Source: Natronohydrobacter sp. (GTDB lineage Bacteria > Pseudomonadota > Alphaproteobacteria > Rhodobacterales > Rhodobacteraceae). From it: a stretch of DNA of 39,199 bases. The position numbers and the translations under genes are program-made. The stretch covers positions 1-39,199 of the forward strand of contig SKIM01000024.1 in assembly GCA_007116445.1 (NCBI GenBank), in the 5' to 3' direction. Positions 1 to 39,199 of the stretch are shown here, one piece after another (position 1 is the first letter of the stretch; each line of letters starts with the position of its first letter). The notes under the pieces were generated by a model. That model did not search any database and was not told the DNA's origin. It saw only the letters and a list, made by a program, of their open reading frames with translations.

Positions 1-700
1 CTTCCATCACGATGCGCCCGTTCTCCATGATGAAGCCGGTATGGGCGTAACGAAGTGCGACATTGGTATTCTGTTCGGCCAACAGAAAGGTCACGCCCTG
101 CTCGCGGTTCAGGCGCGCGACAATTTCGAAAATCTGCTCAACGAGTTGCGGCGCCAGACCCATCGAAGGCTCGTCGAGCAGGATCATCTTCGGGCGCGAC
201 ATCAGCGCCCGGCCAATTGCGGTCATCTGCTGCTCTCCGCCCGAGGTATAGCCCGCCTGGCTGCGGCGACGCTCCTTCAGGCGCGGGAAATATTCATAGA
301 CCAGCTCCAGCTCGGCCGCGACCGCCGCGCGCCCGTCAGTGCGAGTATAGGCACCGGTCAGCAGGTTCTCCTCAACGGTCAGATGTTCGAAACAGTGCCG
401 CCCTTCCATGACCTGCACGACACCCGCCTTGACCAGATCGGCAGGATCGAGCCCCACCACATTACGGCCTTCATAGAGGATCGTGCCCTTGGTAACTTCG
501 CCGCGCTCGGAATGGATCAGGTTCGAAATCGCCTTCAGCGTCGTCGATTTTCCGGCACCATTGCCCCCGAGAATGGCCGTGATGCCGCCTTTCGGCACGC
601 TCAGACTGACCCCTTTCAGTGCCAGAATGACGTGATTGTAGAGCACTTCGATATTGTTGACCTCAAGAAGCGTGGTCTCGGTCGGGCTGGTATCTAACAT
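1..700 (-). CDS. HAAT (LivF-like) ABC transporter ATP-binding protein, 3' end runs off the window
   Basis: Absent from the ORF track because it has no stop in the window. Manual translation from the ATG at 700 gives MLDTSPTETTLLEVNNIEVLYNHVILALKGVSLSVPKGGITAILGGNGAGKST (Walker A), and LLAEQNTNVALRYAHTGFIMENGRIVME near base 1. Confidence 0.92.
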   Translation of the reverse strand, partial: MLDTSPTETTLLEVNNIEVLYNHVILALKGVSLSVPKGGITAILGGNGAGKSTTLKAISNLIHSERGEVTKGTILYEGRNVVGLDPADLVKAGVVQVMEGRHCFEHLTVEENLLTGAYTRTDGRAAVAAELELVYEYFPRLKERRRSQAGYTSGGEQQMTAIGRALMSRPKMILLDEPSMGLAPQLVEQIFEIVARLNREQGVTFLLAEQNTNVALRYAHTGFIMENGRIVME

Positions 701-725
701 CGGATCAGACTTTCGCTGTCAGGCC

Positions 726-762
726 AAAAAGGTGACGGCCCCGGACGCGTTCCGGGACCGCC
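726..762 (-). terminator. Intra-operon stem-loop with U-tract, downstream of the substrate-binding gene
   Basis: Minus strand reads GGCGGTCCCGGA-ACGCG-TCCGGGGCCGTC (12 bp stem, 2 G-U pairs) followed by ACCTTTTT. Confidence 0.6.
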
Positions 763-768
763 GGGATA

Positions 769-2061
769 TCAGTTCATGCAGGCAGGGGTCATGTTGTTCT
801 CTGCCGCGAAGGCCAGACTGTCCTCCAACGCCATTTGCATGATCAATTCGCGATCGGGATAGATCCAGTCGGTGATCAGATTCCATTCCCCTGCATTCGC
901 GTCCCATTGCTGGATCATTGCCGCACCCGATCCCCCGTGGTTCTGGCAGGACACCGAGAAGGCCGGACCGAAATTCGGCAGGCCGAGCTCTGTCATAAGC
1001 TCTTCGGTGATCTCCAGATTGGCCATGCCATCACGCATCATCGCAGGTGTGATCACCGCGACACCGTGGATTTCCTGCGCCTTCTTGGCAGCTTCCACCG
1101 CCAGCATGGCCGCGTAAAGCCCGCGTGAATAAAGCACTGAACCGACCTCATCGCCAGTCCCGGCAAACTTGCCCGGCTCGATCACATAGCGGCGCAAGTC
1201 GTCATAGATTGGGTAATCCGTGCCGGTCCCATGCATCGCGAGTGCCTTGTAACCATGTGCGGCAGCGCCGACCGGAACGACATCCTGCTGTGATCCCGAC
1301 CACCAGACACCGATGAAATTTTCCATTGGGAAGCGGATATTCGCGGCTTCACGGATCGCTGTCGGATTCATGACACCCCAGCCCCACATGACAACATAAT
1401 CCGGTCGCTCACGACGGATCTGAAGCCATTGGCTGCCCTGTTCCTGCCCGGGGCTGTCCACACCAATGGTCACGAGCTGAAAGCCATAGCGCTCCGAGAG
1501 CGTGTTCAGTGTCGCGATCGGTTCACGACCATAGGCTGAGTTGTGATAGAGCAAGACGATCTTCTTGCCCTCCAGCGAATTGTCATTCTCGCTGAGCAGA
1601 TAGTTGACGATCACGCTCGCCCCGTCCCAGTAATTGGCCGGATAGTTGAAGGTCCAGTTGAACACTTCGCCATTTACCGCAGACGTGCGCCCGTAACCCA
1701 TCGTATGCATCGGGATCCCGTCTTCCATCGTCCGCGGGATCAGCTGATAGGTGATTCCGGTCGAGAGCGGTTGCAGCACCAGTGGGCTGTCATTGCGGAT
1801 CGACTGGTAACATTCGACCCCGCGCTCCGTGTTATAGGCCGTCTCGCATTCGCTGTAGCGGATCGGCACGCCCCCGATACCGCCATCACGCTCGTTGATC
1901 AGTGTGAAGTAATCGGCATAGCCATCGGCAAAGGCAATCCCTCCGGCGGCGAAAGGACCGGTGCGGTAGCTGAGGTTCGGGAAGTGCAGCGTATCGGCCA
2001 GCATCGGGGCCGCTGCGAGCATGGTTGCCGCAAGTGTCGCGGCCAGTCGGGTCATCTTCAT
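769..2061 (-). CDS. ABC transporter substrate-binding protein (periplasmic binding protein type 1, HAAT-like)
   Basis: Signal peptide MKMTRLAATLAATMLAAAPMLA, motifs SYRTGPFA and PLSTGITYQL. RBS GGGAGGAG before the ATG at 2061, so the start is trimmed from the ORF-track 2157. Confidence 0.9.
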   Translation of the reverse strand: MKMTRLAATLAATMLAAAPMLADTLHFPNLSYRTGPFAAGGIAFADGYADYFTLINERDGGIGGVPIRYSECETAYNTERGVECYQSIRNDSPLVLQPLSTGITYQLIPRTMEDGIPMHTMGYGRTSAVNGEVFNWTFNYPANYWDGASVIVNYLLSENDNSLEGKKIVLLYHNSAYGREPIATLNTLSERYGFQLVTIGVDSPGQEQGSQWLQIRRERPDYVVMWGWGVMNPTAIREAANIRFPMENFIGVWWSGSQQDVVPVGAAAHGYKALAMHGTGTDYPIYDDLRRYVIEPGKFAGTGDEVGSVLYSRGLYAAMLAVEAAKKAQEIHGVAVITPAMMRDGMANLEITEELMTELGLPNFGPAFSVSCQNHGGSGAAMIQQWDANAGEWNLITDWIYPDRELIMQMALEDSLAFAAENNMTPACMN

Positions 2062-2108
2062 CTTGGTTCTCCTCCCATATGGATGACAGTTCTCGAGGCA
2101 CCTGCCCC

Positions 2109-3185
2109 TTAGTAGGGGAAGGGCCAAAGTCGCAGTTTTTCCTTGATCGTGCGCCACAGCGCGGCGATGCCATGCGGCTCAAGGATCAGGAAGACAAGGA
2201 TCAGCGCGCCGATGATCATGATCTCCAGATGTGCCGCCAGATCGGTGGGCCAGCCCAAACCATTGACCAGCAAGAGCTTCAGCAGCACCGGCCCTACAAT
2301 CAGGAAAAATGCGCCCGCGAAAGCCCCGAAGATCGACCCAAGACCACCGATGATGACCATGAAAAGAACAAGGAAGGACTTGTCGATGCCGAAGGCCTCG
2401 CCCGCTTCAGCAGCGCCGAGATAGACCGCGAACAGCAATGCACCCGCGATGCCGATGAAGAAGCTCGAGACAGCGAAGGCCGTGAGCTTGGCCATCAGCG
2501 GGTTCACTCCGATGATCTCGGCGGCGATATCCATATCGCGGATCGCCATCCATTGCCGCCCCAAGGAACCGCGCGTCAGGTTGCGCGCAAGCCAGGCGCA
2601 AACAACCAGAAAGCAGAGACAGATCATATACATCGAAACGGCCGATGCGCGCGGACCGGTAACGGGAAAGCCGAAGACTTCGCGCGTGGGCGCCGAGATC
2701 ATGCCCGTGGGCGAATAGTTGTAGAACCAGGCTGTCCGGGTGAACAGCCAGATCAGAAAGAACTGCGCGGCCAAGGTTGCAACAGCCAGATAGAAGCCTT
2801 TGATGCGCAAACTTGGCAGGCCGAACAGAACCCCTACCGACGCCGTAATGAAGCCGGCGAACACGATCACGATGATGATGTTCAACTCGGGGAAAGCCGT
2901 CATCAATTTGTAGCAGCCGTAAGCCCCCACGGCCATGAAGGCCCCTGTTCCCAGAGACAGCTGCCCACAATAGCCAATCAGGATATTCAACCCCAGCGCG
3001 GCTATCGTGTAGATCAGAAACGGCACCACAATCGCATTGGCCCAGTAATCATTGATCACCAACGGCATCACCAGAAAGGCAAAGCCTAGCAGAAAATAGT
3101 AGCCATACCGGTCGAATCTGATCGGAAAGGTCTGGCTGTCGGCGACATAGCTTGTCTTGAAATCGCCTGCTTCACGATACAGCAT
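2109..3185 (-). CDS. HAAT ABC transporter permease (LivM-like)
   Basis: GLNILIGYCGQLSLGTGAFMAVGAY, LRIKGFYLAVATLA and IIGGLGSIFG motifs, multiple hydrophobic helices. Confidence 0.93.
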   Translation of the reverse strand: MLYREAGDFKTSYVADSQTFPIRFDRYGYYFLLGFAFLVMPLVINDYWANAIVVPFLIYTIAALGLNILIGYCGQLSLGTGAFMAVGAYGCYKLMTAFPELNIIIVIVFAGFITASVGVLFGLPSLRIKGFYLAVATLAAQFFLIWLFTRTAWFYNYSPTGMISAPTREVFGFPVTGPRASAVSMYMICLCFLVVCAWLARNLTRGSLGRQWMAIRDMDIAAEIIGVNPLMAKLTAFAVSSFFIGIAGALLFAVYLGAAEAGEAFGIDKSFLVLFMVIIGGLGSIFGAFAGAFFLIVGPVLLKLLLVNGLGWPTDLAAHLEIMIIGALILVFLILEPHGIAALWRTIKEKLRLWPFPY

Positions 3186-3190
3186 CGTCT

Positions 3191-4177
3191 CTATACCCTC
3201 TCGATGATACGTTCGCCGAACAACCCTTGCGGTCGGAACAGCAGGAAGACGAGCGCCAGCATGTAGGCAAACCAGTTCTCAGTGGCGCCCCCAATGATCG
3301 GGCTCATGAAGAAGTCGAAGAGTTTCTCGCCCACACCGATGATCAGCCCCCCGACGATCGCGCCCGGAATCGAGGTGAAGCCCCCCAGGATCAGCACCGG
3401 CAGCGCTTTCAGCGCAATCAGTGAGAGCGAGAATTGCACGCCCGACTTGGACCCCCACATGATGCCCGCGACCAGCGCCACGATGCCTGCGATGGACCAG
3501 GTCAGCACCCAGATGAAGCGCAGCGAGATGCCCACAGAGAGCGCTGCCTGATGGTCATCGGCAACTGCGCGCAAAGCCCGGCCCTGCTTCGTGTATTGCG
3601 AGAAGATCGTCAGCGAAGCCACGAGAATTGCAGCGATTCCTGCCGCCCAGAGTTCCAACCGGTCGATATAGAACCCATAGCCGAACCAGTTATAGGTCAG
3701 CGTATCCACGGTGTCGGACATGCCTTTGGGAAGACCGACATCCAGCGCCTTGACTTCAGCGCCCCACATGATGTCGCCAACCCCTTCGAGGAAATAGGCC
3801 AGACCAATGGTCGCCATGAACAGGATGATGGGTTCCTGATTGACCAGATGCTTGAGGATGAACCGCTCGACCAGAACCGCAAGCCCGATCATCACCAGCA
3901 CGGTCGCCGGAATCGCCAGAAAAGTCGGCATGTTCCAGCCGAAATGGTGGACGCGCGTGCCGAAAATGGCATTGATCAGATGCGCGAAGGGGATCTGGCC
4001 CGATTGCAGCCCCACCAGCGTCAGCGCGGCAAACAGCGCCATGACCCCTTGGGCGAAGTTGAAGATGCCGCTGGCCTTGAAGATCAGCACGAAACCGAGC
4101 GCCACCAGCGCATACATCACGCCCGCCGTCAGGCCATTCAGCGTGGCCTCCATCGCAAAAAGCAGCGTATCAGGCAT
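3191..4177 (-). CDS. HAAT ABC transporter permease (LivH-like)
   Basis: YALVALGFVLIFKASGIFNFAQG, GRALRAVADD and C-terminal FRPQGLFG motifs. Confidence 0.93.
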   Translation of the reverse strand: MPDTLLFAMEATLNGLTAGVMYALVALGFVLIFKASGIFNFAQGVMALFAALTLVGLQSGQIPFAHLINAIFGTRVHHFGWNMPTFLAIPATVLVMIGLAVLVERFILKHLVNQEPIILFMATIGLAYFLEGVGDIMWGAEVKALDVGLPKGMSDTVDTLTYNWFGYGFYIDRLELWAAGIAAILVASLTIFSQYTKQGRALRAVADDHQAALSVGISLRFIWVLTWSIAGIVALVAGIMWGSKSGVQFSLSLIALKALPVLILGGFTSIPGAIVGGLIIGVGEKLFDFFMSPIIGGATENWFAYMLALVFLLFRPQGLFGERIIERV

Positions 4178-4203
4178 GCCGCACCCCCTGTCTGTCGATC
4201 ACA

Positions 4204-5037
4204 TCACTCATGGGCCACCCCCAGATAGGCCTTGATGACCTCTTCATCGTTGCGAACTTCATCGGGCGTGCCGTCGCCAATCTTCTTGCCGTAATCCATC
4301 ACCACCACACGGTCCGACAGATCCATGACCACGCCCATATCGTGCTCGATCAGCACAGTGGTGGTGCCGAATTCATCATTCACATCAAGGATGAAGCGGC
4401 ACATGTCCTCTTTCTCCTCGACATTCATGCCCGCCATCGGCTCGTCGAGCAGCAGGATCGACGGCTCAGCCGCCAGCGCGCGGGCAAGTTCCACGCGCTT
4501 CTTGAGCCCGTAGGGCAGACGCGCCACCGGCGTCTTGCGGATATGCTGGATCTCCAGAAAGTCGATGATCTTTTCGACTTGCGCGCGATTCTCGTCTTCT
4601 TCGCGGCTCGCCTTGCCCCACCACAGCGCCTGCTGAAACAGATTGGCCTGCATGTGGTGCAGCCGGCCGGTCATGATATTGTCGAGCACCGACATGCCTT
4701 CAAACAGCGCGATATTCTGAAAGGTCCGGGCGATCCCCATCCGCGCAACCTGATAGGGGCGCATCTTCGGGCGACGGTATCCCTTGTAGATGACCTCGCC
4801 TTCCTGCGGGTGATAAAACCCGGAAATCACATTGAGCATCGAGGACTTGCCTGCCCCGTTCGGTCCGATGATCGCGCGGATCTCACCCCAGCGGATGTCG
4901 AAGCTGATATCCTTGATCGCCACCACACCACCAAAGCGCAGGGTGATGTTGCGCATCTCCATCGCCACCCCGCCGATCTTTCGACCGTCCGGCGTGATAT
5001 ATCCATCCTGTCCGGATGCAGCCTGTGTGTCGAGCAT
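4204..5037 (-). CDS. HAAT ABC transporter ATP-binding protein (LivG-like)
   Basis: Walker A GPNGAGKS, signature-like LPYGLKKRVELARA, Walker B LLLDEP, IEHD. Start MLDTQ at 5037 follows RBS GGGAGGAG. Confidence 0.93.
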   Translation of the reverse strand: MLDTQAASGQDGYITPDGRKIGGVAMEMRNITLRFGGVVAIKDISFDIRWGEIRAIIGPNGAGKSSMLNVISGFYHPQEGEVIYKGYRRPKMRPYQVARMGIARTFQNIALFEGMSVLDNIMTGRLHHMQANLFQQALWWGKASREEDENRAQVEKIIDFLEIQHIRKTPVARLPYGLKKRVELARALAAEPSILLLDEPMAGMNVEEKEDMCRFILDVNDEFGTTTVLIEHDMGVVMDLSDRVVVMDYGKKIGDGTPDEVRNDEEVIKAYLGVAHE

Positions 5038-5041
5038 CGCG

Positions 5042-6088
5042 TCATTCTCCTCCCTGAAGGGGCACGGCAGTGGCAGGGCCAGGTTTGTCGGCAATCCAGG
5101 CGATGGCCCCCGCGATAGTGGCGACGGGATGATAAAGATCATCCCAGCGCGGCCAGCGGCGCGCGCGCAGCAGATGTTGGGCCACTTTCGGCGCGAGATA
5201 GGCCCCATAGGCCAGCCAGCTCAGCGCGCGCAATGCGCGTGTCGCCTTGTTGCCCATCTCCATGATTGCGCGGAACCCCGACCAGCGTATCTCCGGCCAG
5301 ATGAGACGCGGCGAAAATCCTGCAAGCCGCAGCATCCGATCAATTCCGGCCGGTGTCATATGGATCTGGCTGGCATCATGCCACGGCTCCAGAAACGACA
5401 TGGACCCCAGCATCACGCCACCCGGTTTCAGCACGCGCAGCGCTTCCTGTGTTGCAAGTGCCGGCACGGCCAGATGTTCCCAGACCGCGGCGGCATAGAC
5501 CGCATCGAATTGGGCGTCTGCGAAGGGCAGCGCGTGGGCATCGGCATAGACGTCAGGCCCGCCATGTTCGCGCAGCCAGTCATGCACGCGGTCACTGGCC
5601 ACATCGACCCCGATATATTCCAGCCCTTGCGACTGTGCCCAGGCACGCATCTGTCCACCGCCACAGCCGACTTCCAGAATCCGGCTGCCCTTGGGCAAGG
5701 CCATCAGAATCTCGGCATGGGCCAGATCGAGGTGATAGACATCGCTGCGTTGTTGGCCGGAGCGCGCCGGAAAGCGCATCACATCCTCAGACGGCAGGAT
5801 CGGGTCTGCCGGGCGATAGGTGAGCGTCACATCACGCGGACGCTGCGCCATGAGTTTGCGGATTGTCCCGTGCAGCGGGAACTCCAGACCGCAAGCTGCG
5901 CAGCGCTCCGGGCTGTCGAGCGACATGTGGCAATCGGGGCAAATCAGATCGGAAGTGCGGGCGTGTTCCATCGGGCATCCTGTGCTTGCGTCAACGCTGC
6001 CCAGATCAGGCAGTGACGCGAAGAATGGCTGCGCCTCAGGGGTTTCGCAACCCGCTCCCGCCAAGTCGCTGCCCCGCCAATGTTTCAT
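5042..6088 (-). CDS. Class I SAM-dependent methyltransferase with N-terminal CxxC...CxxC zinc-ribbon-like segment
   Basis: Motif I ILEVGCGGG, motif II GVDVA, DAHALPFADAQFDAVY and RVLKPGG. CPDC...CAAC near the N-terminus. Start is uncertain: 6088 (ATGA overlap with the upstream stop) or 5971. Confidence 0.85.
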   Translation of the reverse strand: MKHWRGSDLAGAGCETPEAQPFFASLPDLGSVDASTGCPMEHARTSDLICPDCHMSLDSPERCAACGLEFPLHGTIRKLMAQRPRDVTLTYRPADPILPSEDVMRFPARSGQQRSDVYHLDLAHAEILMALPKGSRILEVGCGGGQMRAWAQSQGLEYIGVDVASDRVHDWLREHGGPDVYADAHALPFADAQFDAVYAAAVWEHLAVPALATQEALRVLKPGGVMLGSMSFLEPWHDASQIHMTPAGIDRMLRLAGFSPRLIWPEIRWSGFRAIMEMGNKATRALRALSWLAYGAYLAPKVAQHLLRARRWPRWDDLYHPVATIAGAIAWIADKPGPATAVPLQGGE

Positions 6089-8064
6089 TGCGCGGCCATC
6101 ATGGTCTGCGCGCCGAAGACACGCGCATCGCGGATTTCAAGCGTGGCCTTCAACTTGCCCTTGCGCCCGTCCTCATAGGTCACTTCGGTCTCGGTATAGA
6201 TCTGATCCTTGCCGCCATAGAGCGCGTCGATCAGATCGGCATATTTCTCCTCGACGATACGGCGCCGGACTTTGCGAGTGCGGGTCATCTCGCCATCATC
6301 AGCGTCCAATTCCTTGTGCAGCACCAGAAAACGGTGAATCTGACAGCCCGACAACATCGTATCCTGCGCGACACTCTCATTGACCTGTTCGACATGAGAC
6401 TGGATCGTGTCGAGCACCGGCTTCAGGCCCGCCAACTCCTGATAGCTGGAATAGGCGATATTGTTACGCTCGGCCCAGGAGCCGACGGCACCAAGGTCGA
6501 TATTGATGAAGGCCACGCAGCGTTCGCGATTGTTGCCAAAGACCACCGCTTCCAGGATATTGGGAAAGAATTTCAGCTTGTTTTCGACATATTTGGGCGC
6601 GAACATGCAACCATCGGCCATTTTGCCGACATCCTTGGCGCGGTCGATGATGCGCAGATGGCCGGTCGCTTCCTCGAAGAAGCCTGCATCGCCCGTGGCC
6701 ACCCAGCCTTCGGCATCCTTGGTTGAGGCGGTGCTCTCAGCATTCTTGTAATATTCAACAAATGTGCCGGGCGAACGGTAGAACACTTCTCCGCTCTCGG
6801 CGATCCGCACTTCAACCCCCGGCGAGGGCACGCCGACCGTATCCGAGCGCACTTCGCCATCGGGTTGCTGCGTGATGAACACACCTGCTTCTGTCTGGCC
6901 ATAGAGCTGCTTGAGGTTGATCCCGAGCGAGCGGTAAAAATCAAAGATCTCCGGCCCGATCGCCTCGCCCGCCGTATAGGCGACTCGGATCCGGCGCAGC
7001 CCGAGCGTGTCTTTCAACGGGCCGTAAACCAGCAGATTGCCTAGGCCGTATTTTAGCCGCGCACCCACGCTCACAGGCTTGCCGTCCAGAAGCTTCGGCC
7101 CCACGTCGCGCGCGAAGCCCATGAAATGATGGAACAACTTGCGCTTGAGCGGCGAGGCATCCTCCATTCGGATCATGACCGTGGTCAACATTGTCTCGAA
7201 GATCCGGGGCGGCGCGAAGTAATAGGTCGGCCCGATTTCGCGCAGATCCGTCAGCATGGTCTGGGCCGATTCCGGGCAATTCACACAAAACCCCGTCCAA
7301 TAGGCCTGCCCGATGGCGAAGATGAAGTCCCCGACCCAGGCCATTGGCAGATATGCCAGAATTTCATCACCAGGTCGCAGATTGTCGAATTCGGAGGAAT
7401 TCTTCGAGGTCACGATGATGTTGCGATTGCTCAGCACCACCCCCTTGGGTTTACCGGTCGTGCCCGAGGTGTAGAGCATGACACAGGTATGATCGAGCGT
7501 GAGCCGCGCCATGCGCTGGTCCAGCTCCGCGCCCAGTCGCGTTTCCGCCGCACGCCCTTCGCGCATGACGTCCTCAAGCCAGTTCATATGGCTGTGGTCG
7601 TATTTGCGCATGCCGCGCTTGTCGAGATAGGCGATCTCCTCGATACAGGTCACGGTTTCCTGCACTTCGAGCACCTTGTCGACCTGTTCCTGATCACCGC
7701 AGACGACAAAACGCGCGCCGCAATGCTCGAGCACATAGGCCATCTCTTCGGCCACTGCGTCCTGGTAGAGCGGCACAGGGATCGCGCCCACCGATTGCGC
7801 CGCAACCATCGCCCAGTAGAGCGCCGGTCGATTGCGACCGATGATGGCAACAAAATCGCCTTCGCGCATACCAAGGACCAGAAACCCCAGCGCCATGGCG
7901 CGAACCTCGGCCTGCGTCTCGGCCCAGGTCCAGCTTTGCCAGATACCGAATTCCTTTTCGCGATAAGCCGTCTGCATTCCAAAGCGCTTGGCGTTACGCG
8001 CCAGCAGCGCAGGAACGGAACGCAACTCTGCCAATGCGGCGTCGGCATCAACCGTGGCTGTCAC
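6085..8064 (-). CDS. Long-chain acyl-CoA synthetase (AMP-binding family)
   Basis: AMP-binding signature YTSGTTGKPKG, YGQTE, TGDAG, IIDRAKD. GTG start after RBS GAGGGAGGAG. Confidence 0.93.
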   Translation of the reverse strand: MTATVDADAALAELRSVPALLARNAKRFGMQTAYREKEFGIWQSWTWAETQAEVRAMALGFLVLGMREGDFVAIIGRNRPALYWAMVAAQSVGAIPVPLYQDAVAEEMAYVLEHCGARFVVCGDQEQVDKVLEVQETVTCIEEIAYLDKRGMRKYDHSHMNWLEDVMREGRAAETRLGAELDQRMARLTLDHTCVMLYTSGTTGKPKGVVLSNRNIIVTSKNSSEFDNLRPGDEILAYLPMAWVGDFIFAIGQAYWTGFCVNCPESAQTMLTDLREIGPTYYFAPPRIFETMLTTVMIRMEDASPLKRKLFHHFMGFARDVGPKLLDGKPVSVGARLKYGLGNLLVYGPLKDTLGLRRIRVAYTAGEAIGPEIFDFYRSLGINLKQLYGQTEAGVFITQQPDGEVRSDTVGVPSPGVEVRIAESGEVFYRSPGTFVEYYKNAESTASTKDAEGWVATGDAGFFEEATGHLRIIDRAKDVGKMADGCMFAPKYVENKLKFFPNILEAVVFGNNRERCVAFINIDLGAVGSWAERNNIAYSSYQELAGLKPVLDTIQSHVEQVNESVAQDTMLSGCQIHRFLVLHKELDADDGEMTRTRKVRRRIVEEKYADLIDALYGGKDQIYTETEVTYEDGRKGKLKATLEIRDARVFGAQTMMAAQ

Positions 8065-8148
8065 GGGGCTCCTCCCTCATGTTCTGATGATTGGCGGCGC
8101 ACCTCCCCGCGCGCAGCCAGACCTCCCTTTCGCGCAGTAGGCAGCGCG

Positions 8149-8179
8149 ATTCTTGCGTCAAGTTTACGCAATTCTTGCG
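8149..8179. promoter_or_regulatory. Candidate operator in the divergent promoter: 11-bp-phased direct repeats plus a palindrome
   Basis: TTGCG (8153), TTACG (8164), TTGCG (8175). ATTCTTGCG repeated at 8149 and 8171. Palindrome TTGCGT-N7-ACGCAA at 8153-8171. Overlaps a minus-strand TTGACG -35-like hexamer. Confidence 0.55.
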
Positions 8180-8259
8180 AATTGTAACCGGGGATTTTCC
8201 GCTCTTCCCGCACGGCGCACATCCCGCTAGCATCGTGATCAATCTTACAGGAGCGCGCG

Positions 8260-10185
8260 ATGCCCTCGCCGGATGATACGCATATCAAGCTGATGAGCGC
8301 CGGGTTGAACATGATTCAGCAGGCGCTGTCGATCTTTGACCGCGATCTGCGCCTGTCTGTCAGCAATCGGCGCTATCAGACCATGTTCGACCTGCCCGAC
8401 TGGCTGGTTCAACCCGGCGCGGAGTTCGAGGACACGATTCGCTATCTGGTGACACGCGGCGAATATGGCGCGGTCGAGGATATCGAGGACGCCGTGCGCA
8501 TTCGTGTCGAAGCCGCCCGCGCCTTCGTTCCGCATTACATGGAGCGCGAGCGCGCGAACGGCCGCTGGATCAGCGTCGAGGGCGCGCCACTGCCGCAGGG
8601 GGGCTGGGTGACGGTCTATACCGACATCACCGAAGTGAAGCTGCAAGAGCGGCTTTTGCAGGCCCATTCCGAAGAACTTTCCGGCGCGCTGATTGCCCAT
8701 GCAGAGCGTCTTGCCCAAACCAATCGCGAATTGGCGGCCTCAAATGCTGCGCTGGAAGAGGCCAAGCGCGAACTGACCGAGATGGAAGCCCGCACCCGCC
8801 TGACGACCGAGATGATGCCTGCGCATATCGCACGGCTGGACTGCGAGCTGCGCTATACTTTTTCAAACCGGCGGCTCTCGTCGGTTTTTCCCGGTCGGCC
8901 GCGGAATATCGTGGGGCTGCCTGCGCGCGACGCGCTTGGAACGGTTTTTCCAACGATCCGGCCATGGCTGGAAAACGCGCTTGCAGGTCAGGCTTCGGTG
9001 CATGAATTCACCCATGAAGACAGTGGGCGGCGCATCCGGCTGGCGCTGACCCCCGACCGGATGGATGACGGACCGATCAACGGCATCTATGTCATGTCGA
9101 TGGATGTAACCGAGGAAGCTCAGGCCCGCGCCGCACTTGCGCAGACGCGCAAACGCGAACTCGCCGCCCAGCTTTCCTCAGGGCTGGCGCATGATTTCGG
9201 TAATCTGCTGACCATCATCCTTGGTCTTCAAGGTCAGCTTGCCCGACGCGGCGATCTGCCCGAAGACGTCGCTCAAAGCGTGCAATCCACCATCGCCGCC
9301 GCACGGCGCGGGGGCGTGCTCTTGGAAAGGATCGCCGCGATTTCGGGCACGCGCGCATTGCGGCCACAACCGACGGACCTGCAGGCGCTTTTGCGCGATC
9401 TGCAACAGATGGCGCGACCGACCCTGCCCGAGAATGTCGCGCTTCTGATCGACTTGCCCGAGGCGCTACCGCTTCTTGCTCTCGATCAAGGCATTTTGCA
9501 GGACAGTCTTCTGAACCTGATCCTGAATGCGCGCGACGCGCTGGCCGATACTGGCGGCACGATCACATTGCGAGCGCAAGTCTATGGTGACACATGGCTT
9601 GACCTGATTGTCAGTGATACCGGGACCGGTTTCAGCCCCGAAGCGCTGGAGAAAGCGCTGAACCCGTTTTTCACCACCAAAGGCGCTGCCGGGTCCGGGC
9701 TGGGGCTGGCGATGGTCTATGATCAGATCACCCTCTCGGGCGGACGGGTGCGGCTGGCCAATCGTGCCAGCGGCGGGGCCGAGGTGACCTTGCGCCTGCC
9801 CTTCCGCCATGTCGACACCACGCCCGGAACAGAGCCTGCGCTGGTGCTGCTGGTCGAAGACACGGATACGATCCGCGAAAACGTGCGCGATATGCTCTGT
9901 GAGTTGGGACATTCCGTGATCGAAGCGGCCAGCCATGACGAAGCGCTCTCGTTGCTCGATCTTGCGGGCCTGTCGCTGGTCCTGTCGGATATCAACCTTG
10001 CAGGCGACGGGTCCGGCCTCGATCTGCTGCGCGCTTGCCGCGCGCGGGGGATGACGCGGTTGCATCTGATGACCGCCCTGCCCCCGTCTGACCCGCTGCA
10101 TCGCAAGGCCCGCACCGAATTCCCCGTTCTTTCCAAACCCTTCACTCTGGCCGATTTGCGCCTAGCCCTGGAGCATGCTGCATGA
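8260..10185 (+). CDS. PAS-domain hybrid sensor histidine kinase (PAS-PAS-HisKA-HATPase-REC)
   Basis: H-box GLAHDFGNLL, N-box LNLILNARDA, G1 DTGTG, F-box PFFTTK, G2 GSGLGL. Receiver LLVED...LSDINL...KPF. No obvious transmembrane helix. Confidence 0.92.
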   Translation: MPSPDDTHIKLMSAGLNMIQQALSIFDRDLRLSVSNRRYQTMFDLPDWLVQPGAEFEDTIRYLVTRGEYGAVEDIEDAVRIRVEAARAFVPHYMERERANGRWISVEGAPLPQGGWVTVYTDITEVKLQERLLQAHSEELSGALIAHAERLAQTNRELAASNAALEEAKRELTEMEARTRLTTEMMPAHIARLDCELRYTFSNRRLSSVFPGRPRNIVGLPARDALGTVFPTIRPWLENALAGQASVHEFTHEDSGRRIRLALTPDRMDDGPINGIYVMSMDVTEEAQARAALAQTRKRELAAQLSSGLAHDFGNLLTIILGLQGQLARRGDLPEDVAQSVQSTIAAARRGGVLLERIAAISGTRALRPQPTDLQALLRDLQQMARPTLPENVALLIDLPEALPLLALDQGILQDSLLNLILNARDALADTGGTITLRAQVYGDTWLDLIVSDTGTGFSPEALEKALNPFFTTKGAAGSGLGLAMVYDQITLSGGRVRLANRASGGAEVTLRLPFRHVDTTPGTEPALVLLVEDTDTIRENVRDMLCELGHSVIEAASHDEALSLLDLAGLSLVLSDINLAGDGSGLDLLRACRARGMTRLHLMTALPPSDPLHRKARTEFPVLSKPFTLADLRLALEHAA

Positions 10186-10886
10186 GCCCTGCCCATATCG
10201 CCATTCTCGATGACGAGCCCGAGATCCGTCAGGTTCTGACCGCAGCCCTTGAAGAGGCCGGATTTCAGACCTCGGCCTATGCGCGGGCGACCGAATTCGA
10301 AGCCGCATTGCGCCGCACCACACCAGATGTCTGTCTGGTCGATCTTGGATTGCCGGATCGCGACGGGCTGGCGCTCGTGCATCGGTTGGCGCTGGAATCA
10401 GGGGCCGCGATCATCATTATCTCGGGCCGCGCGCAAGTGCAGGATCGCGTCACGGGTCTGGAATTGGGCGCGGATGATTATATCATCAAACCCTTCGATC
10501 CGGCCGAGGTCGTCGCCCGCATCCGTGCCCGGCTGCGCAAATCCAGTACGCCACAAGAGACACGACCGGGCCGCGCGCGTTTTAACGGCTGGGTTGCCGA
10601 TTTCGACCGCTACATGCTGATCGACGCATCTGACACGGAAACCAGTTTCAGCCATGCTGAAGGCGAAGTCCTGCGGTTGTTTCTCGACAGCCCCAAACGA
10701 CTGATCTCGCGCGCGCAGATGCTCGATGCGCTTGGCGGGGCTGCGGGCGAGAGCTTTGACCGGGCGATGGATGTGCGTATTTCGCGGCTGCGCACCAAGC
10801 TGAAGGAAGACCCACGAAACCCGCGGCTGATCAAGACAATCTATGGCGCAGGATACATTTTTCTGGGCGATGTCAGCTGGGGCTGA
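10182..10886 (+). CDS. OmpR/PhoB-family response regulator
   Basis: ILDDE, LVDLGLP, GADDYIIKPF and winged-helix DRAMDVRISRLRTKL...IKTIYGAGY. ATGA overlap with the kinase stop. Confidence 0.95.
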   Translation: MSPAHIAILDDEPEIRQVLTAALEEAGFQTSAYARATEFEAALRRTTPDVCLVDLGLPDRDGLALVHRLALESGAAIIIISGRAQVQDRVTGLELGADDYIIKPFDPAEVVARIRARLRKSSTPQETRPGRARFNGWVADFDRYMLIDASDTETSFSHAEGEVLRLFLDSPKRLISRAQMLDALGGAAGESFDRAMDVRISRLRTKLKEDPRNPRLIKTIYGAGYIFLGDVSWG

Positions 10887-10945
10887 GCCTGTTTACACAT
10901 GTCAGCGCTTGCGCCAATATGCAGACATCGCGGGCGGGGGAAGTG

Positions 10946-11407
10946 ATGCGGAAATTTCTGGTGATCCTTGATGACACGCGCGAATGCCTGAATGCGATGC
11001 GCTTCGCCGCAATGCGTGCTGCGCGCACAGGCAGCGAAGTGCAGATCCTGTCCATCATCTCGCCCGAGGAGTTTCAGGGCTGGGCCGGGATCGCGGACCT
11101 GATGCGCAGCGAAGCGCGCGAGCGGATCGAGGCGCATTTCGAGGTCTTCGCCAAATGGATGCGCGACCGTCAGGGCGTTAATCCCGAACTGGTTATCCGC
11201 GAGGGCGAGCCGCTCGATGAAATCCTCGCACAGATCAATGACGACCCCGATATCGGCTTCCTGGTGCTCGGCGCGGGCAATGAGGGCAATTCGCCCGGTC
11301 CGCTTGTATCGCAACTTGCACGCAATTCCGGCACTCTGGCGATCCCGATCACCATCGTGCCAGGTGGGCTGTCGCGCGACCGGCTTGAGACCATCGCCAA
11401 GGGCTGA
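10946..11407 (+). CDS. Universal stress protein (UspA family)
   Basis: MRKFLVILDD start, IREGEP, FLVLGA...GPLV and IPITIVPG, typical of alphaproteobacterial Usp. Confidence 0.85.
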   Translation: MRKFLVILDDTRECLNAMRFAAMRAARTGSEVQILSIISPEEFQGWAGIADLMRSEARERIEAHFEVFAKWMRDRQGVNPELVIREGEPLDEILAQINDDPDIGFLVLGAGNEGNSPGPLVSQLARNSGTLAIPITIVPGGLSRDRLETIAKG

Positions 11408-11431
11408 ACTCGCCTTAGAAAGGACTGTTGC

Positions 11432-12280
11432 ATGAAACTTCTCCGCTTTGGCGCTGCGGGTCATGAAAAGCCAGGCTATCTCGACGATCAGGGCAGATTG
11501 CGCGATCTCAGTGCCATGGCAGCGGATTTCGCGGGCGAAACCGTGTCATGCAAGGCGCTTGAAGCGCTGCGCGCCTTGGCCCTGGACGATGCGCCGGTGG
11601 TCGAAGAGCCCCAGCGCATTGGCGCGCCGCTTGCATGGGTGCCAGATTTCTACTGCATCGGGCTGAACTATGCGCTCCATGCGGCCGAGACCGGGGCGAC
11701 GCCACCGACCGAGCCGCTTGTGTTCTCAAAGGCGACAACTTCGCTCGCCGGGCCGGAGGATGACATCATCATCCCGCGCGGGTCGCAAAAAACCGATTGG
11801 GAGGTCGAACTCGGCGTTGTGATTGGCAAACGCACGCTGCATGTCTCGGAAGCGGAGGCGCTGAGCCATGTCGCGGGCTATGTCGCGATCAATGACCTGT
11901 CAGAGCGTGACTTCCAGAAAGAGCGCGGCGGGCAATGGATCAAGGGCAAATCCGCACCCGGTTTCGGCAAGATCGGTCCATGGCTGGTCACGACCGATGA
12001 TGTGCCCGATCCCCAGGCGCTGCAGCTGTCCTTGCGCGTCAACGACGTGTCGCGCCAGGCGTCAACCACAGGCGACATGATTTTTTCGGTCGCTCAGATC
12101 ATCGCATATATGTCGCAATTCATGGAGCTGCGCGCAGGCGACGTGATCGCGACCGGCACGCCTTCGGGCGTTGGGGCCGGGATGACGCCACCTCAATTCC
12201 TGCAGCCGGGCGACCGAGTGGCGCTGGCTGTCGAAGGCTTGGGCCAGCAATTCAGCATAGTGCGCGCAGCTGCCTCCTAG
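11432..12280 (+). CDS. Fumarylacetoacetate hydrolase family protein
   Basis: CIGLNYALHAAE, TDWEVELGVVIG, INDLSERDFQ, KGKS and GDVIATGTPSGVG motifs. Confidence 0.92.
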   Translation: MKLLRFGAAGHEKPGYLDDQGRLRDLSAMAADFAGETVSCKALEALRALALDDAPVVEEPQRIGAPLAWVPDFYCIGLNYALHAAETGATPPTEPLVFSKATTSLAGPEDDIIIPRGSQKTDWEVELGVVIGKRTLHVSEAEALSHVAGYVAINDLSERDFQKERGGQWIKGKSAPGFGKIGPWLVTTDDVPDPQALQLSLRVNDVSRQASTTGDMIFSVAQIIAYMSQFMELRAGDVIATGTPSGVGAGMTPPQFLQPGDRVALAVEGLGQQFSIVRAAAS

Positions 12281-12291
12281 CCGCGCATCTG

Positions 12292-14748
12292 CTACCGCCC
12301 GCTATCCGAGTCGCCACTTTCCGGGCTCGCGTCAACGATATCGTCGCGCACCATCTCAGTGCGGGCCTTGGCGTCGCGCGGATCGCGTTCAGGTTCAGGC
12401 TCCGGCTGAACAGCTTCGCCGCGCAACACTTCTGGATTGCGCAGCCAAACATCGCGCTGAGCGAAGGGTATCTCGATCCCCTCCTCCTTGAAACGCTCCA
12501 CAATCTGATGGCGCAGCTCCGTGCGCACCGCCACGCCGAAATTCACGTCGCTCAGCACCAGACGAAGCTCGAAATCCAGCGAATCCGCCCCGAATTCCAT
12601 GAAATGCACCTGCGGGGCCGGATCGATCAGCGCCAGCGGTTCATTCTCGCCGATTTCCTTCAGGATACGCGCCACTTTGCGCGTGTCAGAACCATAGGCA
12701 ACCCCGACCGGGATGGTGATCCGCCCAAGTGAATTGTAGCGCGTCCAGTTAATCACGGTGCCCTGGATCAGATCGGCATTGGGCACGATCACATCCGTGC
12801 GGTCAAAGGTTTCGATCACCGTCGAGCGCACCGATATCGAGCGCACAGTGCCCATCGTTCCTCCGACCTCGATCCAGTCGCCTTCTGCCACCGGGCGCTC
12901 GATCAGCAGGATCAGGCCGGAGATGAAATTCGATACGATATTCTGCAGGCCGAAGCCGATACCGACCGACAGCGCCCCTGCGACGATGGCAAGACCGGAC
13001 AGGTCAATCCCGGCCGTCGAAATCGCAATCAGTGCGGCCGCGAAAATACCGACATAACCAACGCCCGAGATAATCGCCTTCTGACCGCCCTTATCGATCC
13101 GGGTCTTCGGCAGCACCGAGCTTTCCAGCCCCCCCTGCAATACCCGCGTGACCAAGTAACCAATGGAAAAGACAATCACGAAACTGAGGATATTGGTCGG
13201 AGAAATCCGCGTCTCACCGATGCGGAACCCTTCCTGCAAGGTCTGCCAGAATTCCAGCAATTCCGTCGGTCGCACGCCCCAGATCATCGCGAATAAAGGA
13301 ATGGACAGGATCACCAATGCGAAGTTTATCAAGGACGGAATAAGGGCCGTATCGGGGCTTTCTTCGCTCTTGCTGAGGACGAAATAAATGTCCTCGTCCA
13401 ACTGCATCAAAAACAACAGGCCTACAATGAGGCCCAGCGAGCCGATGGCAGGATAGAGCATCGCCTCTGCGGCCTGCACATAACCGATCGCGGCAAGAAT
13501 CGGCGCGCTGACCCCGATGAGCATTGAAACCTTGCCGAGAATGTAGATGATCCGGTCCATGAAACGGGTTTCACGCGCGACCAATTCGTCATCGATCTTG
13601 TTGTGATGGCCCAGAAGCATCCCGATACGCACCAGTACAAGCCCGATCAGCGCAATGATCGGAAAAGCAAGCACAGCATTCGCGGCGTCCGAGTTGTCCT
13701 CAATCGGAAAGAATTCGCGCAGCAGAACCGAAATCGCAACGGAAACCCCGATCATATTGACCCAGAAGCGCCCCTCGCGCCGCCGCGCGGCCGGCAATTG
13801 CAGCGCCGCCGACCGGCTGTCCTCGATCGTGAACGCCTGGCGCCCGGCCCAACGTGCCGTGAAATATGCAGCACTTGCAGCGACAAGTCCGATGGTCACC
13901 TGTTCGCTGCTCATGCCCAGAACCGAGCTCAGTTCCAAAGCCGTCGCAATCGCCATGACCGCAATCACTGGCAGAATGATCTGGGTCAGCGATAGCAAGC
14001 GCGCAAGAACACGCCTGCCGTGCCGCGAACTGCCATCAGTCAGCCATTGCGACACAAGCTTCTCGATCCATCGCCGCCCGCGTATCAGAACAAAGCCCGA
14101 CACAAGGATCAGTAAGAAAGACACAGGCAGGTTGGACCGGAATTCGCGCATGCGCGCGGGATCTTCCGTCAGGCCCATGACCTGGGTGCCGAACGTGAAC
14201 CCGGTGCCCCACACAGCATCGACAGCCGCGACCCAATTGACGGGATTGACGGGTGACGGCCAGAGTGTCAGCAGCGCTTCAGCATCTCGTTCTCGCAGCG
14301 TCGTGTCGATCTGGCGGATCAGCCCGTCTGCGCGCCGAAAGGCTTCCTGCGCGGCAATGCCTGGCGCTTGCAGCGCAGTGAGTTGCTCGGCCAGTTCTGC
14401 CCGTCGCTCAGAAATCTCGGGCGCTTCGCTCGCCCCCTCTTCCGGTGGTGGGCCGAGCGCTGCGATCTGGTCGCGCAGGCTGGCGATCCGCGTGTGGTTG
14501 GCGTCCTGTGCGGCCAGAAAACGAGAACGAAATGCCACAAGCTCGGCACGCAGTGCCTCCAGCTCCTCGCTCGAGACGTTGCGATTGTCGATCTGAGCTT
14601 CCGCTTGCTGCGCAAAACTGCGCCATGCATCATAATCGGGCGCAGTGCTCGATGCAGCTTGCTCCGTGCTCCGGGCGAGAATAGGCGCAGCAGCCAAGGT
14701 CAGGCAGGCGCAGAGCAGCGCAACAGCGATACGGCGGAGCGTCAGCAT
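12292..14748 (-). CDS. MscS-family mechanosensitive channel with a large N-terminal periplasmic domain (DUF3772 type)
   Basis: AGALSVGIGFGLQNIVSNFISGLILLIERP, VIVPNADL and GIEIPFAQRD motifs. Signal peptide, coiled coil and many TM helices. Start MLTLRR at 14748. Confidence 0.9.
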   Translation of the reverse strand: MLTLRRIAVALLCACLTLAAAPILARSTEQAASSTAPDYDAWRSFAQQAEAQIDNRNVSSEELEALRAELVAFRSRFLAAQDANHTRIASLRDQIAALGPPPEEGASEAPEISERRAELAEQLTALQAPGIAAQEAFRRADGLIRQIDTTLRERDAEALLTLWPSPVNPVNWVAAVDAVWGTGFTFGTQVMGLTEDPARMREFRSNLPVSFLLILVSGFVLIRGRRWIEKLVSQWLTDGSSRHGRRVLARLLSLTQIILPVIAVMAIATALELSSVLGMSSEQVTIGLVAASAAYFTARWAGRQAFTIEDSRSAALQLPAARRREGRFWVNMIGVSVAISVLLREFFPIEDNSDAANAVLAFPIIALIGLVLVRIGMLLGHHNKIDDELVARETRFMDRIIYILGKVSMLIGVSAPILAAIGYVQAAEAMLYPAIGSLGLIVGLLFLMQLDEDIYFVLSKSEESPDTALIPSLINFALVILSIPLFAMIWGVRPTELLEFWQTLQEGFRIGETRISPTNILSFVIVFSIGYLVTRVLQGGLESSVLPKTRIDKGGQKAIISGVGYVGIFAAALIAISTAGIDLSGLAIVAGALSVGIGFGLQNIVSNFISGLILLIERPVAEGDWIEVGGTMGTVRSISVRSTVIETFDRTDVIVPNADLIQGTVINWTRYNSLGRITIPVGVAYGSDTRKVARILKEIGENEPLALIDPAPQVHFMEFGADSLDFELRLVLSDVNFGVAVRTELRHQIVERFKEEGIEIPFAQRDVWLRNPEVLRGEAVQPEPEPERDPRDAKARTEMVRDDIVDASPESGDSDSGR

Positions 14749-14755
14749 GGGTCTT

Positions 14756-15790
14756 TTACACGTCCTCGAACACGGTCGGCAGGTTTCGGCCAGCCCTGTC
14801 AAGCCAATCGGGGACCGGCAGCCCTTTGGCATGCAGGAATTCGGGATTGAACAGTTTGGACTGATAGCGGGTTCCGTAATCGCACAGAATGGTCACGATG
14901 GTATGGCCCGGCCCCATCTCGCGCGCCATGCGGATCGCGCCCGCAACATTGATCCCAGAAGACCCCCCAAGGCACAGCCCCTCTTCCGCAAGCAGATCAA
15001 AGACGATGGGCAGCGCTTCACTATCGGGTATCTGCGCGCAGAAATCCGGCACAAATCCTTCCAGATTGGCCGTAATCCGCCCCTGCCCGATGCCTTCTGT
15101 GATCGAGTCGCCTTCTGATTTGAAAACACCGCTGGTGTAGAAACTATAGAGAGCCGCACCCATTGGATCGGCCAGACCGATTTTCACCCCTTTGGGCTGC
15201 AAAACCTGTGCCACGCCAGCCAGCGTCCCACCAGACCCAACAGCGCAGATGAAAGCATCCACCTTGCCATCCGTCTGCGCCCAGATTTCCGGGGCCGTCA
15301 TCTCCACATGCGCCTGCCGGTTGGCAGTATTGTCGAACTGATTGGCCCAGATCGCGCCATTGGGCTCCGTGCGCGCCAATTCTGCGGCAAGCCGCCCTGA
15401 GTAGCGCACATAATTGTTGGGGTTGCGGTAGGGGGCTGCGGGCACTTCAACCAGTTCGGCACCTGCCAGCCGCAGCATGTCCTTCTTTTCCTGGCTCTGT
15501 GTCTTGGGAATCACGATCACTGTCCGAAATCCCAGCGAGGCCCCGACCAGCGCCAGACCGATCCCGGTATTGCCCGCAGTCCCCTCGACAATCGTGCCAC
15601 CGGGCTTCAGAGCGCCGCGCGCCACTGCGTCGCGAATGATAAAAAGTGCCGCGCGGTCCTTGACGGATTGGCCGGGGTTGAGAAACTCAGCCTTCCCCAA
15701 AATCTCGCAGCCCGTTGCCTCACTGGCCTTGTTCAGCCGTATCAAGGGCGTGTTCCCAATGGCCGCAGACAGGTTTGCGTGCAAAGTCAT
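14756..15790 (-). CDS. cysK: Cysteine synthase A (PLP-dependent)
   Basis: IGNTPLIRL, KAEFLNPGQSVKDR (PLP lysine), EGTAGNTGIG, GSGGT, EGIG. RBS GAGGAG before 15790. Confidence 0.9.
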   Translation of the reverse strand: MTLHANLSAAIGNTPLIRLNKASEATGCEILGKAEFLNPGQSVKDRAALFIIRDAVARGALKPGGTIVEGTAGNTGIGLALVGASLGFRTVIVIPKTQSQEKKDMLRLAGAELVEVPAAPYRNPNNYVRYSGRLAAELARTEPNGAIWANQFDNTANRQAHVEMTAPEIWAQTDGKVDAFICAVGSGGTLAGVAQVLQPKGVKIGLADPMGAALYSFYTSGVFKSEGDSITEGIGQGRITANLEGFVPDFCAQIPDSEALPIVFDLLAEEGLCLGGSSGINVAGAIRMAREMGPGHTIVTILCDYGTRYQSKLFNPEFLHAKGLPVPDWLDRAGRNLPTVFEDV

Positions 15791-15900
15791 CGCTTCACTC
15801 CCTCGCTTTTCGCGCGCACCATCCTGCAATCGGCGCACGGACACAAGCATCGTCAACGCAACTGTGATGCTGTCAGATGTTCAACCTGCCAGACTGACGC

Positions 15901-16341
15901 TCAGAGCGTCCCATAGCGTTTGGCCGTGCGCGCGTATAGCCAGATTCCGACTGTGACCGCGGCCTGACCGAGGCCAAAGAACACCGGGTTGATATTACCG
16001 ATGGCGGCTGCCCCTTGCACAAAGGCCAGCCCTGCCCAAACGCCCGTGACCAAGGCTGTCACAACAGTGAGCGACAGAACAATGACCGAGGCGCGGTCAC
16101 CCAGCAAAAGCAGGAACGACCCCAGCAGGCCCAGCCAGATGGTGACAGTCAAGGCAATACTCGCCCAGTGTGGCATAAGCTGGAACAGCTCCGGCAAGCC
16201 GAGCGGCGGGGCCAGCGGCACCATGGTGCTCAAGCCATCATAGCGCGCGTGCACATATTCAAACGCGTGCAAACCAAACCATGCGACACCGAGAACCCCG
16301 AAAAGGGTGACAAACAGGCTACGGCGCTTGACTTCGGACAT
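15901..16341 (-). CDS. Hypothetical membrane protein (about 4 TM helices)
   Basis: Hydrophobic 146-aa ORF with RBS AGGGAG before the ATG at 16341. No catalytic motif recognised. Confidence 0.7.
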   Translation of the reverse strand: MSEVKRRSLFVTLFGVLGVAWFGLHAFEYVHARYDGLSTMVPLAPPLGLPELFQLMPHWASIALTVTIWLGLLGSFLLLLGDRASVIVLSLTVVTALVTGVWAGLAFVQGAAAIGNINPVFFGLGQAAVTVGIWLYARTAKRYGTL

Positions 16342-16427
16342 GAACAACTCCCTCTTTGCGCTTAGATTGCCCTGCTGATTGCGGACTGTCCAGCCCCCGC
16401 AAGCCAACTGAAATGCAATCGACCGAC

Positions 16428-16463
16428 AAAGAAAAACCGCCCTGCCGACGCGCAGAGCGGTTT
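16428..16463 (-). terminator. Rho-independent terminator of the Hint-domain gene
   Basis: Minus strand AAACCGCTCTGC-GCGTCG-GCAGGGCGGTTT followed by TTCTTT, about 20 nt after the stop codon. Confidence 0.75.
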
Positions 16464-16484
16464 AGCCTCTTCCTATGCGAATGA

Positions 16485-17570
16485 TCAGGCGGCGAACAGC
16501 ATCCGTGCCTCATGTGCCTTGAGCGTCATCCGCGCTGCAGCGAAGGCTCCCTGCGCGGACGATTTGGCCAATTCGGGGAACAAGGCCAGAATTTCGTCAC
16601 GCTGCGCCGCGCCCAACCCGTCAAGCGAATAGGATGCTGGCTGAAAGCTCTCGCTCCACATGCCATCGCCCAGAACGATCTGATGGGAATCGAACATGAT
16701 ATGCACATAGGTGACTGGTGCGAATTCGCGCTCGATACCGGGCTGGCCGACCAGATGGACCGCTGGAACAAGCACTTCGGATTCGCCGAACAACAATTCG
16801 GCACGCGCACCACAGATCAAGACCCGGTGTGACGGTGACACACGCGTGTCGCGCTCGGGCAGATTCACGCCCAAGGCGCCCGCGCGCAGGATCACTGCGC
16901 CGAATTCGGGCTGCGCCTGCACATCTGCTGCATTCAATGCGCGCTGTCCCGTCCACACAAGCGGCACATACCCGTCGTCGCGCGTGAGGATCAGATCGCC
17001 GGGACGGAGATCTTCAACCGGTTTGCGACCAGTTGCCGTATCGATCAGTGTTCCCGCCACAAAGCAGGGGATCTGGACATCCTTGTCGACGCTCAGCTTG
17101 TTGTCGTCAGTGTCTGGGGTCAGGGTAATCTGACCTGCATCGAACGGCGTCGAGAACACGGAGATATTGATGATATCGCCCGAGCGCCATGGATCCGTGA
17201 TATTGAATACATCTGATGGCGACAGCAGGTTGATTGTCTCGCCATTATCGCCGGTGAGCGTGAGCGCGACAGTCTGCCCCTGTTGCGTGAAGGGTTCCCC
17301 CGTGTCGGGATCGATCTTCGTGTAGGTTCCCCAGAATTCATGCACCCCCGATAGCGTGAATGTCTGCCCGTCCAGCTGGGTCGTTGCCCCCAAGGGCACG
17401 ATATTTCCAAAGGCATCTTCCGGCGTCGTGAAGGCCACCCCATTGCGGACTTCGAGAAGCATCGTCACATCGGGGTCGTCGTCAAAAGCAAAAGATGTGC
17501 CAATGGGTGTGTCAGACGTGATTCCATCGCCTCGCGTGAAAATCAGGTCATTCAGAATAACCTCTGGCAT
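16485..17570 (-). CDS. Hint-domain protein (Hint_2 / B-type bacterial intein-like domain)
   Basis: IPCFVAGTLIDT (Cys169), VEDLRPGDLILTRDDG, VSPSHRVLI, YVHIMFDSHQIV...GMWSESF. RBS GGAAGG. Confidence 0.92.
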   Translation of the reverse strand: MPEVILNDLIFTRGDGITSDTPIGTSFAFDDDPDVTMLLEVRNGVAFTTPEDAFGNIVPLGATTQLDGQTFTLSGVHEFWGTYTKIDPDTGEPFTQQGQTVALTLTGDNGETINLLSPSDVFNITDPWRSGDIINISVFSTPFDAGQITLTPDTDDNKLSVDKDVQIPCFVAGTLIDTATGRKPVEDLRPGDLILTRDDGYVPLVWTGQRALNAADVQAQPEFGAVILRAGALGVNLPERDTRVSPSHRVLICGARAELLFGESEVLVPAVHLVGQPGIEREFAPVTYVHIMFDSHQIVLGDGMWSESFQPASYSLDGLGAAQRDEILALFPELAKSSAQGAFAAARMTLKAHEARMLFAA

Positions 17571-17898
17571 TGTCGCAAACCTTCCACATGATGGTCATGC
17601 AAACTGGCCGCCTACCTGAACCGCCAAAAAAGGCGCATCTGGCCAGAGTGCGATCCCATCGTCATATCGCATTCGATCACCTTAGGATTTTATGCCGCTG
17701 GATTCAGGCAAAAACAAGGCGAGGTCTGGATTTACCGTGGTTAACTCGCCACACTGTTATCGTTCCGAAGACAAACCGGCAATTCTCGTCAGATTGCGGA
17801 CAATTTGAAATAAAGTTCTGGAAGGCAAAGCCGTATTCCGCTGATTCACTATCAGCTGATTCGCAGTCCTGTGCAACGCAGCTGCTTATCACGCGCGC

Positions 17899-18684
17899 CT
17901 AGCCGCGCAGCACCATTCGATAAAGGTGCCAACTCGCATGCCCCAGCACTGGAAGCGCGATCAGTAGGCCGAGGAAAGCCGGTAGCATTCCCACAAAAAG
18001 CAAGAGCGCGATGATCATGGCCCAAACCAGCATCGTGACCGGATTGACCATGACAACTTTGACCGATGTGATCATTGCGGTGATGAAGTCGAGTTCCCGA
18101 TCAAGCAGAAGTGGCAAGGACACAACTGTTAGCGCAAACAACACGGCAGCCATCGCGCCACCAATAATGCCCCCGACCAGCAGCATCATCAGGCCCGGCC
18201 CCGTCATCAACATCGCCAGTATCGAGCTTTCAATCGGACGCAGCCCGAAAAACAATGCAAAAATTGTATGGGCAACGAAGACCCAGAACATGAAGGCGAG
18301 CATGATCACCATCGCCATTGATGGTACTTGCCGATCCTTTTGCGCCAACACGCATCCCGCAACCGCCTTCCAGCTCAGCGGGGCACCTTGCTCAAGGCGA
18401 CGGCTGACTTCGTAAAGGCCCGTTGCCGCGAAAGGCGCAAGCAACGGAAATCCCACCGCGACAGGGATAAACCACCAGCTTTGCCCGGCGGCGACGAAGA
18501 CGGCATAAAGCACCAGCCCACCAAGCACATAGACCAGTGAAAAAGCCAGTCCAAAAACCGGAGCACGCTTGAAATCCGCAATCCCCAAGGCAAGCGCTCT
18601 GCGCAGATCCTCAACGGACACCTTGCTTGGCTCCGGCAGGGTCGACGCCGCAGGTTGTGGTGGCATCGTGGTTTGATCGCTCAT
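17899..18684 (-). CDS. DUF2189-family integral membrane protein (paralog 2)
   Basis: [59 protein letters not shown] before 18684. Confidence 0.88.
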
Positions 18685-18782
18685 GGTTGGCCTCCGGTTC
18701 TGGATGACCAACGATAAGGGTGCGACGAGTTGTCGCGCAAGCAAATTCGCGCGCGGACATCAAAACCGCGCGCGTCCCTGAC

Positions 18783-19556
18783 TCAGCCTGGCATTGCGCG
18801 CCGGTAAAGATGCCAGGTCGTATGGCCCAGAACTGGCAAGACGACAAACAGCCCAAGAAAAGCCGGGATCATCGCAGCGACGAGCAGGCCCGCAATCACC
18901 GCAGCCCAGACCAACATGACCTCGGGATTGTCCCGCACCACCTGCACGCTGGTGATCATGGCAGTGACGAAATCCACTTCGCGATCAAGCAGCATCGGCA
19001 GGCTGATCACCGTAATTGAATACAGCACGAGTGCCACGATCGCCCCGACCAGCGTTCCGATCAGCAGCATACTGATCCCAGCAGGGCTAACCAGAAGACC
19101 AAGACTGTCAAACCCTACCCCGCTGCGCGCCATGAAAATGGCGAAAATACCGCGGGCGAGAATGATCCAGAAACCGAAGATCAACAAGACGCCGATCGCC
19201 ACGAGGGCGAGTTGGCCATCCCCCCGGCCCTGCAAGGCGCCAAGGATCTTGCTCCATTCCAGAGCTTCCCCAGCCTCACGCCGGCGGCTGACTTCATAAA
19301 GTCCGATTGCAGCAAAAGGCGCAAAAAGTGGAAACCCGGCCGCAATGGGGATGAACCAGACCGGCTGCCCGGCGGCACCCAGACCGAACCACAACCCAAG
19401 CCCACCAAGGACATAGACAAGCGCGAAGAACAAACCGAAGGCGGGCGCGGCCTTGAAATCCTCCAACCCCGCGCGCAAGGCCACTTTCAGGTCATCCCTT
19501 TCCAGCTTATGCGCAGGAAGGGTTCCGGACGAAGATACAGCTGACATATCTGACAT
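18783..19556 (-). CDS. DUF2189-family integral membrane protein (paralog 1)
   Basis: [64 protein letters not shown]. Confidence 0.88.
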   Translation of the reverse strand: MSDMSAVSSSGTLPAHKLERDDLKVALRAGLEDFKAAPAFGLFFALVYVLGGLGLWFGLGAAGQPVWFIPIAAGFPLFAPFAAIGLYEVSRRREAGEALEWSKILGALQGRGDGQLALVAIGVLLIFGFWIILARGIFAIFMARSGVGFDSLGLLVSPAGISMLLIGTLVGAIVALVLYSITVISLPMLLDREVDFVTAMITSVQVVRDNPEVMLVWAAVIAGLLVAAMIPAFLGLFVVLPVLGHTTWHLYRRAMPG

Positions 19557-19656
19557 TAGGCAATCTCCTCCTCATGGACTGATTGCCATAAACTCTACTC
19601 CGCCGCGACTATATCTCAAGACATTTTGGCGTGACGTGCCCTTTAGAGCCCGCAGA

Positions 19657-20784
19657 TCAATCCCCTGCCGCAGCCTCGGCGCGGGATTTCCCGGCAACGT
19701 CCATCGCCAAAGTCGCGGCCATCAGCCCGTCCAATGCACCGTCCAGCACACCCTGAGTGTCCGAAGTCTCGAAATTGGTGCGCAAATCCTTGACCATCTG
19801 ATAAGGGTGCAGAACATAGGATCGGATCTGATTGCCCCAGCCCGCATCGCCCTTGGCATCATGTGCGGCCTCGATGGCTTCGGTGCGCTTGCGCAATTCC
19901 ATCTCATAAAGCCGTGATTTCAAGGCATTCATCGCGATTTCACGGTTCTGATGCTGTGATTTCTGGCTCGACGTGGTGACAATCCCGGTCGGGATATGCG
20001 TGATCCGCACGGCCGAGTCAGTGGTGTTGACATGCTGCCCGCCGGCGCCGGACGATCGATATGTGTCGATGCGGATATCGGACGGGTTGATTTCAATCTC
20101 GATATTCTCATCCACAACAGGATACACCCAAACCGAGCTGAACGATGTGTGCCTGCGCGCCGAGCTGTCATAAGGCGATATCCGCACCAACCGATGCACG
20201 CCCGATTCCGATTTGAGCCAGCCATAAGCGTTATGCCCGCTGATCTTGTAGGCAACCGAGCGAATGCCCGCTTCCTCGCCCGGGCTCTCGGACATCAACT
20301 CGACGGTATAGCCGCGCTTTTCGGCCCAGCGGACATACATCCGCGCCAGCATCGATGCCCAGTCGCAGCTTTCCGTGCCACCCGCACCAGCATTGATCTC
20401 AAGGAAGGTGTCATTGCTGTCCGCCTCGCCATTCAGCAGGGCCTCCAGTTCCTTTTCGGCGGCCAGTTTCGCAAGTCGCGCGATCTCGGCCTCGGCCTCG
20501 GCGACCACTTCTGCTTCGCCCTCCGCCTCGCCCAGCTCGATCATGCCAATCTGGTCTTCCAGCTCCTGCGACAGGCTGCGATAGGTCTCAAGCGCGTCCG
20601 AGAGCAGACGGCGATCACGCATCAACGCCTGAGCACGCGCCGGATCGTTCCACAGGTCCGGATTTTCCGACATGGCATCGAATTCTTCCAGCCGGTGCGG
20701 AGCCGTCTCGATCTCCATGCGCTGCCCCAATAGGACCAGCGATTTTCGAATGGCATCAATCTGGCTTTGCGTTTCAGCGCGCAT
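19657..20784 (-). CDS. prfB: Peptide chain release factor 2
   Basis: [22 protein letters not shown] (SPF-like tripeptide), [17 protein letters not shown]. Start MRAETQ at 20784, uninterrupted frame. Confidence 0.97.
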
Positions 20785-20865
20785 ATTGTCTGACTCTTGG
20801 CTGAGGCTTCGGATCGCCGCGTGCATAGCCCGACAGATCGCGCGGGGCAAGCCGCTGCGCCCGGA

Positions 20866-23391
20866 TCAATACAAACCACCCGATGAAATCGTCCCGACAC
20901 TGGCAGGCGCACGCGGCAGTGTTCCGCGCCCCGCATCAGGACGGCTCAGCTCCTGATAGGTTTCTCCAGGCGTGAACATCGGCAATTCCGAGCCCAGCAT
21001 GGCGCCACCATCGATCACTGCGGCAAGGCCGAATACAGGCTCTACGCCTTCGCGGAAGAATTCCGACACTACATTCGGCCCAGTGGCATTATCGGGAAGG
21101 CGTGCGCCGGTGTTGCGGTCGATCTTGATGAAATACCCCCCCTCGGGCACTGCAAACCGCCCGCCGCCATATTTCTTCACAGCCTCGCGCATGAATTCAT
21201 TGAAAACCGGTCCGCACATGCTGCCCCCTGACGCACCGCGGCCTAGGGGGCGGGGCTGGTCGTAACCGATATAGCAGCCTGCGACGATGTTCGAGGTATA
21301 GCCCACGAACCATACATCCCGCGCCTCATTGGTGGTTCCGGTCTTGCCTGCGGCCGGCACCGGCAGATTGACGGTGCGCGCGGCCGTCCCGCTATCCACC
21401 GCGCCCTGCATCATCGAGGTCAGCTGATACGCTGTGACCGCATCCATCACGCGCGCGCGGCGATGCGTGATCCATGGCACGCGCCCGGCCGGAAGCGCAC
21501 GTTGATCGCAATCAACACAATTGCGCTGGTCGTGGCGGTAGATCGTTTCGCCCCATCGGTTCTGGACCCTGTCAACAAGCGTGGGCTCTACCCTTTCGCC
21601 ACCATTGGCGAACATCGCATAGGCCGCGACCATCCGGAACAGCGTGGTTTCCTGCGATCCCAGCGAGGCCGCAAGATTTTGCTGCGCACGGTCATAAACA
21701 CCGAAACGCTCGGCATATCCGCCGACGATGTCCATGCCGACTTCTTGTGCCAGCCGCACTGTCATCAGGTTGCGCGACATTTCCAGCCCCCGCCGGATCG
21801 GGGTCGGACCGTAAAACTGGTTCGAGGCATTGGTTGGTCGCCACACCCCCTGTGGGGTCGCAACTTCAATCGGGCCATCGACGATGATCGTCGCCGGCGT
21901 AAATCCGCGGTCAAGCGCTGCAGCATAGACAAAGGGCTTGAAGGCCGAACCTGGCTGACGCTGCGCTTGCGTGGCGCGATTGAACACTGAATGCTGATAG
22001 GAAAAACCGCCCTGCATCGCAATCACGCGACCAGTATTGACATCCATCGCCATGAACCCGCCCTGGACATTCGGGATCTGGCGCAGTGACCAGCGGATAT
22101 GGCTTCCATCGCTGTCCGAGGTCACGCGACGCACATAGACGACATCTCCGACATTCAGATTATCTGCCAGCGAGCCGCGCGCCCAGCTGATATCCGAACG
22201 TTCGACGATATGCGGCGCATGATAGTCGGGACGGACCCCCTCGATCCCCAAACGGGCCTGATTGGCGTTGACCTCCATCACCACGGCTGGATACCAGCGA
22301 TTGCCGAGCGTCACGTCGCGCGCCAGTTCCATCCGCGCAAGAGCGGCGCGCCAGGCGTCGTCTTCGTCCAGAAGTTCAGGGGCGATCACTTCGCCCGTGG
22401 TGCGCAACCGCCCCAGCCCGCGGTCATATTGTTCAAGCGCGCGCTGCAGTGCATGGGCCGCATGCACCTGCATTTCAGGATCAATCGTGGCACGGATCGA
22501 AAGCCCCCCGGCGAAGAATTCATCCTCGCCGAATGTCCCTGACAACTGTCTGCGCACTTCATCAGTGAAATAATCGCGTGGCGGCAAGCTCGCCCGCGGA
22601 TTGGGAAAATCCCCTGACTGCACGGTCAGCAGCGGTTGTGCACGCGCCGCATCATGCTCGGCCCGGCTGATAAAGCCGTTGCGCAGCATTTCCCCCAGCA
22701 CATAATTGCGCCGTGCCACAACGCGATCACGGTTGCGCACGGGATGAAAGGTTGACGGCGCTTGCGGCAGCGCAGCGAGAAACGCGGTTTCGTGCAGCTC
22801 CAACTCATCCAACGTCGTGTTGAAATAGGTCTGCGCAGCCGCGGTGACACCATAGGAATTCTGGCCGAGGAAAATCTCGTTCAGATAGAGTTCCAGGATC
22901 TGATCCTTGCTCAGCGTCTGCTCGACCCTGCTCGCGAGGATCAACTCCTTGATCTTGCGCTCGCCCGTGCGGTCCCCGGAAAGAAGGAAATTTTTCATCA
23001 CCTGCTGCGTGATGGTCGACGCCCCGCGCAGGTTCTCCCCACGCGAAACCAGCGCCTCATAGGCGGCCACGGCGATCGCGCGACTGTCAAAACCGGTATG
23101 GACATAAAAGTTGCGGTCTTCTGCAGCGATGAACGCATTCCTCACCTGCTCGGGAATGTCGTCGATCGGCGTGAACAAGCGCCGCTCTATGGCGAATTCA
23201 TCAATCAGACGCCCTTCGCCAGAGTAAATCCGGCTGATCGTGGGAGGGGCATAGCTCGCCAGTTGCTCATGGCTGGGCAGATCCTGACTGTAGAACCAGA
23301 AAACGCCGCCTATGGCCACGGCAAGAAATACAGTCCCCGTGATGGCGAAGCTGAATACGCCGCCGAAAAATGATAGAATCGCTCGCAGCAC
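20866..23391 (-). CDS. mrcA: Class A penicillin-binding protein 1A
   Basis: Transglycosylase EDRNF, GASTITQQ, RKIKE. Transpeptidase RQPGSAFK (SxxK), SRN, KTG. N-terminal TM anchor. GTG start at 23391 after GGGAG. Confidence 0.93.
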   Translation of the reverse strand: MLRAILSFFGGVFSFAITGTVFLAVAIGGVFWFYSQDLPSHEQLASYAPPTISRIYSGEGRLIDEFAIERRLFTPIDDIPEQVRNAFIAAEDRNFYVHTGFDSRAIAVAAYEALVSRGENLRGASTITQQVMKNFLLSGDRTGERKIKELILASRVEQTLSKDQILELYLNEIFLGQNSYGVTAAAQTYFNTTLDELELHETAFLAALPQAPSTFHPVRNRDRVVARRNYVLGEMLRNGFISRAEHDAARAQPLLTVQSGDFPNPRASLPPRDYFTDEVRRQLSGTFGEDEFFAGGLSIRATIDPEMQVHAAHALQRALEQYDRGLGRLRTTGEVIAPELLDEDDAWRAALARMELARDVTLGNRWYPAVVMEVNANQARLGIEGVRPDYHAPHIVERSDISWARGSLADNLNVGDVVYVRRVTSDSDGSHIRWSLRQIPNVQGGFMAMDVNTGRVIAMQGGFSYQHSVFNRATQAQRQPGSAFKPFVYAAALDRGFTPATIIVDGPIEVATPQGVWRPTNASNQFYGPTPIRRGLEMSRNLMTVRLAQEVGMDIVGGYAERFGVYDRAQQNLAASLGSQETTLFRMVAAYAMFANGGERVEPTLVDRVQNRWGETIYRHDQRNCVDCDQRALPAGRVPWITHRRARVMDAVTAYQLTSMMQGAVDSGTAARTVNLPVPAAGKTGTTNEARDVWFVGYTSNIVAGCYIGYDQPRPLGRGASGGSMCGPVFNEFMREAVKKYGGGRFAVPEGGYFIKIDRNTGARLPDNATGPNVVSEFFREGVEPVFGLAAVIDGGAMLGSELPMFTPGETYQELSRPDAGRGTLPRAPASVGTISSGGLY

Positions 23392-23514
23392 TGGCCACTC
23401 CCATCTCAGGCGCCCTGTATAGTCCGTAACGCACCGGAGGTCAAAAAAGCCCTGCAAAGCCATCACTGTTACGTGACGTTTGCACCGCAAGCCGTGTAAG
23501 ACGATATCGGCTGA

Positions 23515-24774
23515 TCAGCGGCGGCGCAAGGCGTTGTCATGCATATCCTGCGCGTGCCAGGCTTCCAGCGCGTCAGCAAGAGCCTCGGCCATACGCTTGC
23601 CCCATTCGGGATCGCGCAAATTGGCGAGATCGCGCGGACTGGACATGAAGCCCAGCTCGATCAGGACAGACGGCATGTCGACCGCACGCAGAACGGTAAA
23701 CGCACCGGACTGGATCGGGCGCCGATGCAGACGCAGACCGGACGCCTGAACCCCGTCGACCAGCGCTTCCGCAAGGACACGGGCACGCGGCGCAGTATCC
23801 TGCCAGGCGACCGACATCAGCACCCGCGCGATCTCGTCGGTGTTGCGCGTCAAATCGACCCCGCTGAGCATATCCGCGCGATCGTGACGTTCGGCCAGAT
23901 ACGCGGCAGACGCGTCGCTGGCTTCATCTCCGAGCAGATAAAAGACAGCCCCTGATGCCAGGCCTTCAGGCAGCGCATCAGCATGGATGGACAGAAAAAC
24001 ATCCGCAGAGGCGGCGCGCGCGGCGCGCACACGCCCGTCCAGCGAGACAAATACATCGGCGTCGCGCGTCATGGCCACGTCGAAAGTTCCGCGCCGCAAC
24101 AGCACCTCACGCAGCTGTCGCGAAAAGCGCAGCACGATATCGGCTTCGCGCACCCCGTCGCGTTCGGCACCGGGGTCACGCCCTCCATGTCCCGGATCGA
24201 GCATCACCACCGGCCTGCGTGGGGCCAGTGGGAGAGCCCGCCTCTCAGTGGGGCTGTCAGGGCGCAAGAAGCCCGCACTGCTGCGGGCAATCAGACTGTT
24301 TTCGCTCTGCGCGAATTGCTCGAATTCATCCAGTTTGGCAGTCCGCAGTGCCAAACTGATGCGGGCGGCCCCGCGCTCTGTGTCCACCGTCTGCTCTGAC
24401 GTCTCAAGGATCAGAGGCTGTGCAAGATCCATTACCAGCCGCGCCCAGCCATCGGGCAGGATTCCATGGCGCACGGCCTTCACTGCCGGCAGATCCTGCA
24501 GTCGCGCGACCCTGCCTGCATCCCCCCAGACCACGGTGTTGAGGTCAAGCACCAGACGCGGCGGCGATGACAGAACGCGCAACCGGTAGGGAACCGGCTG
24601 GCTCAGTGAGAGCTCGATCGAGACGCGGGCGTCCCGCGACTGCCCGGCGATATCGGTCAGCCGCGCCTGGACCCCGAAACCGCCCTGTGCCGATGCCATA
24701 CCGGACAACGCCACAAGCCCAAGGACAGCCAGCACCCCTTGCCGCAACCATCGTATCATTGCACGCCTGAGCAC
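23515..24774 (-). CDS. amiC: N-acetylmuramoyl-L-alanine amidase (AmiC-like, AMIN + Amidase_3)
   Basis: VMLDPGHGGRDPGA, FLSIHAD, SVLIELGF. PPRLVLDL AMIN-like segment and a signal peptide. Confidence 0.88.
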   Translation of the reverse strand: MLRRAMIRWLRQGVLAVLGLVALSGMASAQGGFGVQARLTDIAGQSRDARVSIELSLSQPVPYRLRVLSSPPRLVLDLNTVVWGDAGRVARLQDLPAVKAVRHGILPDGWARLVMDLAQPLILETSEQTVDTERGAARISLALRTAKLDEFEQFAQSENSLIARSSAGFLRPDSPTERRALPLAPRRPVVMLDPGHGGRDPGAERDGVREADIVLRFSRQLREVLLRRGTFDVAMTRDADVFVSLDGRVRAARAASADVFLSIHADALPEGLASGAVFYLLGDEASDASAAYLAERHDRADMLSGVDLTRNTDEIARVLMSVAWQDTAPRARVLAEALVDGVQASGLRLHRRPIQSGAFTVLRAVDMPSVLIELGFMSSPRDLANLRDPEWGKRMAEALADALEAWHAQDMHDNALRRR

Positions 24775-25009
24775 ATCCTGCCTCTATCGTTTATCCTGCC
24801 GGCTGCAGACTATCCCGGACGGCGCTGACAGAAAACTGCAATCATTGCCTGCGCAGCGGCAAAAAACGTTCACGATGTCGAAAGCGACACTCTGCCTCTA
24901 TCGAGAGACTTGATTCCCGGCGCTCTGCGCGATTTAAGACGGGGCGAGAAAGACACGCCGCACGGATCGCATCTGCCCGGTGGCGCAATCAGAACACAGG
25001 AGCTGCACC

Positions 25010-25870
25010 ATGTCCCTTCCGCTGTCCGATTCCGCCCTTGTTGGCACATGCCTCGCGGCATCTGCGCTGGGTCTTCTGGTTCTGACCTCATCGGGGGGCA
25101 GCAGCAATCCGCCGCCCACTCAGACTGCGAGCAGTGCCACGCAGGCAGAACCCGCAAGCAGTAGTGATGCGCTTGCGCAACTCGGCGCGACGCCGGTGGG
25201 CGAAATGGTGAGCGTCGATGCGGAATTCGGGGAACAGGTGCGCAGCTACCTGTTGCAGAACCCCGAAGTCATTTTCGAGGCCGTGGCCGCGTTTGAATCG
25301 CGCAACGCTGAAATGCAGGCCGATATGGATCGCGCTGTGTTGGCCGCCAACGAAGATGCGCTGTTCCATGACACTAATTCCTGGGTCGGCGGCAATCCCG
25401 ACGGGGATGTGTCGCTGGTGGCGTTCATCGATTACCGTTGCGGTTTTTGCAAACGCGCGCATGACGAATTGGAAGCCTTGCTGGAAACTGACGACAATCT
25501 GCGGCTTATCGTGAAGGAATTCCCCATCCTTGGACCTGAGTCAGAGATGTCATCACGCTTTGCAATCGCGGCCCTGGCGCTGGGTGGGGACGACGTCTAT
25601 GCGTCTGTCCACGATCAACTGATGCGCCATGATGGCGACATCACCCCGGATTTCCTCGAAGATCTGGCCAGCGACGTCGGGCTCGAAGCCGAGACTGTCT
25701 TTGCGGAGATGAGCAGTCAGCATGTCAGCGACGTGATCGCAGCAAATTATGCGCTGGCGCAGCGCCTGCAGATCAGCGGCACCCCGACATTCGTGCTCGA
25801 AGATGAGATGATTCGTGGCTATGTCGATGCGGATGTGCTGCGCGAGATGATCATGGCACAGCGCGACTGA
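25010..25870 (+). CDS. DsbA-family thiol-disulfide oxidoreductase (ScsC/Com1-like)
   Basis: DYRCGFCK (CxxC), KEFPILG, cis-Pro loop ISGTPTF, helical VRSYLLQNPEV segment. RBS CAGGAG before 25010. Confidence 0.9.
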   Translation: MSLPLSDSALVGTCLAASALGLLVLTSSGGSSNPPPTQTASSATQAEPASSSDALAQLGATPVGEMVSVDAEFGEQVRSYLLQNPEVIFEAVAAFESRNAEMQADMDRAVLAANEDALFHDTNSWVGGNPDGDVSLVAFIDYRCGFCKRAHDELEALLETDDNLRLIVKEFPILGPESEMSSRFAIAALALGGDDVYASVHDQLMRHDGDITPDFLEDLASDVGLEAETVFAEMSSQHVSDVIAANYALAQRLQISGTPTFVLEDEMIRGYVDADVLREMIMAQRD

Positions 25871-25897
25871 TCAGGCTGCACTCTGACAATAAGCATG

Positions 25898-25931
25898 AAG
25901 CCGCAGGCAGAACCTGCGGCTTTACCTTTTT
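25898..25931 (+). terminator. Rho-independent terminator between convergent dsbA and thrS
   Basis: AAGCCGCAGG-CAGAA-CCTGCGGCTT followed by TACCTTTTT. Confidence 0.7.
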
Positions 25932-25982
25932 GTGCAGCATGTCGCCACCCGGCGTCGCCGGGAGACGCCGCCTGCGACCCCG

Positions 25983-27932
25983 TCACGCCCGCTGATCTGG
26001 AGGCGTTGCTTCACGGGCAAGCACCTGCAGCAGATCGTCGAGCGCTTCAGTCGATGTGCGGTTCTCGCCCAGACGCCGGACGGACACTGTGCGCTCAGCA
26101 ACTTCACGCGCTCCGATGGCCAGGATCACCGGCACCTTTCGCAGACTGTGATCGCGCACCTTATAGTTGATTTTCTCGTTGCGCAAATCCAGCTCTGCCC
26201 GAATTCCCGCGCCTTGCAGGGCCGCCACCACCTCGCGGCAATAGTCATCTGCATCCGAGATGATCGAGGCCACGACGATCTGACGCGGGGCCAGCCAGAA
26301 CGGCAACTTACCCGCATGTTCCTCGATCAGGATGCCGATGAAGCGCTCGAAACTTCCCAGCACAGCCCGATGCAGCATCACGGGACGATGTTTGGCACCA
26401 TCCGCACCGATATAGGTCGCGTCCAACCGCTCGGGCAGCACGAAATCAACCTGCAGCGTCCCGCATTGCCAGTCGCGCCCGATCGCATCGGTCAGCACGA
26501 ACTCAAGCTTTGGACCGTAAAACGCCCCTTCACCGGGGTTTTCCTCATACGCGTAACCCGCCGCCTCGGTAGCCGCGCGCAAGGCGTTCTCGGATTTGTC
26601 CCAGACCTCATCCGCGCCCGCGCGTGTCTCCGGTCGGTCGGAGAATTTCACGCGGAACTTCTCAAAGCCCAGATCGTGGTAGATGCTGGACAGAAACTCG
26701 ATGAAACGCTTCGTCTCGGCCTCAATCTGATCCTCGGTGCAAAAGATATGCGCGTCGTCCTGTGTGAAGCCGCGCACGCGCATGATCCCGTGCAGCGCGC
26801 CAGAGGGCTCATAGCGGTTGCACGATCCGAACTCGGCCATGCGCAGCGGCAGGTCACGGTAGCTTTTCAACCCCACGTTGAAAATCTGCACATGGCAGGG
26901 ACAATTCATCGGCTTGAGCGCATTGATCGCCTTTTCGCGGGCATGCTCCTCGTCGACTTCGACGATGAACATGTTTTCCTGATACTTCTCCCAATGTCCC
27001 GAGGCTTCCCAGAGCTTGCGGTCCACCACCTGCGGCGTGTTCACTTCGACATAGCCACCGCGCCGTTGCTGGCGGCGCATGTAATCCTGCAAGTTGGTAT
27101 AGATCGACCAGCCATTGGGATGCCAGAACACCTGCCCCGGTGCTTCCTCTTGCATGTGGAACAGGTCCATCTCACGCCCGAGCTTGCGATGGTCGCGCTT
27201 TGCCGCCTCCTCCAGCATCGTCAGATGCGCTTTCAGATCCTCGCGGTTGCGGAAGGCGACACCATAGATGCGCTGCAACATGGGCCGCGTGTTGTCGCCC
27301 AGCCAATAGGCGCCCGCAATCGACATTAGCTTGAACGCATCAGCTGGCACCTGCCCGGTGCTTTGCAGATGCGGACCACGGCAGAGATCCTGCCAGTCGC
27401 CATGCCAATACATCCGCAACGGCTCGCCTTCGGGGATGCGGTCGATCAGTTCCAGCTTGAAGGGCTCGCCCGCGTCCTTGTAATGCTGGATCGCGCGGTC
27501 GCGCTCCCAGACCTCTGTGCGCACCGGCTCGCGGGCATTGATGATCTGGCGCATGCGCTCCTCGATCTGCGCAAGATCCTCGGGCACAAAAGGCTCGGCG
27601 CGGTCGAAGTCGTAAAACCAGCCCTTGTCACGCACAGGGCCAATGGTGACCTTCACATCGGGCCAGATCTCCTGCACGGCGCGCGCCATGATATGCGCAA
27701 GATCATGGCGGATCAGCTCCAGCGCGGGCACATCATCCTTCATCGTATGGATGGCAATGGTGCCATCGGTCGTGATCGGCCATTGCAGATCCCAATGCGC
27801 ACCATTGACGCTCGCGGAAATCGCGCGTTTGGCGAGGGACGGCGCGATGCTCTCGGCGACTTGCGCAGGCGTCACGCCCGCCTCATAGTCGCGCACGGAG
27901 CCATCGGGAAATGTCAGGGAAATCTGGGCCAT
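25983..27932 (-). CDS. thrS: Threonine--tRNA ligase
   Basis: TGS domain, editing-domain RHDLAH and [49 protein letters not shown]. Start [11 protein letters not shown] at 27932 after GAGGA. Confidence 0.98.
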
Positions 27933-27952
27933 CGGCCGGTCCTCGTCGTTTT

Positions 27953-27979
27953 GGCGCCCACGGAACGCCCGGTTGCGGG
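27953..27979 (-). promoter_or_regulatory. thrS 5' leader stem-loop(s), candidate tRNA-Thr anticodon-arm mimic
   Basis: Minus strand CCCGCAACCG-GGCGT-TC-CGT-GG-GCGCC, 8 nt upstream of the GAGGA RBS. Confidence 0.55.
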
Positions 27980-27992
27980 TTATGTCGGCGCT

Positions 27993-28022
27993 GTTAATCG
28001 CGGGCTGGGGAACCAAAGTCAA
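27993..28022 (-). promoter_or_regulatory. Putative sigma70 promoter of thrS
   Basis: TTGACT (-35, 28022-28017) followed after about 17-18 nt by GATTAAC. Confidence 0.45.
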
Positions 28023-28069
28023 GGCGGTTACGTTAACTCGGTCGCGCGCAGATGTCGAAGGAGCCACAT

Positions 28070-29389
28070 GTGTCCACGCCCCACCGAACCGCCGTTGCAC
28101 AGGCCTTTGCCGCGCTCAGCTCGGACGATGATGGCCGGTCCTGCCGCGATATTTCCGAGACTGCGTGCAACGCGCAGCCGCAGAATTTCCTGCGCCATGC
28201 CGGCGCGCTTGGGCTGAGCAAATCGGCGGACGGTCTGGTGGATCCCAAACTGGTGCTGTCCTGGCTGATGACACATCTGGGCGCGCCTGCTGCCCTGATC
28301 GGGCTGCTGGTCCCGATCCGTGAGGCGGGCGCATTGCTACCGCAGCTTTTCACCGCCGCCCGTATCCGCGCGCTTGCGCAGCGCAAATGGGCATGGGGCG
28401 TTGCAGCCTTCGGGCAGGGTTTGGGTGCTGCGATCATCCTTGCGGCAGCGCTGGCGCTTGAAGGGGCGCTCGCGGGCAGTGTGATCCTTGCGGGGCTGGC
28501 GGTTCTGGCGGTGTCACGCTCAGTCGCGTCAGTGGCCTACAAGGACGTGCTCGGCAAGACCATCGACAAAGGCCAGCGCGGGACTGTGACCGGGCTCGCG
28601 GGCAGCTGGTCGGCCGTTGTCGTCATCGCCTTCGCATTGACGCTGATTTTCTTCTCCGAGGCCCGCGCCCTGATCGTGGCCGGCGCCCTGGCCCTCGCGG
28701 CCCTGGCCTGGTTGGTTGCAGGGGGGGTGTTCATCGGGCTGGCCGAAGACAAAGGCGCGACCGAGGGCGGGGCAAATGGGGTCACCGATGCGATCGCCAA
28801 TCTGCATTACCTGCGCGAAGACTCGCAACTGGCGCGCTTCATCCTCGCACGCGGGCTGCTGACGGCGACAGCGCTCGCGCCGCCCTATCTGGTGATGCTC
28901 GCCTCTGGCGGTCCCGGTGCCGCGCTGGAAAGTCTGGGCGCGCTGGTGCTGGCCTCGGCGCTCGCAGCACTCTTGTCCAGCTATATCTGGGGCCGGCTTG
29001 CAGATCGCTCCTCGCGCCGGGTCTTGATCCTGACAGGGCTGAGCGGTGCAGCCGCACTGGTGATGACGCTGGTTTTCGCAGCGCTCGGCTGGTCGAACTC
29101 GCCTATCGCGATGCCGCTTGCCTTGTTTCTGCTGATGGTCGCGCATCAGGGCGTGCGGCTGGGCCGGTCAACATATCTGGTGGATATGGTTGGCCCCGAC
29201 CTGCGCGCGGTCTATACCGCGATTGCGAATACAGTAATTGGCGTCATCCTGCTCGCGAGCGGCATCTTCGGCGCGCTCGCGGCGCTGGCGGGGGCCGCAA
29301 CAGCGATTGGACTTTTTGCGGTGATGGCAGCGGCAGGGGCCTATGTGGCCTATGGATTGAAGGAATTGGGCGATGGCTCAGACGATTGA
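28070..29389 (+). CDS. MFS transporter
   Basis: About 12 hydrophobic helices and motif A-like [15 protein letters not shown] start at 28070 follows AAGGAG; the ORF-track ATG at 28052 is the alternative. Confidence 0.85.
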
Positions 29390-30119
29390 CACAGCAACCG
29401 GGCGGAAGCTCGCCTATCACAAGACCGCGGGCACAGGGCCGGGCATCGTTTTTCTGGGCGGTTTCATGTCGGACATGTCCGGCACCAAAGCGGTCTGGCT
29501 CGAAGACTGGGCCCGAACTGAGGGCCGCGCCTTCTTGCGCTTTGACTATTCTGGACATGGCGCAAGTTCGGGACGTTTCGAGGACGGATGCATCGGCGAC
29601 TGGGCTGAAGACGCCTTCGAGGCGGTCACGCGCCTGACTGACGGGCCGCAGATCCTTGTCGGTTCGTCCATGGGCGGCTGGATCGCACTTTTGCTGGCCC
29701 GGCGGTTACCGGAGCGCCTGGCCGGGCTCGTCGGGATCGCCGCTGCCCCGGATTTCACCGAGGACAGTATGTGGCCCGGACTGTCAGAGGCACAGCGCGC
29801 CGAGATCCTTGGCGCGGGGCGCACCGAACTGCCCAATTCTTATGACGACCGCCCCTACACGCTGACCCGCCGGCTTTTCGAGGACGGGCGGGAACAGCTC
29901 GTGTTGCGCAGTCGATTGTCACTGCCCTTCCCTGTCCGCTTGCTCCAAGGCACGGCCGACGAAGCCGTGGCGACCTCCGTGCCGCTGCGTTTGCTGGAGC
30001 ATGCCGACTGCCCCGACCTCCAGCTGACGCTTGTGAAGGGCGCGGACCACCGGTTTTCAACACCCCAGTGCCTGGCGCTGATCGCTGCGGCGATCAGGGG
30101 ACTTCCTGACCTCGAGTAA
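29373..30119 (+). CDS. Alpha/beta hydrolase
   Basis: GGFMSDMSGTKA, RFDYSGHG, nucleophile elbow GSSMGG, LQGTAD, GADHRFS. Overlaps the MFS stop. Confidence 0.92.
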   Translation: MAQTIDTATGRKLAYHKTAGTGPGIVFLGGFMSDMSGTKAVWLEDWARTEGRAFLRFDYSGHGASSGRFEDGCIGDWAEDAFEAVTRLTDGPQILVGSSMGGWIALLLARRLPERLAGLVGIAAAPDFTEDSMWPGLSEAQRAEILGAGRTELPNSYDDRPYTLTRRLFEDGREQLVLRSRLSLPFPVRLLQGTADEAVATSVPLRLLEHADCPDLQLTLVKGADHRFSTPQCLALIAAAIRGLPDLE

Positions 30120-30143
30120 GGCCAGGCCGGGGCAGAGACGACT

Positions 30144-30956
30144 TCAGATCGCAGAGGCAAGCCGTGCAAGCGCCTGCGCGTGAAGCACCGGATTGGCGGA
30201 GGCGAGCACCTGTCCGTTTTCTCCCGGCTTGCGGCCCTGCCAATCGGTCACAAGCCCACCTGCGGCCTCGATCACGGCAATCGGTGCGGCAATGTCATAG
30301 GCGTTCAACCCGGCCTCGACGACCAGATCGATATGCCCGGCGGCAAGCAGCCCATAGGCGTAACAGTCCATCCCGTAGCGCGTCAGCCGCACCTCGTCGG
30401 AAACACGCTGGAAGGCCGCGCGCTCGTCGGCTGTCCCGATTTCGGGAAAGGTCGAGGACAGCGTCGCATCGGACAATGCCTGCGTCTCGCGAGTCCTGAG
30501 CGCAACTGTGCCTTGCGGCCCCGTCAACTTGGCCTGGCCGAGCCCCCCGACAAACCGCTCGCCGATATAGGGCTGATCGATCACACCCAGGAACGGACCC
30601 TGTGCATCTGCCAAAGCGATCAACACCCCCCAGCACGGAGTGCCCGACAGGAAGCTGCGCGTGCCATCAATCGGATCAATCACCCATTTCAGCCCGGACT
30701 CGCCCATCACAGCAGCGAATTCCTCACCCAATATCCCGTCCTGCGGTCGAAAACGCGCAAGATGAGCGCGCAGGGCCATTTCCGCAGCGCGGTCGGCTTG
30801 GGTGACTGGATCGAAGCCATCGGCCAGTTTGTTGTCAGCCCGCAACTGAGGCTGCCGAAACCATTTAAGCGTCTCGGAGCGCGCCAGATCAGCAAGCTCC
30901 GAGATCAGGGCGAGCAGGCTCTCTCGCTGCTCTTTACCAATATCATCGCGTGTCAA
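30144..30956 (-). CDS. hisN: Inositol monophosphatase family protein, probable histidinol-phosphatase
   Basis: FDPVTQAD, GEEF, WVIDPIDGTRSF, RYGMDCYAY, YDIAA. Start is either TTG 30956 or ATG 30971. The family is secure; the hisN function is inferred. Confidence 0.75.
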   Translation of the reverse strand: MTRDDIGKEQRESLLALISELADLARSETLKWFRQPQLRADNKLADGFDPVTQADRAAEMALRAHLARFRPQDGILGEEFAAVMGESGLKWVIDPIDGTRSFLSGTPCWGVLIALADAQGPFLGVIDQPYIGERFVGGLGQAKLTGPQGTVALRTRETQALSDATLSSTFPEIGTADERAAFQRVSDEVRLTRYGMDCYAYGLLAAGHIDLVVEAGLNAYDIAAPIAVIEAAGGLVTDWQGRKPGENGQVLASANPVLHAQALARLASAI

Positions 30957-31044
30957 TCTTCCGCCTTCCATTTGCCTGCCAGATGCGCATTTGCATTTCG
31001 CATGCTAACGAGGCGGCTTCAAGATTGCAGAAACTGTTGTCGTG

Positions 31045-31407
31045 TCACGCCGCCTGAACCAGCGCACGCGCCAATTCAAACAGTCGTTTGCGCTGTGTCT
31101 CCGGGATCGCGTAATAGGTCTTCAGCAATTCCAGCGTTTCCTTGCTGGACAGCAGATCGTCGCCTGTTTCCACAGCCGCGCCCTCCTCGTCCTCAAAGCC
31201 TTCGAAGAAATACCCGGGCTGCACTTCCAGCGTCTGCGCGATATCCCATAAGCGCGACGCCGAAACGCGGTTCATCCCTGTCTCATACTTCTGAATTTGT
31301 TGGAACTTGATGCCGACAGCATCAGCCAGTTGTTGCTGCGTCAATCCCATCAGCCATCTGCGATGCCGAATTTTCTGGCCCACATGATCATCTACTTTAT
31401 GCCCCAC
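31045..31407 (-). CDS. XRE-family helix-turn-helix transcriptional regulator
   Basis: VDDHVGQKIRHRRWLMGLTQQQLADAVGIKFQQIQKYETGMNRVSASRL, a conserved alphaproteobacterial XRE type. Confidence 0.93.
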   Translation of the reverse strand: MGHKVDDHVGQKIRHRRWLMGLTQQQLADAVGIKFQQIQKYETGMNRVSASRLWDIAQTLEVQPGYFFEGFEDEEGAAVETGDDLLSSKETLELLKTYYAIPETQRKRLFELARALVQAA

Positions 31408-31704
31408 ACCATCACCCTATGACTTCACCCCGGTTACAACCAAAAGATCCGACTGCCTTGATATCATCTGCTTCGGATGACGACGATCGGAACACATCGG
31501 TTGATTGAGAGGATAGCATGCGACTTGTGTTACGCACTGAATTTGACTGCGGGAACCGACGCAAAAGCAAATCTTTGCAATTCGCAGCGCATTTTGCAAA
31601 CAACCCTTGGGTGAAAGTCGCACGTCGCAATTGCACCCCAACGTGAAGTCTTGAGTTAACCATGATATTCAAGCATTGTTAATACAAACCACGTAGGAAA
31701 ACAC

Positions 31705-32670
31705 ATGCGCGCATATGTGCTCGAGGCTTTTGATTCCCCGCCAGCCTTCCGTGAAATCGCAACGCCCGCGTTCGGGCCCGACGAGGTGCTGATCGATGTT
31801 GCAGCCTGCGGGCTGAACTTTGCCGATCTGCTGATGCAGCGTGGGAAATATCAGGAACGACCTGCTCTGCCCATGACAATGGGGATGGAACTCGCAGGAA
31901 CCATCGCGGCGATCGGAGATCAGGTGACAGGTCTGCGCCCCGGCATGCGCGTCGCAGCATTTACGGGTCATGGCGGATTGGCGCAACAAGCCGCCTGCGC
32001 GGCGCAGCGTTGTGTTGCCCTGCCTGATGCCATGACCTTCACTGAGGCCGCAGGATTTCAGGTCGCCTACGGCACCTCCCATCTCGCTCTGGATCATCGC
32101 GCGCATCTCGCGGCGGGTGAAACCTTGCTTGTGCTTGGCGCGGCGGGCGGAGTCGGCTTGACCGCAGTCGAGATCGGCAAAGCAATGGGGGCACGCGTGA
32201 TCGCAGTGGCGCGCGGGGCCGAGAAATGTGCAATCGCACGAACGAAAGGGGCTGACATCTGTCTGGACAGCGAGGATTTGGACCTGCGCACAGAACTTAA
32301 GGCGCTCGGCGGAGTGGACGTCGTTTATGACGCGATCGGCGAACCGCTATCGACCCCTGCCCTACGCAGCTTGCGCCCCGAGGGCAGGTTTCTGGCCATC
32401 GGGTTCGCGGGCGGCGAAGTGCCGCAATTTCCGGCAAATATCCTGCTGGTCAAGAACCTGACTGTGATCGGATTATACTGGGGGGGGTACACGACCTTCG
32501 CGCCCGACCGACTGACAGGTTCGCTCGCGACGCTGTCCAACTGGTATCTTGAAGGCAAGATCGTGCCCCATCAAAGCCATATCCTGCCCTTTGAGCGCGT
32601 CGCAGAAGGGCTGGAGCTGCTGCGCAGTCGAAAATCAACTGGAAAAGTGGTGATTGACCTGCAGGCGTGA
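31705..32670 (+). CDS. NADPH:quinone oxidoreductase family protein (MDR superfamily)
   Basis: CGLNFADLL, GMELAG, LVLGAAGGVG, IGFAGG, C-terminal TGKVVI. Confidence 0.92.
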   Translation: MRAYVLEAFDSPPAFREIATPAFGPDEVLIDVAACGLNFADLLMQRGKYQERPALPMTMGMELAGTIAAIGDQVTGLRPGMRVAAFTGHGGLAQQAACAAQRCVALPDAMTFTEAAGFQVAYGTSHLALDHRAHLAAGETLLVLGAAGGVGLTAVEIGKAMGARVIAVARGAEKCAIARTKGADICLDSEDLDLRTELKALGGVDVVYDAIGEPLSTPALRSLRPEGRFLAIGFAGGEVPQFPANILLVKNLTVIGLYWGGYTTFAPDRLTGSLATLSNWYLEGKIVPHQSHILPFERVAEGLELLRSRKSTGKVVIDLQA

Positions 32671-32731
32671 CCAAGGCAAAGGCAATCGCGACTTTCGCAG
32701 ATCAAATCCTGTCTATTTCACTACGGAAATC

Positions 32732-32760
32732 CTTGAAACCCACAGCTGTCTGCACGATAT
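32732..32760 (+). promoter_or_regulatory. RpoH-like promoter upstream of yccA
   Basis: CTTGAA-N16-ACGATAT resembles the alphaproteobacterial RpoH consensus CTTGAA-N15/16-CCTATAT. Confidence 0.45.
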
Positions 32761-32812
32761 TGCATCGTAAGACAGCGTGAGTGTTCACGGGTCAAACAAT
32801 ATGGAGGATCAC

Positions 32813-33598
32813 ATGGCTCAATTTGACACCATGCGGGCGCGGACGACCACCGCGACACGGGCGGCAGAAATCGATGTCGGCCTGCGCGCGCATATGAACA
32901 AGGTATACGGCACCATGTCAGTTGGCATGGTGATCACAGCGGCAGCCGCCTGGGCGATCGCCGGTCTGACGACGACCAACGACCCGGCAATGGCCGTCGC
33001 GCAACTCGGCAATGGCACAATGCTAAACAGCATGGGCGCTGCAATCTATCTGTCGCCACTGCGCTGGGTCATCATGTTCGCACCGCTGGCATTCGTGCTG
33101 TTTGGCTGGGGCGCGCTGATGCGCCGTGCGTCGGCAGCCGGTGTTCAGCTTGGCTTTTTTGTCTTCGCCACTGCAATCGGCCTGTCGCTCAGCTCGATCT
33201 TTCTGGTCTTCACCAGTTTCTCGATCGTGCAGACCTTCTTCGTGACTGCAATCGCGTTTGCGGGTCTTAGCCTGTATGGCTATACCACGAAGAAAGATCT
33301 GTCCGGCATGGGCACTTTCCTGATCATGGGTGTGATCGGTCTGATCGTGGCGATGATCGTGAACCTGTTCCTGCAGAGCCCGGCAATGATGTTTGCAATC
33401 TCGGCCATCGGGATCCTGATCTTCGCTGGTCTGACCGCGTTTCACACTCAGGCCATCAAATCCGAATATGTGGCGCATGCAGCAAGTGGCGATCAGGAAT
33501 GGCTCGACAAGGCGGCTGTTGATGGCGCTCTATCGCTCTACATCAGTTTCTTGAACATGTTCCAGTTCCTGCTGATGTTCCTCGGGCAGCAAGAGTAA
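32813..33598 (+). CDS. yccA: Bax inhibitor-1/YccA family membrane protein
   Basis: IDVGLRAHMNKVY, YGYTTKKDLSGMG, GALSLYISFLNMF, 7 TM helices. RBS GGAGG before 32813. Confidence 0.9.
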   Translation: MAQFDTMRARTTTATRAAEIDVGLRAHMNKVYGTMSVGMVITAAAAWAIAGLTTTNDPAMAVAQLGNGTMLNSMGAAIYLSPLRWVIMFAPLAFVLFGWGALMRRASAAGVQLGFFVFATAIGLSLSSIFLVFTSFSIVQTFFVTAIAFAGLSLYGYTTKKDLSGMGTFLIMGVIGLIVAMIVNLFLQSPAMMFAISAIGILIFAGLTAFHTQAIKSEYVAHAASGDQEWLDKAAVDGALSLYISFLNMFQFLLMFLGQQE

Positions 33599-33620
33599 AC
33601 CACCGACGTTGCCGTTTCGG

Positions 33621-33648
33621 AAAGGCGCGCAGATTGCGCGCCTTTTTT
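33621..33648 (+). terminator. Rho-independent terminator of yccA
   Basis: AAAGGCGCGCA-GAT-TGCGCGCCTTTTTT. Confidence 0.88.
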
Positions 33649-33792
33649 ATTGCGACCGCATCAACAAGAAGATGTGGCCTTGTCACGCGGAAGAGGCTGC
33701 AAGATCCTTGACGCGCGCCAAGCTGATCTTGCCCCCGCGACCAAGCTCGCCTACACCTCTGGAAAACTCGCACCTGAATAAAGGCATAGACC

Positions 33793-35133
33793 ATGCGCCT
33801 GACCCGCTATTTTCTGCCCGTGCTGAAAGAAACTCCGTCGGAAGCACAGATTGTCAGCCACAGGCTCATGCTGCGCGCCGGGATGATCAAACAAGCCAGC
33901 GCCGGGATTTATTCCTGGCTGCCGCTGGGGTTCAAGGTGCTGCGACGCATTGAGCAGATCGTCCATGAAGAACAGATCCGCGCGGGCCATATCCCGATGT
34001 TGATGCCGACGCTGCAATCGGCAGAACTCTGGCGCGAATCCGGGCGCTATGATGATTACGGCCAGGAAATGCTGCGGATCACGGATCGCCACGGGCGCGA
34101 CATGCTCTATGGGCCAACGAATGAAGAGCTGATCACTGATATTTTCCGCGCGCATGTGAACAGCTACAAGGACCTGCCACTGACGCTCTATCATATTCAG
34201 TGGAAATTCCGCGATGAGGTGCGTCCCCGCTTCGGGGTCATGCGCGGCCGCGAATTCCTGATGAAGGACGGCTACAATTTCGACCTGGACAAGGAAGCGG
34301 CGCTGCACGCCTATAACCGCCATCTGGTCAGCTATCTGCGCAGCTATGAACGTATGGGGCTGCAAGCCATCCCGATGCGCGCCGATGGGGGGCCAATCGG
34401 GGGCGATTACACGCATGAATTTCTTGTGCTGGCCGAAACTGGCGAATCCGAGGTCTTCTATGACAGCGAGATCACGGATCTGAAATTCGGGGCCCGCGCC
34501 GTGGATTACGACTCCGTTTCGGAATGTCAGGCGGTTCTTGAAGAGTTCACCTCGCGCTATGCACGCACGGATGAAACGCATGATACCGCGTTGTTTGCCG
34601 CGCAAGTGCCTGAGGCCCGGCGCAAATCGGCCCGTGGGATCGAAGTCGGGCAAATTTTCTATTTCGGCACCAAATATTCCGATGCCATGGGCGCGACAGT
34701 TGTCGGACCGGACGGCGCGCGGGTGCCAGTGCATATGGGCAGTCACGGTATCGGCGTGTCGCGCTTGCTCGGCGCGATCATCGAGGCCAGCCATGACGAG
34801 CGCGGTATCATCTGGCCCGAAGGTGTGACGCCATTTCATTGCGGGATCATCAATCTCAAACAGGGCGATGCAGCTGCAGATGCGGCCTGCGAGGCCCTTT
34901 ATGCCGCCTTGAGCGCCAAGGGGCTTGAGCCGCTTTATGATGATCGCAGCGAGCGGGCGGGGGCGAAATTCGCAACCATGGATCTGATCGGGCTGCCATG
35001 GCGCATCACGGTCGGTCCGCGCGGGCTGGAAAAAGGAGTGGTGGAGCTAACCTCGCGGCGCACAGGCGAGAGTGAGGAAATGACGCCTGAGGCGGCGATC
35101 GACCGGTTGGCACAGATTTACGCCACACATTAA
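33793..35133 (+). CDS. proS: Proline--tRNA ligase (short alphaproteobacterial type, no INS editing domain)
   Basis: [51 protein letters not shown]. 446 aa. Confidence 0.98.
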
Positions 35134-35156
35134 TCGCAGAGGGTTCATGCGATGCG

Positions 35157-35216
35157 GCGCCCCACGCTTGCATGGGCGCACCACCCAGACGGGCGCAAAG
35201 GCGCTTTGTCCGCCCG
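35157..35216. repeat. Two GC-rich hairpins, REP-like intergenic element
   Basis: GCGCCC...GGGCGC (35157-35179) and CGGGCG-CAAAG-GCG-CTTTG-TC-CGCCCG (35190-35216). Only one copy in the window, so repeat status is unproven. Confidence 0.4.
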
Positions 35217-35354
35217 CTATGTTTCACAGCCATGGCATTTCTTTGGCGGCGGGCCACCCTGCAGTTTCGTCCAGATCCCCATGCGCTGCTGCACAGCGAC
35301 GCCAATTGACCCCAGGGCGCTCTTCGTTAGCATAATGTGCAAACGGAGAAAAAT

Positions 35355-35918
35355 ATGAGAGAAAGCACCCTATCAGCTCGCGATCGCTTGCCTGACCCAT
35401 TGCGCGTTCTGCTGGCGCAATACCCGCGCGACATCTGGGCGAGCCATCAGAATTTTGACGGGCTGACACGTTTCTGGCTGGAGCGGCATCTGATGTTCCG
35501 CAGGGCCTTGGCACAGTGGCAAGACGAAACGCGCGGCTTTCTTGACCAAAGGCGCGAGGCGCGTGCTTATCGCCAAATGACTGCGCGTATCGGGGGATTC
35601 CTGATCAATGAGCTGCATGGCCACCACCATATCGAGGATACACATTATTTTCCGATCCTCTCTGCAGCGGAGACGAGACTGGCGCGGGGGTTTGACTTGC
35701 TTGATGCGGATCACCACGAACTCGATGTTGTGTTGAACGCATTGACTGAGGCAGCGAACACGCATCTGCAATCCCTTTCAGCGAACGAAGACGCCCAGGC
35801 CAGCGCAGGCGCATTGTTGCGGCAGTTGGAGGGGTTCGAGACTTTTCTGAACCGGCATCTGGTGGATGAGGAAGAACTGGTTGTCCCGGTGATCCTGCAC
35901 CATGCCCTAAAATTCTGA
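35355..35918 (+). CDS. Hemerythrin/HHE cation-binding domain protein
   Basis: H...HxxxE...H...HxxxE ligand pattern: ERHLMF, HHHIED, DADHHE, RHLVDEEE. RBS GGAG before 35355. Confidence 0.85.
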   Translation: MRESTLSARDRLPDPLRVLLAQYPRDIWASHQNFDGLTRFWLERHLMFRRALAQWQDETRGFLDQRREARAYRQMTARIGGFLINELHGHHHIEDTHYFPILSAAETRLARGFDLLDADHHELDVVLNALTEAANTHLQSLSANEDAQASAGALLRQLEGFETFLNRHLVDEEELVVPVILHHALKF

Positions 35919-36032
35919 ACTGGGTCAGAAATCAGTCAGACAGAGAAAGGAATTTGTGCGCTGCGCTGCAGATACGGCCAGTGATCGAAGGTCGGAGAGG
36001 ATCCTGGCCTGTGCGATGAGATCGGCCTCAGG

Positions 36033-36119
36033 AAAACGCGTGCAGGGGGCATCGAGCCCCCGGCACGCGTTGGGCCGCAGGCCCAAACCCGCCCCAAGAG
36101 GGCCAAGGGCCCCCTTGGG
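36033..36119. terminator. Cluster of three hairpins between convergent genes; the first can act as a minus-strand terminator
   Basis: AACGCGTGC-A-GGGGGC/GCCCCC-G-GCACGCGTT (36035-36071), TTGGGCC/GGCCCAA (36070-36086), CCCAAG-A-GGGCC/GGCCC-C-CTTGGG (36093-36119). Confidence 0.55.
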
Positions 36120-36132
36120 TATCCCCCGCGCG

Positions 36133-37908
36133 TTATCGCTCGGTCAGTTTCAATTCGATCCGGCGATTGCGGCTTCGCGCCTCTGGTGTATTCGCAGGAT
36201 CGACAGGTCTGTATTCACCAAAACCTGCGGCAGACAGCCGATGCGCAGGAAAGCCGCGCTCTTCGGTCAGGTAACGGACAACCGACAGCGCTCGCGCCTG
36301 GCTCAGCGCCCAATTGTCAGCGAATGCCCCACCCGGACCAATGGGCAAATTGTCGGTATGTCCTTCGACCTGCAGGATCCAGTCGATCTCGGACGGGATT
36401 CGATCTGCAACATCGCCCAGAATCGCCACGACATTGCCGATCTGCGCACGCCCCTCGGGTGCGAGATCGGCAGACCCGAGTTCAAACAGTACTTCAGAAG
36501 AGAACACGAAACGGTCACCGACGATCTCAACACCGTCGCGGCCTTCCAGAACCTGACGCAACTGGCCAAAAAACTCTGACTGAAAGCTTTCCAGCCGCGC
36601 TCGTTCCGCCGCCTCCAGGTCAGCGCGGCGCCGTTCTTCGGTGGCCAACTGCGCCAGCGCCAGATTAAGATCTGCGCCAAGGCTTTCAATCTGCGTTTGT
36701 GCAGCGTCATCGCGCGCGCGCGCCTCGCCCAGCAGATCCTGCAATCCCCCCACCTGACTGCGCAAGGCTGCGACCTGCTGGTTAAGCAATTCGATCCGGC
36801 GCTGATCTTCCGCGATCTGCGCATCCTGCTCGGCAAGCTGCTCTTGCGCAAGATTGCGCAAGGCCGCGAGGCGCTCACGCTCGGAGATCTCCACCTCCAG
36901 CGCAGTTTCGCTCTGGGCCTGCGCCGCGCGCGCAGCGGCAAGCAAGGTCAGCGTGTCTTCCGCACGCTGGCGCTCCTCTTCCAGCGCCAATGTCATCGCG
37001 GTCAACTCGGTATCGGCACGATCCAACCGCCGCCGCAACGTTTCAGCCGCCGCGGCATCGGCAAGACGGGCCTGTTCTTCTGCACTCAGTTCAGCCTCGA
37101 CCCCCTGCAACCTTTCGCGCAGCATCTCGGCGGCGGCACGTTGCGTGACGATCTCGGCTTCTGCCGCATCCAGTTCGCCGCGCAGCGTTGTCTCCGTCTC
37201 TTGCTGTTTTGCAAGCGCCTGCTGCGTCGCCAGGAGGCTTGCGGCCAATTGCGCAAGCGATGCTTCGGAACGCGCCGCCTCCGCTCGCGCCTCGGCAAGG
37301 GCGGCATCCACGGCATCTGCACGCAAGGCGGCAAGCCGCGCGGCCTCTGCCTCGGCCGTCACCTCTTCGCGCAAGCGCGCCAATGCCAGATCCAGCGCGT
37401 CGCGTTCGGCCAAGGCTTCGGTTCTTTCCGCCTCTGCCGCGGCCAGATCTGCGCCGAGCGCTGCGCTTTTTGCAAGTGCAGTGTCGCGCGCCACGATCAA
37501 GGCTGCGACCTGGGCCTCAAAATCGCTGATCCGCGCCTGCGCCTGGTCCAGTTCAGCGCCACGCGCAGACAGATCACGATCGAGGCGTGTGATCTGTGCG
37601 GCCTGCGCTGCCGCCAGCGCACGCGATTCGCTCAGGTCGCCCGAAAGCTCTGTCACCTGCCCTTCAAGCGTCGCAACCCGAGCCCGCGACAAACCAAGCG
37701 CATCGACCAGGGACGCGACCTCGGCCGACAATCCTTCGAGTTGCGTGTCCTGCGCGGAAATCGTGTCACGCAAGACAAATTGCACGATCATGAAAATCGA
37801 CAACACAAACATCAGCACCAGCAAAAGCGCCGTCATCGCATCGACGAAACCCGGCCAGATGGCGCCGCTGACGTCGCGACGTTGCCCTGATCTGCGCGCC
37901 AGTGCCAT
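36133..37908 (-). CDS. MotB/OmpA-like peptidoglycan-binding protein with a long coiled coil
   Basis: N-terminal TM IWPGFVDAMTALLLVLMFVLSIF, about 400 aa Ala/Glu/Leu/Arg-rich helical region, then OmpA_C VLFELGSADL...VEGHTD...NWALSQARA...NRRIEL. Start MALARR at 37908. Confidence 0.9.
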   Translation of the reverse strand: MALARRSGQRRDVSGAIWPGFVDAMTALLLVLMFVLSIFMIVQFVLRDTISAQDTQLEGLSAEVASLVDALGLSRARVATLEGQVTELSGDLSESRALAAAQAAQITRLDRDLSARGAELDQAQARISDFEAQVAALIVARDTALAKSAALGADLAAAEAERTEALAERDALDLALARLREEVTAEAEAARLAALRADAVDAALAEARAEAARSEASLAQLAASLLATQQALAKQQETETTLRGELDAAEAEIVTQRAAAEMLRERLQGVEAELSAEEQARLADAAAAETLRRRLDRADTELTAMTLALEEERQRAEDTLTLLAAARAAQAQSETALEVEISERERLAALRNLAQEQLAEQDAQIAEDQRRIELLNQQVAALRSQVGGLQDLLGEARARDDAAQTQIESLGADLNLALAQLATEERRRADLEAAERARLESFQSEFFGQLRQVLEGRDGVEIVGDRFVFSSEVLFELGSADLAPEGRAQIGNVVAILGDVADRIPSEIDWILQVEGHTDNLPIGPGGAFADNWALSQARALSVVRYLTEERGFPAHRLSAAGFGEYRPVDPANTPEARSRNRRIELKLTER

Positions 37909-37912
37909 GCCT

Positions 37913-39121
37913 TCAGCCCCCGTCAGAGCGTTGCGGCGCGACCCGGCCTGCAAGCAATCGCACCGCCTCGGTCAGATCAGCCAGATCAGCGCGCAACTCC
38001 GCAGTTGTCTCGACACGACCAGCGGACAACTCTTCGGAAATACGCAAAAGCTGCGCGTCGATATTGCGCAGACGCAGACGCGTTTCAGCCTGCGCCGCAG
38101 GGCTGATCGTCTCGGCCTGCGCCTGAAAATGCGCCAGAAGTGCTTCCTGACCATAAGCGAGACGATCAAATTCAGGACGCATATCGACAGAGCGCGGCGC
38201 ATCATCATCCGTCTGCCGACCTTCAGCCAGCCGGTCTATTGCCGCGACCAGATGACCCAAAGCCTGATCAAGCGCCGCGCGCTCCTGATCCGCGCGCAGC
38301 TGCTGACGGTACAGCAAGTCGATTTGCTCGGCCATCCCATCGAGCACCTGAACCACTGCCCCCATCTCGCCGCCGCTCTCGACATCCCCGGCAACGCCCA
38401 GCCGCGTGATGGAGCTCAGCCATTCTTCCAACTGGCGATAGAAGCGATTTTGGCCATGACCGGCAAAAAGTTCCAGAAGGCCCACCACGAGCGAGCCGGC
38501 AAGCCCCAGCAGCGACGAGGAAAACGCCGTACCCATGCCCCCAAGCTGCGCTTCAAGCCCCGACATCAGATTGTTGAAGACATCGATCCCCGTGGCGGAG
38601 TCATCAGGGGCGAGCGAGCGGATCGTGTCCACTACTGCCGGAACAGTGGTCGCCAGACCGTAGAATGTGCCCAAAAGACCAAGAAAGATCAGCAAAGATA
38701 TGATATAACGCGTGATGTCGCGCAGCTCATCAAGGCGTGTGGCAACCGAATCGAGTATCGAACTGGCCGAACTTGAGCTGATCTTGCTGCCCAGCCCGCG
38801 CCCACGCAACAAGGCCGCAAGCGGCGCAAGCAGCGCTGGCGGGACCGTGGCGTCATGACCCGGCACCTCTCCCACAAAGCCTTCGATCCAGATGATGGAC
38901 CGGTTGAGCTGGATCAACTGCCAGAAGGTCGCAAAGACGCCAAAGACAAAGACCAGAAAAATAAATCCGTTCAGCCAGATATTGGCCAGGAACACACCTG
39001 CGACACGCGGAAGTGCCACCCAGGTTCCAAGCCCTACCAGGGCCAGAACCACCAACATCAGGGCGATCTGGCGGATAGGCCGCGAAAAATATGTCTGCGT
39101 CCCGAGCTGGGATCTGGGCAT
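37913..39121 (-). CDS. MotA/TolQ/ExbB proton-channel family protein with a C-terminal helical tail
   Basis: LIFLGLLGTFYGL and GGMGTAFSSSLLGLAGSL channel helices, two N-terminal TM helices. Ends 4 nt upstream of the MotB-like gene. Start MPRSQ at 39121. Confidence 0.88.
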   Translation of the reverse strand: MPRSQLGTQTYFSRPIRQIALMLVVLALVGLGTWVALPRVAGVFLANIWLNGFIFLVFVFGVFATFWQLIQLNRSIIWIEGFVGEVPGHDATVPPALLAPLAALLRGRGLGSKISSSSASSILDSVATRLDELRDITRYIISLLIFLGLLGTFYGLATTVPAVVDTIRSLAPDDSATGIDVFNNLMSGLEAQLGGMGTAFSSSLLGLAGSLVVGLLELFAGHGQNRFYRQLEEWLSSITRLGVAGDVESGGEMGAVVQVLDGMAEQIDLLYRQQLRADQERAALDQALGHLVAAIDRLAEGRQTDDDAPRSVDMRPEFDRLAYGQEALLAHFQAQAETISPAAQAETRLRLRNIDAQLLRISEELSAGRVETTAELRADLADLTEAVRLLAGRVAPQRSDGG

Positions 39122-39199
39122 GATCTCTTGTCCTGATCCTCTGATGACCAAAGCCACCCTAGGTCACACAGCGGCTGCTTGCCAACCTGCATTTTCAAA

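Follow-up and report, generated by a model that had tools for sequence, protein, structure and literature searches.

A conserved thrS leader element with an anticodon-like loop is a likely operator for threonyl-tRNA synthetase autorepression in most Rhodobacteraceae

Results

The thrS leader contains a hairpin with an anticodon-like loop

The window analysed here, the whole 39,199-nucleotide stretch of Natronohydrobacter sp. contig SKIM01000024.1, carries the thrS gene on its minus strand together with the leader features listed in Table 1. The deduced threonyl-tRNA synthetase (ThrRS) shared 49% identity with that of E. coli across 638 amino acids and its matches in the PDB were ThrRS entries, including 1QF6 and 1KOG. 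Since the next long open reading frame downstream is convergent, thrS is likely to be monocistronic. The start codon was placed at the ATG at position 27932 of the minus strand, from which the alignments with orthologues begin; on the same alignments a start at the GTG at 28100, which offers only an in-frame extension, was rejected.

The original prediction for this DNA had described a leader consisting of TTGACT, a 5-bp stem topped by a 7-nt loop with CGU at its centre, an 8-nt gap, GAGGA and the ATG. All of these letters were confirmed. The GAGGA at 27940 to 27944 is taken here to act as the thrS Shine-Dalgarno (SD) sequence.

Table 1. Positions of thrS and of the observed and predicted leader features in the window
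Feature	Position	Strand	Remarks
thrS, threonyl-tRNA synthetase	25983..27932	-	649 aa, N-terminal domain present
Leader element, 39 nt	27979-27941	-	Apical hairpin, internal loop and lower stem
Apical hairpin, 5-bp stem and 7-nt anticodon-like loop	27953..27969	-	Strands 27969-27965 and 27957-27953
7-nt loop	27964-27958	-	CGU at 27962-27960
Putative anticodon mimic C34-G35-U36	27960..27962	-	G35 is 29 nt 5' of the ATG
Internal loop (5x5), 5' side	27970..27974	-	Columns invariant or near-invariant in alignments A1 and A2
Internal loop, 3' side, A-rich	27948..27952	-	Alignments A1 and A2
Lower stem, 5' strand	27975..27979	-	Also the 5' arm of the proposed second hairpin; from RNAalifold and pair counts
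Lower stem, 3' strand	27941..27947	-	Two bulged A residues; overlaps the first four SD bases
Shine-Dalgarno sequence GAGGA	27940..27944	-	8 nt 3' of the apical stem; kept across the family
-35 region TTGACT	28017..28022	-	TTGAC conserved upstream of the element
-10 region GATTAA	27994..27999	-	17-bp spacer; lacks -7T; -11 slot is A in 97% of loci (n = 187)
Predicted +1	27985..27987	-	From promoter spacing; leader of about 53-55 nt

When the thrS leader was folded alone, no unusual stability was found by single-sequence folding (z-scores of +0.2 to +1.4), and the structure obtained was a CGU triloop of -9.6 kcal/mol. Among 3699 sites in the genome that resemble an SD sequence followed by an ATG, 120 had a 5-bp hairpin with a 7-nt loop just upstream and two, thrS among them, had such a loop centred on NGU, by criteria that were chosen after the element had been seen. 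Searches against Rfam gave no match for the window at the gathering score and none for the leader at E values of up to 5. On the plus strand, a hairpin that resembles a terminator and has a T run spans the thrS start at window positions 27926-27942; 0.3 such sites were expected by chance in the region.

A conserved promoter precedes the element

Of the 189 distinct loci, 187 had the sequence TTGAC in the 75 nt that precede the element, and the distance was 39-51 nt in 186. A scan for promoters of the E. coli consensus type found none in the thrS leader of the window, a failure that is explained by the lack of -7T in the -10 region. The combination of a strong -35 with a -10 that lacks -7T was a trait of the thrS promoter throughout the family. 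About 7 nt separate the predicted +1 from the element, and conservation ends there.

Published data on Rhodobacter sphaeroides provided a comparison. A supplementary table lists a single start site for thrS (RSP_0385), at 2116944, with a -10 region lacking -7T (PMC8407463), and a second lists the gene start at 2117001 and the start site as intergenic and sigma-bound (PMC12976309, supplementary table). These published positions correspond to a leader of 57 nt, the start site not having been placed on a named R. sphaeroides sequence. Across the family G35 lay 26-34 nt before the start codon; the whole element therefore falls within 53 nt and would be held by a 57-nt leader. The location of the hairpin inside the leader, with the start site upstream, was consequently in agreement with both the conserved promoter and the published R. 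sphaeroides leader, the +1 of the window itself being a prediction. The contigs of one related metatranscriptome that cover the region derive from relatives and are uninformative about the start site, and there was no thrS entry in the supplements of PMC7703639. Expression of thrS in R. sphaeroides was down-regulated by novobiocin (logFC -2.9; PMC12976309 table), which suggests that a transcriptional layer of control acts as well.

Distribution of the element

To survey the family, thrS upstream regions were gathered by protein search, without use of the motif, and were then searched with a pattern in which the flanks and stem were fixed and the 6-11 inner bases were left free. The element was found in 194 of 206 loci from the family and the order; some genomes had been entered twice, so that 189 of these loci were distinct. 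The 12 loci in which pattern search and subsequent inspection revealed no element comprised eight from the Rhodobacteraceae and all four from the sister family. Named carriers include Roseinatronobacter, Paracoccus, Thioclava, Celeribacter, Tabrizicola, Roseovarius and Marivivens.

A covariance model of the element matched 138 of 150 other Rhodobacteraceae genomes, with one genome taken per genus; two of the 12 genomes without a match also had no thrS match in the protein search. There was one match per genome except in genome G056, where each of the two thrS copies (L169 and L170) had its own intact element. The single match in the host genome lay before thrS, and all 20 of the weak new matches were located directly before this gene. 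In the other alphaproteobacterial families, one of 119 genomes was matched, marginally and away from thrS, under stricter filters that divergent look-alikes could escape. This tally counts an unpublished genome (G092) as one row, and no claim depends on it. The marginal match, in genome G146 (E = 0.03), was on a different contig from the thrS of that genome and was attributed to chance, and weak matches elsewhere in the window (8873-8910, E = 0.9; 6246-6289, E = 2.2) were dismissed because they lacked the hairpin.

Both the identity and the orientation of the gene upstream of the element varied. The cluster to which the neighbour in the window belongs was common to 35 of 133 loci in a six-frame clustering that is rough because antisense frames were included.

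In a tree of 81 ThrS sequences rooted on E. coli, the 39 element-bearing sequences grouped in a single 40-tip clade (support 0.84), which was nested among alphaproteobacterial ThrS sequences from loci without the element. The simplest reading of this tree would be a single gain of the element, early in the history of the core Rhodobacteraceae. One ThrS inside the clade (L076/L240, genome G016) had a leader without the element, an apparent loss. In one family member that branches deeply and does not have the element (L164/L241, genome G020), the leader had an unrelated 7-bp hairpin some 20-50 nt before thrS, the 12-nt loop of which contains CCGUAA and may be a separate anticodon mimic. Short hairpins with CGU loops were also seen before thrS in two other alphaproteobacterial families (L032 in G134 and L042 in G175); these were below the model threshold and possibly due to chance.

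Conservation of the anticodon-like loop

The bases G35 and U36 were present in all 194 leaders, even though the loop had been unconstrained in the pattern. At position 34 all four bases occurred (C in 173 leaders, A in 10, U in 6 and G in 5), position 37 was G in 124, A in 63, U in 5 and C in 2, and position 33 was C in 131, U in 60 and G in 3; the loop had 8 nt in eight loci. When changes were reconstructed by parsimony on a 138-tip ThrS tree, there were none at positions 35, 36 and 38, 12 at position 34, 22 at position 33 and 26 at position 37. An invariant NGU loop among orthologues, which had been set as a test of the original prediction, was thus observed. Fixed G35 and U36 beside a free position 34 are the pattern expected if the loop is read by an enzyme responsible for the whole set of ACN codons, and according to PMC4756836 the contacts of ThrRS with the anticodon are specific at positions 2 and 3. 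Several bases of the internal loop were invariant as well, so that invariance by itself does not single out the anticodon. Position 38 was an invariant G in the element and is A in the tRNA-Thr(GGU), tRNA-Thr(CGU) and tRNA-Thr(UGU) of the host genome, a result at odds with a simple copy of the tRNA. Two of these genes, tRNA-Thr(GGU) and tRNA-Thr(CGU), were each found twice by ARAGORN as identical copies at contig ends, which are likely to be assembly breaks or integration sites.

It had been cautioned that the loop might instead close to a CGU triloop. Positions 33 and 37 did covary, between C-G and U-A, with 34 joint changes on the 138-tip tree compared with 48 if each is counted separately, which suggests that an NGU triloop is often formed when the loop is free. 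Of the 76 distinct element variants, 33 had U-A at these positions, 20 had C-G, seven had a wobble pair and 16 were unable to pair. Partial pairing of 33 with 37 was therefore accepted, an obligatory triloop was rejected and mimicry was not refuted. Since the tRNA-Thr genes of the host share the complementarity of U33 and A37, such pairing is no argument against mimicry.

Conservation of the stems and alternative folds

Two alignments were examined: A1, made up of the 76 distinct element variants, and A2, made up of 20 divergent sequences that were the lowest-scoring new model matches and had been outside model building. Selection of the A2 sequences by the covariance model biases them towards the structure and loop already known. 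The apical stem was paired in 379 of 380 cells in A1 and in 100 of 100 in A2. Double changes from G-C to A-U or U-A were found at pairs 1 and 2 (L163/L204 and L233, with a new one, L269, in A2), and pair 5 took the forms U-G, C-G and U-A, of which U-G was the commonest (55 of 76 variants). The apical stem thus showed compensatory changes, a feature for which the original prediction had proposed a test. The element was 85% identical across variants, with the result that independent compensatory events were few, and related sequences are not independent of one another. In the 760 stem cells there were 69 G-U and four A-C combinations, an imbalance that points to an RNA function on the mRNA strand.

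Beyond the 5x5 internal loop, three pairs of a lower stem were predicted by RNAalifold, unprompted. The five pairs of this stem were 96% paired in A1; in A2, 73% of cells could pair in a fixed register, the bulges being mobile. Double changes were seen at three pairs in each alignment. The 3' strand takes in four of the SD bases. In a permutation test on A2, duplexes between each sequence and its own partner were better than permuted ones (83 of 5000 permutations were as good), and the corresponding test on A1 gave no signal (4174 of 5000). The lower helix adds about -2.8 kcal/mol beyond the apical stem, and in five of the 20 divergent leaders (L261, L264, L265, L266 and L272) there was almost no lower-stem duplex. 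Taken together, the alignments lend moderate support to a lower stem in which the 5' flank would pair with the SD region; the covariation between these two segments is weaker than that of the apical stem.

A second, smaller hairpin had also been proposed, overlapping the 5' side of the first and able to compete with it. Across 185 leaders, the median pair probabilities were 0.51 for the apical stem, 0.29 for this 5' hairpin and 0.10 for the lower stem, and in the window the 5' hairpin was predicted at 0.53 compared with 0.30 for the anticodon stem. As a competing fold it is therefore possible. As a conserved structure it was rejected, since there was no double change in it among the 76 sequences of A1 or the 20 of A2, in which it was 80% paired, and its 5' strand covaries with the SD region instead.

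Conservation of ThrRS residues

Residues N575, K577, I578, R583, E600 and R609 (E. coli numbering) were kept in all 39 element-bearing ThrS sequences. K577, I578, E600 and R609 are presumably anticodon-reading residues of ThrRS. PMC4756836, in the part cited, lists N575 and R583 among the residues that contact the loop. The anticodon-binding residues were also kept in ThrS sequences from loci without the element and hence do not discriminate between the two groups. The loop-contacting residues at which the element-bearing enzymes differ from that of E. coli were D549, replaced by S in 38 of 39, and R589, replaced by K in 38 of 39; both replacements are common in other alphaproteobacteria. E. 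coli positions 37, 44, 102, 131 and 223, together with the column of the N-terminal Met, separated element-bearing ThrS sequences from those of other alphaproteobacteria, a difference that may only reflect the clade.

Some E. coli genomes have a second thrS-like gene; in the example L160 (NZ_CP061108.1, 1946803-1948761) it is followed by genes for an M14 metallopeptidase and a dihydroorotase. Up to two places per genome were counted, with 20 places on plasmids. The second gene branched apart from K-12 thrS and had no match to the model.

Discussion

The ability of a synthetase to repress its own translation by way of an anticodon mimic is textbook knowledge, established in E. coli. The comparative data suggest that the thrS leader element is likely to be a translational operator in most Rhodobacteraceae, by which ThrRS would repress its own synthesis through a predicted anticodon mimic. 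Since the predicted loop displays the two anticodon letters that ThrRS reads, the enzyme is likely to bind its own mRNA and to shut off its own synthesis. Autorepression by ThrRS is considered highly probable overall, whether it is achieved by covering of the SD sequence or by a steric or decay route, and participation of the SD-covering stem is considered probable.

In the proposed mechanism, spare ThrRS that is not occupied by tRNA-Thr would dock on the NGU loop by means of its anticodon-binding domain. The free leader is predicted to be metastable, as judged from the pair probabilities of the apical and lower stems (0.51 and 0.10), which would leave the SD sequence mostly open. Binding of ThrRS would then stabilise the extended stem-loop, so that the weak lower helix would cover four SD bases, and the bound enzyme may also obstruct the 30S subunit. 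Competition by tRNA-Thr for the enzyme would relieve the repression, and the supply of ThrRS would in this way be matched to demand.

In the most closely related alternative, ThrRS would still bind the loop, but repression would come solely from keeping out the 30S subunit sterically, as in E. coli, or from triggering mRNA decay. The lower stem would then be incidental or serve as a scaffold, and the open leader at rest may take the form of the 5' hairpin. The lower stem is indeed worth only about -2.8 kcal/mol, has a median pair probability of 0.10 and is nearly absent from five of 20 divergent leaders, and the 5' hairpin is thermodynamically competitive (median of 0.29, and 0.53 in the window). 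In E. coli, repression needs a clash between the N-terminal domain and the 30S platform, according to the passage cited from PMC7373986. However, an incidental lower stem is at odds with the double changes at three of its pairs in both A1 and A2, and a resting role for the 5' hairpin is not what would be expected of a structure in which none of 76 or 20 sequences has a double change and which is 80% paired in the divergent set. Repression exclusively by this route is unlikely. It is quite unlikely that the element is a genuine RNA structure with a partner other than ThrRS, acting for example to stabilise the 5' end, as a standby site for ribosomes or as the target of another RNA-binding protein or nuclease, with the GU as a structural feature or a foreign contact. 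Such a role would account for the position of the element, which begins about 7 nt after the predicted +1, and for the invariance of G38 and the internal loop, which are not tRNA-like; the covariation of 33 with 37 as a pair would fit a compact triloop. Against this, the element was found only before thrS, a triloop is impossible in 16 of 76 variants, and the free N34, the fixed G35 and U36 and the distance to the start codon all match the E. coli thrS operator.

A function in DNA was also considered, either as an imperfect palindrome downstream of the promoter to which a transcription factor binds or as a promoter element of a divergent upstream gene. The element would lie at about +8 to +46, the usual position for a repressor, and mirrored changes can also be produced by a dimeric protein. 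This explanation is nevertheless very improbable, given the strand-specific excess of G-U over A-C cells (69 to 4), the predominance of U-G as the closing pair (55 of 76), the absence of a second site from the genome in the model search, and the varying identity and orientation of the upstream gene.

ThrRS autorepression is thus the preferred reading. No description of the element in alphaproteobacterial thrS was found in the literature covered, which took in few subscription journals, and mention in a motif catalogue or in a 2002 operator list is possible. If the reading is correct, autorepression by anticodon mimicry extends to a large and ecologically important family that includes the roseobacters, Paracoccus and their relatives. 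The element is 39 nt long, has natural compensatory variants and occurs in a family with genetically tractable species, so that it lends itself to direct tests of two points: whether a dimeric synthetase can be controlled through a single anticodon mimic, and how many times such regulation has emerged. It could also readily serve as the basis of a new RNA family model.

Synthetase expression is coupled to the state of the cognate tRNA in other systems as well. T-box riboswitches and leader-peptide attenuators do so by displaying a codon or a run of codons in long leaders that mostly contain terminators. A T-box was rejected for the thrS leader, which is only about 55 nt long and had no Rfam match at either threshold, and a leader-peptide attenuator was rejected since the predicted leader has no AUG and there was no terminator-like site on the minus strand. 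In yeast, anticodon mimics are reported in the mRNAs of AspRS and HisRS, with RPC10 as a target of ThrRS; there a synthetase binds an mRNA through an element that resembles an anticodon loop (PMC9976931; see also PMC6542539 and PMC9956033). The contact between synthetase and mRNA through an anticodon-like loop is the feature shared with the proposal made here; the yeast systems differ in being eukaryotic, in lacking an SD sequence and in having elements that are not homologous.

The closest parallel is the E. coli thrS operator. According to the cited passages it mediates autorepression by ThrRS and contains a pair of anticodon-like hairpins, and its ribosome-binding site is split and unpaired (PMC11088916, PMC9976931, PMC7373986, PMC3858243). 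For domain 2, PDB entry 1KOG lists the ThrRS core. Domain 2 of that operator and the Rhodobacteraceae element are both located in the 5' leader of thrS, and each consists of a stem-loop adjoining the SD sequence, with a U-G closing pair and a 7-nt loop that is centred on CGU and follows the pattern Y-Y-C-G-U-R. The distance from G35 to the start codon is 32 nt in domain 2 and 26-34 nt in the element, and the enzymes have in common their architecture, including the N-terminal domain, and the main anticodon-reading residues. There are also clear differences. Only one anticodon hairpin is found in the Rhodobacteraceae, compared with two in E. coli; there was one model match per thrS, and with only about 7 nt of leader before the element no equivalent of domain 4, the hairpin that serves the other subunit of the dimer in E. 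coli, was detected in the leader. The leader of about 55 nt lacks the upstream single-stranded ribosome-binding segment of E. coli, and its SD sequence is partly within the lower stem, whereas that of E. coli is described as unpaired in the cited part of PMC3858243. Unlike domain 2, the element has a 5-bp stem followed by a 5x5 internal loop; position 38 is an invariant G rather than U, and thrS is not linked to infC.

The element model gave no match to domain 2 of E. coli K-12, as may happen with short RNAs, which lose detectable homology quickly. The nesting of the element-bearing ThrS clade among sequences without the element, in a tree rooted on E. coli, favours a separate origin, and the element is likely to have arisen independently of the E. 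coli operator. It would then be apparently convergent with a simpler design, in which one hairpin is combined with direct occlusion of the SD sequence. A more detailed version of this idea is put forward tentatively: the Rhodobacteraceae may have evolved independently a minimal operator of one hairpin, in which ThrRS would clamp a weak helix over the SD sequence, the invariant G38 and the internal loop would replace the second hairpin of E. coli, and the other subunit of the dimer would remain available for sensing tRNA-Thr or for a second mRNA. By analogy, the element would function like E. coli domain 2 but without the second hairpin and the split unpaired site, and is best described as a variant of that system rather than a member of it.
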